Below, piece by piece: positions 1-64,000 of a DNA stretch of 64,000 nucleotides. This DNA comes from an uncultured Flavobacteriales bacterium. Lineage in GTDB: Bacteria; Bacteroidota; Bacteroidia; Flavobacteriales_D; Parvicellaceae. The stretch covers positions 1,342 to 65,341 of the forward strand of contig CAWUIK010000002.1 in NCBI GenBank assembly GCA_963922585.1. The letters are read 5' to 3'. The notes under the pieces were generated by a model. That model was not told the DNA's origin. It saw nothing but the letters and a program-made list of their open reading frames with translations, and made no database searches. The position numbers and the translations under genes are program-made. How positions within the stretch are numbered: the stretch's first letter is position 1; the number at the start of each line of letters is the position of its first letter.

Positions 1-115
1 TCTCGGTGTTTTTAATTTGATGGTACTGATAGAAAGAAATGGTCAAGCGATCTTCGCCAGACTCATCGATCAATTTGGCTCTCTCTTCAGCACTTAATTT
101 ATTGTACAGTTGCAT
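1..115 (-). CDS. N-terminal fragment (cut by window edge) of a UPF0176/YceA-type rhodanese-domain protein (TrhO-like)
   Basis: Minus-strand ATG at 113-115, then MQLYNKLSAEERAKLIDESGEDRLTISFYQYHQIKNTE, open to the window edge. It resembles YceA/TrhO N-termini (ISFYxY motif). Only 38 aa are visible. Confidence 0.4.
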   Translation of the reverse strand, partial: MQLYNKLSAEERAKLIDESGEDRLTISFYQYHQIKNTE

Positions 116-147
116 GCTATATCAATTATTTGGTGCTTAATAATGTG

Positions 148-155
148 CAAAAGTA
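148..155 (-). promoter_or_regulatory. Bacteroidetes-type -7 promoter box (TAnnTTTG)
   Basis: Minus-strand TACTTTTG about 33 nt upstream of the ATG at 115. Confidence 0.4.
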
Positions 156-488
156 AGTCAAATTTTTCAAAATACCATCAAAGTTGGTTGGTCTTCTTTT
201 TTTTGGCTGCCATTTCCTGCTGTTCGTTCCTAGTCCTCATCTGTGTGTCGGTAGATGTAAGATATTTCCAAGAGCTTCCATTGGTCGCTTTGTCTATATC
301 ACATCTTCAGAGACACACATCCTGCGGGCTATCCACTGCCATCAGGGGCAGAGTTAGGATTTTAGTTTCAAAACTAATTTTCTAAATTCAAGATTTAAAA
401 GAACATAAAAAAATTTATGAAACACAATTAAGTTTTTGTATTTAAATTTGTAGTAACATTATTAGTTAACACTGCGTTAGCAAACAAC

Positions 489-707
489 ATGACAACAAAA
501 ACCATTCATATAGACGAAAGCAACAAGTACGCTCAGGCATTTCTTGATTATTTAAAATCTTTAGATTTTGTAAAAATCGAAGAAAATGAAGATGTTGTTA
601 TTCCACAATGGCAACAAGATATTGTGAATGACCGTATCAAAAACACAAAAAGAGAAGATTATCTTTCGCAAGAAGAATTTGAAAATAGTTTGAACCTAGA
701 TATATGA
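489..707 (+). CDS. small acidic antitoxin-like protein (putative addiction-module component)
   Basis: 72-aa ORF whose stop overlaps (ATGA at 704-707) the start of a ParE/RelE-like reading frame. It has the same sequence pattern as the ORF at 56391. Confidence 0.5.
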   Translation: MTTKTIHIDESNKYAQAFLDYLKSLDFVKIEENEDVVIPQWQQDIVNDRIKNTKREDYLSQEEFENSLNLDI

Positions 708-1010
708 AAACATTTCTTCTTGATTTTCATCCATTGTTAAATGAAGAAGTTCAGCAAACTATCTCATACTTCAATGCTAAATCAAAAGGATTAGGGGCAA
801 AATTCTACAAAGATTTAAAATAGGTTGCCAAAAACTCAAAACAAATCCTTACTATCAAATAAGATATAACGACACTATATGTTACCACTTAGTAAATTTC
901 CCTACATGATTCATTTTAGCGTAGATGAGTATAAAAACAAAGTATTCATTGAGGCAATATTTAATACCAGTCAAAACCCTGATGATCACTGGGGTACAAG
1001 ATTCAAATAA
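704..1010 (+). pseudogene. ParE/RelE-family toxin remnant (in-frame stop plus frameshifts)
   Basis: MKTFLLDFHPLLNEEVQQTISYFNAKSKGLGAKFYKDLK then TAG. Later segments read NPYYQIRYND.. and ..FPYMIHFSVDEYKNKVFIEAIFNTSQNP.., each in a different frame. Confidence 0.55.
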
Positions 1011-1134
1011 AATATTTTACAATACTAGAATTTCTTTCTTAAATCGATTTCCTTATGGAATACATTTTCAATTAAATGGAAATAATGTTCTTATTCTAGG
1101 AATTTTCGCTATGAAAGACAATCCCAAAAAGTAG
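1006..1134 (+). pseudogene. C-terminal fragment of a second ParE/RelE-like toxin
   Basis: ..NKIFYNTRISFLNRFPYGIHFQLNGNNVLILGIFAMKDNPKK matches the C-terminal pattern of the neighbouring remnant (FPYxIHF...I..IF....NP). No matching N-terminal half is present. Confidence 0.4.
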
Positions 1135-1195
1135 AGGGTTTAATTTTGTTTGGTTATGCGTTCATAAGTAAGGTTACATCATTAGTTTTTCATTA

Positions 1196-1489
1196 TTATT
1201 CATTTTTTTCTCTAAAATATTCTACTCCTAGCGAATCATAACAAACAAAATCCCCATAATTTACTTTATTTACTAACGAACACTGACACGCTACTTTATT
1301 AAAGGAGTATGTTCTAAGAATTACTGTATCGTTTTTTAATACTGTTGTTGAAGATACAAGCTCTCCATTTTTATCAAAAACTGTATCAGATTCAACTACA
1401 GAACTTTTGCTATTTATTATTGCTTCATTAGTGTTTCTTCCGCAAAAAGAAAAAATTACAACAGGAATTATCAACAAGAAAACTTTCAT
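1196..1489 (-). CDS. small lipoprotein, unknown function
   Basis: The internal Met gives MKVFLLIIPVVIFSFC|G, a lipobox-like signal. The upstream 12 codons of the tracked ORF look like a spurious extension. Confidence 0.45.
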   Translation of the reverse strand: MKVFLLIIPVVIFSFCGRNTNEAIINSKSSVVESDTVFDKNGELVSSTTVLKNDTVILRTYSFNKVACQCSLVNKVNYGDFVCYDSLGVEYFREKNE

Positions 1490-1644
1490 ATATCTATAAT
1501 TTAATGTTTGTATATCTCGCACCATTGGTTCCGATAATCACAGGAATTTTACCCTGCATTTTACATTTGCTATTTTCATTTCTTAATTTCATTTTACAAT
1601 ATCTAACTAAATAACCCTCAAAGTTATTCAATCCTTACACTTTC

Positions 1645-2841
1645 TCAATACAAAAAACCAAACATCCATAATGGGAGGGTGTTTTGATGTGCATATTCGA
1701 TATTATCTTTAACCAAATAGGCATCTGAAACACCATTAATTTGTTTGTTTTCTTTGTTTTTTCCTCCTATCTCAAAAGTAAATTTATTATTGATTAAAAA
1801 ATCTCCTTTATCTGTATAATTCACTTTATTTTGATAGGAAACTTGATTTAGAAAAAAGGTTTCTCTTATATTTCCCACATTGGTATTATTGTATGAAAGT
1901 AAGTGCATCAGATTTGTATTGTCTAAATAGATTTTGTTGGGTTTTTGTAAAGCACTTACACCGAAAGTGTCTTTATACAAGTTTTTGGTTAGTCCTGCTT
2001 CTTCCAAATAATTGAGATAAGTCAATAAAGTAGTACGATTGATCTGAATTTTCTCACTCAACTTTGTTGTGTTAGGTGTAAAAGGAACTGACTCTGCAAT
2101 GACTACCAAAAGTTGTTTTATTTTGGAAATAAAAGCGATGTCAAATTTTCGATGTTGTGGCAATTCTACTTCGAGAATAAAATTAATTACCTCTTGCAAT
2201 CTTTGTAAATATAAGTCTGGTATTTCTTTGTAGAAAGGATAAAAGCCACTTTTAAGATAGGTATTGAAATATTGTAAGGGTCTTATTTTTTCATTTACTT
2301 CTGAAGAGATTGCACCTGCTTGGCTTAAAAGTTCTTCCAAATTATACTTATTAAAAGTCAAACCATGCTCAATGGATAAATATTCACGATAAGACAAACC
2401 TTGCATAGTAAAAACTACGGCTCTTCTGCTCAAATCTGCTCTTGCGTTCAATATTTCTAGTAAAGAAGAACCCGTGAAAACAATTTTTAGTTCGGGATAG
2501 TTGTCGTAAAAGTTTTTTAGCAATTGAGACCAACCTTCATATTTATGTACTTCGTCTAGAAACAAATACTTTCCTCCGTTTTGAGCAAATTCTATAACCA
2601 AATCATCTAAACCGTTATTGGAAAACCATAAATCATCCAAACTCACATAAAGTGTTTCGTTCATTTTGTCTGCCAAATGTAATTTGATATATTGCAACAT
2701 CAAGGTAGTTTTTCCGACACCTCTACTTCCTTTTATGCCTACCAATTGAGCATCCCAATATATTTCATTCATTATGGAACGAGTAAATTCTGTCGAAGTA
2801 TTTTGAACTTTCTTTTGAAAAGTATCTATTAGTCTTTGCAT
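1645..2841 (-). CDS. AAA+ ATPase, COG1373 type (AAA_14 + DUF4143-like architecture)
   Basis: 398 aa with Walker A GSRGVGKTT and Walker B LFLDEVH. The length and layout are typical of this family. Confidence 0.75.
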   Translation of the reverse strand: MQRLIDTFQKKVQNTSTEFTRSIMNEIYWDAQLVGIKGSRGVGKTTLMLQYIKLHLADKMNETLYVSLDDLWFSNNGLDDLVIEFAQNGGKYLFLDEVHKYEGWSQLLKNFYDNYPELKIVFTGSSLLEILNARADLSRRAVVFTMQGLSYREYLSIEHGLTFNKYNLEELLSQAGAISSEVNEKIRPLQYFNTYLKSGFYPFYKEIPDLYLQRLQEVINFILEVELPQHRKFDIAFISKIKQLLVVIAESVPFTPNTTKLSEKIQINRTTLLTYLNYLEEAGLTKNLYKDTFGVSALQKPNKIYLDNTNLMHLLSYNNTNVGNIRETFFLNQVSYQNKVNYTDKGDFLINNKFTFEIGGKNKENKQINGVSDAYLVKDNIEYAHQNTLPLWMFGFLY

Positions 2842-2980
2842 ATAATTTCTTATGATGAACTACAAAGATATAAAATGTTTATTACAATAAACAAAAAAAG
2901 AAAATATTGTTTATATAAATATACAAAAAGAAATTTTTGAGTATGATTTTATGAATTTTCAACCGAAATAATTTTCATAA

Positions 2981-4636
2981 CTATTCAATCTTCGTTTCTT
3001 TTAAGTTTAGCATATTCAGAGAGTTTCCTTTCAGTCCTGAAACTTTTTTATTCAAAAAACGAAGTGTTTCAGCATAGAATAATGGTATCACTGGCGCTTC
3101 ATCGTGAATGATTTGTTGCATATCTTTGTAATATTCATATCGAAGCGCTGTACTGTCTTCAATCAGCGCCAATTCATACAATTCGTCAAATGTATTGTTT
3201 TTGAAATGGGTATAATTCAAACCATTTTCTGGATAGAAATTCTTACTGTAAAACAATTGAAAATAATTAATCGCGTCAGGATAATCTGCTATCCAACTTT
3301 TGCGGTAAAAAGTGGCTTCAAACTGCGCTATAGATTGCCCCATATAACTTGGTGATAAAATATCGATGTTGACCTTCAGTCCTAAATCTTCCAAAGATTT
3401 TTGAATGTAGGTACACATTGCGGTGTACTCTGCAGTAGCCACCAATGTGATTTTTGGAATATCTTTATTGGATGCATAGCCCGCCTCTGAAAGCAATTTT
3501 TTGGCTTTGTCCAGATCGTATTTAAATCCTTCTATGGCATATTTTTCATATCCAGGCATTCCTTTGGGAACAAAACCAGTTGTGGCTGGTGTTCCGATAT
3601 TGTTTCTTAGATGTTTTACCAAAGACTCCATATCTATGGCATAACCAATAGCCTGTCTTACTTTTTGATGACTTAAAGGACTGTTTTTGACACTAGGAAT
3701 TCTATCATCCACTAATATACCGATATAATCTGTATTTAGCCAGGGTGTTTTTTGAAGGTAAAAATCATCTTCTAATTTTGGATTTAATGTTCCATCTGCT
3801 TGTATCAACTCATCTTTTTCATCTTCATTCAATCCCGAAATCATTTCGAGTTTACCATTGGTAAACTCAACAAATTCTACATGTCTATCTTTGATAAATG
3901 TAATGGCTACAGCATCTAAATAAGGTAATGGATTTCCTTCTTTGTCTTTTTCAAAATATTCTGGATTTTTACCCAAAACCATTTTTACATTTCTTTTCCA
4001 TTTCTTGAATACAAACGGGCCTGTTCCTATCGGATTTTCTCCAAAATCGTTTCCAAAAAAGGAAATTGCACTACTTGGAACAACACTACAATAAGGAAGA
4101 GAAAGTTGATATAAAAATGAAGGTTGTGGTTTTTCTAAGTAAATTTTCACAATATAATCGCCTTCCGTTAGAATTCCCTTAAATTCTGAATTAGGTCCTC
4201 TATCTATGTTTTTGAAGATATACTGCCCTGGTGATGCAGTAGAAGGGTCGATGATTCTTAATAGAGAATATACTACATCTTTTGAAGTTACTTTTCTTTC
4301 GTTTTCACCTTTGAAAATAGCATGATTATGGAATTTCACATCTTCTCTCAAATAGAAAGTATAGACTTTACCGTCACTTGATATGTCCCATGAAGAAGCA
4401 ATTGCAGGAACAACGTTCATGTTTTCATCTAATGTAACCAAACCGTTAAAGATTTGATTTACCGCCAAAAAATCCTCAAATCTCCTTACCAAAGCAGGGT
4501 CTAAAGTGTTGATTCCAGCAGATTCGTTGTACCTAAAAACGGTTTTCCCGTCATTCGAGTGATCTGAATCTTTGTTGCTACATCCAATTAAGATAAAAGC
4601 AAACAACAATAACGTTATTGATTTTTGTAATGACAT
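2981..4636 (-). CDS. ABC transporter substrate-binding lipoprotein, family 5 (peptide/nickel type)
   Basis: 551 aa with lipoprotein signal LLFAFILIGC|S. Length and sequence are typical of OppA/DppA-like SBP family 5. Confidence 0.75.
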   Translation of the reverse strand: MSLQKSITLLLFAFILIGCSNKDSDHSNDGKTVFRYNESAGINTLDPALVRRFEDFLAVNQIFNGLVTLDENMNVVPAIASSWDISSDGKVYTFYLREDVKFHNHAIFKGENERKVTSKDVVYSLLRIIDPSTASPGQYIFKNIDRGPNSEFKGILTEGDYIVKIYLEKPQPSFLYQLSLPYCSVVPSSAISFFGNDFGENPIGTGPFVFKKWKRNVKMVLGKNPEYFEKDKEGNPLPYLDAVAITFIKDRHVEFVEFTNGKLEMISGLNEDEKDELIQADGTLNPKLEDDFYLQKTPWLNTDYIGILVDDRIPSVKNSPLSHQKVRQAIGYAIDMESLVKHLRNNIGTPATTGFVPKGMPGYEKYAIEGFKYDLDKAKKLLSEAGYASNKDIPKITLVATAEYTAMCTYIQKSLEDLGLKVNIDILSPSYMGQSIAQFEATFYRKSWIADYPDAINYFQLFYSKNFYPENGLNYTHFKNNTFDELYELALIEDSTALRYEYYKDMQQIIHDEAPVIPLFYAETLRFLNKKVSGLKGNSLNMLNLKETKIE

Positions 4637-4713
4637 AAGTTGAAATATTATCTTGTAATATTACGAAATCAGTTCGCACCAATTCATTCAAAAACTAAGA
4701 ATTACTAACAAGA

Positions 4714-6306
4714 TTACTTGGATAAGGTGGGGACAATCACTTTTAAGTCGCTCGAAAAGCAATCTGATGCTTGAAGAAGTATCTCTAAATATTCTTCTTT
4801 TCCAACGCTTATAAAGTCATCAATAAAACCTTGTGATCGCTCATTCAGTTTGCTATTAGGGAAATACGTTTTTTGTAAAGCCACAATTTTTTGAATGCCT
4901 GCTTCTTCTCTTAATTTGAGATCTTGAAAAACTTTTTTGTCGAGTTTCTTGATGAATTTTTCCATTCTTTTCAACTCAGCAGACATCATCTTTTGGTGGT
5001 TTTTGAGCAATCGATTGGTTTTTTGTTCTAATCCATCAAAGTATTGCTTTAGTTTTTCTTTATCGTCTTCAAAATCTACTTCGGGAGTGGTGTTTTTATT
5101 TATAAAAAGTTGAATTAATTCATCTTCATGTAAGCCCAAGTCGCTGAATGACAATTGATATTTCTCAAAGGTTTCCAAATGTTGAGACGAAACGAAAACA
5201 AAACTGTCTCTCAAAACCAAAAGCGGAAAAGTCACTTTATAATCTTCAAAATTTGATTTCAATTGAAGCCAATACGCCAACTCTCCTGGTCCACCTATAT
5301 AAGCAATGTTGGGCAAAACAAATTCTTCATAAAGAGGTCTAAAAACAGCATTGGGACTTATACTTGTAATATTTGTCTCCAAAACATTTCGCATTTCATC
5401 TTCTGTAAACTCAAGATTGGTGTTAAGGATAGAAAATCCTCGTTGCGTTTTTACAATCCTTTCTCTCAACCCGTCTTCTATATAGAATAAGTTGATATTT
5501 CGAGAATGCACCTGAATATGATAACCTAATTTACTGAGTTCTTGATTGGTATTTTCGATATTTTGATGCGTATTTTGTTCAAAAAGTTCTCTTTCAAAAA
5601 GCGGTAAACTCATTTTTTTTAAATCCACATCATCACCATCGATGATGATGATTTGTTCACCAAAAAAACATTGCACCCAATATCTTGTAGCATCAGACCA
5701 ATTGGTCATTTCAAAAGATTTTTCAAAAATTTCTTTGAGATATTTGGCGCTCAAAGAAGTTCCTACAGCAGATTTGAATTGCTCAAAAGTATCCACAAAA
5801 ACTTTTGGTTGAAGACGTCCCAACGGTCCTTCTGCGGGGTTTTTTGAAGCGATTTTTATATTTTGAGTTTTAAAATTATTGACTTCATCAAAATCATGAT
5901 CTTCGCTTGCCAACCAAAAAATGGGTAAAACTTTATAGTTTGGGTAAGATTTATTGAGTGTTTCCGCCAATTTGATGATAGAAATTATTTTATGTATAAA
6001 ATATTTTGCGCCACCATATAATGAAAGTTGGTGCCCTGTGGTAACCGTAAAAGTGTTTTCGTTGCGTAATTCATTCAGGATTTTTGGAGGCTCAATATTA
6101 CTTTTAGCATATTGATTGACCAATGCCTGATGCAAAATTGTTCTTTTTGAATTGTTAAACTGAACTCTTGAAAATTGTTTTCCAAAAGATTCAATACTTG
6201 GAAATTCAGTAACAAATTGAGATAAACGACCATCTTTGTTTACATAATCATTAACGATTTTAGACAAGCCTGTCTGTTTTACCTTCAATATGCTACAATC
6301 ACTCAT
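4714..6306 (-). CDS. bshC: bacillithiol biosynthesis cysteine-adding enzyme BshC
   Basis: 530 aa with a GGPGELAYWLQLK motif and a C-terminal coiled-coil region, as in BshC-family proteins of Bacteroidota and Firmicutes. Confidence 0.65.
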   Translation of the reverse strand: MSDCSILKVKQTGLSKIVNDYVNKDGRLSQFVTEFPSIESFGKQFSRVQFNNSKRTILHQALVNQYAKSNIEPPKILNELRNENTFTVTTGHQLSLYGGAKYFIHKIISIIKLAETLNKSYPNYKVLPIFWLASEDHDFDEVNNFKTQNIKIASKNPAEGPLGRLQPKVFVDTFEQFKSAVGTSLSAKYLKEIFEKSFEMTNWSDATRYWVQCFFGEQIIIIDGDDVDLKKMSLPLFERELFEQNTHQNIENTNQELSKLGYHIQVHSRNINLFYIEDGLRERIVKTQRGFSILNTNLEFTEDEMRNVLETNITSISPNAVFRPLYEEFVLPNIAYIGGPGELAYWLQLKSNFEDYKVTFPLLVLRDSFVFVSSQHLETFEKYQLSFSDLGLHEDELIQLFINKNTTPEVDFEDDKEKLKQYFDGLEQKTNRLLKNHQKMMSAELKRMEKFIKKLDKKVFQDLKLREEAGIQKIVALQKTYFPNSKLNERSQGFIDDFISVGKEEYLEILLQASDCFSSDLKVIVPTLSK

Positions 6307-6392
6307 GTTTACAAAAATATACTAAATACTTTAGATGGAACAAGTGATGTACAAAAATTTAAATTACAATAGTATGATTAGTCAACAAGATG

Positions 6393-7442
6393 CTACATTT
6401 CAACCTCAAAATATACAGGAAGATGATCTGAAATGCCTCCATAATAATTTGAGCCTCCGTATGTTCTATTGGGAGTAGCATTGCCCTCTTTGTCTATATA
6501 CATCATCCAGTCTTCTTTCAGTATGACAGCCCCTGGAGTTTTCAATTTTGTTTTTAACCCATTTGTAACAATTATATTATCTAAACATCCCCATTCTCCT
6601 TTATAATTGTAAGTTCCGAAGCCTTTAATATGATTATCTAATTGAAGATTTACCAAATGCGATTCAGAATCTAATTCTTGCGCCCCCAAAACTGCATAAA
6701 TGCTATTATCAGTTGGATAATCATTCATATCTCCTACAATGATAATGTTTTGTGTTTCCCACTGAGGAATATTTTCTGAGATATGATTTTTGAGTGTTTT
6801 GGCAGCATTTTCTCTTTTATAAGAAGACGCTTCAGCCCCTCCCCTTCTTGATGACCAATGATTTACATATACGTGTAGAATATTTTTGGATTTAATAACT
6901 TCAAACTTGCAATATAAAATATCTCTCGTTCTGTAACTTTCATCATCTGCAATAGACAACAAAATGGGTTGGCTATCTAATAGTTTAAATTTAGTAGTAT
7001 TATAAAGAGCAGCCACATCTATACCTCTGGCATCTGGGCTATCAAAATGAACAATATCAAAGTAGCTGTCCTTCAACACCGTTTGTGAAACTAAGTCTTT
7101 TACTACTTCATAATTTTCAACTTCACAAAGACCAATAATGTCTGGCCCTCCAGTTTCTGAATTCATTGCATCTATCACTTTAGATAAATCTGCTAATTTT
7201 TTTATGTATTTTTCCGAATTCCACTCTGTTTCAGATGTTGGCAAAAACCACTCGTCTTCTGTTTTAGGATCATCAATGGTATCAAAAAGGTTTTCTACGT
7301 TATAAAAACCAATATTATAAGTTTGTAAATCTTGTTGAATATTTACGCTATCGTTTTTTTCAATACTAGAATTAGTAACTTCTGAAGAATTACAAGAAAT
7401 AAAAAAAAGAGATAAAAATCCAATGATGAAAAATTGTTTCAT
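6393..7442 (-). CDS. secreted endonuclease/exonuclease/phosphatase (EEP) family protein
   Basis: 349 aa with lipoprotein-type signal FFISC|N and EEP-like motifs (GLCEVEN, VNHWSSRRGG, SDHLPV). Confidence 0.75.
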   Translation of the reverse strand: MKQFFIIGFLSLFFISCNSSEVTNSSIEKNDSVNIQQDLQTYNIGFYNVENLFDTIDDPKTEDEWFLPTSETEWNSEKYIKKLADLSKVIDAMNSETGGPDIIGLCEVENYEVVKDLVSQTVLKDSYFDIVHFDSPDARGIDVAALYNTTKFKLLDSQPILLSIADDESYRTRDILYCKFEVIKSKNILHVYVNHWSSRRGGAEASSYKRENAAKTLKNHISENIPQWETQNIIIVGDMNDYPTDNSIYAVLGAQELDSESHLVNLQLDNHIKGFGTYNYKGEWGCLDNIIVTNGLKTKLKTPGAVILKEDWMMYIDKEGNATPNRTYGGSNYYGGISDHLPVYFEVEM

Positions 7443-7612
7443 AAGTGCTTTTTAGTTTAAGTTTGCTAAAATAAGGATATTTCATTTAAATTATATGCTT
7501 TAAATACAAAAGATAACTATTTGGCAAGAAAAAGTAGATTAATTTAGTGCTAAAAAGAATATTTGTTGATAAAATATGGGCAAATATCCTTTTAAAAACG
7601 CAAACGAAAACC

Positions 7613-7620
7613 TATCTTTG
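7613..7620 (+). promoter_or_regulatory. -7 promoter box (TAnnTTTG) for dnaX
   Basis: TATCTTTG ends 12 nt before the dnaX ATG at 7632. Confidence 0.45.
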
Positions 7621-7631
7621 TGACTCAATAA

Positions 7632-8714
7632 ATGGCAGAAGAACAATTCATAGTATCCGCGAGGAAGTATAGACCCAGTCAATGGGAAAGTGTGGTAGGT
7701 CAATCCAACATCACAACGACTATGCAACACGCTATTGAAACTGGACATTTGGCGCCTGCTTATCTTTTTTGTGGACCTCGAGGTGTTGGAAAAACAACTT
7801 GTGCTAGAATTTTTGCCAAAGCAATTAACCAGTCTGAAAGTGGCAATGCAGATGAAGATTTTTCATTCAATATTTTTGAATTAGATGCGGCTTCCAACAA
7901 TTCTGTTGAAGATATAAGATCTTTAATTGACCAAGTGAGAATCCCCCCTCAAAATGGAAAATACAAAGTCTATATCATTGACGAGGTGCACATGTTGAGT
8001 TCGAATGCCTTCAATGCTTTCTTAAAAACATTGGAAGAACCACCTTCTTATGCCATTTTTGTACTTGCAACCACAGAAAAACACAAACTACTTCCTACGA
8101 TTCTTTCAAGATGTCAAATATATGATTTCAACAGAATCACGATTGCAGATATTGCAAAGCATTTGGCTTGGATATCGGAAAAGGAAGGTATAAAGGCAGA
8201 ATCTGATGCATTGCACGTAATTGCTGAAAAAGCAGATGGAGCCTTGAGAGATGCACTTTCAATCTTTGACCAAATTGTCAATTTTACAGACGGAAATATC
8301 ACTTATGATGCAGTTCTGAAGAATTTGAATATTCTAGATTATGATTTTTATTTTAAAATCACTGAATACATTCTTGCAAACAACATTCACGAAGCCCTAT
8401 TGGTTTTTGACGAAATCTTAGAAAATGGTTTTGACGGACATAACTTCATCGTTGGCTTAGGTGCACATTATAGAAATCTTTTGGTTTGTAAAGACCCAAT
8501 TACTTTAAAATTGCTTGAAGTTGGAGATAGTATTAAAACCAAATACAATGACCAATCTCAAAAAGCAAATGCAAAATTCCTAATTGATGCCCTCACCATT
8601 GTTGGTGAATGTGACGTCAATTACAAAACATCCAAAAATCAACGGCTCTTAGTTGAGTTAGCGATTATGAAGATGAGTTCTCTAACAGCGTTAGAGGGCG
8701 AAAAAAAAAACTAA
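7632..8714 (+). CDS. dnaX: DNA polymerase III subunit gamma/tau, clamp-loader portion (zero-frame, gamma-length product)
   Basis: 360 aa with Walker A GPRGVGKTT, DEVHML and SRC motifs. It ends GAA AAA AAA AAC TAA. Confidence 0.9.
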   Translation: MAEEQFIVSARKYRPSQWESVVGQSNITTTMQHAIETGHLAPAYLFCGPRGVGKTTCARIFAKAINQSESGNADEDFSFNIFELDAASNNSVEDIRSLIDQVRIPPQNGKYKVYIIDEVHMLSSNAFNAFLKTLEEPPSYAIFVLATTEKHKLLPTILSRCQIYDFNRITIADIAKHLAWISEKEGIKAESDALHVIAEKADGALRDALSIFDQIVNFTDGNITYDAVLKNLNILDYDFYFKITEYILANNIHEALLVFDEILENGFDGHNFIVGLGAHYRNLLVCKDPITLKLLEVGDSIKTKYNDQSQKANAKFLIDALTIVGECDVNYKTSKNQRLLVELAIMKMSSLTALEGEKKN

Positions 8715-9402
8715 CTCATCAGACTTTAAAATAATTTCGCCTAATATCTTCGAGAATCATATTCCTGCTCCTCCCAACGGTCAGGAAATAAAGAAAGATG
8801 TTCCCAAAGAACCTAGTCAAACAAAAATTGATAAAGTTTCTGTTTCTGAAAATCCAACTAGCGGTAGTATTTCAACAGCAGAAACTCCAACTCAAACAAA
8901 CACTAATGTAAAACCTTTAAAAGTTGCTTCTTTCGGAAAGTTTAAGTTAAAGTCAGATCTTTCGTTGTCTAAAAAAACAGAAGAACAAAAAGCCGCTGAA
9001 GAGCAAGAAGAAGATTTGAGTAAAAAGCCCAAAACACCTTTTACTCAAGAACAGTTAAATGCAAAATGGAAATCATATTGTTACTTAATTCAAAAAGAAG
9101 GAAAAGGAGGGTTATATGCCACTTTAACAAAACATCCTGTTTTGGTAAAAGATAATTTTCAGTTAGAGTTGGTCTTAGATAGCGAAATTCAAGAATTAGA
9201 GTTGAATGCTTCAAAGTCAAATTTACTCAGTTTCCTAAGGAAAGAACTTAATAATTATCAGATAGATTTGAAAACCATTATCAATGTAAATGTAAAAGAA
9301 ACGAAACATTTAACGAATAAAGATAAGTTTTTGCAAATGGCGGAGAAAAATCCTGTCCTGAATAGTTTGAGAGAGCGATTAGGGTTGGATATTGAGTATT
9401 AA
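8695..9402 (+). CDS. dnaX: tau-specific C-terminal portion of DnaX, in the +1 frame relative to 7632..8714
   Basis: The +1 frame is closed by TAG at 8692-8694 and then stays open from 8695 to 9402. It reads a P/T/S/K-rich linker followed by the 145-aa tracked ORF (TTG at 8965). Confidence 0.65.
   Translation, partial: RAKKKTNSSDFKIISPNIFENHIPAPPNGQEIKKDVPKEPSQTKIDKVSVSENPTSGSISTAETPTQTNTNVKPLKVASFGKFKLKSDLSLSKKTEEQKAAEEQEEDLSKKPKTPFTQEQLNAKWKSYCYLIQKEGKGGLYATLTKHPVLVKDNFQLELVLDSEIQELELNASKSNLLSFLRKELNNYQIDLKTIINVNVKETKHLTNKDKFLQMAEKNPVLNSLRERLGLDIEY
8701..8710. repeat. A10 homopolymer at the dnaX frame junction
   Basis: Ten consecutive A residues, flanked by G8700 and C8711. Confidence 0.95.
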
Positions 9403-9424
9403 TTGTCTCTGAAAATTTAGTTTT

Positions 9425-9970
9425 TTACAAAGCGTCCTTCATATCATCATATACTCTCTCACATTCAATTGAATCAACAGCATTTCTAAAGAACCTTAGT
9501 AAGTGTAGCATCTGCGTGTGGCCTTTTGTTTTACCAATACTACTCACTATAAAAATACTTAATAAAATAACCAAAGAAAGTGGCAAAATGAACAGAAAAC
9601 TAGTAGTGCCATTGAGTTGCCATTTAACCAAAGCGAACATTGATCCAAAAAAACTCAAGACAGAAAAGCCGATGTATAACATCATAATCATTTGCCAAAC
9701 CGTTTCTTTTGGACCTATCTGACATCTAATGATACATTTATCTTCTTCTTGTTCAAAAGTTAAATTCAAAACAGGAGACCAATAGTGTTGATCTTTTTTG
9801 GGGATGCTTAATCTTATAGACCGATCATAGTGATTTCCAATAATGGTGTCGTCATTTATTTCATAAGATTTGATAAGCGCCATTACGTCCTCTTTTTTCT
9901 CGGGAGTTTGTAATTTGAAACGGGGTCGGATTTTTCCAACGGTAGATTCGTCTAATTTATTAAAAGGCAT
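9425..9970 (-). CDS. membrane protein, unknown function
   Basis: 181 aa with a soluble N-terminal half followed by two hydrophobic helices. Confidence 0.5.
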   Translation of the reverse strand: MPFNKLDESTVGKIRPRFKLQTPEKKEDVMALIKSYEINDDTIIGNHYDRSIRLSIPKKDQHYWSPVLNLTFEQEEDKCIIRCQIGPKETVWQMIMMLYIGFSVLSFFGSMFALVKWQLNGTTSFLFILPLSLVILLSIFIVSSIGKTKGHTQMLHLLRFFRNAVDSIECERVYDDMKDAL

Positions 9971-10029
9971 GTAGTAGTATTTTTTGGGAAATTAAAAAAA
10001 AATCACAAAAATCACTATAAAAAGATTAA

Positions 10030-10677
10030 TTAATCATCTTTCTTTTTAAAATCACCTTCTTTCCATGCTTTTATGAATTTGGCCCACGCAATAGGATTCA
10101 AGATATTCATAGGTGGATACTGTCCTGAGTAATACAATCGATTTTGTACCTGTTGCATTTGCCAGTTAAAGTTCATCTGACCATTCATTGGAAGCGCTTG
10201 GGCATATTCGTTCATTGCTTTATTATTGAGGTTAGCCTCGGCACGTTTTAAATCATCATTTGGAATATCTGCATTTACAAAAGCTTGAGCGAATTGTTCT
10301 TTACTAGGCCAAGGATAAATATCTGCTTGTTTCAATAAAATGGTATCTGGATCCATGATGTGAATCAAGCTGTAATTATCACCACTTATCAAAGTATCAG
10401 GAATTTGAAAATAAGACGTTTTGTATCCAACACTCGAAAATCTAATAGAATCACCCATTTTGGCAACGAAAGAGAAATAGCCAAAATAATCTGAAGTTGT
10501 TCCCGAACGAGTGCTAATATCAATGATATGTGCAAATGGAATAGGATTAATGCTATCTGTAGAAACAACTACACCATTAAACTGAATCAATCCCTCGTAG
10601 TATAAAGAGTCTTTTTGACTAAATCCTTTAAGTGAAAAAATTAATAGTATAAAAAAAAGCGTATTTTTGAGCTTCAT
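10030..10677 (-). CDS. carboxypeptidase-regulatory-like domain protein
   Basis: The signal peptide starts at an internal Met (MKLKNTLFFILLIFSLKGFSQ). FNGVVVS...PIPFAHII....GTTSD..GYFSF.....DSIRFSSVGYKT is a CarboxypepD_reg-like pattern. Confidence 0.55.
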   Translation of the reverse strand: MKLKNTLFFILLIFSLKGFSQKDSLYYEGLIQFNGVVVSTDSINPIPFAHIIDISTRSGTTSDYFGYFSFVAKMGDSIRFSSVGYKTSYFQIPDTLISGDNYSLIHIMDPDTILLKQADIYPWPSKEQFAQAFVNADIPNDDLKRAEANLNNKAMNEYAQALPMNGQMNFNWQMQQVQNRLYYSGQYPPMNILNPIAWAKFIKAWKEGDFKKKDD

Positions 10678-10756
10678 AACATTTACGATTAAGTGAATAA
10701 AAATCACGTTAATTCAAAAATACTAACAAAAACATTACCATAAAAGGATATTTATC

Positions 10757-11812
10757 ATGAAAGTAGTTTATTTAGCAATTTTAACATTTTTATTGGGGAT
10801 TTCTATATCTGCTCAAATAACCATCTCTCATTTTGACATGCCCTATGCAAATTCTGTTTTTATGTATCACAATACGCTAGACTTGATATCTGAAGACTTT
10901 TCTTTGACAGGTGCAAATTACAATTGGGATTATTCACAGGCTACTCCTAATAATAACGATACGCTTAATATTGTTACTGTATCCTCTACCCCACTTGCTT
11001 ATCAATTGTTCTTTAACAATCCTTTTCAATATCCTAATCATAAAGCAGATTACGCTATAGCTGGACAAGATTTGGATGTTTTCGGACAAGTTACCATTGA
11101 AAATAGATTTGATTATTATAGAGTAAACAATAATTCATTGGAAATAACTGGTTTTGGTGCGAATATAAACGGAGTTCCAGCTTCCGTAAAATATGATACC
11201 ATTGATCAAATATATCCATTTTTAATTGCTTACAACATGCCTACTCATTATTCTTCAGGGTATTTTTTAACTACTATTCCTACGCTTGGAACCTATGGGC
11301 AGCATATCAAAAGAGAAGTAGTAGCAGATGGTTGGGGAAGTATAACAACACCTACAAAGACATATCCCAATACATTGAGGGTGAAAACAACTTTATATAT
11401 CACAGATACGATTTATGTCGATCAATTTTCTTTTGGACAAACGATAAATCGACCCATAGAAGTAAGATATGAATGGCTTACACAAACAGACAACGCACCT
11501 GTGATGTCTGTAACTCAAAACGGAGGTCAGATATCAAACGTAAAGTATCTTACACCAATAGCAGCTACCATAGAAGAATCAAAGTTTGATTTGACCATAT
11601 TCCCTTCAAATCAAGAGGGTATTTTTAATATCTCAAATCCTCAAAATTTTCCAATTTCATCAATTCAATGCTATGATTTGTTTGGAAGGTTATTGATAAG
11701 TGAGCATTATCAATTCAATTCGATAGATATAAGAAATTATCCAAATGGGGTTTATTTGATACATTTAGAATCAGAGCATTTTGGTACCATTACAAAAAAG
11801 ATTTACAGATAA
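10757..11812 (+). CDS. secreted protein with T9SS type A C-terminal sorting domain
   Basis: Has a signal peptide. The C-terminus (..IFPSNQEGIFNIS...GVYLIHLESEHFGTITKKIYR) fits the Por secretion-system CTD. Confidence 0.65.
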   Translation: MKVVYLAILTFLLGISISAQITISHFDMPYANSVFMYHNTLDLISEDFSLTGANYNWDYSQATPNNNDTLNIVTVSSTPLAYQLFFNNPFQYPNHKADYAIAGQDLDVFGQVTIENRFDYYRVNNNSLEITGFGANINGVPASVKYDTIDQIYPFLIAYNMPTHYSSGYFLTTIPTLGTYGQHIKREVVADGWGSITTPTKTYPNTLRVKTTLYITDTIYVDQFSFGQTINRPIEVRYEWLTQTDNAPVMSVTQNGGQISNVKYLTPIAATIEESKFDLTIFPSNQEGIFNISNPQNFPISSIQCYDLFGRLLISEHYQFNSIDIRNYPNGVYLIHLESEHFGTITKKIYR

Positions 11813-11816
11813 GCGA

Positions 11817-13316
11817 ATGGAGATTATAAAAGTAGGCATAGAAGATTTTTCAATAGAAAACATCAACTATATAATTCAAAAAGATGTTCAATTAGAACTA
11901 AGTGAAGATGCATTCCAAAAAATTCAAAATTGTCGTGATTATTTGGATAAAAAAATGGAAGATGATGCGCAGGTTTATTATGGAATAAATACGGGATTTG
12001 GTTCGTTGTGTAACACAAAGATTTCAAAAGAAGATTTGAGTAAGTTACAAGAAAATTTAGTTAAATCTCATGCATGTGGATTAGGAGATGAAGTAGAGCC
12101 TGTGATTGTGAAAATAATGCTCTTACTTAAAATTCAAGGTCTTTCATATGGTCATTCAGGTGTTTCAGTTGCCACAGTACAAAGGTTAATCGATTTCTAT
12201 AATCACAATATTTTACCAGTGGTATATCAAGAAGGATCGTTAGGAGCCTCTGGAGATTTAGCTCCTTTAGCACACTTAAGTTTACCGCTTTTAGGATTAG
12301 GATATGTAGACTACAATGGTGCAAGAAAAAAATCCTCTGAAGTTTTAGAACAAATGGGTTGGGAACCAATTGTCTTACAAAGCAAAGAAGGTTTAGCGTT
12401 GCTCAATGGCACGCAGTTTATGAGTGCACATGGTTGTTGGGCAATCATTCAAGCCAAAAGATTGAGCGATTTTGCAGATATTATCGGTGCCATTTCTTTA
12501 GAAGCATTTGATGGAAGAAAAGATCCTTTCACATCACAAGTGCATCTCGTGAGAGCTCATGAAGGTCAAATAAAAACGGCTAGCAAATTGAATGAAATAT
12601 TAGAGGGAAGTCAATTAATTCTTCAAGAAAAAGTTAATGTTCAAGACCCTTACTCATTTAGATGTATTCCTCAAGTTCATGGTGCTTCAAAAGAAACTAT
12701 TTCTTTTGCAGAAGGTGTTTTTAATAAAGAAATTAATTCAGTTACAGACAATCCAACTATTTTTCCTGATGAAGATTTGATTGTTTCAGCAGGGAACTTT
12801 CATGGACAACCATTAGCACTAGCTGCAGATTATTTATGCATCGCGCTTTCTGAATTTGGAAGTATAAGTGAAAGAAGAATCTATAAATTAATAGGAGGAA
12901 CAAGAGGTTTGCCTTCCTTTTTAGTTGCAAAACCAGGTTTAAATAGTGGTTTTATGATTGTGCAATACGCTATAGCTTCAGTAGCAAGTAAAAACAAAAC
13001 ACTTTGTACGCCTTCATCTGTAGACACTATTGATTCTTCTCAAGGACAGGAAGATCACGTTTCCATGGGAGCAAATGCTGTAGTAAAACTGATAGAGATT
13101 GTAAAAAATTTAGAGAAAATACTAGCGATTGAATTAATGACTGCTTGTCAAGCATTGGAATTTAGAGGAGCAGACAAAACATCTCCATTGTTATACAAAA
13201 TATACAATGACTTCAGAAAGCAAGTTAGTTTCATCGAAGATGATGTATTGATGCATGATGAAATGGAAAAAGCAATCGCTTTTTTGCAAGAATATGCATT
13301 AATTATGAATAATTAA
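11817..13316 (+). CDS. hutH: histidine ammonia-lyase
   Basis: ASGDLAPLAHL (MIO-forming Ala-Ser-Gly), about 500 aa. The selectivity position reads KSHACG (Ser-His, HAL type). Start moved to the ATG at 11817 (MEIIKVG..). Confidence 0.85.
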   Translation: MEIIKVGIEDFSIENINYIIQKDVQLELSEDAFQKIQNCRDYLDKKMEDDAQVYYGINTGFGSLCNTKISKEDLSKLQENLVKSHACGLGDEVEPVIVKIMLLLKIQGLSYGHSGVSVATVQRLIDFYNHNILPVVYQEGSLGASGDLAPLAHLSLPLLGLGYVDYNGARKKSSEVLEQMGWEPIVLQSKEGLALLNGTQFMSAHGCWAIIQAKRLSDFADIIGAISLEAFDGRKDPFTSQVHLVRAHEGQIKTASKLNEILEGSQLILQEKVNVQDPYSFRCIPQVHGASKETISFAEGVFNKEINSVTDNPTIFPDEDLIVSAGNFHGQPLALAADYLCIALSEFGSISERRIYKLIGGTRGLPSFLVAKPGLNSGFMIVQYAIASVASKNKTLCTPSSVDTIDSSQGQEDHVSMGANAVVKLIEIVKNLEKILAIELMTACQALEFRGADKTSPLLYKIYNDFRKQVSFIEDDVLMHDEMEKAIAFLQEYALIMNN

Positions 13317-13370
13317 ACAACCATTATTGTTTTATAAACGTCTATCTATATACTTACAAAAAATAATTTC

Positions 13371-15089
13371 ATGAGATTTATACTTATATTTTTATCACTC
13401 ACTCTTTTATACAAAGCAAATAGCCAGGTAGTTGTAACCAACAATCAGACTGTACAATGGTACATTCAAAATGTATTAGCGGGTCCTGGGGTTCAAATTT
13501 CAAATGTAACTTATAATGCAGGTGCAGGAAATGTAGTAAATGAACAAGTTGGGTCTTTTACAGACGCATCTTCATCAATTGGACTTCCTCAAGGTTTAAT
13601 TCTTGGAAGTGGTGATGTACAAATGGCTTCTCAACCCAATACTAGCTCTGGCTCTTCATTAGGGGGAACTTTCTCAATGGGTGTTGATCCTGATTTGGCT
13701 TCAATTACGCCCAATCAAATTTATGATGAGTGTATTGTGGAATTTGATTTTATTCCCGTAGGTGATTCTATTACATTTAGTTACGTATTTGCCTCCGAAG
13801 AATATCCTGAGTATGTATGTGGTTCTGTAAATGATGCTTTTGGTTTTTTCTTATCTGGACCTAATCCTGGAGGTGGTAATTATACTGCTCAAAATCTTGC
13901 TTTGATACCGGATCCAAACAACCCCAGTGTTTATACTTCAACTCCTGTGTCAATTAATACAGTGAACCCAGGCGTTGCCGGTAGTTCAGGAAGTGCTGCA
14001 AATTGTAATGCAATAGATCCCAACTGGTCACAATATAGCTTTTTTTATGCAGGAAACAATACTTCTACAAATTATGAATATGATGGAAATACTGTTGTTT
14101 TAACTTGTAGAGCAGCTGTAATTTGCAATGAGACATATCATATCAAATTAGCCATTGGAGATGGTGGTGATGGAGCTTTTGATTCTGGAGTGTTTTTGGA
14201 AGGCGGAAGTTTTACTTCTGTTGGTGTTTCAGTTGATGCGGGTATTCTAAACGGAGCAACAAATTTATATGAAGGTTGTAATGCTGCATATTTTGCATTC
14301 AGTAGACCCGACACCCTTGAAGATTTGACAGTTAACTTTATTTGGTCTGGTACAGCTATAAATGGTTCAGATTATTTTCAAGTTCCTGATAGTATCGTTC
14401 TAAATGAAGGAGCATACACAGATACAATTTTTATTTTACCTATAGTCGATAATAGTACTGAACCTACTGAAACGGTTGAATTACTAATTTTAATTGAAAC
14501 TTGTAATGGTAATTTTGATACTATTTCAGCATCTTTAACAATAGATGATTATACTCCGATTTCTTTATCTTTACCAGACAGTTTGAATGTTTGTAATGAA
14601 CTTGTAAACCTAAATCCTAATTATAGCGGAGGACTTCCGCCATTAGTTTTTAGTTGGAGTTCTGGGCAACAAACTGATAGTATATCTTTTATGCCTGATT
14701 TAACCCAAACGTATACCCTCTCTATAAATGACGAATGTGCATCTCAACCTTCAGAAGCATCTACAGAAGTTTGGGTTCAGTGTCCATTATTACCTCCAAA
14801 TGTCTTTACACCGAATAATGATAATGAAAATGATATTTTCAAAATCCAAAATTTAGAAGATTATGAGCAATCTCATATTGTAATCTATAATAGATGGGGA
14901 AAAATTGTTTACGAAAATGATAATTATCAAAACGATTGGAATGGAACACATTATAAAAGCGGAAACGATATTGCTCCTGGTGTCTATTTCTTCATTGTTC
15001 AACCCAATTCTTATAAGTATTTGTACAACGAAAACAAAGATGAATTGCTTAGAAACAGCATTTCAGGTTATGTTCACCTAATGAGATAA
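13371..15089 (+). CDS. secreted protein: choice-of-anchor-L-like N-terminal domain plus T9SS type B (gliding-motility CHU_C) sorting domain
   Basis: Has a signal peptide. The C-terminus NVFTPNNDNENDIFKI...IYNRWGKIVYE...GVYFFIV is the type B sorting-domain signature. Confidence 0.7.
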   Translation: MRFILIFLSLTLLYKANSQVVVTNNQTVQWYIQNVLAGPGVQISNVTYNAGAGNVVNEQVGSFTDASSSIGLPQGLILGSGDVQMASQPNTSSGSSLGGTFSMGVDPDLASITPNQIYDECIVEFDFIPVGDSITFSYVFASEEYPEYVCGSVNDAFGFFLSGPNPGGGNYTAQNLALIPDPNNPSVYTSTPVSINTVNPGVAGSSGSAANCNAIDPNWSQYSFFYAGNNTSTNYEYDGNTVVLTCRAAVICNETYHIKLAIGDGGDGAFDSGVFLEGGSFTSVGVSVDAGILNGATNLYEGCNAAYFAFSRPDTLEDLTVNFIWSGTAINGSDYFQVPDSIVLNEGAYTDTIFILPIVDNSTEPTETVELLILIETCNGNFDTISASLTIDDYTPISLSLPDSLNVCNELVNLNPNYSGGLPPLVFSWSSGQQTDSISFMPDLTQTYTLSINDECASQPSEASTEVWVQCPLLPPNVFTPNNDNENDIFKIQNLEDYEQSHIVIYNRWGKIVYENDNYQNDWNGTHYKSGNDIAPGVYFFIVQPNSYKYLYNENKDELLRNSISGYVHLMR

Positions 15090-15091
15090 AA

Positions 15092-15760
15092 TTAAGGTTT
15101 TTGTAATTGCTCTTCAATTTCTGTATAACTCATATAAACTTTTTTCTTGTACTCTAAATATTCTGGAGGTGTGTTTTTGTAATGATATACAAAGCAAATC
15201 CAATCTCTACATTGCCATCCTAAACCATGGTCAATAGTTCGTTGGTCAGTAGCACGTTCAAATTTGGCTCTGAATTTTTGATTGCTGTATCCAAATCCAT
15301 TTGCAATAACTCTCAATGAAGATTTGTTTTCGTAGTCCAAAATATGTGCTAATTCGTGCCCAATGACACCAATTTTTGCGTTGAATGAAACACTGTCAAC
15401 AGGCACTTTAACGTTATCAGTATTATTGATGTAAATTACGTATGTTCGTTTGCCTTTTCTTCTCAAAACATTCAGTCCTTTGGGTCTTGCAACCATGGTA
15501 GAGTTGAGTTTCTTAGCTTTGAAAACAATTTTAGTCTCTTTGAGTTCTGGATAGTGCATCAAAGCCATTAGCGTTTCCAATTCATACTTAGGTATAATTG
15601 TTTTGTTAGTAGATAATTCTTTTTGAAGGCTATCTTTCTTAGATGCCCATTGAATTTCATCATACAAGCGAGGGGCTTGAATTTTCTGTGAAATTACTGT
15701 CGTTTTTTGAGTAAAAAATAAAAATGGCAAGATCAATATTTTAATGTTGTGACGGATCAA
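15092..15760 (-). CDS. putative zinc metalloprotease-like protein (HExxH)
   Basis: Contains IGHELAHILDY. The probable start is TTG at 15760, giving M-IRHNIKILILPFLFFTQ (signal-like). The tracked start at 15868 would run through arfB in another frame. Confidence 0.45.
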   Translation of the reverse strand: MIRHNIKILILPFLFFTQKTTVISQKIQAPRLYDEIQWASKKDSLQKELSTNKTIIPKYELETLMALMHYPELKETKIVFKAKKLNSTMVARPKGLNVLRRKGKRTYVIYINNTDNVKVPVDSVSFNAKIGVIGHELAHILDYENKSSLRVIANGFGYSNQKFRAKFERATDQRTIDHGLGWQCRDWICFVYHYKNTPPEYLEYKKKVYMSYTEIEEQLQKP

Positions 15761-16202
15761 TTTTCTTTCGCTTTTCTTTGGTTTGACTGGCTTTTTTCTT
15801 TTCTTGAATACGTTTTTCAACTTTGGCTTTGGAAGGTTTTGTAGGTATTCTCTTAATTGGAGTTTCAAAACACTTTTGAATCAGTTTTTCCATTTTGGAG
15901 ATGACATCTTCTTTATTTTTTATTTGACTTCTAGTTTTAGAAGAAGTAAGTATTATGTTTCCTGAAGTGTCTAATTTGTTTTGAAGTTTTTTGCTTAAAA
16001 GTAGTTTTTCATCGTCATCAAAAAATGAAGACTCAAGAAGGTTCCATTTCAAAAGCACTTTCGTTTCCGTTTTATTAACATGTTGTCCACCCGGCCCTCC
16101 ACTTCTGGCAGTGGAAAACGATATTTCATGAAGAATATTTGTTATAGAAAACTTCAAAGTAATTGCATTCTTTTTTGTAAAACTACAAAAAAAATTTATC
16201 AA
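15741..16202 (-). CDS. arfB: alternative ribosome-rescue factor ArfB (GGQ peptidyl-tRNA hydrolase)
   Basis: GGPGGQHVNKTETKV (GGQ motif) plus a Lys/Arg-rich C-terminal tail, about 140-150 aa. The exact start is uncertain. Confidence 0.8.
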   Translation of the reverse strand: MINFFCSFTKKNAITLKFSITNILHEISFSTARSGGPGGQHVNKTETKVLLKWNLLESSFFDDDEKLLLSKKLQNKLDTSGNIILTSSKTRSQIKNKEDVISKMEKLIQKCFETPIKRIPTKPSKAKVEKRIQEKKKASQTKEKRKKIDPSQH

Positions 16203-16229
16203 AAAAAGTCAGTAAAAATAATCCCTCTA

Positions 16230-17552
16230 CTAAGTTTTCGCTGTATTAGAAAAATCGAAGGAAGTTTTTGTTGTTATAGTTGCTCCCAGCTCATTCAAAA
16301 GAGAAAAGAGCCCAAAGTAAGTTCTGTTGATGTATAAAATATGTTTTGAACCTCTAGCCATGCCATTTTTTCTAAGGTCTTTTCTATTTTTTAGTTCATC
16401 ACCCATAGCATAAAGTTCATCAAAATACTTTTGGTCTGAGAAGTCAAAAGTGTCATTTAAGAATGGGCGTATTAGCAGAGACATAGAGTTTTTGAAAACA
16501 TCAAAAAATAAGTCTTGACTTGATTTTGGTTCGTCTCTAAAGATAAATTCTAAATCGAAAAATAGTTCTCGCAGACTTTCATCATTGTTAACTATTTTTG
16601 CATCAAGCAACTGAAAATATTTGTAATAAAACTCATCGGGGATTTGTTTTACACAACCAAAATCAATCAAACCGATGTTACCATCCTTTTGAATGATAAA
16701 GTTTCCAGGATGAGGATCAGCATGAATGGCTCTAATATTATTTACTTGAAAGTCATATAGGTTCCAAAGTTTTTGCCCAATACTGTTTTTTTCAGTTTGA
16801 GAAGGATTAGTTGCTAAGTATTCTTTTAAGTGTAGACCATCTAACCAATCCATAGTCAAAATTCTTTTGCAAGAATATTCAGGATAATATTTTGGGAAAA
16901 CAAATCCCTCAAGTTCTTTACTTGCTTCACCCATTTCTATGGATTGGCGAAGTTCATTTTCATAATCCGTCTCTTCCAAGAGTTTTGATTCTACTTCTTC
17001 AAAATATTGTTTTACTTCTGCTTCTTTCAATCCCAACATCTTCATGGCAATAGGTTTTACCATTTTTAAATCTGATTTCACACTATCTGCTACACCTGGA
17101 TATTGAACCTTTACAGCCAGTGTTTTTTCGTTTAATGTAGCTTTATGAACTTGTCCTATAGATGCAGCATTAACAGCATTCTGAGTAAAAGTGTTGAAGA
17201 TTTCAGTTGGAGATTTTCCAAAGAATTGTCTAAATGTTTTTACTACTAATGGATATGATAATGGAGGAGCAGAATATTGTGCTAATGAAAACTTGTTTTG
17301 CATTGCTTGAGGAAGCATATTTTTGTCCATGCTCATAATTTGAGCAACTTTCAGTGCGCTTCCTTTTAATTCACTCAAAGACGCGTAGATATCTTCAGCA
17401 TTTGCTTCGTCTAAATCTTCTCTTGCATGCTCATTTCCTACTGCTTTTTTGGCAAAATATTTTACATAATTCCCGCCTAATTTAGCTCCAGTGGAAATTA
17501 ATTTTGCAGCTCTTTGCACCTTACTTGTTGGAATTTTATTCTGTTCTTTCAT
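16230..17552 (-). CDS. ABC1/UbiB (AarF) atypical kinase family protein
   Basis: 440 aa with SIGQVHKA..LAVKVQYPGV and HADPHPGNF..IGLIDFG motifs. Confidence 0.8.
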   Translation of the reverse strand: MKEQNKIPTSKVQRAAKLISTGAKLGGNYVKYFAKKAVGNEHAREDLDEANAEDIYASLSELKGSALKVAQIMSMDKNMLPQAMQNKFSLAQYSAPPLSYPLVVKTFRQFFGKSPTEIFNTFTQNAVNAASIGQVHKATLNEKTLAVKVQYPGVADSVKSDLKMVKPIAMKMLGLKEAEVKQYFEEVESKLLEETDYENELRQSIEMGEASKELEGFVFPKYYPEYSCKRILTMDWLDGLHLKEYLATNPSQTEKNSIGQKLWNLYDFQVNNIRAIHADPHPGNFIIQKDGNIGLIDFGCVKQIPDEFYYKYFQLLDAKIVNNDESLRELFFDLEFIFRDEPKSSQDLFFDVFKNSMSLLIRPFLNDTFDFSDQKYFDELYAMGDELKNRKDLRKNGMARGSKHILYINRTYFGLFSLLNELGATITTKTSFDFSNTAKT

Positions 17553-17760
17553 TATGAAACTTTGCTGATTATGTATTTAATTTAGGAAAACGTAAATCAT
17601 TGAACCCGGAACTTTGAACTACAATATTTATAACACTAAGTTAGTTAATTTGTTGCGTTTTACATATCATATTTGTGATTTTTTAGGAATATTTAATAAA
17701 GAGAAATTATTTGTTTATCAATTCATGCTATAAAAAAGCATCACCATTTCAAAATTTATA

Positions 17761-17768
17761 TACATTTG
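17761..17768 (+). promoter_or_regulatory. -7 promoter box (TAnnTTTG) for gdhA
   Basis: TACATTTG about 40 nt upstream of the ATG at 17808. Confidence 0.4.
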
Positions 17769-17774
17769 CCATGA

Positions 17775-19157
<1,383 letters not shown>

Positions 19158-19175
19158 TACGACTTATTTTATAAT

Positions 19176-19212
19176 ACAAAAAAGGCAATTCAACAATGAG
19201 TTGCCTTTTTTG
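19176..19212. terminator. bidirectional rho-independent terminator
   Basis: AAGGCAA (19182-19188) pairs with TTGCCTT (19201-19207), with an A-run before and a T-run after. It lies between convergent genes. Confidence 0.8.
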
Positions 19213-19247
19213 GTCTAATCAAAATTTAAAAAGTGATTAATCTATTG

Positions 19248-20189
19248 TTAGATCTTTCTAAACCACCCTACCATGGGAGCAGGAAAAGGTAAAAGTTCAT
19301 TGTCAATTACTAGACCAGCAAAACCAAATTGAAATGCTGCATCAGGCTGGATTTGATATCTAATACCTGGTATTAAAATTCCTCCTCCTGTTCTTTTTTG
19401 TTGAACAGTTATATATGTACCATTGGGTTGGTATTGTTGCACAGGTTTGTACCCTATTCCAGGTACTATAAAAGAATCAAAAACGATACTTATTTTTTTA
19501 CCAACTTTAGCCATACCCGCAATTGACATCAACGCTCTTCCACTATTGTCGCCATCAAAAGCTACAAATCCATAACCTCCAGAAATATTTAAATTCGCTT
19601 TTCTATCTCCCAGGGTTAAAACCCCAAAAGGTAAAACGCCTCCATACCTTGGTAATACCCAAGATCCAGTTCCTGCTAATAAACCAATACCTAAACTGGT
19701 TTTGTTTCCTAAATTTATACTATACTTAGCCGTCCCGATGATAGGAATTCCTATCCAAGATGTCATGATTCCAACTCCAAAATTTTTGCCCACTCCCCAG
19801 TGAAAGTCAGGGCCAAAGAGATTCCATAAAATATAGTTTTCTCCTTTTTCCAAAGGAAGGCCATTGGTGGTAATAAAATATCTTGTTGCAAAAACCTCAT
19901 TAGGAACATATTCACCTTTAGAATTTATTTGCCCTTCTTCAAGTTCTTTGATACTTTTAACCTGATATTTTGGAATGGAAATTTCACCCCTATCTTTTGT
20001 TAGTACAAGTACCTCTTTTGCATCTTGAGAAATAATAGTTCCCATAAAAAAATTACCGTCAACCGTTTCAATTATATAAGTTTTCTCATCTTTTACATAA
20101 GACGTTGAGTCTGTTTGAGCGTAATTTTTAGTAGTTATAAAACTTGTTAAAATAACTATAAAAAAGATTTTTAAATGTTGAGTAAGCAT
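19248..20189 (-). CDS. secreted, Gly-rich beta-strand-like protein (possible outer-membrane protein), unknown function
   Basis: 313 aa with a signal peptide ending ..NYAQT, a C-terminal aromatic residue pattern, and no recognisable catalytic motif. Confidence 0.45.
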   Translation of the reverse strand: MLTQHLKIFFIVILTSFITTKNYAQTDSTSYVKDEKTYIIETVDGNFFMGTIISQDAKEVLVLTKDRGEISIPKYQVKSIKELEEGQINSKGEYVPNEVFATRYFITTNGLPLEKGENYILWNLFGPDFHWGVGKNFGVGIMTSWIGIPIIGTAKYSINLGNKTSLGIGLLAGTGSWVLPRYGGVLPFGVLTLGDRKANLNISGGYGFVAFDGDNSGRALMSIAGMAKVGKKISIVFDSFIVPGIGYKPVQQYQPNGTYITVQQKRTGGGILIPGIRYQIQPDAAFQFGFAGLVIDNELLPFPAPMVGWFRKI

Positions 20190-20335
20190 AATCTAATGTA
20201 TTTATGTTAGTATAAATGTAGGATAATAATTAGAAAATAAATAAAAAATAAGTAATTGAAATAAAGTTTCGGAGGAACCAGGGACTTATAATTTATTTTT
20301 AATAATATCAATTAAAAATTCAAAAAGCTTTATAA

Positions 20336-20369
20336 AATAAAAAAGAGAGTAATTATTACTCTCTTTTTT
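20336..20369 (-). terminator. rho-independent terminator downstream of tRNA-Phe
   Basis: AGAGAGTAA (20344-20352) pairs with TTACTCTCT (20356-20364), flanked by A and T runs. Confidence 0.75.
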
Positions 20370-20370
20370 G

Positions 20371-20443
<73 letters not shown>

Positions 20444-20459
20444 AGCCTTAATCGGGGTG

Positions 20460-20467
20460 CAAATATA
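20460..20467 (-). promoter_or_regulatory. -7 promoter box (TAnnTTTG) for tRNA-Phe
   Basis: Minus-strand TATATTTG 17 nt upstream of the tRNA 5' end. It lies within the 11-mer GTGCAAATATA, which is also found upstream of tRNA-fMet. Confidence 0.5.
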
Positions 20468-20602
20468 ATAGTTATTTTTATATTACCATATTTTATGACA
20501 AAAAAATCAGTTTTTTTTAAAATTGATGTTTTAATGGGCTGATATTCTTTAGAATTAAAAGAATATCAACTAATTTAGCAGAATAATATGATTAGTATTT
20601 AG

Positions 20603-21388
20603 ATGTCATTTAACGGTAAAGTAGTTTGGATTACAGGAGCCAGTTCAGGAATTGGGGAGGCTTTGGCATTACAGTTATCTGAATTGGGAGCCAAAATAGT
20701 GCTTTCTGCTAGAAATCTAGAAGCGCTTGAAAATGTTTCTAAAAGGTGTAAAAACGAAACATTTATTGTTCCGTTGGATTTGTCTGAAAGTGAAGCCTTG
20801 AATTTCAAGGTAAATGATGTAATTTCACATTTTGGAAAAATAGATATTCTTATTAATAACGGAGGAATTTCACAAAGGGGAACAGCATCAGAAACCCCTA
20901 TCGAAGTTGATAGGAAAATCATGGAAGTTAATTATTTTGGCAACATTGCCCTTACTAAAGCAGTACTCCCCTACTTTCATAAACAACAAGAAGGGAAAAT
21001 TGTAATCATAAGTAGTCTTTCTGGTAAATTTGGTTTTTTTCTTCGCAGCGCTTATGCTGCTAGTAAATTTGCATTAGTAGGATTTTATGAAAGTTTGAGA
21101 TTAGAAGAAGAAAAAAACAATATTTCAGTACATCTTGTTTTTCCGGGTTTAATTAAGACAAATATTTCTCAAAACGCTATTAATAGCGAAGGTAACGCAC
21201 ATGGAAAACTAGATGAAAAACAAAATAAAGGAATTTCTCCAGAACTTTGTGCTGAAAAACTTATAAAAGGCATAAAGAATAACAAAAATGATATTTATAT
21301 TGGTGGCAAAGAAATGTTGGCATTAAAGATTCAACGATTTTTTCCTAATTGGTTTCATAAAATTATAAAAAAACAAGATGCTACCTAA
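20603..21388 (+). CDS. SDR family oxidoreductase
   Basis: TGASSGIGEA (TGxxxGxG), NNGG, and YAASK (YxxxK). Confidence 0.85.
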   Translation: MSFNGKVVWITGASSGIGEALALQLSELGAKIVLSARNLEALENVSKRCKNETFIVPLDLSESEALNFKVNDVISHFGKIDILINNGGISQRGTASETPIEVDRKIMEVNYFGNIALTKAVLPYFHKQQEGKIVIISSLSGKFGFFLRSAYAASKFALVGFYESLRLEEEKNNISVHLVFPGLIKTNISQNAINSEGNAHGKLDEKQNKGISPELCAEKLIKGIKNNKNDIYIGGKEMLALKIQRFFPNWFHKIIKKQDAT

Positions 21389-21806
21389 ATTCAAATACAT
21401 AGTTGTAAGTTTAATAATTTTATTTTCATGCACGGCCACTTCAAAAACAAAAAAAGAATTAAAAGAAAATAAAGTATTTCAACAGGAAAACATTGATGAT
21501 GACATTAAAATTAATGAATATACAGGTCAAATAGTTTCCGAAAACTTCACCAATAAAGGAGGAAAAGCATATTCAAATATACAAGATTTGTATTTTCAAA
21601 TCAAGAATGGTGAAAGATATTTTATAAAATTTGAGAATTCAGTTCTAAGTTTTAAAGAAGCTACTTCATTAATTGGAAAAGACCTAAAAATAAAAGCGAA
21701 AATTATCGAAGGACTTTGGGATGTTCCTGACGATAAACCTCAATATGCACAGAGCAGAATGGGTTTCTATATTATAATTGAAAGTTATGAGATAATAAAT
21801 GAATAA
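21378..21806 (+). CDS. lipoprotein, unknown function
   Basis: 142 aa with signal SLIILFSC|T. Its start overlaps the SDR stop by 11 nt. Confidence 0.45.
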   Translation: MLPKFKYIVVSLIILFSCTATSKTKKELKENKVFQQENIDDDIKINEYTGQIVSENFTNKGGKAYSNIQDLYFQIKNGERYFIKFENSVLSFKEATSLIGKDLKIKAKIIEGLWDVPDDKPQYAQSRMGFYIIIESYEIINE

Positions 21807-21841
21807 CTTATCACGTTAAATAAAAACTACTTCCAATAATT

Positions 21842-22771
21842 ATGAAACATATTATCTTAATAATCTGCATTTTAGTTTTAGGTAAATTCCTTTCATAAGA
21901 CCCTATATTTTTTAATAATCAACAAAACAGAATCTACCTTAATCCTGCACATACAGGTCTTGTAGAAAGTTTTTCGCTTGGTATTAATTATAGAAATCAA
22001 TGGCCAGAACTTTCTGGAAGTTATAAAACATTGACTACCGAAGTAAACCAATATTTGGGTAAAGGAAACGGAATAAGTTTTACATTCATGCACGATGATG
22101 CAGCGAACACAATAGTTAAAAATGAATATGCCCTTGGCTATGGTCATCTTTTTAATTTTAAAGAAACTCACAACATAAGTATAGGCATTCAAGTTGCCTA
22201 CTTTCAGAAATATATTGACATAAATAAACTAACTTTTGGGAATATGATAGATCCAAGAAGGGGATTTGTTTATCCTATAGACTGTAACAGTCAATTGAGT
22301 GATAGAAAGGCTAATGTAGATTTAAATTTCGGAATTTTGTATTATAATAAAGTTCTGTTTGGAGGGTTTACGGTAAAACATATAAACCAACCGGATCAAT
22401 CTCTCATTTTTATAAATAATGAAAAATCAGGTTTGCCGATTCAGTTTTCAGGTCAATTTGGAGCAAAAATAAAAGTTAAAGATATTCTTCAAATCATTCC
22501 AACTGCTGTATATTACAATCAAAACACTTTCCAAGCATTAAACTTACTAGTAACCACTAAATTTAGAGAAATCCAATTAGATATGGGTTATTCAGATGGA
22601 AACGGAATTATAATTGGCGCAGGTGCTAATTTCCAAAAAGTTTCATTTGGATATTATTATCAAAAGTCTGATAGGCTAAATTTAGGCAGTATAGTATCAA
22701 CACATGAAGTAAGAGTGTTTTTTAAAACACAGGCCTTTAGTAAAGAGAATAGTAATTTCTTTGATTTTTAA
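21842..22771 (+). pseudogene. PorP/SprF-family T9SS membrane protein interrupted by an in-frame TAA at 21896-21898
   Basis: ATG at 21842 gives MKHIILIICILVLGKFLS, then TAA, then in the same frame DPIFFNNQQNRIYLNPAHTG...INYRNQWPEL. This is the conserved PorP/SprF N-terminal pattern, normally ..AQQDPxF...NPAxxG..YRxQW. The tracked ORF (22031..22771, TTG start) is the downstream part only. Confidence 0.65.
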
Positions 22772-22776
22772 TATAA

Positions 22777-24126
22777 TTAAATCACCATACAAGCGGCAAC
22801 AGTTGCATTAGTCGCTTCATCTATCAAAATAAAACTTCCAGTATTTCTGTTACGAGAGTATTTATCTACAAATAAAGGAACAGTAGTTCTAATGGTGATT
22901 CTAGCAATATCGTTCATCTTAATTTCCTTATCATCCTCCATTCTATGAAGTGTATTGATGTTTAACTTATATGTAATGTTTTTGATTACACATCTTGCAT
23001 CTCTAGAAGTATGTTTAATATGGTATTTTCCATTCATCTGCATTGGTGAATTTCCAAGCCAACACATCATGGCTTCAAGATCTTGAGTGCTCTCTGGTTT
23101 ATTGTTGGGTCTTACAATCATATCTCCCCTACTGATGTCAATTTCATCTTCCAGTCTAATGGTTACAGACATTGGAGCAAATGCTTCTTCTAATTCACCA
23201 TCCATTGTATCTATAGCTGCAATTTTGGATGTAAAGCCAGAAGGTAAAGCCAAAACTTCGTCTCCTTTTTTGAAAACACCACCCGCTACCCTACCAGCAA
23301 AACCTCTATAATCTGGAAATTCTGCAGATTGAGGACGAATCACACTTTGAACAGGAAATCTACAATCAATATGATTGTGGTCCGAAGCAATATGTACATT
23401 TTCTAAAGCATGTAAAAGAGTGCTTCCTTGATACCAATCCATATTTTCTGAACGATTCACAACATTATCTCCTAATAATGCGCTCATTGGTATAAACCTC
23501 ACATCTTTTGTTTCTAATTTTGAACTAAAATCCTCTAAAGTCCTTTTAATTTCTTCATATTTTTCTTTAGAGAAATCTACCAAGTCCATCTTGTTTATAC
23601 AGTATACAATATGTGGAATTCCCAACATAGAAGCAATAAAAGAATGTCGGCAAGTTTGTTCCACAATTCCATAACGTGCGTCTACTAAAATAATCGCTAA
23701 ATTAGCGGTAGAAGCCCCTGTTATCATATTCCTTGTATATTGAATATGCCCAGGTGTATCAGCTATTATAAACTTTCTCTTTGGTGTTGCAAAGTATCTG
23801 TATGCCACATCTATCGTGATTCCTTGTTCTCTTTCAGCTCTCAAGCCGTCAGTAAGCAAAGCCAAGTTGACGCGCTCATCTCCTTTTTTCTCACTTGCTA
23901 ATTCAATAGCTTCCATTTGATCTTCAAAGATTGATTTGGAGTCATATAAAAGCCTTCCAATAAGAGTGCTTTTACCATCATCGACACTTCCAGCGGTTGT
24001 GAACCTAAGTAAGTCCATATCTAAATAACTATTATGTTCGATGGTTGATGGTTGATGGTTGATGGTTGATGTCAGATGGTTGACGGTTGATGTTTTATGT
24101 GGGATGTTGTTATTTTCGTTTTTCAT
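22777..24126 (-). CDS. cysN: sulfate adenylyltransferase subunit 1 (GTPase) CysN
   Basis: AGSVDDGKSTLIGRLL (G1), DTPGH, and NKMD. ATG at 24126 gives a 36-aa extension translated through a heptamer repeat. ATG at 24018 (MDLLRFTTAGSVDDGKS) is an alternative and possibly the native start. Confidence 0.85.
   Translation of the reverse strand: MKNENNNIPHKTSTVNHLTSTINHQPSTIEHNSYLDMDLLRFTTAGSVDDGKSTLIGRLLYDSKSIFEDQMEAIELASEKKGDERVNLALLTDGLRAEREQGITIDVAYRYFATPKRKFIIADTPGHIQYTRNMITGASTANLAIILVDARYGIVEQTCRHSFIASMLGIPHIVYCINKMDLVDFSKEKYEEIKRTLEDFSSKLETKDVRFIPMSALLGDNVVNRSENMDWYQGSTLLHALENVHIASDHNHIDCRFPVQSVIRPQSAEFPDYRGFAGRVAGGVFKKGDEVLALPSGFTSKIAAIDTMDGELEEAFAPMSVTIRLEDEIDISRGDMIVRPNNKPESTQDLEAMMCWLGNSPMQMNGKYHIKHTSRDARCVIKNITYKLNINTLHRMEDDKEIKMNDIARITIRTTVPLFVDKYSRNRNTGSFILIDEATNATVAACMVI
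24040..24095. repeat. heptanucleotide tandem array (GATGGTT)n, 8 units, 4 consecutive perfect
   Basis: Plus strand: GATGGTT x4, GATGTCA, GATGGTT, GACGGTT, GATGTTT. It lies inside the 5' end of the long cysN ORF. Confidence 0.9.
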
Positions 24127-24130
24127 TGTC

Positions 24131-24487
24131 TTATAATTTTTGTTGAGCAGATTTTTTGATTGCAATGAAAATCTTCCGCAATTCAATCGCTTCTATAATT
24201 TGATTATCTATTTTGTTATTCTTTTTGTATAATTCCTTTATTATTCTTAGCCAATAAACTGACTCTCTGGTTTCTTTTGACACAATAGCTATTTTATGAA
24301 TAAAATCTTTTGTACTTTCTGCAGCCTATGACTCTTCATAATTTACTCCAACTGAAGTCGAACATCTTACCAATTGTTTTAGTGTGACAGCATATATTGG
24401 ATTATAATCTAACTCGTTTAGTAATTTTATAGTATTAACACCAAACATAAAAGTTCTTTCCAATAGGTCTTCTGTCTTTTTATTCAT
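24131..24487 (-). pseudogene. four-helix-bundle protein gene (23S rRNA intervening-sequence protein / Avd-like family) with in-frame TAG
   Basis: MNKKTEDLLERTFMFGVNTIKLLNELDYNPIYAVTLKQLVRCSTSVGVNYEES, then TAG (24326-24328), then AAESTKDFIHKIAIVSKETRESVYWLRIIKEL... The (A)NY.E......K.DFI.K..I...E..E..YWL pattern is characteristic of this family. It is absent from the ORF track because of the stop. Confidence 0.6.
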
Positions 24488-24509
24488 TTCTAAAAGTGTT
24501 ATATTTCAT

Positions 24510-24544
24510 TTCCATCGAACATCTCCCATCACGCATTAAACATC
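24510..24544. repeat. degenerate GATGnnn heptamer array on the minus strand
   Basis: Minus strand reads GATGTTT AATGCGT GATGGGA GATGTTC GATGGAA, beginning at the cysD stop codon. This is the opposite orientation to the array at 24040-24095. Confidence 0.7.
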
Positions 24545-25448
24545 AAAAATACCCCTCTTTCTTTCTATCTTCCATTGCAGCCTCACTTCTTTTATCATCA
24601 GAGCGACCTCCTCTTTCTGTAACTCTAGTAGATGAGACTTCTTCTATAATTTCTTCTAAAGTACTTGCGTTACTTGCTACTGCTCCTGTACATGTTGCAT
24701 CTCCAATTGTCCTAAACCTAACGACCATATCTTTTACTTCTTCAGACTCTTTAGTTTCTACAAAGTCAGTTTTTCCCATTATGATTCCGTCTCTCACAAA
24801 ACATTTTCTTGTATGAGAAAAGTATATAGAAGGTATTTCAATTTTCTCAGCCAAAATATATTGCCAAACGTCCATTTCTGTCCAGTTGGAAATTGGGAAA
24901 ACTCTAAAATGTTCTCCCATTTGTTTTTTACCATTAAAGATATTCCATAGTTCAGGTCTTTGGTTTTTTGGATCCCATTGTCCAAATTCATCTCTGTGAG
25001 AAAAGAATCGCTCTTTTGCCCTAGCTTTTTCTTCATCTCTTCTTGCACCACCCATAGCACAATCAAATTTATTATCTTCGATAGCATCTAAAAGTGTAGT
25101 TGTTTGTAATTTATTTCTACTAGCATTAAATCCTCTTTCTTCCACTACCCTACCCTGTTTAATAGAATCTTCAACTGATGCAATAATCAATTTTACACCT
25201 GATTTTGCAATGGCTTCATCTCTAAAGTTTATCGTTTCCGGGAAATTATGTCCAGTATCAACATGCATTAATGGGAAAGGAACTTTGGCAGGATAAAATG
25301 CTTTTTTAGCAAGATGAAAACAGACTATTGAGTCTTTACCACCAGAAAATAATAAAACAGGGTTTTCAAATTGTGCAGCAACTTCTCTTATGATAAATAT
25401 AGCTTCTGCTTCTAATTCCTTTAAATGTGTTAAGTTATAATTACTCAT
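24543..25448 (-). CDS. cysD: sulfate adenylyltransferase subunit 2 CysD
   Basis: 301 aa with a PAPS-reductase/ATP-sulfurylase small-subunit pattern (LLFSGGKDS, C-terminal KKEGYF). Confidence 0.9.
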   Translation of the reverse strand: MSNYNLTHLKELEAEAIFIIREVAAQFENPVLLFSGGKDSIVCFHLAKKAFYPAKVPFPLMHVDTGHNFPETINFRDEAIAKSGVKLIIASVEDSIKQGRVVEERGFNASRNKLQTTTLLDAIEDNKFDCAMGGARRDEEKARAKERFFSHRDEFGQWDPKNQRPELWNIFNGKKQMGEHFRVFPISNWTEMDVWQYILAEKIEIPSIYFSHTRKCFVRDGIIMGKTDFVETKESEEVKDMVVRFRTIGDATCTGAVASNASTLEEIIEEVSSTRVTERGGRSDDKRSEAAMEDRKKEGYF

Positions 25449-26055
25449 TTTTTAATGTAATTTTTTCTAGTATATACTTTAATAAAATTTCTCCGCTCTC
25501 TTCGATAGTTTGATCAACTGTTTTAATAATGATATTTGCTTTATCTGGCACTTCAAAAGGAGCGTCAATTCCTGTAAAGTTCTTTATTTCACCTTTTCTA
25601 GCTTTTGCATATAGACCCTTTACATCTCTTTTTTCACAAATTTCAATGGGTGTATCAATAAAAACTTCAATAAAATCATCTTCACCTATAATATTTCTCG
25701 ATTGATTTCGAATTTCGTTAGTTGGACTTACAAATGAATTTATAGTAATAATTCCACAATTCAGAAATAATTTTGATACTTCGGCAATTCTTCTGATGTT
25801 TTCGGTTCTGTCTGCTTCGCTAAATCCTAAATTGTTATTAATTCCAGTTCTAACATTATCTCCATCTAAAACTTGCGTTAAAAATCCTTTTTCGTGGAGA
25901 TGTCTTTCTAAATATTTAGCAATAGTTGTTTTACCAGACCCAGAAAGTCCAGACATCCAAATCACCTTACTTTTTTGATTCAAAAGCTTCTCTTTATCTT
26001 GTCTTTGAAGTAATTCGTCAAAAACAGAGTAGATATTATTATTCTCTTCTTTCAT
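25441..26055 (-). CDS. cysC: adenylyl-sulfate kinase CysC
   Basis: WMSGLSGSGKTTIA P-loop, GDNVR, and FVSP motifs. Its stop overlaps the cysD start by 8 nt. Confidence 0.9.
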   Translation of the reverse strand: MKEENNNIYSVFDELLQRQDKEKLLNQKSKVIWMSGLSGSGKTTIAKYLERHLHEKGFLTQVLDGDNVRTGINNNLGFSEADRTENIRRIAEVSKLFLNCGIITINSFVSPTNEIRNQSRNIIGEDDFIEVFIDTPIEICEKRDVKGLYAKARKGEIKNFTGIDAPFEVPDKANIIIKTVDQTIEESGEILLKYILEKITLKNE

Positions 26056-26162
26056 AAGAAGGTGCAAATATATATCAAAATGATTTATAAATCTACAAGA
26101 TTGGTAGAGATTTATTTTTTGACTTGAAAAAACATTTTTAGTTTTATGTTATTGTATATTTA

Positions 26163-26324
26163 TATAAAAGTATAAATAAACATAAACATAAAAAAACATA
26201 TTTATAAAAGTACAAAAGTATAAAAACATTAATATATAAAAATATAATAATATAAAAGTATGATAGTATAATAGTATAATAGTAAAAATGCATGCTTATA
26301 TAAATAATTTAAAATACTTTTATA
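26163..26324. repeat. iteron-like array: TATAAAAGTA x3 direct and x1 inverted, plus an ATAGTATA x3 tandem
   Basis: Direct copies lie at 26163-26172, 26203-26212 and 26251-26260. The inverted copy TACTTTTATA is at 26315-26324. The 8-mer tandem is at 26263-26286. All sit in the very AT-rich spacer upstream of the ParA-like gene. Confidence 0.75.
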
Positions 26325-26391
26325 TATATGTAGAATTCAACATTTATCTGTTTATAGTTTTATTTTATAATATTAAAGCTTATTTATACAT

Positions 26392-27084
26392 TTGTCTAAA
26401 AATATAAATATAGTGGGACAAGTTTTAACAATAGCAAACCAAAAAGGAGGTTGTGGAAAAAGTACTTCTACAACATTTTTTGCAAATGCTCTTCATAGTA
26501 GAGGATATAAAGTTCTTCTTATTGATAGTGATTACCAAAGATCAATATTCAAAATGAGAGAGGCAGAACTGGAGAATGACGAATCTATAGATCGCAAAAG
26601 TTTATATCCTGTGGCATACTATCCTGCCAATCAAGTAGGGGAGGTTATAGAAAAAGAACAAAAAAATTATGACTTTATTTTTTGTGATATTCCAGGAAAT
26701 ATTACAGATAAAAGTGTAATAGGAATCTTATCTATGACTGATTTACTTGTAATTCTCCATGATGCGAACAGTGTAGGTATTGCTTCAACATTAGACTTTA
26801 TCGATAATGTAAAAACAGGGGTGATTGACATAGTAACCAAACTAGGGTTTGATCCACCAAAAGTAGTGAATCTTATAGCAAGATTAAACGAAAGTTTAAG
26901 ACTTCATAAAATGTTTTTAAATGCAAAAGAAAACGTTTCTGAATTTCCTTGGTTTGAACACCATATAAGAGATTTACAATCAACTTTTGGGGACATGAGC
27001 ACCATTTATCCATACAATCATTCAAAGTATAATTACGAATTTGATTTAGTTATTAATGAATTGTTAGATTTTTTAAAACCTTAA
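26392..27084 (+). CDS. ParA/MinD-family ATPase, similar in pattern to TraA of Bacteroides conjugative transposons
   Basis: Deviant Walker A NQKGGCGKST. DSDYQRSIFKMREAELE matches the CDFPQHSL..MRERDL pattern I recall from CTnDOT-type TraA. TTG start. Confidence 0.7.
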   Translation: MSKNINIVGQVLTIANQKGGCGKSTSTTFFANALHSRGYKVLLIDSDYQRSIFKMREAELENDESIDRKSLYPVAYYPANQVGEVIEKEQKNYDFIFCDIPGNITDKSVIGILSMTDLLVILHDANSVGIASTLDFIDNVKTGVIDIVTKLGFDPPKVVNLIARLNESLRLHKMFLNAKENVSEFPWFEHHIRDLQSTFGDMSTIYPYNHSKYNYEFDLVINELLDFLKP

Positions 27085-27087
27085 TTT

Positions 27088-27570
27088 ATGGCTAAGAAAA
27101 TAAATACTGCTCTTTTAAATAATTTGAGTAAAAGAAAAAAACCTACCTCAGATGTTAATAAGGCCATTGCCGAACTACATAATGTAGATGAAAATCACAA
27201 TAGAATTATTGATGAAATGTCTACCGAAGAAGCCATAGCTTTTATTAAATCTCAAAGTCATGAAGGTTCAAAACCTTCAGAAAAAGAACCCAAAAAAGTT
27301 ATAGAAAATCCAAAGAGTAGGGTAGAGAACAAACTTCACAAAATGATATTAGATAGAAAACAAAAAACTGATACACCTTCCACCTTTGCTGTTTCTCTTC
27401 AAATGATACCAGAAGACTATAAATTATTCAATGAATTGAAAAATAAAATGAAACTCGATAAAGGTGTAATGCTTTCTGCTAAATTATTTGTTCATCTTTG
27501 TGTAGATGCTTTTGCGGATAAATATAAAAATGAATTATCTGAATTGGGAGTTGAGAATTATGAACATTAA
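27088..27570 (+). CDS. small partner protein of the ParA-like ATPase (possibly DUF3408/TraB-like)
   Basis: 160 aa, starting 4 nt after the ParA stop. It has a charged, disordered N-terminal half and a C-terminal helical region (IPEDYKLFNELKNKM...LFVHLCVDAFADKYKNEL). That region resembles the DUF3408 C-terminal pattern. Confidence 0.4.
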   Translation: MAKKINTALLNNLSKRKKPTSDVNKAIAELHNVDENHNRIIDEMSTEEAIAFIKSQSHEGSKPSEKEPKKVIENPKSRVENKLHKMILDRKQKTDTPSTFAVSLQMIPEDYKLFNELKNKMKLDKGVMLSAKLFVHLCVDAFADKYKNELSELGVENYEH

Positions 27571-27615
27571 ACAAAGGTTGAAAAGTAATAGAGAAATCTA
27601 TAACGAATTATGAAA

Positions 27616-27650
27616 ACAAAAAAAAGCTACTCCAATAGAGTAGCTTTTCT
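27616..27650. terminator. bidirectional rho-independent terminator
   Basis: AAGCTACTC pairs with GAGTAGCTT (27624-27646), with an A-run before and a T-run after. It lies between the convergent ParA-partner gene and dnaK. Confidence 0.8.
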
Positions 27651-27672
27651 ATTATTAAATATTAATGAATTT

Positions 27673-29568
27673 TTATACTTCCTCAAAGTCAACATCTGTA
27701 ACTTCTTCATCTGAAGTGCCAGCGTTGTCTTTTCCAGCAGAAGCATTAGGATCTTCACCTTGTGCACCTCCTTGTCCATACATTTCAGCGCTAGCTGCTT
27801 GGAACAATTGATTCAACTTTTCCATTCCAGCATCTACAGCAGGAATATCTTTCGCTTCATGTGCTTTTTTCAATTCAGCAACTGCTTCTTCAATTGGTTG
27901 TTTTTTATCTGAAGGAAGTTTATCTCCAGCATCTTTTATGGCTTTCTCCACTTGGAAAATCAAAGAATCCGCTTGGTTTAATTTTTCAATTTCTTCCTTC
28001 TTCTTAGCATCTGCTTCAGCATTAGCTTCCGCTTCTTGCTTCATTCTTTGAATTTCTGCATCGCTTAATCCCGAAGAAGCCTCGATTCTAATTTTCTGTT
28101 CTTTACCAGTAGCTTTATCAGTAGCTTTTACATTGATAATACCATTGGCATCAATATCAAAACTTACTTCGATTTGAGGTACTCCTCTTTGTGCTGGAGG
28201 AATTCCATCTAACAAAAAGTTTCCAATTGTTCTGTTGTCAGCAGCCATAGGTCTTTCACCTTGTAACACGTGAATGTTTACAGAGGGTTGGTTATCAGCA
28301 GCTGTAGAAAAAACTTGAGATTTTTGTGTAGGAATAGTTGTGTTTGCTTCAATTAACTTAGTCATAACACCTCCCATTGTCTCAATTCCAAGAGAAAGTG
28401 GTGTTACATCAAGTAGCAAAACATCTTTAACTTCACCAGTTAAAACTCCACCTTGAATTGCTGCTCCTAAAGAAACAACTTCATCAGGATTTACTCCTTT
28501 TGAAGGTGCTTTCCCAAAGAATTTTTCTACCGCTTCTTGGATTGCTGGAATTCTTGTTGAACCACCTACCAAAATGATTTCATCAATATCACTATTTGAT
28601 AGACCTGCATTTTTCATTGCAGATTTACATGGCTCAATGGTTCTTTTTACTAAATCATCAATCAGTTGCTCAAATTTTGCTCTAGAAAGCGTTCTTACTA
28701 AGTGTTTTGGAACACCATCTACTGGCATAATATACGGCAAGTTGATTTCAGTCGAAGAAGTACTTGACAATTCAATTTTTGCCTTCTCAGCGGCTTCTTT
28801 TAATCTTTGAAGTGCCATTGGGTCTTTTCTTAAATCAAGACCTTCATCTTTTTTAAATTCGTCTGCCAACCAGTCAATGATTTTCTCATCCACATTGTCA
28901 CCCCCCAGGTGTGTATCTCCATCTGTAGCAAGAACTTCAAAAACTCCATCTCCTAATTCTAGAATAGAAACATCGTGTGTTCCACCTCCAAAATCGAAAA
29001 CTACAATTTTCATGTCTTTTCCAGCCTTGTCTAATCCATAAGCCAATGCAGCAGCAGTAGGCTCGTTGATGATTCTTTTTACATTTAGACCAGCGATTTC
29101 TCCCGCTTCTTTAGTAGCTTGACGCTGAGAGTCATTGAAATATGCAGGAACTGTAATTACCGCTTCAGTAACTGAAGTACCTAAATAATCTTCAGCCGTT
29201 TTCTTCATTTTTTGAAGAATCATCGCAGAAATTTCTTGTGGAGAATATTTTCTTCCATCAATTTCAACTCTTGGAGTATTGTTGTCTCCTTTAACAACTT
29301 TATATGGCACTCTAGTAATTTCATCTGCTCTTTCATCAAAAGTGCTTCCCATGAATCTTTTGATAGAATATACAGTATTTGTTGGATTGGTAATCGCTTG
29401 TCTTTTTGCTGGATCACCAATTGCTCTTTCGCTATCTTTAGTAAAACCTACTACGGATGGAGTGGTTCTTTTACCTTCATTGTTAGGAATTACAACTGGC
29501 TCGTTTCCTTCCATTACAGAAACGCATGAGTTGGTTGTCCCTAAGTCGATTCCTATTATTTTTCCCAT
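27673..29568 (-). CDS. dnaK: molecular chaperone DnaK (Hsp70)
   Basis: 631 aa with GIDLGTTNS and DLGGGTFD-type motifs (here [11 protein letters not shown]). Collinear with Hsp70 along its full length. Confidence 0.95.
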
Positions 29569-29783
29569 TTTTCTAATTATTTGTTTTAATTATTTATTTA
29601 ATCTAAATGATCATTTTTTTGAACAAACAACTCTAGTCAATTCTTATGCCACAGCATTTTTTATGACATTGACATCAATTTTGTCATAATTTACTTGAGA
29701 AGTCGTTCGTTTTTCTGACAAAATTGCTTAAAATGCCTATTTATAGCTTCATAATTTTGTGTAAGTTTGTAAAAAAATCAAAA

Positions 29784-31166
29784 ATGACATCAAAAGAATT
29801 TACAGTTGAACATAGGGAGAGATTAATTCAAGAATTAATAGATTTTTTAAAACTTAAATCGGTAAGTGCGGATCCAAATTACTCTAATGATGTAAAATTA
29901 ACAGCAGAATTCGTTAAGAAAAGTATAGAAAAGGCTGGTATGCAATCTGTGGAAATTTGTCCTACTGCTGGACATCCTATTGTTTATGCAGAACATATTA
30001 TAGATGAAAAACTACCAACGGTTTTGGTATACGGGCATTACGATGTACAACCAGCCGACCCTATAGAATTATGGGAAAGCGATCCGTTTGAACCAGTAGT
30101 AAAAACTTCAAAAAGACATCCAGAAGGTGCTATATTTGCAAGAGGAGCGTGTGACGATAAAGGACAAGTGTATATGCACGTAAAAGCCATTGAATACATG
30201 ATTGCAAATAATTGTTTGCCTTGCAACATTAAATTAATGATAGAAGGAGAAGAGGAAGTGGGTTCTACCAATCTTTCTATCTTTGTAAAAGAAAATGCCG
30301 AAAGACTAAAAGCGGATGTAATTTTAGTTTCTGACACATCCATTATAGCGAATGACATTCCTTCCATCACTGTTGGATTGCGAGGATTGAGTTATGTAGA
30401 AGTTGAAGTTACAGGGCCTAATAGAGATTTACACTCTGGTGTTTATGGTGGTGCAGTGGCGAATCCAATAAATATTCTAGCAAAAATGATTGCTTCACTG
30501 CAAGATGAAGATAATAGAATAACCATTCCCGGATTTTATGATGATGTATTGGAAGTAAGTCCTGAAGATAGAGCACTGATGGCTAAAGCCCCTTTTGATT
30601 TAGAAGCGTATAAAAAAGATTTGAATATTGATGATGTATGCGGAGAAAAAGGGTTTTCTACCAACGAAAGAACTTCCATCAGACCTACTTTGGACGTGAA
30701 TGGAATATGGGGAGGATATATTGGAAAAGGAGCTAAAACAGTTTTACCAAGTAAAGTTTATGCGAAAATCTCAATGAGATTGGTACCCAATCAGAATTGG
30801 GAGAAAATAACGACCTTGTTTAAAAATCATTTTGAGTCTATTGCTCCAAAAGGCGTAAAAGTAAAAGTAACACCACATCATGGTGGTCAAGGAAGTTTAG
30901 TTGAAACCAATTTTCCTGCGTATCAAGCGGCTTCAAAAGCGATGGAAGAAACCTATGGTAAAATACCAATTCCTGTGAGAAGTGGAGGAAGTATTCCAAT
31001 TATCGCGCTTTTTGAAGAAATTTTAGGTCTGAAATCGGTTTTGTTTGGTTTTGGACTAAATTCAGATTTGATTCATTCACCTAATGAACATTACGGGTTG
31101 TTTAATTATTTCAAAGGAATTGAAACTATTCCATTGTTTTATAAGTATTACTCAGAATCAAATTAA
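29784..31166 (+). CDS. M20-family dipeptidase/metallopeptidase
   Basis: GHYDVQP, ARGACDDKG, and EGEEEVGS motifs. Start moved to ATG 29784 (MTSKEF..). Confidence 0.8.
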   Translation: MTSKEFTVEHRERLIQELIDFLKLKSVSADPNYSNDVKLTAEFVKKSIEKAGMQSVEICPTAGHPIVYAEHIIDEKLPTVLVYGHYDVQPADPIELWESDPFEPVVKTSKRHPEGAIFARGACDDKGQVYMHVKAIEYMIANNCLPCNIKLMIEGEEEVGSTNLSIFVKENAERLKADVILVSDTSIIANDIPSITVGLRGLSYVEVEVTGPNRDLHSGVYGGAVANPINILAKMIASLQDEDNRITIPGFYDDVLEVSPEDRALMAKAPFDLEAYKKDLNIDDVCGEKGFSTNERTSIRPTLDVNGIWGGYIGKGAKTVLPSKVYAKISMRLVPNQNWEKITTLFKNHFESIAPKGVKVKVTPHHGGQGSLVETNFPAYQAASKAMEETYGKIPIPVRSGGSIPIIALFEEILGLKSVLFGFGLNSDLIHSPNEHYGLFNYFKGIETIPLFYKYYSESN

Positions 31167-31178
31167 CATCAATTACTT

Positions 31179-31652
31179 ATGACGCGCAATTTTAAATTTT
31201 GGTTTTTATTGGTATCATTTACTTTTTTGTTTCAAGGTTGCTTGGAGTACAAAGAGGTTAATTTTAAAGGAGTAAAAGATGTAAACATTCAGGACAGAAG
31301 CTCTGATAAAATGAAAATTGAAATTGCGGTGTTGATTGATAATCCCAATACTTACAATATCAAAGTAAAGAAGTCTACATTAGATGTTTATTTGAACGGA
31401 AAATATGCAGGAAAGACAACTTTAGATCAAAAAGTAGTGATTAAGAAAAAATCGGAAAATGTATATTATGCTGTAATTAATGTAAGCACCAAAGATTTAA
31501 TGAAAGCAGCAATGGGAAGTATTGGCGGTCTGCTAAAAGGCACCGCCACAGTAGAACTCAAAGGAAAAGTAAAAGGTTCTGTCTATGGAATTTCCAAAAG
31601 TGTAGATGTGGATATGAAGGAAGAAGTGAATCTAAAAGACTTTATGCCTTAG
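31179..31652 (+). CDS. lipoprotein with LEA type 2 / water-stress-response-like domain
   Basis: Signal FLFQGC|L. Size and beta-rich pattern (..IEIAVLIDNPNTYNIKVKKSTLDVYLNG..) are like LEA_2-family lipoproteins. Confidence 0.45.
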   Translation: MTRNFKFWFLLVSFTFLFQGCLEYKEVNFKGVKDVNIQDRSSDKMKIEIAVLIDNPNTYNIKVKKSTLDVYLNGKYAGKTTLDQKVVIKKKSENVYYAVINVSTKDLMKAAMGSIGGLLKGTATVELKGKVKGSVYGISKSVDVDMKEEVNLKDFMP

Positions 31653-31852
31653 TTTTTTACAATGTACAACGTCTTATTTATAATGAAAAAATTGAATTAT
31701 TCATTACATTGTTCCATTAAATGTTTGATATTTAACTCCCTATTAACAAATAATTTTGAAAAAAACGAAAAAATCTTGCTAAATAGTTTGGTCATGTCAT
31801 TAGTTTAATTTAGTTTAGTTTAGTCGATTATATTAACTAATTAATCGAAAAA

Positions 31853-34800
31853 ATGAAAACAACCCAAAGATTATTACTAACTGTAATTATGACCACACTA
31901 GGAATCTACTCGAACGCTCAAAATCAGCACTTAAATAACTTTGATTGTGGGAATGTTGATTCGATACATTCAATAAAGTCTTTTTTTTCTTGTGGTAGTT
32001 TATTTGATCATAAGCCAGATGAACCTAATAATTGGAGGCATGACCAAATATATACCGTAAAATTAAGAGTGCATATTTTACAACAATCAATATCAAATCC
32101 TCAAAATTTTGAGAATAACCAAAATACTGTTGATTATTTTAATCAACAAATTCACTGGGTAAATGATTTCTACAGAACAATAAACCCTCCATCTAGACAA
32201 GTCCTTAACCCTTCAGATGAATTAACTGATTCTAGAATACAGTTTCAACTTCAACAAAATGATATATTATTCCATATTGACCCAATCGGATGGGATAGGT
32301 TTGTACTCTCTAGAAAAGGGCCTTATATTTTTAGTAGTATTGGACCTGTTGGTGCTGGTAATACTCAATTTGTGTCAACCATTGGAAATTTAACAATTGG
32401 AAGTCAAAAGTTAAACGTAGGATATGAATTAATTATTAATGTAAATGGAGTGGATGAATTATTTGAAGTGATTTCAGTTGCTTATAATTCTACAACTAAT
32501 ACTACTAACATTGAAATTTTTAATCCAAATAATTTTTCGATTCTAACATCTTCATTTGAATATACCTATCAATTTAGTAACTTAAATTGTTCAGATGATA
32601 ATTATATAAAATATGGAAGTGAAGATTATTTAGATGTTTTTGTAACTGCAGGAAGTAATTATAACTATCAAGTTCCGGTAGGTTGTGGTCCAAGCGGTAG
32701 TTGGTTAAATATGTCTAATATGTTGTTTGGAGGTGATTTTGCAAATGCACAATTATTAGCGCATGAAATTGGTCATTGTTTAGGACTTAATCATACAAAC
32801 ACTCCTCAATTTTCAGATCTTCCAAGTACTGATCAATTTTGTTTTTGCCCTTGTAACACAACAACTGTGAGTAACAACGTAATGGGATATAATCAATGTA
32901 GAGATTATTTTTCACCACTACAAATTTCAAGAATGCGTCAAGTGATATCCTCGGATACTCGAGGATTACTTCAAAGAACTGTAAATTGTAACGAAAATGA
33001 AAATGTTTCATTAGTTGTTAATACAAACTCAACTTGGAATTATAACCAAGCGACAAGAGGAAACCTTATTATTAAAAATAATAGTACTTTAACCGTAACC
33101 TGTAGAGTTAATCTTCCTCCCAATGCTAAAGTAATTATAGAATCAGGAAGTAAACTTATTTTAGATGGAGGCATTTTAACAAATGACTGCGGTTACATGT
33201 GGCTCGGTATTGACGTACAAGGAAACAGAACGATCCACCAAACTTCAGCCAACCAAGGAGTATTGGAAATGAAAAATGGAGCAATTATAGAATATGCCAA
33301 AAATGGAATTAGAACTATCGGGACAGATGAAAACGACATAAAAGATTGGTCAAAAACTGGAGGGATTGTAAGAATCTATGATGGGACATTTAGAAATTGT
33401 AGAAGAGGAATAGAATTCCTTTCGTATGCAAATATGAACCCTACTGGAAATGGACAAGAAATGTCAAATCAAAGTTTTATTCATAACGCGAATTTTGTAA
33501 CAGATGAAGTTTTGCCAAATAATGTTATTCCTTATGCAGGTTTAACTATGTTTGAAGTAAGAGGAATTCAAATCAGAAACTGTAATTTTGAAAATATTAG
33601 AACAGATATTGCTACTGTTCCAGTTGATGAAAGAGGAAGTGGTATCTACAGTATAGATGCCAACTATAAAGTAACTTCTGGTTATAATATCTCAACCGGA
33701 AATCCTATTGCAGGAACAGGAAATGAATTTAGTAACCTCTATTATGGTATTTACACAAGTGGCGGAACAGAATGGAGTGATGTAATTATCAATGACAATG
33801 ATTTTAACAATTGTGCATTTGGTGTAGGACTTACAGGAACAAATTACGCTACCATAGGTAGAAACAATTTTGCTATAAAAGGTGGAAACGGCACACCAAC
33901 TCTTTTCGGACAAGGATTTGGAGTTTATACAGAAGGTGCTTATGGATTTAATATTGAACAAAACACCTATACAAGTCTCGACCCAAGCGGTTTTCCAGAC
34001 CAAGCGGTTCACGTAAAACAGTCTAGTGATGTAGGAACAGGAAAAGTATATAAAAATACCATAACAAATACAACCTATGGAACACAAACAGCCAACAACA
34101 ATGAATCTCTTAAAATAGATTGTAACAATTACAACAAAGGGACTAAAAGTACCATAGATATTCATAACGCACTTGGAGATTTAGCTAATCAAGGAGATTG
34201 CTCTTTAAATGGTGTCCCTGCCAAAAACCTTTTCAGTGGCACTTGCGATAATACTTCGCTTTCGCAAATTTATAACAATGGAAATCCATTTATTTATACT
34301 TACGAGGGTACTACACTAGACCCAAATTGCACAAATTTAGGAACAAATGCCGTACCTTGTGGTCTTCCTATTGCAAATGGATGTCCTCCCAAGTTACCCA
34401 ATAATGTAATCACACCCAAACCAGTAAGATTATCTCAAGTAAAAGGAAAGATAGGCATTGTAAAAACAGACATCAATTCACTAAAAACAAATATTGAAGA
34501 AGGAGATAGTGAAAATTTAATGACTGCTATTGCTACGCAAAATACTGGAAATCTCAAAAATACACTGATGGCAAAATCACCTTATTTGAGTGATAGAGTG
34601 CTAAACGCTTATTTGACAAAACCACAGCAAGCACCTCCTGGACATATCAAAGAAGTAGTAATTGCCAATTCACCTGTTACGAATGAGATCAAAGAGGTAA
34701 TCGATTTGATGAGTTTACCTAATGGTATTCGTAACCAAATCAATGCTGCTCAAGTTGGTATTTCAGTACGAACAGAACTAGAAAACCAATTAAAAGCACT

Positions 34801-35533
34801 TGATAAAGAAAGAATGTTGCTCATAGATGAAGTAGTAAGAGAATATGCAGATACCAATTGGTTGGATAGCGCCATCGTTTTCTTAAAAGACGAAGGTTCA
34901 ATATCGGCTTTATGTGCATTGGTTCCTATGGAAGTAAGAAAAGATACTGTAAGTGCCAAAATTCACATCAGCAGTATTAGAAATGAAGCAGATAATCTAG
35001 AACAGAGAAATCCAACAGACGAAAGAATAGATGCTATGAGAGGATTCTGTAATTTTCATGAAACCTTAATGAAAGTTAAATCCAAAGAAGGCAGTTATTT
35101 CAATTTAGACAGTAAAGAGTTACTGAGTTTAGAAGCATTAGCACAATCAGAATTGGCTGTATCTTACAACGCCAAAGCCATATTAAATTTCATAAACGAG
35201 GAAATTCCTCTTTATCAAGGGTATGATGCCTTTTTTCCAAAAAGTATGACACTTGAAGAAAGTGAAACTTTAATTTCATCAGAAAATTATTTTGATTTTA
35301 AAGCCTACCCCAATCCATCAAACGGGAATGTTACGTTTACAATAGATGAAAAAATGGAAGGAAATAAGACCATTGTAATTACAGATTTATTGGGTAAAGT
35401 AATTAGAATATTACCCGTAAACAACCCAACCATAAATTATGAGTTTATAAATGTACCACAAGGTACTTATCTCGCCCATTTAGTAATGGATGGACAAATT
35501 GAAAAAACTATAAAAGTAATGTATGTGGAGTAA
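31853..35533 (+). CDS. large secreted zinc metalloprotease-domain protein with beta-helix-like repeats and T9SS type A sorting domain
   Basis: 1226 aa with a signal peptide and HEIGHCLGLNHT (HExxHxxGxxH, metzincin/M43-like). The Asn/Gly-rich repeat region looks like a parallel beta-helix. The C-terminus (..KAYPNPSNGNVTF...GTYLAHLVMDGQIEKTIKVMYVE) is a T9SS CTD. Confidence 0.7.
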   Translation: MKTTQRLLLTVIMTTLGIYSNAQNQHLNNFDCGNVDSIHSIKSFFSCGSLFDHKPDEPNNWRHDQIYTVKLRVHILQQSISNPQNFENNQNTVDYFNQQIHWVNDFYRTINPPSRQVLNPSDELTDSRIQFQLQQNDILFHIDPIGWDRFVLSRKGPYIFSSIGPVGAGNTQFVSTIGNLTIGSQKLNVGYELIINVNGVDELFEVISVAYNSTTNTTNIEIFNPNNFSILTSSFEYTYQFSNLNCSDDNYIKYGSEDYLDVFVTAGSNYNYQVPVGCGPSGSWLNMSNMLFGGDFANAQLLAHEIGHCLGLNHTNTPQFSDLPSTDQFCFCPCNTTTVSNNVMGYNQCRDYFSPLQISRMRQVISSDTRGLLQRTVNCNENENVSLVVNTNSTWNYNQATRGNLIIKNNSTLTVTCRVNLPPNAKVIIESGSKLILDGGILTNDCGYMWLGIDVQGNRTIHQTSANQGVLEMKNGAIIEYAKNGIRTIGTDENDIKDWSKTGGIVRIYDGTFRNCRRGIEFLSYANMNPTGNGQEMSNQSFIHNANFVTDEVLPNNVIPYAGLTMFEVRGIQIRNCNFENIRTDIATVPVDERGSGIYSIDANYKVTSGYNISTGNPIAGTGNEFSNLYYGIYTSGGTEWSDVIINDNDFNNCAFGVGLTGTNYATIGRNNFAIKGGNGTPTLFGQGFGVYTEGAYGFNIEQNTYTSLDPSGFPDQAVHVKQSSDVGTGKVYKNTITNTTYGTQTANNNESLKIDCNNYNKGTKSTIDIHNALGDLANQGDCSLNGVPAKNLFSGTCDNTSLSQIYNNGNPFIYTYEGTTLDPNCTNLGTNAVPCGLPIANGCPPKLPNNVITPKPVRLSQVKGKIGIVKTDINSLKTNIEEGDSENLMTAIATQNTGNLKNTLMAKSPYLSDRVLNAYLTKPQQAPPGHIKEVVIANSPVTNEIKEVIDLMSLPNGIRNQINAAQVGISVRTELENQLKALDKERMLLIDEVVREYADTNWLDSAIVFLKDEGSISALCALVPMEVRKDTVSAKIHISSIRNEADNLEQRNPTDERIDAMRGFCNFHETLMKVKSKEGSYFNLDSKELLSLEALAQSELAVSYNAKAILNFINEEIPLYQGYDAFFPKSMTLEESETLISSENYFDFKAYPNPSNGNVTFTIDEKMEGNKTIVITDLLGKVIRILPVNNPTINYEFINVPQGTYLAHLVMDGQIEKTIKVMYVE

Positions 35534-37043
35534 AACTAAGTATATACATATCTTATTTTCAGTAACTTTATGTCTGCATACTGGGTTTTTACAAGCTCAG
35601 TATGCAGATACCGTGCATCAAACAGATACACAACACGAAATGACTTTTTGCTACAATTGGGATCACACTTATCTTACAAGCGTTAGCGAATTGAGGGATT
35701 CAAACATGACCAACTATGGTTGGACTTATCTTCAATTCAAACAATATGATGAAGATTTTAATGTAATTAGAGAAACCCGATATACGGATTCAACTTATTG
35801 GTTAGTGGGAAGCAGAAGTTTAGCTTTTTATGAAGATGCCTATTATCTTTCAGGTAGTAAAAGAAATTTTGTTTTTCAAGATACAGTCAGAAGTCATATA
35901 GTAAAATATGATACTCTGGGGAATGTTGTATGGGATAAAAGATACTTTATTAATTTTGAATGGTGTCATTTAGTAGATGTCATCCCAAAAGATAATTTTT
36001 TATACGTTACTGGCAATAGGATAGTGCAACTAAACCCACAAACATCTTCTGAGTCTTTTATCATGAAGTTAGATACTGCTGGTAATGAAGTTTGGACAAA
36101 AGTATATCAAAGCACATTCGGAAATCCATTGGCTCTTCGAAAAACATCTGATGGTGGTTTTTTATTTTCAGTATCTCAAAATCAATCCGATCCTGATGCT
36201 TTAATTTATAAATTAGATATTAATGGTAATGTACAATGGCAACGGTTATTTACTAATACCCCTTTTAATAGTGTTCCAAAACAAGGAACATTTTTAAAAG
36301 CAGAAGAAACTCCAAGCGGAGAATTTATTTGTGTGGGGACATCGGATCATCCAATTAATGGAAGAAACCAGCCTTACCTAGTAAAATTAAATGCTAATGG
36401 CACTATTATAAAAGACACCATTTATGAAGTGACATTAGGAAGAGAGGTTCTTTCTCCAAATGGAAAAATGATATTTACTGACGATGGATTTTATGTTGTA
36501 AGCTTACTTCAAGAAGTTTTGTCATCTAGTCTTAGAACGTTAGTTTTAAATTATTATGATTATGATTTAAATCTACAATGGAAAAGAAAATATGAAAAAA
36601 GAGAGGCTGAAAACGCTATCACTTTTTTAAAAGAAGACCCCAACAATGAAGGTTTCTTGATTATGGCAGGCTGTGTATTTCCAGATGCAAACTACCTTAC
36701 ACTAGACGAATGGATGATGCGTGTCGATAGTAATGGTTGCGAAAATCTGCATTGTGTAGCCTCACTTGGCGTTATTCCAGCAAGACAATTTGAAAATGAT
36801 GCTTATTTGAAGATTTATCCTAATCCTGCTCAAAATGAAATTTACATAGAAATTAAAGATAAAGAAAAACCTTATCAAATTTATTCCTATCAAGTACTAG
36901 ATGTCTCAGGGAAATTAATTTCCAACGGTACTGTATTAACCAATCACCCGATAAACATTAGTAATTTCCCCAATGGATATTATTTAATACGGGTAATTAA
37001 TGAAGGTAATTATATTTCTAAACCATTAATCATAAATAGATGA
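35523..37043 (+). CDS. secreted protein with T9SS type A sorting domain
   Basis: 506 aa with a signal peptide ending ..FLQAQ. The C-terminus is KIYPNPAQNEIYIEI...GYYLIRVINEGNYISKPLIINR. Its start overlaps the upstream stop by 11 nt. Confidence 0.65.
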   Translation: MWSKTKYIHILFSVTLCLHTGFLQAQYADTVHQTDTQHEMTFCYNWDHTYLTSVSELRDSNMTNYGWTYLQFKQYDEDFNVIRETRYTDSTYWLVGSRSLAFYEDAYYLSGSKRNFVFQDTVRSHIVKYDTLGNVVWDKRYFINFEWCHLVDVIPKDNFLYVTGNRIVQLNPQTSSESFIMKLDTAGNEVWTKVYQSTFGNPLALRKTSDGGFLFSVSQNQSDPDALIYKLDINGNVQWQRLFTNTPFNSVPKQGTFLKAEETPSGEFICVGTSDHPINGRNQPYLVKLNANGTIIKDTIYEVTLGREVLSPNGKMIFTDDGFYVVSLLQEVLSSSLRTLVLNYYDYDLNLQWKRKYEKREAENAITFLKEDPNNEGFLIMAGCVFPDANYLTLDEWMMRVDSNGCENLHCVASLGVIPARQFENDAYLKIYPNPAQNEIYIEIKDKEKPYQIYSYQVLDVSGKLISNGTVLTNHPINISNFPNGYYLIRVINEGNYISKPLIINR

Positions 37044-37876
37044 AAAAACTAATTATACTTTTATTTTGGTTACCACTGGTTTTCTTTTCTCAAGAAGAGT
37101 TTTCTTTTGAGTTGTATTTTGAAGATGCTTTAGGAAATAAAGATACTTTAGTTTTGGGCTACGACCCCTTAGCCACAGATTCTATTGATGTAGCTTTTGG
37201 TGAAGTGAATATTGTAAACCAACCGTGGGATAGTGTTTTTGAAGCGAGAGCATTGAATTTGACATGGAATTCAAATGGACTTGTTTTTGATTCAATAATT
37301 AATAGTTCCAAAAAACAAATATCTAAACATTCAAGTGATATAATTATAGGCGTTAAGACTTCAAACATTTCAGATGTCACAATGACTTGGAATAATCAAG
37401 ATTTTAATTATCAATCTCTTCATAATTATAGTTATTTTTCATTCCCAAATGATGTTGTTACCCCACCTAATTTTATTTTTCTTAATGATAATCAAGAATA
37501 TACAATGTGTGCAAATGGATTTTGTGATTTAGCAGAATTAAATATTGATAGTGAGACGATACATTATTTTATGTTAAATTTTAGTGATACAAATGTATTG
37601 TCTTCTAGAGAATTGTTTTTTAACAAAAACCAAATCATTTTTCCAAATCCAATAAATAAATGTGCTAACAATGGAGAAATTTCAATTATTGGATTAAAAG
37701 TAAATGAAATTGTAAAGGCAATAATATATGATGAGATGGGTAAGGTTATATTAAATATAGATGCCAACGGATTGGAAAACGGGAAACTAGATGTTTCAAC
37801 TTTGTCTTCTGGACTATATTTTATTCAATTAATTAATGGTAGTAACTCGGAAGTTATTAAACTAATTGTAAATTAA
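37040..37876 (+). CDS. secreted protein with T9SS type A sorting domain
   Basis: 278 aa with a signal peptide. The C-terminus is IFPNPINK...GLYFIQLINGSNSEVIKLIVN. It has an ATGA overlap with the upstream gene. Confidence 0.6.
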   Translation: MKKLIILLFWLPLVFFSQEEFSFELYFEDALGNKDTLVLGYDPLATDSIDVAFGEVNIVNQPWDSVFEARALNLTWNSNGLVFDSIINSSKKQISKHSSDIIIGVKTSNISDVTMTWNNQDFNYQSLHNYSYFSFPNDVVTPPNFIFLNDNQEYTMCANGFCDLAELNIDSETIHYFMLNFSDTNVLSSRELFFNKNQIIFPNPINKCANNGEISIIGLKVNEIVKAIIYDEMGKVILNIDANGLENGKLDVSTLSSGLYFIQLINGSNSEVIKLIVN

Positions 37877-37887
37877 GAAATAAACTT

Positions 37888-38712
37888 TTAGTCTTTAGGT
37901 TTTTCATTGTTTAAATCCTCCAAAGATAAACTCGTCAACCCACGAAGTCCTTTTGCCATTTTTTTGAAATAATAGGCTAAAGATGTTTCGCTCAATGGAA
38001 TATCTACTGGAATGGTCAATGTAATAGGAATTTCAGCATTTACAGGCATCGCTTCTGAGAATGTGATTCTAGCAGTTGACTTTAATGGAATTTTTACTGG
38101 GACCATAACATCTACAGGGATTTTCATACTCAAACCTACGGGTAATGTGTCTATGATAATCATATCTATTGGGACAACACTATAAACCGGTAAATCTTCG
38201 CTAAAACCTACTTTTAGTTTTTGTTTTACAGGTATTTTTCCTTGAATTGGAAAAGAAGGTCCTTTGGTTCCTTTACCAAAAATAGGCATTTTCACTTTTT
38301 GATTGAGTGGTATGGTATCATCAACATCGATGTTTACATAGTCACTGATATGAATAGTGGTATCCAAAATGATATAGTCTTTCACGCCAATTTTGAAAGG
38401 TACTAACATGTTTTCGTTTACAGGAATTTCTGCTGTGAAAGGAATTTCACTTTCCACCATCATATTGATGCCTACTTCAATTTCATCTGTTACAAAAATA
38501 CTAGAGTTCAATGGAATCATCTCATCTACCGTGACTTCTGTGATAATGTGCTGTTCTGCCATTTCGTCCATAGTATCTCCAATAACTAAAAGTCGTTTTT
38601 CTGAGACTTTTAATGCGGTAACTAAAACGATAATAATTCCAAAGTTAATCAGCAAAGCAATGGTTAGGAAAGCCACTGTCCATTTTTGAAATCTTGACCA
38701 TTTTTTCAACAT
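37888..38712 (-). CDS. membrane-anchored protein with repetitive (I/M)PV-rich segments, unknown function
   Basis: 274 aa with one N-terminal TM helix, followed by repeated ..IPV..../..PVxxxIP.. motifs. Confidence 0.45.
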   Translation of the reverse strand: MLKKWSRFQKWTVAFLTIALLINFGIIIVLVTALKVSEKRLLVIGDTMDEMAEQHIITEVTVDEMIPLNSSIFVTDEIEVGINMMVESEIPFTAEIPVNENMLVPFKIGVKDYIILDTTIHISDYVNIDVDDTIPLNQKVKMPIFGKGTKGPSFPIQGKIPVKQKLKVGFSEDLPVYSVVPIDMIIIDTLPVGLSMKIPVDVMVPVKIPLKSTARITFSEAMPVNAEIPITLTIPVDIPLSETSLAYYFKKMAKGLRGLTSLSLEDLNNEKPKD

Positions 38713-38816
38713 AAGTGCAAATATAATCTAATATTTTATATTTTCTCCAACATTAACACGTTTAAAAACACTTGATTTCAATACAAACTCTATTCGCTTT
38801 AAATGTATTTTTGGAA

Positions 38817-40724
38817 ATGCGATTTATTTTTGCCTTTATATGTTACCTACTTTGGCTTAGCCTAATTTCCCAGGATTTTATGGGGATTCCTAATTCTGGG
38901 AAATATGATAATACGATTCAAGTAAAACCTAGCGATAAAGCCACAGTTTCGTATCAAAATTTTGCGGTTTCAAATTCTTTTTATAAAATTAAAGAGCCCA
39001 TTACAATTAATCAAACAAGTTCTTTACTCTTTAAAATTTCTATTTCTGGGCATAAGGACACGATTATTCATAGAAGTTATCACTTTGATTATAATTATAA
39101 ATTTCCCATTTTGAGTATCGTAATAGATCCAGAGGATTTGTGGAATGATACTACAGGTATTTATGTAAAGGGAAAGTATGCTTATTGGAGCGATAGTACT
39201 GGTCATTGGGAAAATTGTAATTATCAAAAAAAGTGGGAGAAAACTGTATATGCAACTTTTATTGATACCAATAACGTAGTAGGATTTTCACAAAAAAGTG
39301 GACTCAAAATATTTGGTGAAAGCACACGAAGGCAACCTGATAAATCTATGAAAATTATAGCAAGATCCGAGTTTGGAGAAGGCAAGTTCAACTATAAATT
39401 ATTTCCACAAAAAAACTTGAGTTCATTCAAACAACTGGCGATTAGAACTTCGGGAAATGATTATTCAAATACGCGTTTCAAAGATGTTTTGAGCGCACAT
39501 TTAGCAAGAAATTTGGGGGTTGATTATATGGCTTGGTTACCAGTGCAATTGTATGTAAATGGGGAACATTGGGGCGTTTATAACCTAAGAGAGAAAATTA
39601 ACGAACATTTCATTGCAGAAAACCATAATGCGATTGAAGACAGTGTTAATATTATTATGGGAAGATGGGTAAGACAAGAGGGTAGTAGTAAAGATTTTAT
39701 GAAAATGTACTATTGGTTTGCAAGTCTGGATACAATGACAAATAGTAATTATGAAAAAGCAAAACAATTTTTGAATATTAGAAATTACATCAATTATAGA
39801 GTTTTCCAAATTTTCATTAATAATAAAGATTCTCGTGGAAATATAAGATATTATAATGTTAGTGGGGAAGCGGACAAGCGATTCAAAATGATTCTGTATG
39901 ATACAGATTTAGGCTATGGAAATTACAATTTTAATTATCTCGAAAAATGTATTTCTCCAATAGAAACAAATTGGTATAATCCTATTTGGAGCACGATGTA
40001 TCTTTCAAAACTTATGCAACATCAAGAGTTTAAGGAAGAATTTGCAACTCAGTTTGCGCATATTATGAATACCGCTTTGCATAAAGATACCATTTTGGAT
40101 GCCATACAACTTTACGAAGATTTATACAGAGATGAATTGCCAAGATCTAGCGAAGGAAGACCCAAACATTTCAAAAAGCATTATTTTCCTCTTGTTTACT
40201 GGGAAGAAAAAGTGAATGAATTAAAATCGTATGCCAAATTAAGGCACAAACCCATGTGGCAACATCTTGGACAAACACTAGGATTAAAAGGAACATTTAT
40301 ATTGAAAGTTGTGGGTGATTCGGGAGCGATAAAAATCAATGAAAACTATCCAATCAGATTACCTTATGAAGGTGCTTATTTTAGTGATATTTCACTAAGC
40401 TTGGAAGCAATTCCAACAGAAGGGCACGAATTTTCACATTGGGAAAACCAAGACACTAATGCAATTTTGACAGTAAAAGGCAATAAAGATACTCTTGTAG
40501 TAAAGCCTATTTTTAAGTTGAAGCCTATTATTTTAGAAAATCAATCCGTTCATTCTGAAAACGACAAACAAAGTACAGAGAATATGGTTGTCGAAGTTTC
40601 TGATAACTTTTTCGCTAGCGAAACATTCTTATACTATTTGGCTTATGGTTTATTGAGTATTGGATTTTTACTATTAATCCTCTTTATTGTTATGACAATT
40701 TGGGATAAAAAAACAAAATCCTAA
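38817..40724 (+). CDS. CotH kinase-family protein with C-terminal membrane anchor
   Basis: GLKIFGESTRR..KSMKI, LAIRTSGND, VQLYVNGEHWGVYNLREKIN, and YDTDLGYG motifs fit the CotH family. There is a C-terminal TM helix. Start moved to ATG 38817. Confidence 0.65.
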   Translation: MRFIFAFICYLLWLSLISQDFMGIPNSGKYDNTIQVKPSDKATVSYQNFAVSNSFYKIKEPITINQTSSLLFKISISGHKDTIIHRSYHFDYNYKFPILSIVIDPEDLWNDTTGIYVKGKYAYWSDSTGHWENCNYQKKWEKTVYATFIDTNNVVGFSQKSGLKIFGESTRRQPDKSMKIIARSEFGEGKFNYKLFPQKNLSSFKQLAIRTSGNDYSNTRFKDVLSAHLARNLGVDYMAWLPVQLYVNGEHWGVYNLREKINEHFIAENHNAIEDSVNIIMGRWVRQEGSSKDFMKMYYWFASLDTMTNSNYEKAKQFLNIRNYINYRVFQIFINNKDSRGNIRYYNVSGEADKRFKMILYDTDLGYGNYNFNYLEKCISPIETNWYNPIWSTMYLSKLMQHQEFKEEFATQFAHIMNTALHKDTILDAIQLYEDLYRDELPRSSEGRPKHFKKHYFPLVYWEEKVNELKSYAKLRHKPMWQHLGQTLGLKGTFILKVVGDSGAIKINENYPIRLPYEGAYFSDISLSLEAIPTEGHEFSHWENQDTNAILTVKGNKDTLVVKPIFKLKPIILENQSVHSENDKQSTENMVVEVSDNFFASETFLYYLAYGLLSIGFLLLILFIVMTIWDKKTKS

Positions 40725-41788
40725 TAATTCTTCAAAGCATCCAAGGTCAGTTCGTGCTCGGGATTAATGTCAAGAACTTTTTTGTAATATTCTAAGGCAA
40801 GTTTTTTTTCTCCTTTGAATTCGTTAAGCAAGCCTAGATTGTATAACGCATCTTCATATTGGTTGTTGATTTCAACGGCTTTTTCGAAGTAAACTATTGC
40901 TTGAGCAGTAGTGGTATCTTTAGTGTACTGAGGCATGTCGTCTCTAAACGCTGCAATATATACATTTCCCATATTATAATAGCACTCCTCACAAAGTGCA
41001 TCGAAAGTTAAAATACTTTGAAAACTATTTAACGCACCTTCATAATCTTGAACATTTAATAAATATAGCCCTTTGTTTCTCAAAACTTCAAAACTCATGG
41101 GCTCAACATCTAAAGCAGCATCATAAAAAGTTTTTGCTTTGGGATCCAGATCTTTTGCATAAAGATTAGCCAAATGATGCAAAGCATCATAATGTTGAGC
41201 ATCGATTTCGATAGCAGTTTGGTAAGAAGATTTTGCTTTATCTTTTTCGTTGAGTAATTCAAACACCATTCCTTTCCAAAAATAGGCTGGTGCATAATAT
41301 TTATCCGCTCTTAATGCAGCATCTAAATTGGCCATGGCTTTTTCAAGGTTTGGTTTTCCCAAATTCACTCTTGCCTCTAATATTTGCGCCTCCAAATGAG
41401 TAGAGTCCATTGTTATGGTTTCTAATAAGTAAATCTCTGCTTGTTCGTAGAGCATAGGATTTTGCGTTGCTCCCGCTTGATTAAACAAAATTTCTGCTTT
41501 TAGATAAGTAAGAGCAGGCACATCAGGAGTTAATTTTAATGCTCTATTGATATCTGTAATGGCATTGTCGAAATCATAATTTTCAAGATAGTAATGCGCT
41601 CTTTTGTAATACCCATTAGGACTTTCGGGACTCATAATGATTTCATTATTTATCTCTTCTAAAGTACTTTTAGTCTTAATAATTTCTTTTTCTAATTTGT
41701 CTGATTCTGAAACTTCTTCTTGAGGAGTTTCTTTGCAACTTGATAGAAAAATCAAAATAGAAAATAGATACAAAAGTGTACGTTTCAT
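40721..41788 (-). CDS. tetratricopeptide-repeat lipoprotein
   Basis: Signal FLSSC|K, then multiple TPR-like A..Y...A....P....A..NLG units. Confidence 0.7.
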   Translation of the reverse strand: MKRTLLYLFSILIFLSSCKETPQEEVSESDKLEKEIIKTKSTLEEINNEIIMSPESPNGYYKRAHYYLENYDFDNAITDINRALKLTPDVPALTYLKAEILFNQAGATQNPMLYEQAEIYLLETITMDSTHLEAQILEARVNLGKPNLEKAMANLDAALRADKYYAPAYFWKGMVFELLNEKDKAKSSYQTAIEIDAQHYDALHHLANLYAKDLDPKAKTFYDAALDVEPMSFEVLRNKGLYLLNVQDYEGALNSFQSILTFDALCEECYYNMGNVYIAAFRDDMPQYTKDTTTAQAIVYFEKAVEINNQYEDALYNLGLLNEFKGEKKLALEYYKKVLDINPEHELTLDALKNY

Positions 41789-41917
41789 GCTATATTATTT
41801 ATAAAAAGTTTGAGTAAAAATAAAATGCCTTGAGCAACTTTTGTTATAAAACACTAGTTTCCCAAGGCAAATTTAATATTTATACAATAGAAATAACTAT
41901 ATTATTTAGTCAAAGGC

Positions 41918-42910
41918 TTAACTGATTGCTTCAATGACTGCTTTTTCTAGTTCTTCGGTCAATTCAGGATTGTCTTTCAAAAGTTCTTTTACAGCGTCTC
42001 TTCCTTGTCCTAATTTAGTATCACCATAACTGTACCAAGAACCACTTTTCTTGATGATTTCGTGATCCACTCCTAAATCTAAGATTTCACCAATTTTTGA
42101 AATTCCTTCACCGTACATAATATCAAATTCTGCTTGTTGGAAAGGCGGAGCTACTTTGTTTTTAACCACTTTTACTCTAGTTCTGTTTCCAATCACATTT
42201 TCTCCGTTTTTGATAGCAGAAGATCTTCTAATGTCAATCCTTACAGAAGCGTAAAATTTGAGTGCATTACCTCCAGTTGTAGTTTCTGGGTTTCCAAACA
42301 TTACACCGATTTTGTCTCTCAATTGGTTGATGAATATACAACAAGTATTCGCTTTATTTATCGATCCCGTCAATTTTCTTAGAGCTTTAGACATCAATCT
42401 TGCTTGTAACCCCATTTGGCTGTCTCCCATTTCTCCTTCAATTTCGGCTTTGGGTGTAAGAGCCGCCACAGAATCAATTACAATAATATCCACAGCACCT
42501 GATCGTATTAAATTATCAGCAATTTCCAAAGCTTGTTCACCATTGTCTGGTTGCGAGATTAATAAGTTAGAAACATCAACACCAAGATTTTTAGCATAAA
42601 ACTGATCAAAGGCGTGTTCCGCATCAATAATTGCAGCAATTCCACCGTTTTTTTGGCACTCAGCAATAGCATGAATCGCTAATGTAGTTTTCCCTGAAGA
42701 TTCTGGTCCATATATTTCAATGACTCTTCCTTTTGGAAGTCCACCTACACCTAAAGCTTTATCTAGCGCTATAGATCCGGTAGATATTACGTCCATTTTT
42801 TCGATAGCTTGGTCACCTAATCTCATTACGGATCCTTTTCCATAAGATTTGTCCATTCTATCTAAAGTTGCTTGTAGTGCTTTTAATTTTTCTTGATTCA
42901 CTTCTGCCAT
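41918..42910 (-). CDS. recA: recombinase RecA
   Basis: [11 protein letters not shown] Walker A and [10 protein letters not shown]. 330 aa, collinear with RecA along its full length. Confidence 0.95.
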
Positions 42911-42936
42911 TGTTGTAGTTTTTTAATTTGTTGCTG

Positions 42937-42944
42937 CAAAGATA
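42937..42944 (-). promoter_or_regulatory. -7 promoter box (TAnnTTTG) for recA
   Basis: Minus-strand TATCTTTG 27 nt upstream of the recA ATG at 42910. Confidence 0.45.
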
Positions 42945-43004
42945 AATGTATTAGAACGTATTATTTTTACGTTTTGAAAAAACTTTTGAACGGAATTGAA
43001 ATAT

Positions 43005-43469
43005 TTATAATTTAATCTCTTCCAAAATCTGAGCAGTATGATTTTTGGTATTTACTTTTTCAAAAATTGCCAATAATTTTCCTAGCTCATCAATTACAAA
43101 TGTTTTGCGATGAATTCCTACATATTCTTTACCCATAAATTTTTTAGGCCCCCAACATCCATAATCTTCCAATATCTTATGCTCAGTATCAGCCATTAAA
43201 TCGAAAGGAAGGTTGTATTTTTCAATAAATTTGATGTGCGATTTTTCTGAATCTGCACTAACTCCTAATATTTCAAAACCTTTAGATTTTAAGTCGTCAT
43301 AATTTTCTCCCAAATTACAGCTCTCTGCAGTACAACCAGGAGTATTGTCTTTTGGATAAAAAAACAAAATCAGTTTTTTACCTGAATAATCTTCGAGTTT
43401 TACGGTTTTTCCATTTTGAATTACTCCTTCAAATTTTGGAGCGTTTTCTCCTACTTTTAATGTTTTCAT
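43005..43469 (-). CDS. bcp: thioredoxin-dependent peroxiredoxin Bcp
   Basis: 154 aa with FYPKDNTPGCT (peroxidatic Cys motif). Confidence 0.85.
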   Translation of the reverse strand: MKTLKVGENAPKFEGVIQNGKTVKLEDYSGKKLILFFYPKDNTPGCTAESCNLGENYDDLKSKGFEILGVSADSEKSHIKFIEKYNLPFDLMADTEHKILEDYGCWGPKKFMGKEYVGIHRKTFVIDELGKLLAIFEKVNTKNHTAQILEEIKL

Positions 43470-43638
43470 TGTAATAGTTTATTTTGTAATTAATAGACCA
43501 CAATATAACAAAATATATCTAGCGAATGTTTTAAAAAGCGACAACAATTTCAAATTACGATTAAAAATCAAACTATTGATACTTGGTTTCGAATAGAAAA
43601 AATGTCTATGTTTGTGAAACTCTAAATCAATGCTTTAA

Positions 43639-44685
43639 ATGAATATTCAAAAAATTGCTAGTATTTTTTTTGTTATACTTTGTATTATTACCATTTTAAT
43701 ACTTGCTAAAAGCATTATAATACCTCTTATCATTGCTGTTTTTATATGGTTTGTAATTAAGGAGTCAAGGGAGTTTTTAGATAAATCTTTATGGATCAAA
43801 AATAATATTCCTAAGTGGATAAAAACTATTGCAGTTGCAGTGTTTATCATTTTTGTTTTAGGAATATTTATTAAGTTATTAGTTTCAAATATTTCTTCAC
43901 TAAGCAGCTATTTAAGTCAATATGAAGAAAATCTATTTGTTTTAATAGACTCACTAGAGCAAAACTTTAACATGGATATCAAATCTATTATTGTGGATTA
44001 CACTGGCAACTTTGATTTTCAATCTATAGCACAAGGATTTCTTTCATCTATTAGTGAATTGTTTTCCAACACCTTTTTAATCATTTTGTATTTGATTTTT
44101 ATTTTAATGGAAGAATCCACTTTCATTGGAAAGTTAAAAGGTATATATAAACATCAAAAGGAGTATGAAGAAACGATACAATTAATTGAAAAAATTGATA
44201 AATCCATAGGTAAATACATTACTGTAAAGACGTTTTTGAGTTCATTAACAGCACTTTTAAGTTATTTTACACTATTGCTTATTGGTATTGAATTTGCCCT
44301 GTTCTGGGCTTTTATTATTTTTATTCTCAATTACATACCTTCAATCGGATCACTCATCGCCACACTTTTTCCTGCTTTAATGGCTTTATTACAGTTTGGA
44401 ACAGAAAACTATACACCATTTATTATGGTTTTAATATTTGTTGGATTAATTCAAGTTTTGGTCGGAAACTTTTTGGAGCCCAAAATGATGGGAAATTCAC
44501 TTAATATCAGTTCACTTGTTGTTATTTTGTCTTTGAGTGTTTGGGGGGCAATTTGGGGAATTGTGGGTATGGTAATTTCAGTACCTATTACTGTGATGAT
44601 GATTTTAGTTTTTTCACAATTTGAAAAGACCAAAAACGTTGCCATTTTGCTTTCCGAAAAAGGGTTGATTAATAAAGAAAAATAG
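43639..44685 (+). CDS. AI-2E family transporter (PerM-like permease)
   Basis: 348 aa polytopic membrane protein with the pattern ..NYIPSIGS... / ..ISVPIT.. typical of the family. Confidence 0.7.
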   Translation: MNIQKIASIFFVILCIITILILAKSIIIPLIIAVFIWFVIKESREFLDKSLWIKNNIPKWIKTIAVAVFIIFVLGIFIKLLVSNISSLSSYLSQYEENLFVLIDSLEQNFNMDIKSIIVDYTGNFDFQSIAQGFLSSISELFSNTFLIILYLIFILMEESTFIGKLKGIYKHQKEYEETIQLIEKIDKSIGKYITVKTFLSSLTALLSYFTLLLIGIEFALFWAFIIFILNYIPSIGSLIATLFPALMALLQFGTENYTPFIMVLIFVGLIQVLVGNFLEPKMMGNSLNISSLVVILSLSVWGAIWGIVGMVISVPITVMMILVFSQFEKTKNVAILLSEKGLINKEK

Positions 44686-44714
44686 TCATTTAACTTAACA
44701 TATGTATTGAAAAC

Positions 44715-44745
44715 AAAAAAGCAACCCTTTATGATTGCTTTTTTT
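44715..44745. terminator. bidirectional rho-independent terminator
   Basis: AAGCAA (44719-44724) pairs with TTGCTT (44735-44740), with an A-run before and a T-run after. Confidence 0.65.
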
Positions 44746-44846
44746 AGTTGCGGGGGCCAGATGATGACGCTGCTTCACAGGTCATCATGAAGACCCTATG
44801 CGTTTTCTCTCGAAATGACGTCTGCCTCAGGCAGATATGAGCCCAA
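44744..44846 (-). pseudogene. truncated and rearranged copy of tRNA-fMet (anticodon-arm fragment + 74-nt unrelated insert + 3' acceptor/T-stem end)
   Basis: 18-nt identity between 44744-44761 and 44904-44921 (TTAGTTGCGGGGGCCAGA). 11-nt identity between 44836-44846 and 44944-44954 (TATGAGCCCAA). The 5' acceptor strand and D arm are absent. Confidence 0.6.
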
Positions 44847-44872
44847 AAAAACAATGAATAATTATCAAACAA

Positions 44873-44903
44873 AAAAGGCAACTCATTACTGAATTGCCTT
44901 CTC
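44873..44903 (-). terminator. rho-independent terminator downstream of tRNA-fMet
   Basis: AAGGCAA (44875-44881) pairs with TTGCCTT (44894-44900). On the minus strand it is followed by TTTTTTG. Confidence 0.75.
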
Positions 44904-44907
44904 TTAG

Positions 44908-44980
<73 letters not shown>

Positions 44981-45065
44981 ATATGCGGTTAAAAATTTTA
45001 TCGTTTTAAATAGGTTTTTAAAACCTATCCCTAAATAATTTACTCCTTTGAGCGATTTGGGAGTG

Positions 45066-45073
45066 CAAATATA
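45066..45073 (-). promoter_or_regulatory. -7 promoter box (TAnnTTTG), candidate tRNA-fMet promoter
   Basis: Minus-strand TATATTTG inside the same 11-mer GTGCAAATATA seen upstream of tRNA-Phe. It lies about 86 nt upstream of the tRNA 5' end. Confidence 0.35.
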
Positions 45074-45102
45074 CTTTAAATTTTGTACATTCGCTACATA
45101 TT

Positions 45103-45540
45103 ATGAAGAAAACCATTTATATATTTTTATTCACTTCTGTAATTTCCTTATTACAAACAAGTTGTGACTCAGAAAAAAAACAAGAAGAAACACAAATCAC
45201 GACCGAAATTCCTAAAGAATGTATGTGTAATGATGTTTATTTAGACGCTGAGTACAATCATTTTTACACTACAGACAGAACGATCCCCTATACTGGGAAT
45301 TGTAAAACTTATAATTCTGATGGAATTTTAATACTTGAAAAAAACTTTAAAGATGGTAAACTAGAAGGTTCTTATTTTGAATATTATAATAATGGTATTC
45401 TCAAAAGTGAATGGAATTTTCGTCAAAACAGACAACATGGAGATGTAAAAGGCTTTTTTGAAGATGGAGATTTAAAATATCACTCTGTTTATTACAAAGG
45501 TGATTTGGATTCAATAGTATTTCCAAAAAACACTCAATAA
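45103..45540 (+). CDS. lipoprotein with MORN-variant (YwqK-like) repeats
   Basis: Signal LLQTSC|D. GKLEGSYFEYYNNGILKSEWNFRQNRQHGDVKGFFEDGDLKY is a MORN-variant repeat pattern. Confidence 0.55.
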   Translation: MKKTIYIFLFTSVISLLQTSCDSEKKQEETQITTEIPKECMCNDVYLDAEYNHFYTTDRTIPYTGNCKTYNSDGILILEKNFKDGKLEGSYFEYYNNGILKSEWNFRQNRQHGDVKGFFEDGDLKYHSVYYKGDLDSIVFPKNTQ

Positions 45541-45609
45541 GTAAATGTTAAAAGTCAAGACATGTTTATTTTAAAAGCATAATTTCTTTTAACTTCAAAC
45601 ATCAAAGAA

Positions 45610-47499
45610 TTAGGTCGTTTCCAACTGTTCTGTCAAATTTTCCCATTCTTCCATTGCCTTTTCGAGTTGTTCATGTTCTAATTTCAAATCATCAAAAATA
45701 GTTTCTGAAGCATAATCTCCCGAAGCAATTTGTGTCTCGAATGCACTAATCTTCTCTTCAATTTTAGTGATTTTTTGTTCTACTTTTTTGATGTCTCCTT
45801 CTATTTTTTTGATTTCATTACTGCTTTTGGTAGGTGCTTTTGGCTTTTGCTCTTTTGTTTTCTCTATTTTGGTTGCATGATTATTAACTTCACTAGAAGG
45901 CAGGTTTTTCAAAAACTCATTTACTTGCTCAAAATAAATACTAATTGCCTTGTTTTTGATGTAATAAATTCTATCCGATAGACCATCTAAGAATGTTCTG
46001 TCGTGAGAAACCACCAAAACTGTACCTGAATATTCTTTTAATGCTTCTTGTAAAACTTCTTTCGAAACGATGTCTAAGTGATTGGTAGGCTCATCGAGTA
46101 TTAGGAAATTGTATGGTTCTAACAATAATTTACATAATGCTAATCTGGTTTTTTCTCCTCCTGATAAAACACTAACTTTTTTATCAATATCATCGCCACT
46201 AAATAAAAAAGAGCCTAGAATACCTCTAATATTTTTTCTGACTTCTCCAACCGCAACTTCATCAATGGTATCAAATACAGTTTTCTTTAAATCTAACTTA
46301 GCAGTTTCGTCCTGGGCAAAATACCCAATTCTTACATTATGACCCAATTTTATGTTGCCTGCGTATGGAGTATCTCCCACCAACATTTTGATAAAGGTAG
46401 ATTTTCCCATTCCATTTTTCCCAATTAGAGCAATTTTTTCCCCTTTACCAATATTGAATCGAACTTTATCAAAAATAACTTTATCACCAAAACTTTTGCC
46501 TACATCTTCTATTTCTGCGACTAACTTACCACTTGGAAAAGGCTCTGGAAACCTAAAAGCTACAGCACTCGAATCTACATCGTCCAACTCGATTTTATCC
46601 ATTTTGTCGAGTTTCTTCATCAACGATTGAGCGAAGGATGCTTTGCTTGCTTTGGCTCTAAATTTATTAATTAATTTTTCAGTATGCTCAATTTCTTTTT
46701 GTTGATTTTTGAAGGCTTGCAATTGCATGATCATTTCCTCTTCTCTTCTCACTTGATAAGTAGAGTAGTTACAATTATAATCGTAGAATTTTTTATTATT
46801 AATTTCAATAGTTCTATTTGTAATTCCATCCAAGAACGAACGGTCATGCGAAATCAAAATTATCGCTCCTGAATATTTCTTCAAATACATTTCTAACCAC
46901 TGAATCGATTCAATATCGAGGTGGTTGGTGGGCTCATCTAGCAATAAAACATCAGGGTTCTGAACCAGTAATTTTGCCAACTCAACACGCATTTGCCAAC
47001 CTCCAGAAAATTCTGTCATCGGTCTTTCCAAATCATTTAGAGAAAACCCTAGTCCTTTCAAAACTAATTCTGCTTGCTCTTGTACATCATTTCCGCCTTG
47101 CATTTGGAAAGCATCATTGAGTTCCGTTAGTTCGTTGAGTAAGTTCAAATAACTTTCGCTTTCATAATCTTCTCTAGTTGCCAACTGAACATTGATTTCT
47201 TCTAAACGATCGGCAATAGCTTTCAACTCATCATTAGAGTTACAAACTTCATCAATAATTTTTGCATTGCTTCTAGATATGATTTCCTGTGGTAAATAAC
47301 AAATCCTTGTGCCTTTAGCCACAGAAATGCTCCCTTCATCTGGAGTGTATTCTCCTAAAATTAATTTTAAAAAAGTAGATTTTCCCGCACCATTTTTCCC
47401 AGTAAGACCAATTTTGTCTTGTTTGGTTATGGATAGGTTGACTTTTGAATATAATTCTTGTCCACCAAAAAATAAGGAAAGTTGCGTTGCTGAAATCAT
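45610..47499 (-). CDS. ABC-F family ATPase (two ABC cassettes, no TM domain, C-terminal coiled coil)
   Basis: Two Walker A motifs (GKNGAGKST, GKNGMGKST) and two LSGG signatures (FSGGWQMR, LSGGEKTR). 629 aa. Confidence 0.9.
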   Translation of the reverse strand: MISATQLSLFFGGQELYSKVNLSITKQDKIGLTGKNGAGKSTFLKLILGEYTPDEGSISVAKGTRICYLPQEIISRSNAKIIDEVCNSNDELKAIADRLEEINVQLATREDYESESYLNLLNELTELNDAFQMQGGNDVQEQAELVLKGLGFSLNDLERPMTEFSGGWQMRVELAKLLVQNPDVLLLDEPTNHLDIESIQWLEMYLKKYSGAIILISHDRSFLDGITNRTIEINNKKFYDYNCNYSTYQVRREEEMIMQLQAFKNQQKEIEHTEKLINKFRAKASKASFAQSLMKKLDKMDKIELDDVDSSAVAFRFPEPFPSGKLVAEIEDVGKSFGDKVIFDKVRFNIGKGEKIALIGKNGMGKSTFIKMLVGDTPYAGNIKLGHNVRIGYFAQDETAKLDLKKTVFDTIDEVAVGEVRKNIRGILGSFLFSGDDIDKKVSVLSGGEKTRLALCKLLLEPYNFLILDEPTNHLDIVSKEVLQEALKEYSGTVLVVSHDRTFLDGLSDRIYYIKNKAISIYFEQVNEFLKNLPSSEVNNHATKIEKTKEQKPKAPTKSSNEIKKIEGDIKKVEQKITKIEEKISAFETQIASGDYASETIFDDLKLEHEQLEKAMEEWENLTEQLETT

Positions 47500-47640
47500 A
47501 CGAATTTTTAATTTGAAGGCGCAAAAATACGTTATTTAAAGCGCTATCCCAAATTAGTTTTATTATTATTTTTAATAAAGGAAACTTCTTAAAATTTAAA
47601 ATAGATTTGTCTTTGTCGAACTAAGTTTTTCTATTCTTTT

Positions 47641-47758
47641 TAGATTTCTCCATTACAGGATTCCTTATCAGTCATCCTTTCAGTCGAAATGACATAACTT
47701 TTTGTAATTTCGACTGAAATACATTAGCGATAGTTTATGTATGTAATGGAGAAATCTA
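47641..47758. repeat. 118-bp nested palindromic (REP/MITE-like) element
   Basis: The outer 17-bp perfect inverted repeat is TAGATTTCTCCATTACA (47641-47657) / TGTAATGGAGAAATCTA (47742-47758). The inner 13-bp inverted repeat is TTTCAGTCGAAAT (47678-47690) / ATTTCGACTGAAA (47707-47719). Confidence 0.85.
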
Positions 47759-47792
47759 TACCCATCAACATGAATAGAAATAATATCAATCA

Positions 47793-49070
47793 TTAGTAAT
47801 GAAAACAATCTCCAATGGCAACACCTGTTTTCCAATTGCCAATGAATTGAATAGAAGGGTTTTCTTTTTCAAATGTCGCTATTTTATTTAAAATTGCTTC
47901 GTGCCCCACTTCATATTGTGGAATGGCTTTATTCCAAACTTTATGTGACTGATAAATTGGTTTTGAATTTATTTTATACAATGATTTCAAATCATTTACT
48001 GCTTCTTCAATTCGTTTTGACACTTCTTCCTCTGAAGGGTTTGAAGTGATGGGAAGAAAAATATTGTATTGGTAATATTCAGAGTTGGGGTGGGTTTTGA
48101 AAACGCTATTATAATTGATAATTCCCAAAATTGATTTTTTGGATTGTTTTGGAAACAAAATACCAAAGGCATCGAGATGAGAAGGAACATCTTTTTTCAA
48201 ATAGGAAAATTGTAAAGATAATAAGGAAGGATATTTTATTTTTTCTAATTCTTTAGCAATTTGATTATCAATAGAATTAATTATTCGAGCAGTGATGTAT
48301 GACGGTGTTGCAAATATAATTTTTTTGGTTTGTAAAGTTTTGTTGGTCGTTTTTACAGAAATTAATTCATTATTTCTTGAAACGCTCAACACCTCTTCAT
48401 ATAGAATATGATTTAATTTTTGTGCTAAAGTATCCGTTAATTGTTGGATGCCTTTTTGAAAACTAATCACTTTTCTTTTGCCATTCTTTTTTGAACTTTT
48501 TAGAAATCCTTTGGAAAAAGAGCCGTATTCTTGTTCGAATTCAAACAATCGTTTCATAGAAGTTTTGTACTCCAAGGTCTCAGTATCTCCAGCATAAAAA
48601 CCGCTAATAATAGGATTGACTAATTTTTGTAGAATTTCATCATTGAACCTTCTTCTAATAGCATTTGCTAAAGTCTCATTGGGAATAACTTCTGATTTTT
48701 TGAATCTTTCAGTCAGCAATTTAATTTTAGATTTGAAAGATAGAATCTCCCTAGAAAAAAGTAATTTCTTTAGGTTTATTTCTGTGGGGCGGTCATTTAA
48801 AAAAATATATCTTTTTTGAGCGGCTGGATCTGCTGAAACAATTTGTGAAGTTAAATTCAAATCTTCAATTAGGTGTTTGCATTTTTCATCAACGGCAAAG
48901 GAATTGGGACCCAATTCAAAATTGCCAAAATCATTTTTTTTAGAAATTATAACTCCTCCACAAAAATCGTTTTTCTCTACTAACAATATGTTGAACCCCT
49001 TTTTTTCAAGTGAATATGCCATCGAAAGCCCGCTAATCCCTCCTCCAACTATTATGTAATCGTACAGCAT
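47793..49070 (-). CDS. hemY: FAD-dependent protoporphyrinogen oxidase (HemY type)
   Basis: The N-terminal dinucleotide fold is YDYIIVGGGISGLS. It is 425 aa and adjacent to hemH in a heme locus. Confidence 0.7.
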   Translation of the reverse strand: MLYDYIIVGGGISGLSMAYSLEKKGFNILLVEKNDFCGGVIISKKNDFGNFELGPNSFAVDEKCKHLIEDLNLTSQIVSADPAAQKRYIFLNDRPTEINLKKLLFSREILSFKSKIKLLTERFKKSEVIPNETLANAIRRRFNDEILQKLVNPIISGFYAGDTETLEYKTSMKRLFEFEQEYGSFSKGFLKSSKKNGKRKVISFQKGIQQLTDTLAQKLNHILYEEVLSVSRNNELISVKTTNKTLQTKKIIFATPSYITARIINSIDNQIAKELEKIKYPSLLSLQFSYLKKDVPSHLDAFGILFPKQSKKSILGIINYNSVFKTHPNSEYYQYNIFLPITSNPSEEEVSKRIEEAVNDLKSLYKINSKPIYQSHKVWNKAIPQYEVGHEAILNKIATFEKENPSIQFIGNWKTGVAIGDCFHY

Positions 49071-49117
49071 TTTTGTTCAATCTTTGATTTAAGTTTTTAA
49101 TTTCTTATCTCAATTTT

Positions 49118-50170
49118 TCAATCTTCAACATCAATCGATGCTTTAGCGAAGGTTGGCAGTCTCTCCCTCGTCCACTCCGCAATCGTTTCAGCCCAAGCAT
49201 CTTCAGCATTCAAACAACTAACTACTTCAAATTTTTCTCCACCGGCTTCTGTAAAAATTTCTTTTCCTTCCATTCTCATTTCCTCCAAAGTTTCTAAACA
49301 ATCAGCAACAAAAGCAGGCATCACTACCGCTATTTTTTTGACTCCTTGGCTAGGAAGTTCTGCCAATGTTTTGGCATTATAAGGTTTCAACCATTCGGCT
49401 CTTCCAAGTCTAGATTGAAAAGTATTTATTACTTTATTTGCATCCCAATTTAATTGTTCTACAACACATTTTGTGGTTTCAAATGATTGGTGTCTGTAAC
49501 AAGTTTTATGTGCCTCAGAAGGGGTGTTGCAACATGAACCATCTATTTTACAATGAGACTTGGTAGGGTCTGACTTGCGAATATGTCTTTCTGGAATTCC
49601 ATGATATGAAAAAACTATTTTATCAAAATCATCTATATTGATTTGTCTATTAATAGAATCAGAAAGCGTTTTGATGTATTTTTTATCGTTGTAAAAAGAT
49701 GGAATAATATCCATTTTCCATGTTGCATTTTGTTTGGCAACCTCCTCTTTGAGTTTTTCAACCACTGTTTCTGTCGAACTCATTGCATATTGAGGATACA
49801 TCGGCAAAACTACCAATTCTGTTATGTTTTTGGATTTTAGATCCCTTACCACACTTGCAATGCTAGGATTACCATATCGCATGGCTATAGTTACATAGAC
49901 ATCATCACCTAAAATGTTTTTTACTTTATCTCTGAGTTGCTCACTATATACCATCAATGGTGAACCTTCTGGAGTCCATACTTTTTGGTATGCTTCTGCT
50001 GATTTGGCAGGTCTGGTATTAAGAATAATTCCTTTAATCAAAAGCGCTCTTTTCCAATAAGCAATATCTATAACCCTTTCGTCCATTAGAAATTCCGCAA
50101 GGTATGTTTTTACATCTTTTTTAGAAGGGCTTTCTGGAGTTCCAAGATTAATAAGTAATAATCCTTTCAT
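49118..50170 (-). CDS. hemH: ferrochelatase
   Basis: LLINLGTPESPS..., PMYPQYA, and FSYHGIPE motifs. Confidence 0.9.
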   Translation of the reverse strand: MKGLLLINLGTPESPSKKDVKTYLAEFLMDERVIDIAYWKRALLIKGIILNTRPAKSAEAYQKVWTPEGSPLMVYSEQLRDKVKNILGDDVYVTIAMRYGNPSIASVVRDLKSKNITELVVLPMYPQYAMSSTETVVEKLKEEVAKQNATWKMDIIPSFYNDKKYIKTLSDSINRQINIDDFDKIVFSYHGIPERHIRKSDPTKSHCKIDGSCCNTPSEAHKTCYRHQSFETTKCVVEQLNWDANKVINTFQSRLGRAEWLKPYNAKTLAELPSQGVKKIAVVMPAFVADCLETLEEMRMEGKEIFTEAGGEKFEVVSCLNAEDAWAETIAEWTRERLPTFAKASIDVED

Positions 50171-50289
50171 GTGTTGATTTTTGATTTTGATTTACAAATT
50201 TTGATAAAATTTACCTAAAAATGTAACTATTTGTTAATATTTGACAATTGAATGACAAATGAATTTATGCAAAAAATAAGGGTTCGTTA

Positions 50290-50297
50290 TACTTTTG
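50290..50297 (+). promoter_or_regulatory. -7 promoter box (TAnnTTTG) for the hemA operon
   Basis: TACTTTTG ends 22 nt before the hemA TTG start at 50319. Confidence 0.45.
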
Positions 50298-50318
50298 CGG
50301 TCATACAAATAGATCGTT

Positions 50319-51536
50319 TTGGAAAACAAACAAACATTCTTTATCATTGGTATCAATTATAAAAAGGCCGACACTTCCATGAGAAGTAAATTTAGCTTTT
50401 CTGAAAATGACTTAAAGTTATTGATACTTGAAGCTCAAGAAAAAGGAATTTATCTATTTGCTACAAGCACATGCAATAGAACAGAAATCTACGGATATTG
50501 TTCATACGCAACTGATTTAATTCAACTTTTGTGTAAATACAGCACTGGAAACGAAATAGAATTCATGACCAATTCCTACATTTTACAAGGAGATGACGCT
50601 GTTAAACATTTATTTAGATTAGGTGTTGGGTTGGAAAGTCAGATTTTAGGAGATTTTGAAATTATTGGGCAAATCAAAAGAGCATTCAACTTTGCAAAAG
50701 AGTTAGGCGCTACCAATGATTACTTGGAAAGAATCACCAATGATGTCATCAGAACTAGTAAAGCCGTAAAAAACAACACTAATTTTAGCACTAAAGCCGC
50801 TTCTGTTGCTTATGCTGCTGTTCAGTGGATTAAAGAAAATTTTGCTAACAAAGAAAATATCAATATTACCTTATTGGGAACTGGCGAAATTGGTAAAGTA
50901 ACTTGTGCAAATTTAGTAAAATACTTTCCAATTGACTCTATTACGCTTGTAAACAGAACAATTGAAAAAGCTGAGCAAATAAGCACCAAATTTCATGTAA
51001 AGTTTGAAAGTTTTGAGAATTTAAACTTAGTATTAGACCAAACAGATGTTTTGATTGTCGCTACTAATGCTGAAAAACCAACTATTACCGATAAAGAAAT
51101 AGGAGAGAAAGCCATTTCAATTATTGATTTATCTATTCCAAGAAACGTTGATGCAACCAAAAGTAATGCAAATGTGATAACTTTAGATGATTTGACAGTT
51201 GTTGTGGATAAAGCACTTGAAAGTAGAAAAGCTGAAATTCCAAAAGTGGAAACTATCATTGAAGAACGTATTTCTGATTTTGATGAATGGGTTCAATCCA
51301 GATCTCATAAAGATGTGGTTATTGCTTTTAAAAGAAGATTAATAGAAATTCAAACAGAAGAGTTGAATTATCATTCTAAAAAAATTGAAGGCTTGAATGT
51401 TGAACATGTTCAAATTGTATCTGAAAGAATCATTCAAAAAGTAACTAAGCAGTTTGTGACTCATCTCAAAAATACAGAATCAAATTCATATGAATCTGTG
51501 AAGATTATGAATGAAATTTTTAAACTTGAAATTTGA
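50319..51536 (+). CDS. hemA: glutamyl-tRNA reductase
   Basis: STCNRTEIY (catalytic Cys), ESQILGDFEI, and GTGEIG NADPH-fold motifs. TTG start. Confidence 0.85.
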   Translation: MENKQTFFIIGINYKKADTSMRSKFSFSENDLKLLILEAQEKGIYLFATSTCNRTEIYGYCSYATDLIQLLCKYSTGNEIEFMTNSYILQGDDAVKHLFRLGVGLESQILGDFEIIGQIKRAFNFAKELGATNDYLERITNDVIRTSKAVKNNTNFSTKAASVAYAAVQWIKENFANKENINITLLGTGEIGKVTCANLVKYFPIDSITLVNRTIEKAEQISTKFHVKFESFENLNLVLDQTDVLIVATNAEKPTITDKEIGEKAISIIDLSIPRNVDATKSNANVITLDDLTVVVDKALESRKAEIPKVETIIEERISDFDEWVQSRSHKDVVIAFKRRLIEIQTEELNYHSKKIEGLNVEHVQIVSERIIQKVTKQFVTHLKNTESNSYESVKIMNEIFKLEI

Positions 51537-52444
51537 AATCATCCATTCGAATAGGGACAAGGAAGAGTGAATTAGCGCAATGGCAGGCTAAATTAGTCAA
51601 AGATTTATTAGAAAAACAAGGCGTTGCATCTCATTTAGTTTTGGTAGATTCTGAAGGAGATCAAAATCAAACGGTACCATTGTATGAAATGGGTGTAGTA
51701 GGGGTTTTTACCAAAACTTTAGACATAGCATTACTCAATAATAAAATCGACATTGCCGTACATTCTATGAAAGACGTTCCAGTTGGATTGCCCAAAGGAA
51801 TTATTGAATTTGCTATACTCGAAAGAGGCGAAGTGGAAGATGTTTTTGTGAAGCATCCAAAGAATGAATTTTCAACTGCTATTGCGACAAGCAGTCTCAG
51901 AAGAAGATCGCAATGGCTCAACAAATATCCTGATTTTACAATTGAAGAATTGCGAGGAAATGTAAATACGCGTCTTCAAAAAGTAGCGGGAAGCAATTGG
52001 AAAGGCGCAATTTTTGCCAAAGCAGGATTAGAAAGAATTAACGTTTTACCCAAAGATGCAGAAGTCCTAGAATGGATGATTCCAGCTCCTGCACAAGGTG
52101 CTATCATGGTGGTGGGAAGAGAAAATGAACCTGCATTTTTGGAGGCTTTGAAAACATTAAACCACACTAATACATCAAACTGTGTTACTATCGAACGACA
52201 AGTATTGAAAATTTTGGAAGGTGGTTGTACTGCACCCATTGCGGTAAATGTAAAAGAAATGCAAGATAATTATAATGTTAGCGCAGGATTATACAGTCTT
52301 GATGGACAAAGAAAAGTAGAGGTTTTTGAGTCTTTTTCAAAAGTAGATCATAGTGTAATTGCAACTCAAGTTTCCAAAATGCTTCTTAAAAATGGTGGCG
52401 AAGCAATCATGAAAGAAATAAAAGCATTCAATAATAAAAATTAA
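51533..52444 (+). CDS. hemC: hydroxymethylbilane synthase (porphobilinogen deaminase)
   Basis: IRIGTRKSELAQWQA, RGNVNTRL, and LEGGCTAPI motifs. TTGA overlap with hemA. Confidence 0.9.
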   Translation: MKSSIRIGTRKSELAQWQAKLVKDLLEKQGVASHLVLVDSEGDQNQTVPLYEMGVVGVFTKTLDIALLNNKIDIAVHSMKDVPVGLPKGIIEFAILERGEVEDVFVKHPKNEFSTAIATSSLRRRSQWLNKYPDFTIEELRGNVNTRLQKVAGSNWKGAIFAKAGLERINVLPKDAEVLEWMIPAPAQGAIMVVGRENEPAFLEALKTLNHTNTSNCVTIERQVLKILEGGCTAPIAVNVKEMQDNYNVSAGLYSLDGQRKVEVFESFSKVDHSVIATQVSKMLLKNGGEAIMKEIKAFNNKN

Positions 52445-53136
52445 TGCCGATTAACGAAATCAAAATACTGTCAACTAAGAAATTATCAAATGAACAAAGA
52501 GATAAGATTACATCTTTTGCTCATCTTGTTGATTTTGATGTTTTGAATGAAGTGTCATTAAATCCAGTTTTAAATAACATTCGTGAAAACATTATTTTCA
52601 CAAGCTATAAAGGGGCACAAGAAGGCTTAAGGCTGCTTTCAAAAACTGCAAATCAACATCATTTTTTGTGTATTGGAAATAAGTCATTAGAGTTGCTACA
52701 GAATAATAACTTGAATGTTTTGCATGCTGCGAATTATTCCTCAGACTTGGCTATTTGGATTGTCAAAGAATTGCCTAAAGCCTCATTTACATATATGTGT
52801 AGTCCTGATAGATTAGATAATTTGCCGATAATCTTAGACAGTCAAAACATTGATTTTAATGAAGTTTTCATATATGACACAGAAATTACGAATGTATCTT
52901 TATATCAAAGATTTCATTACGATATATATCTATGGTTTAGTCCCAAAGGTGTTAAAGCATTCCAATCTTCAAAGTTGAAAATGCAAAATGCAAAACATAT
53001 TTGTATAGGTAAAACAACTGCTCAAGAGGTTTTAAATACTTTTGAAATACAAGATAAAAATCAAGTGATTTATCCCGAATTTCCCTCGGTAGAAGGGATG
53101 ATTACACAAATTGAAAATACGATAAGCATCTATTAA
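52444..53136 (+). CDS. hemD: uroporphyrinogen-III synthase
   Basis: 230 aa. The sequence is weakly conserved, but the position (TAATG overlap with hemC, followed by hemE) and size fit HemD. Confidence 0.6.
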
Positions 53137-53140
53137 TATT

Positions 53141-54166
53141 ATGATAAAAAACGATTTATTTCTAAAAGCACTCAAAGGCGAATCCGTAAGTCGCCCACCT
53201 GTATGGATGATGCGTCAGGCAGGTAGATATTTGCCAGATTTTATGAAGTTAAAAATGGAATATGATTTCTTTACAAGATGTCAAACACCAGAATTAGCAG
53301 CAGAAATCACAGTGATGCCCATTCATCAAATTGGTACAGATGCCGCGATTTTGTTTTCGGATATCTTGGTGATTCCTCAAGCCATGGGAATTGAAGTGCA
53401 TATGAAACCTGATTTTGGTCCTTTTGTACCTAATCCAATTCGAAATATGCAAATGGTTGCCGATATTCCACCAACTGATGCAAAAGAAGCTTTGAAATAT
53501 GTTTACGATGCTATTATGTTGACCAAACAAATGCTTAATGATGAAGTTCCTTTGATCGGTTTTGCTGGAAGTCCATGGACCATTTTGTGTTATGTAGTAG
53601 AAGGAAGAGGTTCTAAAACATTCGACAAAGCAAAAGGATTTTGTTTTGAACACCCTGAAGCAGCACATCTTTTATTGCAAAAAATCACCGATGTTACCAT
53701 AGATTACCTTAAAGAAAAAGAAAAAGCAGGTGTCGATGCAGTTCAAATTTTCGACAGTTGGGGAGGATTACTTTCTCCAAAGGATTATCAAGAGTTTTCT
53801 ATGCCTTACATCAATCAAATTACCAAAGCATTGAAAGACCTTACTCCAGTAATTGTGTTTGGAAAAGGATGTTGGTTTGCTCTTGAAGATTATGCTCAAA
53901 CAGGCGTAAGCGCTTTGGGTGTGGATTGGACACTAAATGCAGATGTGGCAAGAAAATTAACTGATAATAAAATTACACTACAAGGAAATTTTGATCCTGC
54001 AAGACTGCTTTCTCCTATTCCAAAGATTAAAACAATGGTAAAAGAAATGATTGATGCTTTTGGAACAGATAGATATATTGCCAACTTGGGACACGGTATT
54101 TTACCCAATATTCCAGTAGATCACGCCAAGGCGTTTGTAGATGCAGTGAAGGAATACGAGGGGTAA
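53141..54166 (+). CDS. hemE: uroporphyrinogen decarboxylase
   Basis: [16 protein letters not shown] signature motif. 341 aa. Confidence 0.92.
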
Positions 54167-54300
54167 TCGGGGTTTGGTGTTCGGGGTTTTTGATTTTCGA
54201 CTTAACGATAAGGGAAGATGGAGGATGTTTGATGTTTGAAGGGAGATGTGTGACTTAAAATTGGAAAACCAAAACCTTTGTGCACTTTGCGGTTAAAACA
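54167..54300. repeat. G-rich short-repeat spacer (TCGGGGTTT x2; GATGnnn heptamers x5; TGCGGTTAAAA motif)
   Basis: TCGGGGTTT lies at 54167-54175 and 54181-54189. Heptamers GATGGAG GATGTTT GATGTTT GAAGGGA GATGTGT lie at 54217-54251. TGCGGTTAAAA lies at 54289-54299 and also at 44984-44994. Confidence 0.6.
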
Positions 54301-54316
54301 CTAAAAACTAATAATA

Positions 54317-55219
54317 ATGAAAGAAATTTTTTCAAAATTTATTGATCAATTACAACAGGATATTTGTGTTGGCCTCGAACAAGAGGATGGATTAGCAAAA
54401 TTTCAAGCTGATGAATGGAAAAGACCCGGAGGTGGTGGAGGAAAATCTATGGTAATTCAAAATGGAAATGTTTTTGAAAAAGGAGGCGTTAACGTTTCTA
54501 AAGTTTATGGAAAACTTCCAGACACAATGATGGAAAAATTTGGTGTAACAGATTCAGATTTTTTCGCTTGTGGCATTTCCTTAGTCATTCATCCAAAGAA
54601 TCCTTTTGTACCAACTACACACGCAAATTTTAGATATTTCGAACTGTACGACAAAGATGGCTACATCAGTAAATACTGGTTTGGTGGAGGACAAGATTTG
54701 ACACCTTATTACTTTTTTGAGGAAGATGCCATTCATTTTCATCGAGTTTGTAAAACATTTTGTGACAATCATCATAAAGATTACTATACAAAATTCAAAA
54801 AATGGTGTAATGAATATTTCTTTAACTCTCACAGAAATGAAGCAAGAGGTATAGGTGGTATCTTTTTCGATTACCTTTCAGAAAATGAAGAAATGACAAA
54901 AGAGCAACTTTATGCATTTGTAAAAGAAGCGGGAAATAATTTCTTAAATTGCTATTTACCTATTGTAAGCAAAAGAAAAAACATTCCCTTCACTCAAGAG
55001 CAAAGAGATTGGCAAGAAATCAGAAGAGGAAGGTATGTAGAGTTTAATTTAGTTCATGACAGAGGTACGATATTTGGTCTGAAAACCAACGGTAGAATTG
55101 AAAGCATACTTATGAGTTTGCCACCGCATGTGCAATGGAGATACGAACACCATCCAGAAATTGGAACTCCAGAACACGAATTAGTTGAAGTTTTGACCCA
55201 CGAAAGAGATTACGTATAA
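54317..55219 (+). CDS. hemF: oxygen-dependent coproporphyrinogen III oxidase
   Basis: W.RPGGGGGKS...GNVFEKGGVNVS pattern. 300 aa. Confidence 0.9.
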   Translation: MKEIFSKFIDQLQQDICVGLEQEDGLAKFQADEWKRPGGGGGKSMVIQNGNVFEKGGVNVSKVYGKLPDTMMEKFGVTDSDFFACGISLVIHPKNPFVPTTHANFRYFELYDKDGYISKYWFGGGQDLTPYYFFEEDAIHFHRVCKTFCDNHHKDYYTKFKKWCNEYFFNSHRNEARGIGGIFFDYLSENEEMTKEQLYAFVKEAGNNFLNCYLPIVSKRKNIPFTQEQRDWQEIRRGRYVEFNLVHDRGTIFGLKTNGRIESILMSLPPHVQWRYEHHPEIGTPEHELVEVLTHERDYV

Positions 55220-56226
55220 TGGAATTGAACAACAGACATAGAAGATTAAGAACGAGTCCTTTTTTGAGAGACATCGTAAGGGAAAACTCTTTTTCTGTAA
55301 ATGACTTTATTGTGCCTCTTTTTGTCGTAGAAGGAGAAAATATCAAAGAGGAAATCGCATCCATGCCCAATTATTTTCGTTTTAGTTTGGATGAACTCAC
55401 CAAAGAAATCGAAACGATTGTTGCTTTGGGATTAAAATCAGTTTTGGTATTCGTAAAAGTTCCCGAACAACTCAAAGACAACGAAGGAACTGAAGCCTTA
55501 AATCCTAATGGATTGATGCAAAGAAGCGTAAAACACATCAAATCTATTGCACCACAACTGGTTGTAATGACAGATGTAGCTTTGGATCCTTATTCTTCTT
55601 TTGGTCACGATGGTGTGGTAGAAAACAACGAAGTAGTAAACGACAAAACGGTTGATATATTATCAAAAATGGCATTGTCTCACGCAGAAGCAGGAGCAGA
55701 TTTTGTAGCACCATCAGACATGATGGATGGTAGAGTAGGAGCGATAAGAACACAACTTGATCAAAGCAATTTTACCAATGTTGGTATTATGAGTTACAGT
55801 GCCAAATACGCTTCTTCATTTTACGGCCCGTTTAGAGATGCTTTGGATTCTGCTCCAGTACCAGGATTGGCTTTAAAAGACAAAAAAACCTATCAAATGG
55901 ATCCTTCAAACAGGCTGGAAGCCATCAAAGAAGTACTTTCCGACATTGACGAAGGAGCAGATATTGTGATGGTAAAACCCGGAATGGCTTATTTAGATAT
56001 CGTAAGAGATATTGCCAATCAAGTAGAAGTTCCGATTTCTGTGTATCAAGTAAGTGGAGAATATGCTATGATAAAAGCAGCAGTTGCTCAAGGATGGTTG
56101 GAAGAAAAAGAAGTGGTATTGGAAAGTATTATCGCTTTCAAAAGAGCTGGCGCCAAATTAATTGCGAGTTATTTTGCAAAAGATGTAGCGAAGTGGTTGA
56201 GGGAGGATTTTAAAGCGACATTTTAA
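55219..56226 (+). CDS. hemB: porphobilinogen synthase (delta-aminolevulinate dehydratase)
   Basis: RRLR..P.LR, APSDMMDGRV, and MVKPG motifs. TAATG overlap with hemF. Confidence 0.9.
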   Translation: MELNNRHRRLRTSPFLRDIVRENSFSVNDFIVPLFVVEGENIKEEIASMPNYFRFSLDELTKEIETIVALGLKSVLVFVKVPEQLKDNEGTEALNPNGLMQRSVKHIKSIAPQLVVMTDVALDPYSSFGHDGVVENNEVVNDKTVDILSKMALSHAEAGADFVAPSDMMDGRVGAIRTQLDQSNFTNVGIMSYSAKYASSFYGPFRDALDSAPVPGLALKDKKTYQMDPSNRLEAIKEVLSDIDEGADIVMVKPGMAYLDIVRDIANQVEVPISVYQVSGEYAMIKAAVAQGWLEEKEVVLESIIAFKRAGAKLIASYFAKDVAKWLREDFKATF

Positions 56227-56390
56227 TACAATACAAAGACAGTGTGAACTAAGATGAGTAAAGTTTTTAAGCAAAAACCTATTGATTTCATATAAAAACA
56301 CTATCTTTGGGTACAAATCAAGTTGTTAAACAACAGTCTTTTGAACCATAAAAGATAAAAATGTAGTTAAACTTTTTCTAATTTTCAACG

Positions 56391-56690
56391 TTGAACAAAT
56401 CTATGAGCTCATTTACTTTATATATTAAAAATTCTAATAAAAAGGTTTTGGCTTTACTTAAACTCATTCGTGAATCGGAAGATATTGTTCTTGAAGAGAA
56501 TGTTAATGATTACCATTTAACAGATGTTCAAAAATCAATCCTTGACCAAAGAAAAGTAGCCCATTTAACAGAAGCAAGCAAATCATTTTCTTGGGACGAA
56601 GTCAAAGAAAGAGCAAGAGCAAAGAAACTACAATTTAATTGTCAAGCAGGAAGCAGACCAAGAAATCACAGAGGCATACCGTTGGTATGA
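56391..56690 (+). CDS. antitoxin-like protein (same family as 489..707) with an abnormal C-terminal read-through
   Basis: ..LALLKLIRESEDIVLEENVNDYHLTDVQKSILDQRK......SFSWDEVKERARAKK parallels the ORF at 489. The last roughly 20 codons (LQFNCQAGSRPRNHRGIPLV) overlap the toxin frame. ATG at 56403 is an alternative start. Confidence 0.45.
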   Translation: MNKSMSSFTLYIKNSNKKVLALLKLIRESEDIVLEENVNDYHLTDVQKSILDQRKVAHLTEASKSFSWDEVKERARAKKLQFNCQAGSRPRNHRGIPLV

Positions 56691-56913
56691 AAATAAATCT
56701 GAAGGACTTGGAGAACGCTTTTTAAGTGCTTTAGAAGACTGTTTTTATACTATTGATATTAATCCTACAACCTACAAGAAAATTTATAAAGAACAAAGAC
56801 AGGCAATTGTAAAAACTTTCCCTTTTGTAGTTATTTACGAACACAAAAACAATGACATCATTGTTTATGCCGTTTTTGATACAAGAAAAGACCCAAACAA
56901 AAAATTTAGGTAA
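56632..56913 (+). pseudogene. ParE/RelE-family toxin reading frame lacking any ATG/GTG/TTG start
   Basis: NLIVKQEADQEITEAYRWYENKSEGLGERFLSALEDCFYTIDINPTTYKKIYKEQRQAIVKTFPFVVIYEHKNNDIIVYAVFDTRKDPNKKFR, then TAA (56911-56913). The frame opens at 56569 and has no canonical start codon, so it is absent from the ORF track. Confidence 0.55.
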
Positions 56914-57066
56914 TTTTTGAAATTTATGTTTCACAAAAAATTTCGAAGTTTTGGAAACTTAGTAGCCTTTCAAATTTTATTTTGGTGGGAGTAGCGGGGA
57001 ATTAGGTATAGAAACAACTACTTTGTTTATTTATCCTGCTTTCAGTAATTGATACTAATAATTTTA

Positions 57067-57074
57067 TACTTTTG
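57067..57074 (+). promoter_or_regulatory. -7 promoter box (TAnnTTTG)
   Basis: TACTTTTG upstream of the two small membrane-protein ORFs. Confidence 0.35.
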
Positions 57075-57159
57075 TATTTAACAATAGATATCATTATGGG
57101 TTCAAATTTAGAAAATTTAAGTGCAAACCATTCGAAAAACGAAGTTTTAATTTTGTGAA

Positions 57160-57378
57160 ATGAAAATAATAATAGCAATTTTGCTGGTAGTGGGAACCTT
57201 AGTATTAAGAGAGTATCTATCTGGTGTTATGATAAGAAATAAGGCAAAGGATTATTTATCTAAAAAACATCCAATGGCCCTGTCATTAGAAAGTAAGATA
57301 CAAAGAGAGCATCCTGAATTTACTAGGTCTCAACAATTATATTATATAGGATCTATGTTAAAAAAATTATCTCAATAA
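57160..57378 (+). CDS. small membrane protein, unknown function
   Basis: 72 aa with one N-terminal TM helix. Confidence 0.35.
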   Translation: MKIIIAILLVVGTLVLREYLSGVMIRNKAKDYLSKKHPMALSLESKIQREHPEFTRSQQLYYIGSMLKKLSQ

Positions 57379-57383
57379 ATAAA

Positions 57384-57581
57384 ATGCCGAAAACAAGTCA
57401 ACAAAATAGAAATGACAATAAGTCTTTTAATGTCGCCTTAGTTTTAGCTATAATAACTTACATCGTCATAAGTGTAAATTTAGATTTTGGTGTGTTTGGA
57501 TATATTCTGTTACTTATACTGGTTATACCTTTTGGTACAGTCGTATTTATGATTTTACTGAGTATATTTTTGGACTCATAA
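57384..57581 (+). CDS. small membrane protein, unknown function
   Basis: 65 aa with two hydrophobic helices. It starts 6 nt after the previous ORF. Confidence 0.35.
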   Translation: MPKTSQQNRNDNKSFNVALVLAIITYIVISVNLDFGVFGYILLLILVIPFGTVVFMILLSIFLDS

Positions 57582-57703
57582 TTTATTTGGTTATTCCCAC
57601 TGCTCCAGCACGAAACCAAATTCAACAAAGTAATCCTTCTATATTATTTTTGTTTATTAGTTTTTGGCTGAATTTCCTTACTTTTATCAAAAAATAAAAG
57701 AAA

Positions 57704-58501
57704 ATGGATTACCAAAATATTTGCAGAGAAGTAGTAGCAGTTAGCCGAAGCATCGGGGATTGGATGTGGCAGGAAAGAAAGAAATTTTCGGAAGCACAAG
57801 TGGAAACAAAATCTTTTAATAATCTCGTTTCTTATGTTGACAAAACCTCAGAAGAAAAATTTGTTAAAGAACTGCTTCGCATACTTCCCGAAAGCGGAAT
57901 TTTGGGAGAAGAAGGCTCCAATAGTAATCTTGATAATGACTTTATTTGGATTATTGATCCACTAGACGGAACTACCAATTATGTGCACGGCATTCCTGCG
58001 TATTGTACAAGCGTTGCACTTCAACATAAAGGAACAACTGTTTTGGGAGTCGTTTACGAACCCAACAATAAAGAATGTTTTTATGCATGGAAAGGCAGTC
58101 CTGCTTACTGCAACGAGAACGAAATACATGTAAGTGACAAAAACAGTTTAAAGACTTCACTTTTGGCAACAGGTTTTCCCTATGATGATTTTTCGAAAAT
58201 GGAAAATTACATTGATATCTTGAAATTTTTTATGAAAGAAACCAGGGGCGTAAGAAGAATTGGAGCAGCCGCTTTGGACTTGTGTTATGTTGCTTCGGGA
58301 ATATTTGATGGATTTTACGAATATGCGCTTCAACCTTGGGATGTTGCCGCTGGAGCGTTTATCGTTCAACAAGCAGGCGGAAAAATTTCTGACTTTAGCA
58401 ATGGCGAAAATTTCATAAAAGGTGGCGAGATTATTGCAGCAAATTCACACTTGCACGAAACCATCCAAAAGAAAGTTGACTTCTTTTTTAATGGTCAGTA
58501 A
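57704..58501 (+). CDS. inositol monophosphatase family protein (SuhB-like)
   Basis: WIIDPLDGTTNYVHG and WDVAAG motifs. Confidence 0.85.
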   Translation: MDYQNICREVVAVSRSIGDWMWQERKKFSEAQVETKSFNNLVSYVDKTSEEKFVKELLRILPESGILGEEGSNSNLDNDFIWIIDPLDGTTNYVHGIPAYCTSVALQHKGTTVLGVVYEPNNKECFYAWKGSPAYCNENEIHVSDKNSLKTSLLATGFPYDDFSKMENYIDILKFFMKETRGVRRIGAAALDLCYVASGIFDGFYEYALQPWDVAAGAFIVQQAGGKISDFSNGENFIKGGEIIAANSHLHETIQKKVDFFFNGQ

Positions 58502-58570
58502 GACTTTTAACTATTAAATTTGCCACTCGTTGTTTATACAAAACAACTTAAAACATTGAAAAACAAAACG

Positions 58571-61021
58571 ATGAGATATTTTATCTTTTTTTTACTTCCT
58601 ATTATTTGTTTTAATGCTTTCGCGCAGCAAACGTCCTCAGAACTGTATTTAGATTTAAAAAAATTAGCCTCTTTAAAGCGTGTATTGTACCTAGCAGCGC
58701 ACCCTGATGATGAAAACACAAGAGCTTTAGCCTGGCTTTCTTTGGGCGAAGAAGCAGAAACCGCCTATTTATCTTTGACCAGAGGTGATGGAGGACAGAA
58801 CCTTATTGGAGAAGAACTAGGGGCAAACCTTGGAATTTTGAGATCTCAAGAGTTATTAGCAGCACGAAGTATTGACAACGCCAAGCAGTTTTTTTCTCGC
58901 GCAGTTGACTTTGGTTATTCCAGATCTGCTGAAGAATCTTTTGAAAAATGGGAAAAAGAAGAAATTGTTTCAGATGTTGTAGGTGTGATTAGAAAATTTA
59001 AACCAGACGTTATCATCACTAGATTTCCACCAGACGAAAGAGCAGGACACGGACACCACACCGCTTCTGCTTTGCTAGCAATTGAAGCTTCAAAATTAGC
59101 TGCGGACAAAGATTTCTTACCCAATCAAATTAAAGATTTAGGGACCTGGAACACCACATCTGTTTATTGGAATACCAGTTATTGGTGGTTAAAAGATATT
59201 GAAGTTACCGCCCAAAATAATGATGAATATTTAGTTTTTGACATAGGAGATTACAATCCAACTATTGGGAAATCTTATAATGAAATTGGAACTTTAGCCA
59301 GAAGTCAGCATAAATGTCAAGGTTTTGGATCTTTGATAGAAAGAGGCGCAAAAGAGGAATATTTTCAATTCTTATCTGGCGAAAAATTAAAGAACAGTTT
59401 TTTTGAAAAATCTACCAGAACTTGGAGTAATCTTGTTTCCAAAGAACTTGAAAATGAATTTAATACACTTGTTCAAAATTTTGATTTCAAAGATGTTAGA
59501 AACAATGTAAAACCGCTTTTAAGCATTTATAAAAAATTACAAAACATCAAAGATGATTATCTAAGAGAAGAAAAATTATCACTTTGCCAAACATTGATTG
59601 TCAATTGTTTGGGATTACATATCGAACTCCATGGAGAAGATTTTAGTTTTGCATTGAATGAAGATGTAAAGTTGAACTTAGAAGCCATCAACCGTTCTAA
59701 ATCTCAAGTTTCTGTGGAGGAAATTACCATCAATGGAACTTCTTTTGTTCCTGAAAATAAAACGCTTTCATTCAATCAAATTGTAAATAACAATATTTCC
59801 ATCACAGCCAATTCGAATACATTTGCACCTTATTGGCTACAAAATCCTTATGAAAACCTTTTTGATGTCACCAATGTTTCACTAATTGGTAATCCAACTT
59901 CTAAAAATTCCATAGAGGGAATTATAAAATTAAATATTGAAGGAGTCACTTTTGAATATCCTATCAATGGGATTTACAAATGGAGTGACCCTGCTTTTGG
60001 TGAGAAAAAAAGAGATATTGTTTTTACGCCCAATATGGCAATTTCTATTGAAGAAACGGCACTTATTTCCAAAATTGGAACTGAAAAAAAAATTAAAATA
60101 AAGGTGCATAGTTTTCAAGATAATTTAAAAGAAAAAATTCATCTCAAACTTCCTCAAAATTGGGAAGCAACACCCAATGTTTTTGAGATTGATATTCAAA
60201 ACAAACACAACGAAAAGTATATAGAAGTTGTCCTAAAACCTAATTCAAATGCAGTAAATGGATCGCTGATTTTGCTAAATGCAAATCAAGATTCCATCAA
60301 ACATTTCAGAGAAATAAGTTACGATCATATTCCTACACAGACTTATTTTACAGACGACCAATTGAAATTAGTAAAAATTGACTCAAAAATCAAACAAGGA
60401 AAAATTGCTTATATCAAAGGAGTAGAAGACAAAGTGCCACAAGCAATTTCACAATTAGGATTTGATGTAAAAGCTATAGAAGTAGAAGATATAAAAACCG
60501 CTTCATTGAATGATTTTCAAACTATTGTAGTGGGAATAAGAGCTTACAATGTGAAACCAGAATTGGACTTCTTTCATCAACAATTGATGGATTATGTAAG
60601 TCAAGGAGGAAATTTGATTGTCCAATACAACACTTCCTCCAAAAGCGTAAAAGAAATGCAATTAGGCCCTTACCCTTTTGATGTTTCAAGAGGAAGAGTC
60701 ACTGAGGAAGATGCAAAAGTATCTTTTGTAAACCAAAAACATCCTATTTTGAATTTTCCCAATAAGATTGCAGAAAAAGATTTTGAAAATTGGGTGCAAG
60801 AAAGAGGATTGTACTTTGCCGACAATTGGGATGCAAAATATGAAACACTACTTTCATGGAATGATAAAGGTCAAGAATCTTTAGAAGGTGCGCTCATTGT
60901 TGCCAAACATGGCAAAGGACAATTTATTTACACTGGAATTTCATTTTTTAGACAACTTCCTGCAGGAGTAGAAGGTGCGTACAGATTATTTGCAAATATG
61001 TTGAGTTATGGAGGAAATTAA
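58571..61021 (+). CDS. PIG-L/LmbE-family deacetylase fused to a large C-terminal region
   Basis: The signal peptide starts at ATG 58571 (MRYFIFFLLPIICFNAFAQQ). AAHPDDEN and HGHHTAS zinc-site motifs are present. About 816 aa. Confidence 0.7.
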   Translation: MRYFIFFLLPIICFNAFAQQTSSELYLDLKKLASLKRVLYLAAHPDDENTRALAWLSLGEEAETAYLSLTRGDGGQNLIGEELGANLGILRSQELLAARSIDNAKQFFSRAVDFGYSRSAEESFEKWEKEEIVSDVVGVIRKFKPDVIITRFPPDERAGHGHHTASALLAIEASKLAADKDFLPNQIKDLGTWNTTSVYWNTSYWWLKDIEVTAQNNDEYLVFDIGDYNPTIGKSYNEIGTLARSQHKCQGFGSLIERGAKEEYFQFLSGEKLKNSFFEKSTRTWSNLVSKELENEFNTLVQNFDFKDVRNNVKPLLSIYKKLQNIKDDYLREEKLSLCQTLIVNCLGLHIELHGEDFSFALNEDVKLNLEAINRSKSQVSVEEITINGTSFVPENKTLSFNQIVNNNISITANSNTFAPYWLQNPYENLFDVTNVSLIGNPTSKNSIEGIIKLNIEGVTFEYPINGIYKWSDPAFGEKKRDIVFTPNMAISIEETALISKIGTEKKIKIKVHSFQDNLKEKIHLKLPQNWEATPNVFEIDIQNKHNEKYIEVVLKPNSNAVNGSLILLNANQDSIKHFREISYDHIPTQTYFTDDQLKLVKIDSKIKQGKIAYIKGVEDKVPQAISQLGFDVKAIEVEDIKTASLNDFQTIVVGIRAYNVKPELDFFHQQLMDYVSQGGNLIVQYNTSSKSVKEMQLGPYPFDVSRGRVTEEDAKVSFVNQKHPILNFPNKIAEKDFENWVQERGLYFADNWDAKYETLLSWNDKGQESLEGALIVAKHGKGQFIYTGISFFRQLPAGVEGAYRLFANMLSYGGN

Positions 61022-61126
61022 AGACCCTACAAAATGGAATCGTATGTATTGGTTGCTTGTCATTCTTTTGGTTTTGCAAATCATTATTTATTCATGGATT
61101 ACTTTTTCATTTGATTAGTTATTGTT

Positions 61127-62809
61127 ATGAGTTGGATAGATTGGAGTATATTATTATTGACATTGACTGCCATTGTTTGGTACGGTACATGGAAAACTAG
61201 GAAAAACGCAACTTTAGAAAGTTATTTGAAAGGAAATAATGAAGAAAACTGGTACACAATTGGGCTTTCTATCATGGCAACACAAGCCAGTGCGATTACT
61301 TTTTTATCGGCTACAGGTCAAGGTTATGAATCTGGAATGGGATTCGTTCAATTCTACTTTGGACTGCCTTTGGCAATGATATTTATAGCGGTATTTTTTC
61401 TGCCCATCTACTATCGACTCAAGGTTTTTACTGCTTATGAATTTCTAGAAAACAGATTTGACTACCGAGTAAGAGCTTTTACGGCCTTGTTATTTCTGAT
61501 CTCAAGAGGTTTGGCCGCTGGGATTACCATCTATGCCCCTGCGATTATATTATCTAGTTTATTTGAATGGGACTTGAAACTCACTTGTGTGGGTATTGGG
61601 ATTTTGGTGATTATTTATACAGTTTCTGGAGGAAGTAGAGCCGTTTCACTTACTCAAAAGTGGCAAATGGGAATTATTATGACAGGAATGTTTATTGCTT
61701 TTTATTATATTTTGAAAGCCATTCCAGCAGACTTTTCATTCACCGAAAGTGTGAATATGGCAGGAGAATTAGGTAAAATGAAGGTTGTAAACTATGAATT
61801 TGATGTCAAAGAAAAATATAACATTTGGGCTGGTTTAACAGGCGGATTTTTCCTTTTTCTATCTTATTTTGGAACAGACCAATCGCAAGTACAAAGATAC
61901 CTAGGGGGCAAAAGTCTCAAAGCATCAAGTCTGGGATTGATGTTTAATGGTATTTTTAAAATTCCGATGCAATTTTTTATTGTATTTGTGGGTGTAATGC
62001 TTTTTGTGGCATATCAATTCAATCAGCCACCAATTATCTTTAATGATTCTGATGTTTCAAAAACAGTTTTGCAAGATCCAGAATTACTAGAAAAAGAGAA
62101 AGATTACCAATTGGTTTTTGAAGAAAAAAAGGGGTTGATGTTTTCCTACAAAGAAGCCCCTAGCATCAAAAAAATGCAAGACATCAAAGCATTACATTTG
62201 GAGCAATTGCAAATTAGAGCAGACTACCAAGAGCAATTGATGATTTTGGACAAAAATTACAACAGTAAAGATGGCGATTACGTGTTCTTAAGTTTTGTTT
62301 TGAAATATTTACCTCACGGACTAATAGGCTTATTGCTTGCTGTGATCCTTTCTGCCGCCATGTCTTCCACAGCGGGCGAACTTAATGCTTTAGCATCCAC
62401 TACAACAGTGGATTTTTATAGAAAATATTTCAAAAAAGGAGAAAATGAAGATGAAGTTAGAACCAGTAGATTTATCACTGTAATTTGGGGAGGCGTTGCC
62501 ATTTTTGTGGCACTTATTGCGGGATTATTCGAAAACTTAATTGAACTCGTTAACATTCTTGGCTCTTTATTCTACGGAACAATTTTAGGTGTGTTTTTAG
62601 TTGCTTTTTTCTTTAAAAAAATAAGTGCAGGGCCTACTTTCATCGCAGCAATAATTGCTGAAGTTATAGTGATTTCTACTTTTATTACTACAAAAATGGT
62701 AGAAGGATTTGAAATTGGCTATCTTTGGTACAACCTTATTGGTAGTTTGTTTGTTATACTGCTTTCAATGTCTTTTCAACTTATAATTAATAATAAAATA
62801 AAACAGTAA
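61127..62809 (+). CDS. sodium:solute symporter family transporter
   Basis: 560 aa polytopic protein with an SSF-like pattern (..GTDQSQVQRYL.., ..LSAAMSS..). Confidence 0.8.
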   Translation: MSWIDWSILLLTLTAIVWYGTWKTRKNATLESYLKGNNEENWYTIGLSIMATQASAITFLSATGQGYESGMGFVQFYFGLPLAMIFIAVFFLPIYYRLKVFTAYEFLENRFDYRVRAFTALLFLISRGLAAGITIYAPAIILSSLFEWDLKLTCVGIGILVIIYTVSGGSRAVSLTQKWQMGIIMTGMFIAFYYILKAIPADFSFTESVNMAGELGKMKVVNYEFDVKEKYNIWAGLTGGFFLFLSYFGTDQSQVQRYLGGKSLKASSLGLMFNGIFKIPMQFFIVFVGVMLFVAYQFNQPPIIFNDSDVSKTVLQDPELLEKEKDYQLVFEEKKGLMFSYKEAPSIKKMQDIKALHLEQLQIRADYQEQLMILDKNYNSKDGDYVFLSFVLKYLPHGLIGLLLAVILSAAMSSTAGELNALASTTTVDFYRKYFKKGENEDEVRTSRFITVIWGGVAIFVALIAGLFENLIELVNILGSLFYGTILGVFLVAFFFKKISAGPTFIAAIIAEVIVISTFITTKMVEGFEIGYLWYNLIGSLFVILLSMSFQLIINNKIKQ

Positions 62810-62811
62810 AA

Positions 62812-63648
62812 ATGAAAAAAATGATTATCTCGGGATTTTTATCCCTTTGTCTTTTAGGAGCAAATGCTCAAGATTTGCCAAAACCTAGTCCATCTGCAGA
62901 GATAGAACAACAAGTAGGTTTAACTAATATTAAAATTCAATATTCAAGACCTTCTGCAAAAGGAAGAAAAATCTTTGGAGAGTTGGTTGCTTATGATAAA
63001 GTATGGAGATTAGGAGCAAATAAAGCTACAAACCTTACTACGGACAGAGAGATGATGTTTGGGAAACAAACATTAAAACCTGGAAGTTATGCGGTTTTTG
63101 CTATTCCTGCCGAAAAAGGAAACTGGAAAGTGGTGATTAATTCAGATACTGAACAATGGGGAACAGGAAACTATGATGAAGCTAAAAATGTAGTTTCTAT
63201 TGAGGTTGCGCCTAAGAAAACTGAATTAGTTGAAACATTTTCAATTACAATTGAAGACATTACTGCTAATGGAGCAAATATTGTAATGGCATGGGAAACA
63301 ACTAAATTAGTTGTGCCTTTTACATTAGATACTGATAAAGCTGCTGAAGAAAATATTGCTGCAGCCATCAAAGAAGGTAAAGACCTAGAGAAGGTATACT
63401 ACAAATCAGCTTCATATTATAAAGATGCAAAAGGAGATTTAAAAACGGCTATGGAGCATGTTGAAAAATCAATAAAAGTGAAAGAATATCACGCTAATGT
63501 TTTTCTTAAAGCAAAAATAGTTGAAGAACAAGGCGATAAAAAGGAAGCGATTAAATTAGCAGAACAAGCGTTAAAATTAGCGAATGATGCTGAAGAAAAA
63601 GGATGGGCGAGTTATATCGAAGAAAACATCACTACTTGGAAAAAGTAA
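62812..63648 (+). CDS. DUF2911-domain periplasmic protein with C-terminal TPR-like helices
   Basis: Has a signal peptide. The PSPSA...QQVGLT.I.I.YSRPS.KGRKIFG.LV.Y.KVWR.GAN.AT pattern is the one I associate with DUF2911. Confidence 0.6.
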   Translation: MKKMIISGFLSLCLLGANAQDLPKPSPSAEIEQQVGLTNIKIQYSRPSAKGRKIFGELVAYDKVWRLGANKATNLTTDREMMFGKQTLKPGSYAVFAIPAEKGNWKVVINSDTEQWGTGNYDEAKNVVSIEVAPKKTELVETFSITIEDITANGANIVMAWETTKLVVPFTLDTDKAAEENIAAAIKEGKDLEKVYYKSASYYKDAKGDLKTAMEHVEKSIKVKEYHANVFLKAKIVEEQGDKKEAIKLAEQALKLANDAEEKGWASYIEENITTWKK

Positions 63649-63667
63649 TTTTATCAATCTAAATTTT

Positions 63668-63708
63668 TAAAGCGAGTAAGTTTCTATGGAATTTACTCGC
63701 TTTTTTTT
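63668..63708 (+). terminator. rho-independent terminator
   Basis: AGCGAGTAA (63671-63679) pairs with TTACTCGCT (63693-63701), followed by T8. The 3' arm overlaps the stop codon of the convergent antiporter gene. Confidence 0.7.
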
Positions 63709-64000
63709 GAAATAATTTCTACCTCTTCTTCATTTTCATTAGCTTCTAAAGCAAGTTCTTCTTCTTTCTGAGGCTCTTTGATAGATTTTTTGTTAAACAT
63801 CAACCCAATCATCATCACCAAAGCAGTAATGATAATCACTTGAAGGACCATAGACTTATTTACTAAATCAATACTTTGATCAGAAGGAATTGACAAAAAG
63901 AGCAAGATGGTTATTAATCCTCTAGGGGCAATGAACAAAAGAGGTAGCAAATCAATTTTAAATACTTTTAATTGAATAAAACGAATAAGAAAAATGCCGC
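63693..64000 (-). CDS. C-terminal part (cut by window edge) of a cation:proton antiporter-like membrane protein
   Basis: The frame is open to the window edge. It reads ..LLFIAPRGLITILLFLSIP.. and ends in an acidic tail. Confidence 0.5.
   Translation of the reverse strand, partial: GIFLIRFIQLKVFKIDLLPLLFIAPRGLITILLFLSIPSDQSIDLVNKSMVLQVIIITALVMMIGLMFNKKSIKEPQKEEELALEANENEEEVEIISKKSE

Follow-up and report, generated by a model that had tools for sequence, protein, structure and literature searches.

A conserved A10 run at the gamma/tau junction of dnaX in a Parvicella-like clade of Flavobacteriales: a probable transcriptional slippage site with tau in the +1 frame

Tau, the form of DnaX that binds polymerase and helicase, is the essential one in well-studied bacteria. 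In Escherichia coli, tau is read in the zero frame of dnaX, and a −1 ribosomal frameshift takes place on A_AAA_AAG, with a Shine-Dalgarno-like element on its 5′ side and a stem-loop on its 3′ side. Rescue of frameshifted genes by poly(A) in insect endosymbionts was reportedly described by Tamas and co-workers in 2008.

Slippage of RNA polymerase on the A9 run of Thermus thermophilus dnaX has been shown experimentally (Larsen et al. 2000, PNAS 97:1683, as cited in PMC1088944 and PMC5009743); it is described as consisting chiefly of insertions, in diminishing proportion (PMC5009743). Slippage on homopolymers also fuses the ORFs of Shigella mxiE and of IS elements (PMC1088944). For an IS630-family transposase of Roseiflexus, the slippage depends on a nascent stem-loop (Penno et al. 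2015, PNAS 112:E1984, as cited in PMC5009743): the nascent hairpin, adjacent to the motif on its 5′ side, stimulates forward realignment and thereby the deletion of one nucleotide (PMC5009743).

Two-ORF, “reversed” dnaX genes have been reported in Bacteroidetes, Chlorobi and Verrucomicrobia (Antonov et al. 2013, NAR 41:6514, PMC3711429). All 17 genes listed there have tau in the −1 frame and need one extra A, and nine of them carry A10, including those of Flavobacterium johnsoniae, F. psychrophilum, Cytophaga hutchinsonii and Chlorobi. Transcriptional realignment was proposed by analogy with Thermus, the dnaX section of that paper reporting no experiment on these genes, and a slippery run that feeds different frames in orthologues serves there as the criterion for such realignment (PMC3711429). 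The 2016 Atkins review restates this description of dnaX. On the account of Antonov et al. (PMC3711429), reversed-polarity dnaX is already known at the bioinformatic level. An earlier sequence-only reading of the DNA analysed here had considered the polarity of its dnaX reversed with respect to the described systems; the reversal is indeed seen at this locus, but it is not unprecedented, given the A10 genes with tau in −1 in PMC3711429.

The dnaX locus and the identity of its two pieces

The window, a stretch of 64,000 nucleotides from an uncultured Flavobacteriales bacterium, contains a dnaX gene that is divided at a run of ten A residues (Table 1). The positions of the zero-frame ORF, of its last codons with the ten A residues, and of the +1 frame with the 145-aa ORF beginning at TTG 8965 are those given in the sequence-only reading. 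Its statement that the two frames are open together solely across the run is likewise borne out, the overlap extending over 8695–8711. Past the run, the −1 frame reads KKKLTHQTLK. The conceptual gamma-tau fusion measures 589 aa when read from an mRNA with A9 and 590 aa when read from one with A12. No second dnaX-like gene is found within the 64-kb window, and at Rfam gathering thresholds two tRNAs are the sole matches, the junction being without any match.

Table 1. Coordinates of the features of the dnaX locus in the window
Feature	Position	Strand	Remarks
dnaX zero-frame ORF	7632..8714	+	360 aa, gamma-length, clamp-loader domains I-III; last codons GAA AAA AAA AAC TAA
Predicted nascent-RNA hairpin	8677..8699	+	arms 8677-8686 / 8690-8699, loop 8687-8689; ends 1 nt 5′ of the A-run
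TAG shutting the +1 frame 5′ of the run	8692..8694	+	5′ limit of the recoding window
+1-frame ORF, tau-specific part (linker and C-terminal domain)	8695..9402	+	235 codons, TAA 9400-9402
A10 run, proposed RNA polymerase slippage site	8701..8710	+	T10 in the template strand
Conserved +1-frame peptide right behind the run	8710..8751	+	TNSSDFKIISPNIF; clade consensus [TS]xSSx[FW]xIIxPNF
Zero-frame TAA, gamma terminator	8712..8714	+	one nt 3′ of the run
−1-frame TAA	8732..8734	+	from the translation; stop 21 nt past the run
Folded tau C-terminal domain	9031..9381	+	Pfam DUF8439 per precomputed annotation of homologues

The zero-frame ORF matches TIGR02397 (dnaX_nterm) with 387.8 bits, above the cut-off of 250, and PRK05563, a further test for the DnaX N-terminus, with 408.8 bits against a cut-off of 400. 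Pfam assigns DNA_pol3_delta2, DNAX_ATPase_lid and DNA_pol3_gamma3 to it. In PRK14971, the NCBIfam model of full-length Bacteroidota DnaX (614 positions), this ORF corresponds to positions 2–369 (655 bits) and the +1-frame ORF to positions 420–613 (E 9e-23). Judged from these matches, the identification of the zero-frame ORF as the DnaX N-terminus is unambiguous.

For the downstream piece, the 589-aa conceptual fusion aligns with DnaX proteins of 570–630 aa at 99% coverage and 50–55% identity, and in tblastn the part encoded in +1 matches the C-termini of in-frame relatives. Full-length DnaX proteins carry the annotation PF28557, as do the downstream ORFs in relatives; a search of the +1 ORF against a local copy of Pfam returns no family. 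The AlphaFold model of the C-terminal domain has a pLDDT of about 90 across residues 41–125. A PDB sequence search with the tau C-terminal domain gives no match, and Foldseek with the domain model gives none that is significant, the best (E 0.06) being to DciA / DnaA domain I and not to tau. By its homology to full-length DnaX, the +1 ORF is the tau-specific C-terminal region.

Conservation of the run and of the displaced frame

The Parvicella-like clade is represented at the DNA level by 21 loci, the window included, from GTDB genomes, JGI and ENA metagenomes, NCBI and Logan assemblies, one of them on a 1.17-Mb contig. A metagenome scan gave mainly gut Bacteroides and three clade members; the clade was sampled by exact-protein look-ups instead. 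At 20 of the 21 loci, namely the window and 19 others with 74–98% protein identity, A10 is followed by N and TA(A/G) and tau lies in +1. The A-run, the immediate zero-frame stop and the frame break are thus all conserved, which is the comparison with relatives that the sequence-only reading had called for. The sole exception, the short Logan contig L167, has A11, and its tau part is displaced accordingly. In protein searches, the close homologues (74–97% identity; labelled Parvicella sp. or Flavobacteriales MAG) all measure 359–365 aa, and full-length DnaX proteins are found solely at 55% identity or less. Among the protein clusters, 35 of 36 short proteins have [EQ]KK[KN] right before the stop.

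These data bear directly on the possibility of an artefact or of decay, be it a sequencing error in the homopolymer, a pseudogene of recent origin or a run subject to phase variation in the DNA. Homopolymers are error-prone, and the A11 of L167 would fit such an explanation. However, the identical A10 and frame layout recurs in 20 loci that differ in sample, assembler and species-level lineage, the 1.17-Mb contig among them, and all of these retain an intact, conserved downstream ORF. Furthermore, tau is essential in studied bacteria, so that the A10 majority genotype must be viable unaltered. On these comparisons, artefact and decay are effectively refuted. Since the same A10, N and TAR with tau in +1 are present in 19 further loci, the recurrence marks the split dnaX as a real conserved recoding site and not an assembly error. 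Of the alternatives listed in the sequence-only reading, the homopolymer error is ruled out by the 19 loci together with the 35 protein clusters ending in [EQ]KK[KN] and a stop, and programmed recoding is favoured by the retention of A10, stop and +1 break in those same loci.

The +1-frame ORF is uninterrupted in all clade loci, remaining open for 647–725 nt past the run, and its third codon positions are the most variable within the clade (0.46 vs 0.26 and 0.28). This pattern indicates that selection acts on the +1 ORF from the run on. In most of the clade, the window included, the +1 frame opens just 6 nt 5′ of the run. Because the frame is closed up to this point and conservation starts at the run, entry into the +1 frame must occur within the run.

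The same observations weigh on a genuinely split gene, the third alternative in the sequence-only reading, in which gamma and a C-terminal protein would be translated independently and might associate in trans. Gene callers do predict an ORF of its own, 99–216 aa long, for the downstream piece, and in some relatives an ATG is located 41–62 nt past the run. Against this, the earliest +1-frame start codon in the window, TTG 8965, lies 254 nt past the run and the earliest ATG 626 nt past it; across the clade, the first start codon drifts between 38 and 410 nt with no conservation of its position, whereas the conserved peptide starts right at the run. A +1 frame that is shut 6 nt upstream and conserved from the run, ahead of any start codon, contradicts independent translation, which is a very improbable explanation. 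A scan with the sigma-70 consensus alone detects no promoter-like or terminator-like site between the two pieces on the + strand.

The survey was extended to 166 dnaX loci, 49 of which carry a run of A9 or longer at the gamma/tau junction (A10 in 44, A11 in 5); in loci without a long run, mainly Bacteroidales, the runs at this place do not exceed A6. Each of the 49 has a single downstream frame that is open for 570–790 nt, the other two being shut within 0–24 nt. The open frame differs among lineages. Tau is in frame 0 at 16 loci (several Flavobacteriales MAG lineages and some Cytophagales), in −1 at 14 (Marivirga, Ekhidna, Imperialibacter, Marinoscillum, Cyclobacteriaceae, a Dysgonomonas and the A11 clade variant L167), and in +1 at 19, comprising 18 clade loci and one further locus, L009. 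Two clade loci, L172 and L173, were added after this count and have the same +1 layout.

According to the sequence-only reading, relatives with an uninterrupted ORF and no A-run would argue against programmed recoding. Uninterrupted relatives do exist, but the nearest ones keep the A10, in frame, and this supports its role as a slippage site. The frame states are intermingled in a neighbour-joining tree built from the N-terminal domains: L009 sits inside a frame-0 clade with which it has both hairpin and A10 in common, and frame-0 genes sit among −1 Cytophagales. On this tree, the +1 arrangement appears to have arisen at least twice. As judged from L009 against L004, L006 and L025, the run is fixed at ten while the frame relation shifts through flanking indels; the alignment used to place the frame 0 to +1 indel of L009 is too divergent downstream to resolve it. 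A fixed A10 with tau in any frame and the other two closed is, at the level of sequence comparison, strong evidence of selection for both gamma and tau.

Sequence context of the run and the level of the shift

The window has a G+C content of 32.6%, and runs of A9 or longer are strongly depleted in it. A9 occurs as four overlapping matches at three sites, against 29.3 ± 7.7 expected, and all 100 shuffles gave higher numbers. The counts per run length are 34 for A7, 5 for A8, 2 for A9 and 1 for A10, and no run of T9 or longer is present in the 64 kb. The dnaX A10 is the longest homopolymer of the window. Avoidance of long A-runs is expected where the polymerase slips (PMC1088944).

The run is preceded by a predicted hairpin, whose stem in the window comprises 10 bp, two of them G-U pairs, with a dG of −11.5 kcal/mol and a z of −3.54; only 1 of 200 shuffles is as stable, and the site is the most stable 30-nt window of the dnaX gene. 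In other lineages, hairpins of unrelated sequence adjoin the 5′ side of A10, among them GCUCACU-N5-7-AGUGAGC, which lies flush with the run in Flavobacteriales of the frame-0 as well as the +1 type (z −3.2 to −4.0). When the site is ranked among all 30-nt windows of the gene it belongs to, nine of 22 lineage representatives place in the lowest 5% (binomial 5e-7). For the homologous position in dnaX genes that have no run, the corresponding number is 0 of 62, with a median percentile of 0.47 (Mann-Whitney 2e-6). In some Cytophagales the hairpin is weak or absent, as in Marivirga (z +0.4).

Within the clade, the hairpin arms differ in L166 and L171, and so do the encoded amino acids. Covariation is not significant, with two pairs changed on both sides, as also seen in 43 of 500 shuffles; the case for the hairpin consequently rests on its recurrence across lineages and on the controls. 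The stem covers conserved codons (SSLTALEG), and the coding constraint on these could contribute to hairpin conservation. The hairpin is enriched 5′ of A10, and on this analysis it may act to promote slippage. On the 3′ side, the RNAalifold consensus contains no conserved structure; in the window, the 60 nt that follow the run have a folding energy of −1.3 kcal/mol (z +0.7), and a 130-nt segment spanning the site shows no unusual stability (z −1.2).

Collectively, the locus is probably a functional dnaX in which programmed transcriptional slippage on the A10 of Table 1, with realignment of the nascent RNA, determines the two products. Several findings point to this reading: one run feeds three frame arrangements, which is the criterion of Antonov et al.; the two frames that do not encode tau are shut, as they are in T. 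thermophilus; the accompanying structure lies 5′ and not 3′; and such runs are depleted elsewhere in the window. We infer the transcriptional level of the shift, its stimulation by the hairpin and the relative dominance of A9 and A12 transcripts.

In the proposed course of events, RNA polymerase would produce a mixed transcript population on T10. Faithful A10 mRNA would be translated into gamma, 360 aa, ending at the TAA that begins at 8712, whereas A11 or A8 mRNA would give a gamma variant of 367 or 366 aa with an alternative tail of seven residues (...EKKKLTHQTLK). Tau would arise from A9 mRNA (589 aa), lacking one A, or from A12 mRNA (590 aa), with two A residues in excess; the predicted junction peptides are LEGEKKTNSSDFK for the A9 transcript, or for a +1 ribosomal shift, and LEGEKKKTNSSDFK for the A12 transcript. 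The claim of the sequence-only reading that unshifted decoding yields the gamma-length protein and that tau needs the loss of one A, the gain of two or a +1 ribosomal shift is upheld. The hairpin, which ends a single nucleotide ahead of the run, probably favours slippage: its formation would shorten the weak rA:dT hybrid, as in the Roseiflexus IS element. The insertion bias of T. thermophilus counts against this course of events, since with such a bias the +1 layout would have to draw on the less common +2 product, unless deletions are preferred here.

Programmed ribosomal frameshifting by +1 (or −2) would instead have tRNA-Lys slip one base forward on the faithful A10 mRNA, with the tau junction ...EKKTNSS and a protein identical to that of the A9 transcript. 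The tRNA would re-pair perfectly anywhere along the run, the purine-rich GAGGG at 8694–8698 loosely resembles the Shine-Dalgarno-like stimulator of the +1 shift in prfB, and in −1-type relatives the run holds A_AAA_AAA/G heptamers like that of E. coli dnaX. However, the codon competent to slip in the P site has neither a slow codon nor a stop next to it, as the stop follows AAC or AAG, whose tRNAs cannot re-pair in +1. GAGGG belongs to the hairpin and is missing from other A10-bearing lineages, and Bacteroidota make little use of Shine-Dalgarno pairing. Conserved 3′ structure is likewise lacking, and a single ribosomal mechanism cannot account for one A10 serving 0, +1 and −1 with the other frames closed. 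A ribosomal shift is therefore considered unlikely.

A broader proposal builds on transcriptional slippage and is put forward tentatively. The hairpin and A10 may form a cassette, an ancient dnaX slippage module of Bacteroidota that is indifferent to the frame of tau. Tau would have moved repeatedly among the three frames while the run was kept at ten A, and in the Parvicella-like clade it would have come to depend on a 1-nt deletion (or 2-nt insertion) by RNA polymerase, promoted by a terminator-like nascent hairpin.

Significance and comparison with known systems

The replisome depends on tau for its cohesion, and no faithful transcript encodes tau in this clade and many other Bacteroidota. 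Under transcriptional slippage, an essential protein would consequently depend on a programmed polymerase “error”. Selection for both products is relevant to the old debate over the importance of gamma, and the natural construct series (0, +1 and −1, with and without hairpin) is suited to measuring the direction and efficiency of slippage. Gene callers split these loci into a truncated dnaX and a separate hypothetical protein (DUF8439). As a result of such two-piece calls, annotation, completeness estimates and pseudogene calls for marine Flavobacteriales are systematically wrong at dnaX.

Compared with E. coli dnaX, the gene is the same and gamma and tau share their N-terminus, but the E. coli shift is ribosomal and none of its stimulators is conserved here. 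The mxiE, IS-element and endosymbiont cases resemble the course proposed for the window in that a homopolymer joins two ORFs in RNA and the longer product depends on slippage; they concern regulatory, mobile or decaying genes, in contrast to the conserved layout of an essential replication gene. The Roseiflexus IS element, as described in PMC5009743, has a stable hairpin directly 5′ of the motif, as predicted for the window, and a longer protein that needs slippage, as proposed for it, and the loss of one nucleotide observed there would give tau here. It differs in its heteropolymeric T5C5 motif, which does not slip without the hairpin, and in being a mobile element, whereas the A10 of a housekeeping gene would be expected to slip on its own.

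With T. thermophilus dnaX, as summarized in PMC1088944 and PMC5009743, the window has in common an A-run, here the proposed slippage site, at the same position of the gene and close stops in the two non-tau frames, and one gene would likewise yield gamma and tau. In Thermus, however, the run is A9, tau is in the zero frame and slippage leads to gamma, while here faithful transcription would give gamma and slipped transcription tau. The in-frame A10 dnaX genes of Bacteroidota are the direct counterpart of the Thermus layout. In the open-access literature searched, the +1 arrangement, in-frame A10 dnaX in Flavobacteriales, three-frame interconversion at constant run length and the hairpin appear undescribed.

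The Antonov-type genes share with the window an A10 at the gamma/tau junction, a zero-frame stop immediately after it and the production of tau by recoding. They differ in the frame of tau, which is −1 there (one A gained) and +1 here (one A lost or two gained), and in the hairpin, which is predicted for the window and goes unmentioned in the passages of PMC3711429 describing them. The dnaX of the window is consequently a variant, and not a member, of the Antonov-type cluster: its run and immediate stop fit, and its tau frame does not.

Surroundings and tau-specific region of dnaX

Within the window, dnaX is flanked by a divergent gene upstream and a convergent ORF downstream, and therefore appears to be monocistronic. 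The synteny with the upstream Exo_endo_phos family gene also occurs in two further Bacteroidota dnaX loci, L161 and L162. Directly 3' of the A-run at the gamma/tau junction, where the tau-specific linker begins, the window shares the short linear motif [FW]xIIxPNF with the homologous positions of the clade (Parvicella-like Flavobacteriales); this conserved stretch could serve as a protein-binding peptide. The tau C-terminal domain (DUF8439) is confidently modelled as a small alpha/beta domain, whose best PDB neighbours, DciA and DnaA domain I, are non-significant matches (E 0.06-1.6; target-normalised TM up to 0.67). Because both neighbours are modules that bind the DnaB helicase, the resemblance of the predicted fold, at this non-significant level, hints at a possible binding partner of the domain.

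Features of the window around dnaX and at the A9 runs elsewhere
Feature	Position	Strand	Context
Exo_endo_phos family protein gene	6393-7442	-	upstream of dnaX, divergent
[FW]xIIxPNF motif	8710-8751		directly 3' of the run
DUF8439 domain	9031-9381		tau C-terminus
181-aa ORF	9425-9970	-	downstream of dnaX, convergent
A9 run	9994-10002		short intergenic gap between minus-strand ORFs 9425-9970 and 10030-10707
833-aa ORF	58520-61021	+	PIG-L deacetylase domain at N-terminus
A9 run (GAA AAA AAA ATT)	60084-60092	+	in frame inside ORF 58520-61021

A9 runs elsewhere in the window

Besides the dnaX run, the sole coding run of at least nine A residues in the window is the one within the PIG-L deacetylase ORF. 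This candidate second slippage-prone site could give rise to truncated products. The other A9 run is intergenic.

Run-length variation and interruptions lacking an A-run

One clade member, L167 (1434-1488 on a 2.2-kb Logan contig), carries A11 in place of A10, which moves its tau ORF to a -1 frame relation; the extra A reflects either true polymorphism in run length or an assembly error at the homopolymer. Three further dnaX genes have an interruption that involves no A-run: L026 (Bacteroides finegoldii JCM 13345, AP027244.1), with a stop at codon 481 and the C-terminus in another frame; L150, with a stop at codon 367; and L036, whose C-terminal matches fall in two frames. These cases look like assembly indels or pseudogenes and do not resemble the slippage cassette.

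In-frame runs in other Bacteroidota

In certain 'full-length' dnaX genes of other Flavobacteriales and of Cytophagales, the run is kept in frame, as A10 (L004-L008, L011, L017, L025, L040, L051, L076 and L084-L086) or A11 (L010 and L087), and both non-tau frames reach stops within 24 nt. Frameshift-gene finders would miss such a layout, and no report of a Thermus-like in-frame dnaX in Bacteroidota was found in the open-access full-text literature searched. The arrangement of these Flavobacteriales and Cytophagales loci is that of Thermus thermophilus dnaX.

Follow-up and report, generated by a model that had tools for sequence, protein, structure and literature searches.

The spacer between cysD and cysN in the window, that is, in the whole 64-kb stretch of DNA analysed here, is fully occupied by a cassette that resembles the intervening sequences (IVS) of 23S rRNA genes. 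A gene of the four-helix-bundle (FHB) family lies there in sense orientation to the operon genes and is enclosed by two arrays of heptamers that are inverted to each other. We consider it probable (roughly 60%) that this IVS-type cassette rides in the cysDN mRNA, that its flanks pair with each other and that the transcript is processed at this point.

The features of the locus are compiled in Table 1. The 119-codon minus-strand frame that a preliminary description of this DNA had reported between the cysD stop and the CysN core was found again (24487..24131, with the cysD stop at 24543-24545). The stop codon of cysD, TGA (24545-24543), overlaps the first heptamer of the 5' array (TTTTGATG), i.e. 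the array begins on the cysD stop. By Rfam, the window contains two tRNAs and no rRNA, which places the cassette outside any 23S or 16S rRNA helix; a known RNA family was not found at the locus by Rfam either.

Table 1 Features of the cysCDN locus and its cassette (positions in the window).
Feature	Position	Strand	Remarks
cysC (APS kinase)	25441..26067	-	First gene of the cysC-cysD-cassette-cysN operon; ORF list and contig annotation
cysD (sulfate adenylyltransferase subunit 2, 301 aa)	24543..25448	-	ORF list; PF01507 recorded for the identical protein
5' arm of predicted long-range stem	24505..24545	-	RNAduplex; MFE and centroid folds
5' array	24510..24545	-	Sense strand: GATGTTT, AATGCGT, GATGGGA, GATGTTC, GATGGAA
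11-bp perfect inverted repeat, upstream arm	24512..24522		CCATCGAACAT on the + strand
A/T-rich leader, from 5' array to FHB start codon	24488..24509	-	Sequence
FHB gene (PF05635/TIGR02436)	24131..24487	-	118 codons and TAA; pseudogene here
In-frame TAG of FHB	24326..24328	-	Codon 54; CAG/CAA (Gln) in relatives
Probable cysN start codon	24124..24126	-	4 nt past the FHB stop (TAA GACA ATG); ATG conserved in alignment A1
cysN (sulfate adenylyltransferase subunit 1, GTPase)	22777..24126	-	Conserved core from MDLLRF, the A of its ATG at 24018
3' array, (CATCAAC)n and variants	24034..24100	-	TRF and sequence; in-frame reading ...TSTVNHLTSTINHQPSTIEH as CysN N-terminal tail
3' arm of predicted long-range stem	24045..24084	-	RNAduplex; MFE and centroid folds
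11-bp perfect inverted repeat, downstream arm	24034..24044		ATGTTCGATGG on the + strand; sense strand codes ..T-I-E-H of the CysN tail

The FHB gene was assigned to the IVS/Avd family before, and the assignment passed both curated cut-offs: with the TAG read as Gln, its translation matches PF05635 with 46.5 bits (cut-off 33.8, E = 4.6e-12, profile positions 7-102 of 106) and TIGR02436 with 68.4 bits (cut-off 24, E = 5.6e-19, positions 3-108 of 109). PDB 2RLD, a solved four-helix-bundle relative, matches residues 9-114 of the translation (E = 4.3e-11), and the motif RxxxSxxxNxxE conserved in the family (PMC3936711) is complete, with R41, S45, N49 and E52. PADLOC and PHROGs gave zero matches for FHB as a defence or phage family. 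To our knowledge, no catalytic activity is known for FHB proteins.

In the window strain the gene is broken. The single in-frame TAG described before is present (24328-24326) and arose by a nonsense change from CAG, and the strain has two Ala-to-Val changes in addition; the ORF is not intact, and the resulting 53-aa call is repeated in the independent assembly L002. A role of TAG as sense codon was ruled out, since TAG ends 5 of 43 long ORFs of the window and is thus an ordinary stop, and since relatives have a Gln codon at this position. The orthologues P0001-P0003 are intact (118 aa) and have dN/dS values of 0.04-0.09, by which the FHB of the relatives is under purifying selection. Together this makes the window FHB a pseudogene of recent date, derived from a long-standing resident under selection. 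Sharing of PF05635 with Avd, the accessory protein of diversity-generating retroelements, would also allow the gene to be read as a leftover of such an element, but this is exceedingly improbable and was ruled out: a YxDD motif like that of reverse transcriptases is absent from all frames of the 64 kb (a crude test), a repeat search for a template/variable pair returned heptamer arrays only, and PADLOC and PHROGs are without match. Avd (bAvd, PDB 4DWL) belongs to the same superfamily (PF05635/cd16375), but the window has neither a reverse transcriptase nor a template/variable repeat pair, and the neighbours of the gene, cysD and cysN, are those of a metabolic operon.

Both GATGnnn arrays that had been noticed on opposite strands around the FHB gene are present and inverted to each other. 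The 5' array consists of five GATGnnn/AATGnnn units on the - strand (24544-24510); its copy number varies, and the array is kept in all orthologous cassettes (alignment A1). TRF describes the 3' array as 7.6 copies of GATGGTT on the + strand (24040-24092). Three or more GATGnnn in a row are seen at just three places in 64 kb, namely the two flanks and 54217-54237. The hemE-hemF spacer of the window contains a GATG-type array. The 11-bp perfect inverted repeat is real as well and turned out to be the core of arms of 32-39 nt that are 74-77% complementary. Relative to the window, the 3' array deviates in length by 21 nt in L003 and 7 nt in L004 (one short read-assembly contig, in which the difference may be an assembly error). 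The number of copies in the array changes by slippage among near-identical strains. A search for further copies with like flanks had been suggested; a second one is missing from the 64 kb, both in tblastn with five FHB/GxxExxY queries and in the search for GATGnnn runs. At the level of the class, related cassettes with arrays of the GATG/CATC type were found in at least seven unrelated gene contexts.

Placing the cassette in the spacer between the cysD stop and the CysN core was right, but the 3' array is probably part of the cysN coding tail and hence not purely intergenic. The sequence YL[DN]M[DE]LLRF is conserved while its codons vary synonymously, which argues for a start of cysN upstream of 24018. 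The ATG at 24126 is the sole in-frame ATG upstream of the conserved YLDMDLLRF, and it was also chosen by the gene caller on the source contig, giving a CysN of 449 aa. The window, L003 (-21 nt), L005 and L007 keep the tail in frame; L004 (-7 nt) has lost the frame and runs into a stop after 33 codons. Similar heptamer-coded tails are found at L027, L072, L170 and L174, and the cusB gene at L170 has an identical TSTINHQP tail with its ATG 1 nt past the FHB stop.

CATCAAC contains a stop codon in none of the three frames. A contingency switch, in which slippage by 7 nt in the coding tail toggles CysN or shifts its start, would be in line with this, with the tails at the other loci and with the frame in L004 as opposed to the window, L003, L005 and L007. 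We regard such a switch as unlikely, because the 7-nt difference of the L004 contig may be an assembly error, the internal ATG of MDLLRF could rescue translation, cysN starts downstream of the array in most other cassettes, and sulfate assimilation is not typically phase-variable.

RNAduplex predicts 30 pairs between the flanks with -32.9 kcal/mol, a value equalled by none of 40 shuffles and by 1 of 391 random genomic segments. In the predicted duplex, the complementary termini form a stem around the insert, as is characteristic of an IVS. Folding of the region, as suggested in the preliminary description, predicts the long-range stem in the MFE as well as in the centroid structure, but the stability of the whole region is ordinary compared to shuffles (z = -0.23); the informative part is the duplex between the flanks. 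Of ten cassettes tested, six have flank-flank pairing with z = -4 to -7; L005, L028, L029 and L067 show little or no pairing. An internal loop interrupts the predicted stem every 5-6 bp, which makes it less perfect than that of the Coxiella IVS.

According to the model we favour, the cassette would have no promoter of its own and would be transcribed within the cysCDN mRNA, where the two arrays would pair to an imperfect stem of ~30 bp that encloses the FHB cistron. RNase III would probably process the operon transcript at this stem, by analogy to the 23S IVS of Coxiella and Leptospira, in which a stem of the same architecture is cut by this enzyme. Translation of cysN would restart at the ATG 4 nt past the FHB stop and read the 3' array as a tail of 36 aa, and we propose that this restart limits polarity on the downstream gene. 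An RNase III cut in the 3' arm would, however, sever the proposed cysN start from the body of the gene, which counts against processing.

Intact FHB orthologues are found at the cysD-cysN junction in four further assemblies, and dS is ~1-2 in both FHB and cysD. The similar dS values indicate that the cassette was inherited vertically with cysD, and by this measure it has been in place since before the compared lineages diverged. The comparison with empty sites revealed no inserted ORF at the junction in ~61 of 73 other genomes. Thus, the cassette is discrete, as was suggested before, empty junctions being common, but the mobility suspected along with it does not hold for this copy in recent times, given its dS. 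A near-isogenic empty site, which would define the cassette ends and a target-site duplication, was not present among the 73 genomes, and neither such a duplication nor a transposase was found for the cassette. The features of transposable elements that were seen are the inverted arrays at the locus and, at class level, a dispersed family; the 64 kb contain a single copy of the cassette.

Independent inserts are present at seven junctions of the 73 other genomes and comprise four unrelated FHB genes and three GxxExxY genes. The latter (TIGR04256/PF13366) encode proteins of the unrelated PD-(D/E)XK nuclease fold, but inverted ~7-nt arrays of this kind flank their genes too (L013, L017 and L030). 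Altogether, six of the seven inserts have such arrays, with a different unit in each, the exception being L067. A fourth GxxExxY gene, L109, has no obvious array upstream, and the 64-kb window contains no GxxExxY gene. The spacer in L083 is a cassette with an internal deletion and with its arrays kept, and heptamer arrays lacking an ORF exist also at other junctions. In this class, ORFs decay and their arrays remain.

This distribution bears on a further explanation, an ordinary operon gene with a role in sulfate assimilation, or a diverged spacer, in which the repeats are incidental. Retention of FHB at the junction under purifying selection, in lineages with dS above 1, is what one would expect of such a gene. 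However, it is absent from ~61 of the 73 other genomes, unrelated FHB clades and a nuclease family use the same junction elsewhere, the same FHB clade occurs in efflux, tRNA-synthetase, heme and lipid operons, and the window strain has kept the operon with a broken FHB. We consider this explanation very improbable.

The survey comprised 64 FHB loci from metagenomes, and the collection was scanned with alignment A3, A2 having been dropped as too diverse. Strict arrays of period 7 are present at 36 of the 64 loci, versus 0-2 for periods 4-6 and 8-11; 28 loci have no strict array. Per flank, a period-7 array was seen in 60 of 156 FHB flanks compared to 7 of 83 other non-ORF segments. Compared with the reverse-complemented 3' unit, the 5' unit agrees at 5.65 of 7 positions, and with permuted partners at 4.0 +/- 0.17. 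FHBs of the window clade (~46-58% identity) have GATG-type 5' arrays in six other contexts and a CCAT-type downstream partner in five; at the OEP/cusB locus L170 the 3' array alone reached the relaxed threshold of 15/21. The ORF is sense to both neighbours at 30 loci and antisense to both at 4. A sister family of cassettes inserted between unrelated genes has 82-93% DNA identity, and throughout unrelated operons the type of repeat tracks the FHB clade, which indicates that ORF and arrays behave as one unit. By the evidence of these loci, FHB and GxxExxY genes colonise operon junctions, cysD-cysN repeatedly, and inverted period-7 arrays are their usual company. The survey suggests that repeat-flanked cassettes are widespread, apparently undescribed passengers of bacterial operons; in the literature searched, neither FHB nor GxxExxY genes were found to be tied to heptamer arrays or operon junctions, although such an absence is no proof of novelty.

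Arm energies do not differ consistently between sense and antisense strand, and there is no G.U signature of transcript-level selection. Since both arms pair equally well, the energies fit a role of the arrays in RNA and a role in DNA alike. It is conceivable, although we think it rather doubtful, that the arrays act at the DNA level only: the cassette would move or be exchanged through recombination or template switching between arrays, or the arrays would serve as terminal inverted repeats, and the pairing in mRNA would be a by-product that plays no part in processing. Near-identical cassettes between unrelated genes and the repeated independent colonisation of the cysD-cysN junction would be explained in this way. 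The ORF-less arrays, including the GATG-type array in the hemE-hemF spacer, would be possible landing pads; from their occurrence at other junctions the arrays could even be a general product of slippage on which cassettes merely land, and the heptamer excess in bacteria has been credited to polymerase slippage (PMC4692102). A purely DNA-level element would not, however, need the sense bias of 30 versus 4 loci, though an ORF reliant on transcription from the host would need the sense orientation. The mapping of the RNase III cut in Coxiella to the first heptamer also argues against it, as does the fact that neither a target-site duplication nor a transposase was found.

The arrays could also be cognate sites of the FHB protein itself, bound by a pentameric, Avd-like nucleic-acid binder for autoregulation, for protection of the excised RNA or for array spread, in the manner of RAYT and REP; we offer this as a tentative possibility that we do not favour. 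Avd binds nucleic acid and the reverse transcriptase in diversity-generating retroelements, which counts for such a function. The repeat type tracks the FHB clade from one context to another and, it appears, beyond a single phylum (the label of P0025 is Fidelibacterota, that of the others Bacteroidota), the protein is under strong purifying selection, and there are more arrays than ORFs. On the other hand, unrelated GxxExxY cassettes have the same kind of arrays, so that these go with more than one protein fold, the link between clade and unit is accounted for equally well if ORF and array are inherited together, and arrays outlast the loss of the ORF.

ORF-bearing IVS in rRNA genes have reportedly been known since the early 1990s, in work attributed to Ralph and McClelland (1993). 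[quoted passage not shown] Tandem heptamers of strain-variable copy number beside the ORF are thus common to both systems, as is decay of the ORF with persistence of the element: in some Coxiella strains the ORF has decayed and the RNA element is kept (PMC4990558). The differences are that the host is an rRNA there but the protein-coding cysCDN operon here, that the window stem is more interrupted and shares its 3' arm with the probable cysN coding tail, and that excision by RNase III is known for the 23S IVS and processing is proposed for the window cassette. Moreover, the authors argue that the Coxiella protein is not expressed (PMC4990558), whereas purifying selection on the window-type protein is clear in its relatives.

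Heptameric repeats are over-represented in bacterial intergenic DNA; examples are GGGAATC in Xanthomonas, with 70 inverted pairs, and arrays in Nostoc/Calothrix (PMC4692102). Like the arrays described here, they have period 7, are intergenic near stop codons, often form inverted pairs, vary in length between relatives and are transcribed. They were read as G-quadruplex formers unlinked to an enclosed ORF, whereas the window units are not G-tracts and arrays bracket FHB or GxxExxY genes. REP/REPIN elements with RAYT are similar in architecture only, as a small gene lies between inverted short repeats that are also scattered without a gene; they have no kinship in sequence or fold, and are single palindromes instead of tandem heptamer arrays.

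The cassettes thus bring the protein family of the rRNA IVS and its inverted heptamer arrays into ordinary mRNA operons, and join two puzzles, the origin and mobility of IVS with the function of the FHB protein (PMC4990558, PMC11270868) and the heptamer excess (PMC4692102). Should RNase III cut at the arrays, such passengers would be points of cleavage in many operons, in Bacteroidota as well as in other phyla, with effects on mRNA stoichiometry and gene annotation. One may speculate further, with considerable reserve and by analogy to RAYT transposases and REP/REPIN, that FHB and GxxExxY proteins are the cognate partners of the heptamer excess, each clade recognising its own 7-nt array in RNA or DNA and helping to generate or spread it; in that case, IVS, operon cassettes and the thousands of ORF-less inverted arrays would represent different life stages within one class of transcript-resident selfish element. 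FHB genes were earlier read as Cas-associated or phage genes because of where they had landed. In viral contigs, scans with single GxxExxY proteins found nothing, and the FHB scan gave two loci only, both with heptamer arrays.

Between cysD and cysN the window carries a discrete cassette of the type found in rRNA intervening sequences (IVS), with a four-helix-bundle (FHB) gene that is pseudogenised in this strain. The layout proposed in the preliminary description, a cysD stop followed by a minus-strand frame with one TAG and the CysN core, was reproduced by reading of the minus strand together with its ORFs. With the TAG taken as Gln, the 118-aa translation scored 46.5 bits against PF05635 (curated cut-off 33.8) and 68.4 bits against TIGR02436 (curated cut-off 24), which bears out the family assignment, and the solved structure 2RLD is also a match (E = 4e-11).

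Features of the cysD-cysN cassette of the window, nuclease-encoding inserts at the same junction in other genomes, and heptamer arrays without an ORF
Feature	Position	Strand	Basis or context
cysD stop TGA	24545-24543	minus	sequence reading of 23700-24900 and ORF listing
FHB frame, ATG to TAA	ATG at 24487, TAA at 24133-24131	minus	sequence and ORF listing
In-frame TAG	24328-24326	minus	translation of FHB frame
CysN core MDLLRF	A of ATG at 24018	minus	sequence and ORF listing
GxxExxY insert	L013:3907-4789		cysD-cysN junction
GxxExxY insert	L017:3913-4573		cysD-cysN junction
GxxExxY insert	L030:3907-4475		cysD-cysN junction
Hairpin of GTTATGA / TCATAAC arrays	L040:2061-2120		ORF-less
(GCTGAAA)x17	L063:3905-4024		ORF-less
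(GACAAGG)x6	L070:3907-3960		ORF-less
(AATTAGG)x4 and CAnCCAA array within cysN coding tail	L027:3907-3990		ORF-less spacer
Period-7 array	L023:3907-4030		ORF-less cysD-cysN spacer

A protein search retrieved three intact 118-aa homologues (P0001-P0003; 98%, 86% and 82% identity), whose genes all lie between cysD and cysN (L003-L007, loci from other assemblies); one of these genomes has a differing neighbourhood upstream of the cys operon. Relatives have CAG or CAA at the position of the TAG (alignment A1 of orthologous cassettes), and an independent assembly (L002) yields the same truncated 53-aa FHB call. In this genome TAG serves as a regular stop codon, closing 5 of 43 long ORFs in the window. 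Apart from the nonsense codon, the window gene differs from the 98% relative by two synonymous substitutions and by two Ala-to-Val replacements adjoining the conserved RxxxSxxxNxxE motif. Between lineages, dN/dS of the FHB gene is 0.04-0.09 and its dS (1.1-1.8) is comparable to that of cysD (0.9-2.1). The cassette has therefore long been passed on vertically at this site, and the protein is functional in the relatives; the window copy is a recently inactivated form of a long-established gene under selection. Two other readings, that of an ordinary operon gene and that of a relic of a diversity-generating retroelement, were rejected. The G+C content of the window is 32.6%, a PorP/SprF gene adjoins cysN, and the top CysD matches are Flavobacteriales-type metagenome-assembled genomes, which suggests that the DNA comes from Bacteroidota.

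The two heptamer arrays reported to flank the frame are real: Tandem Repeats Finder gives 7.6 copies of GATGGTT at 24040-24092, and the sense strand reads GATGTTT AATGCGT GATGGGA GATGTTC GATGGAA from 24544 to 24510. Besides these two flanks, only 54217-54237 has at least three consecutive GATGnnn units within the 64 kb. The 11-bp perfect inverted repeat seen before forms the core of longer arms (32-39 nt, 74-77% complementary). A duplex of the two flanks (24545-24505 / 24084-24045) is predicted to have 30 pairs and -32.9 kcal/mol, an energy equalled by none of 40 shuffles and by 1 of 391 random genomic segments. In RNA folds of the minus strand (24010-24560) the proposed stem is present in both the MFE and the centroid structure, but the overall stability of the region is unexceptional (z = -0.23), and the stem is broken by internal loops, which is a weak point of our reading. 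Among ten cassettes tested, the flank-flank duplex has z = -4 to -7 in six; it is weak in three (L005, L028, L029), and L067 has none. We suppose that the cassette is transcribed within the cysCDN mRNA, that the two arrays pair in the transcript and that the resulting stem would be a substrate for RNase III. A strand-specific pairing signal was sought in the flank-flank duplexes of the cassettes and none was seen, a further weak point; the arrays might act at the DNA level only, which is not mutually exclusive with pairing in the transcript.

The closest known element is the 23S IVS of Coxiella burnetii, which contains an FHB (S23p) ORF (Warrier et al. 2016, PMC4990558). [quoted passage not shown] The window cassette resembles it in all these features except residence in rRNA, RNase III cleavage being here a prediction.

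The ATG at 24018, at which the cassette had been taken to end, is present, but translation of cysN probably begins further upstream, because 'YL[DN]' ahead of MDLLRF is kept in nearly all genomes with synonymously varying codons. The sole in-frame upstream ATG in the window is at 24126, 4 nt past the FHB stop, and was also chosen by the gene caller on the source contig. We infer that cysN restarts there, and the 3' array would then be translated as MKNENNNIPHKTSTVNHLTSTINHQPSTIEHNSYLD-MDLLRF. L003 (-21 nt), L005 and L007 keep the tail in frame. A near-identical strain (L004:762-870 versus window 24126-24018) has one CATCAAC fewer, and this loss of 7 nt puts the ATG after the FHB gene out of frame with cysN. 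The difference may stem either from slippage akin to phase variation or from misassembly of a short contig; phase variation of cysN through such 7-nt slippage would be compatible with the processing of a paired transcript. CATCAAC encodes an identical heptapeptide cycle in all three frames, with a stop codon in none. In an unrelated context (L170), a cusB-like gene begins with a TSTINHQP tail from an ATG 1 nt after the FHB stop, and this tail, MQTLKYFITSTINHQPLTI..., is nearly the CysN tail peptide of the window. In two unrelated operons (L170:2876-2960 and L174:3007-3080) the downstream gene apparently begins 1-31 nt after the FHB stop, the cusB-like and DUF1365 genes apparently translating a CATC-type array as an N-terminal tail. 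At the other end of the window cassette (sense strand 24543-24487), the GATG-type array brings with it short uORFs and TGATG motifs in which a stop and a start overlap: the ATG of the uORF MFNA shares bases with the cysD stop, and a second uORF (MRDGRCSMEMKYNTFRNE) ends on a TAA that overlaps the FHB start. These could form a termination-reinitiation relay, which is not general because the repeat units of other clades lack ATG.

Species-representative genomes scanned with CysD gave 80 loci (67-81% identity), nearly all from Bacteroidota with a few from other phyla, and cysN follows cysD in 73 of them. Empty sites are indeed common: about 61 of the 73 junctions have no inserted ORF, with gaps mostly of 25-165 nt and seven of 188-316 nt. 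Seven others have a gap of about 490-880 nt with one small sense-strand ORF, whose identity was confirmed by family search in all seven cases. Four (L010, L028, L029, L067) encode TIGR02436 proteins unrelated to the FHB clade of the window, and three (L013, L030 and the frameshifted L017) encode GxxExxY / TIGR04256 nucleases of the PD-(D/E)XK fold. The latter are bracketed by inverted arrays of about 7 nt (CGAAAnn/TTTCGnn, ACGAATn/ATTCGTn and an GTGGCCTCG inverted repeat), and an unrelated protein fold therefore shares the cassette architecture; a fourth GxxExxY gene (L109:8-385, minus) has no obvious array upstream. The spacer L083:3907-4213 is an internally deleted L028-like FHB cassette that has lost the first ~72 codons and retains residues 73-98 (the last ~26 codons) and both arrays, which suggests that ORF-less inverted arrays can be cassette relics. 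Inverted tandem arrays of about 7 nt bracket each of these inserts except L067, and the unit differs per insert (GAAAnnn/TTTCnnn, CGAAAnn/TTTCGnn, ACGAATn/ATTCGTn, TTGAAAn/TTACAAA). Other content at this junction comprises a pair of antisense genes (329 and 205 aa; L069:3907-5869), a block of ~1.7 kb (L071:3904-5659) and a sense-strand ORF of 224 aa whose start resembles a signal peptide (L053:3907-4819).

Period 7 is special and linked to FHB genes. An array counted as strict if 17 or more of 21 positions matched at the lag in question; the thresholds are arbitrary and were the same for all periods and controls. At the cysD loci only lag 7, and rarely lag 8, gives strict arrays, which occur in 17% of cysD-cysN spacers versus 4% of other non-ORF segments; ORF-free spacers often have a period-7 array from right after the cysD stop. 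Arrays also exist on their own, which weakens our reading, and occur at junctions other than cysD-cysN. A metagenome scan with an FHB alignment gave 80 further loci, 64 of them usable; this sample was picked by two peptide patterns from the FHB clade of the window. ORF starts, like the ORFs of the neighbourhood, come from heuristic calling. A strict period-7 array lies within 160 nt of the FHB ORF in 36 of the 64 loci; its absence in the other 28 is again a weak point. Periods 4, 5, 6, 10 and 11 gave no strict array, period 8 one and period 9 two. Per flank, arrays were found in 60/156 FHB flanks versus 7/83 other non-ORF segments of the same loci. When the 5' unit is set against the reverse complement of the 3' unit, 5.65 of 7 positions agree (n = 31, dereplicated), compared to 4.0 +/- 0.17 for permuted partners and 3.8 for direct comparison. 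The arrays may putatively be cognate binding sites of the FHB protein, a role that could coexist with pairing in the transcript. The FHB ORF runs in the same direction as both neighbours in 30 loci and against both of them in 4.

The cassette is one of a class that settles at operon junctions, with inverted heptamer arrays that are specific to the clade. The nearest FHBs outside the cysDN lineage (~46-58% identity to the window FHB) have unrelated gene contexts: sucD/mnmE, OEP/cusB (two cases), EF-G-like/HIT, class II aminoacyl-tRNA synthetase/nuoJ, ccsA/hemA and, in a frameshifted copy of Pedobacter suwonensis, amine oxidase/DUF1365. Most have GATGGnn-type units (or the AATGnnn variant) upstream and CCATCnn-type or similar units downstream; the upstream run is short in L170, the arrays of L174 were read by eye, and L089 and L097 have no downstream array at a relaxed threshold of 15/21. 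In a different FHB clade with GAACATC upstream and GATGTTC downstream (alignment A4: L104, L109, L116, L127, L136, L145, L146, L158, L162), copies sit between unrelated genes and share 82-93% DNA identity over 400-700 nt, which points to recent dispersal. Several have a further outer inverted repeat (CATAAGCGCTAAGTT / AACTTAGCGCTTATG) outside the arrays, and in some the 5' array is duplicated. ORF and arrays thus behave as one unit.

FHB genes wedged into operons have been interpreted differently before: those between cmr3 and cmr2 were taken as Cas-associated in one study, and one between gmk and nadD was listed as phage-derived in another. Heptameric repeats are over-represented in bacterial intergenic DNA, with 70 inverted pairs in Xanthomonas, for which neither an explanation nor a tie to an enclosed ORF was offered (PMC4692102).

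The annotated 139-aa 'four helix bundle protein' of Pedobacter suwonensis (P0027; L174:2501-3006, GCA_044754865.1) looks damaged, with a spurious N-terminal extension through the 5' array and its C-terminal helix AEAIELKKIFTSIKISSSK in a different frame past the called stop. The only two viral-contig relatives of the FHB clade come from IMG/VR: L176:2300-3050 has (CCTACAT)x5 downstream of the FHB, and in L177:2100-3060 CTTGAAA-type and GTCTCAA-type arrays flank it on both sides. In the window, the hemE-hemF spacer (54167-54316) contains, at 54211-54241 and on the sense strand, a solitary array of G/T-rich heptamers (GATGGAG GATGTTT GATGTTT ... GAGATGT), of the GATG type like the 5' array of the cassette, without an ORF or a CATC-type partner. 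A highly A/T-rich block at 26162-26316 lies upstream of cysC and separates the cys operon from a divergent ParA/CbiA-like gene; it is made up of nested tandem repeats with periods of 8, 16, 24, 32 and 48 and units such as TATAAAAG.
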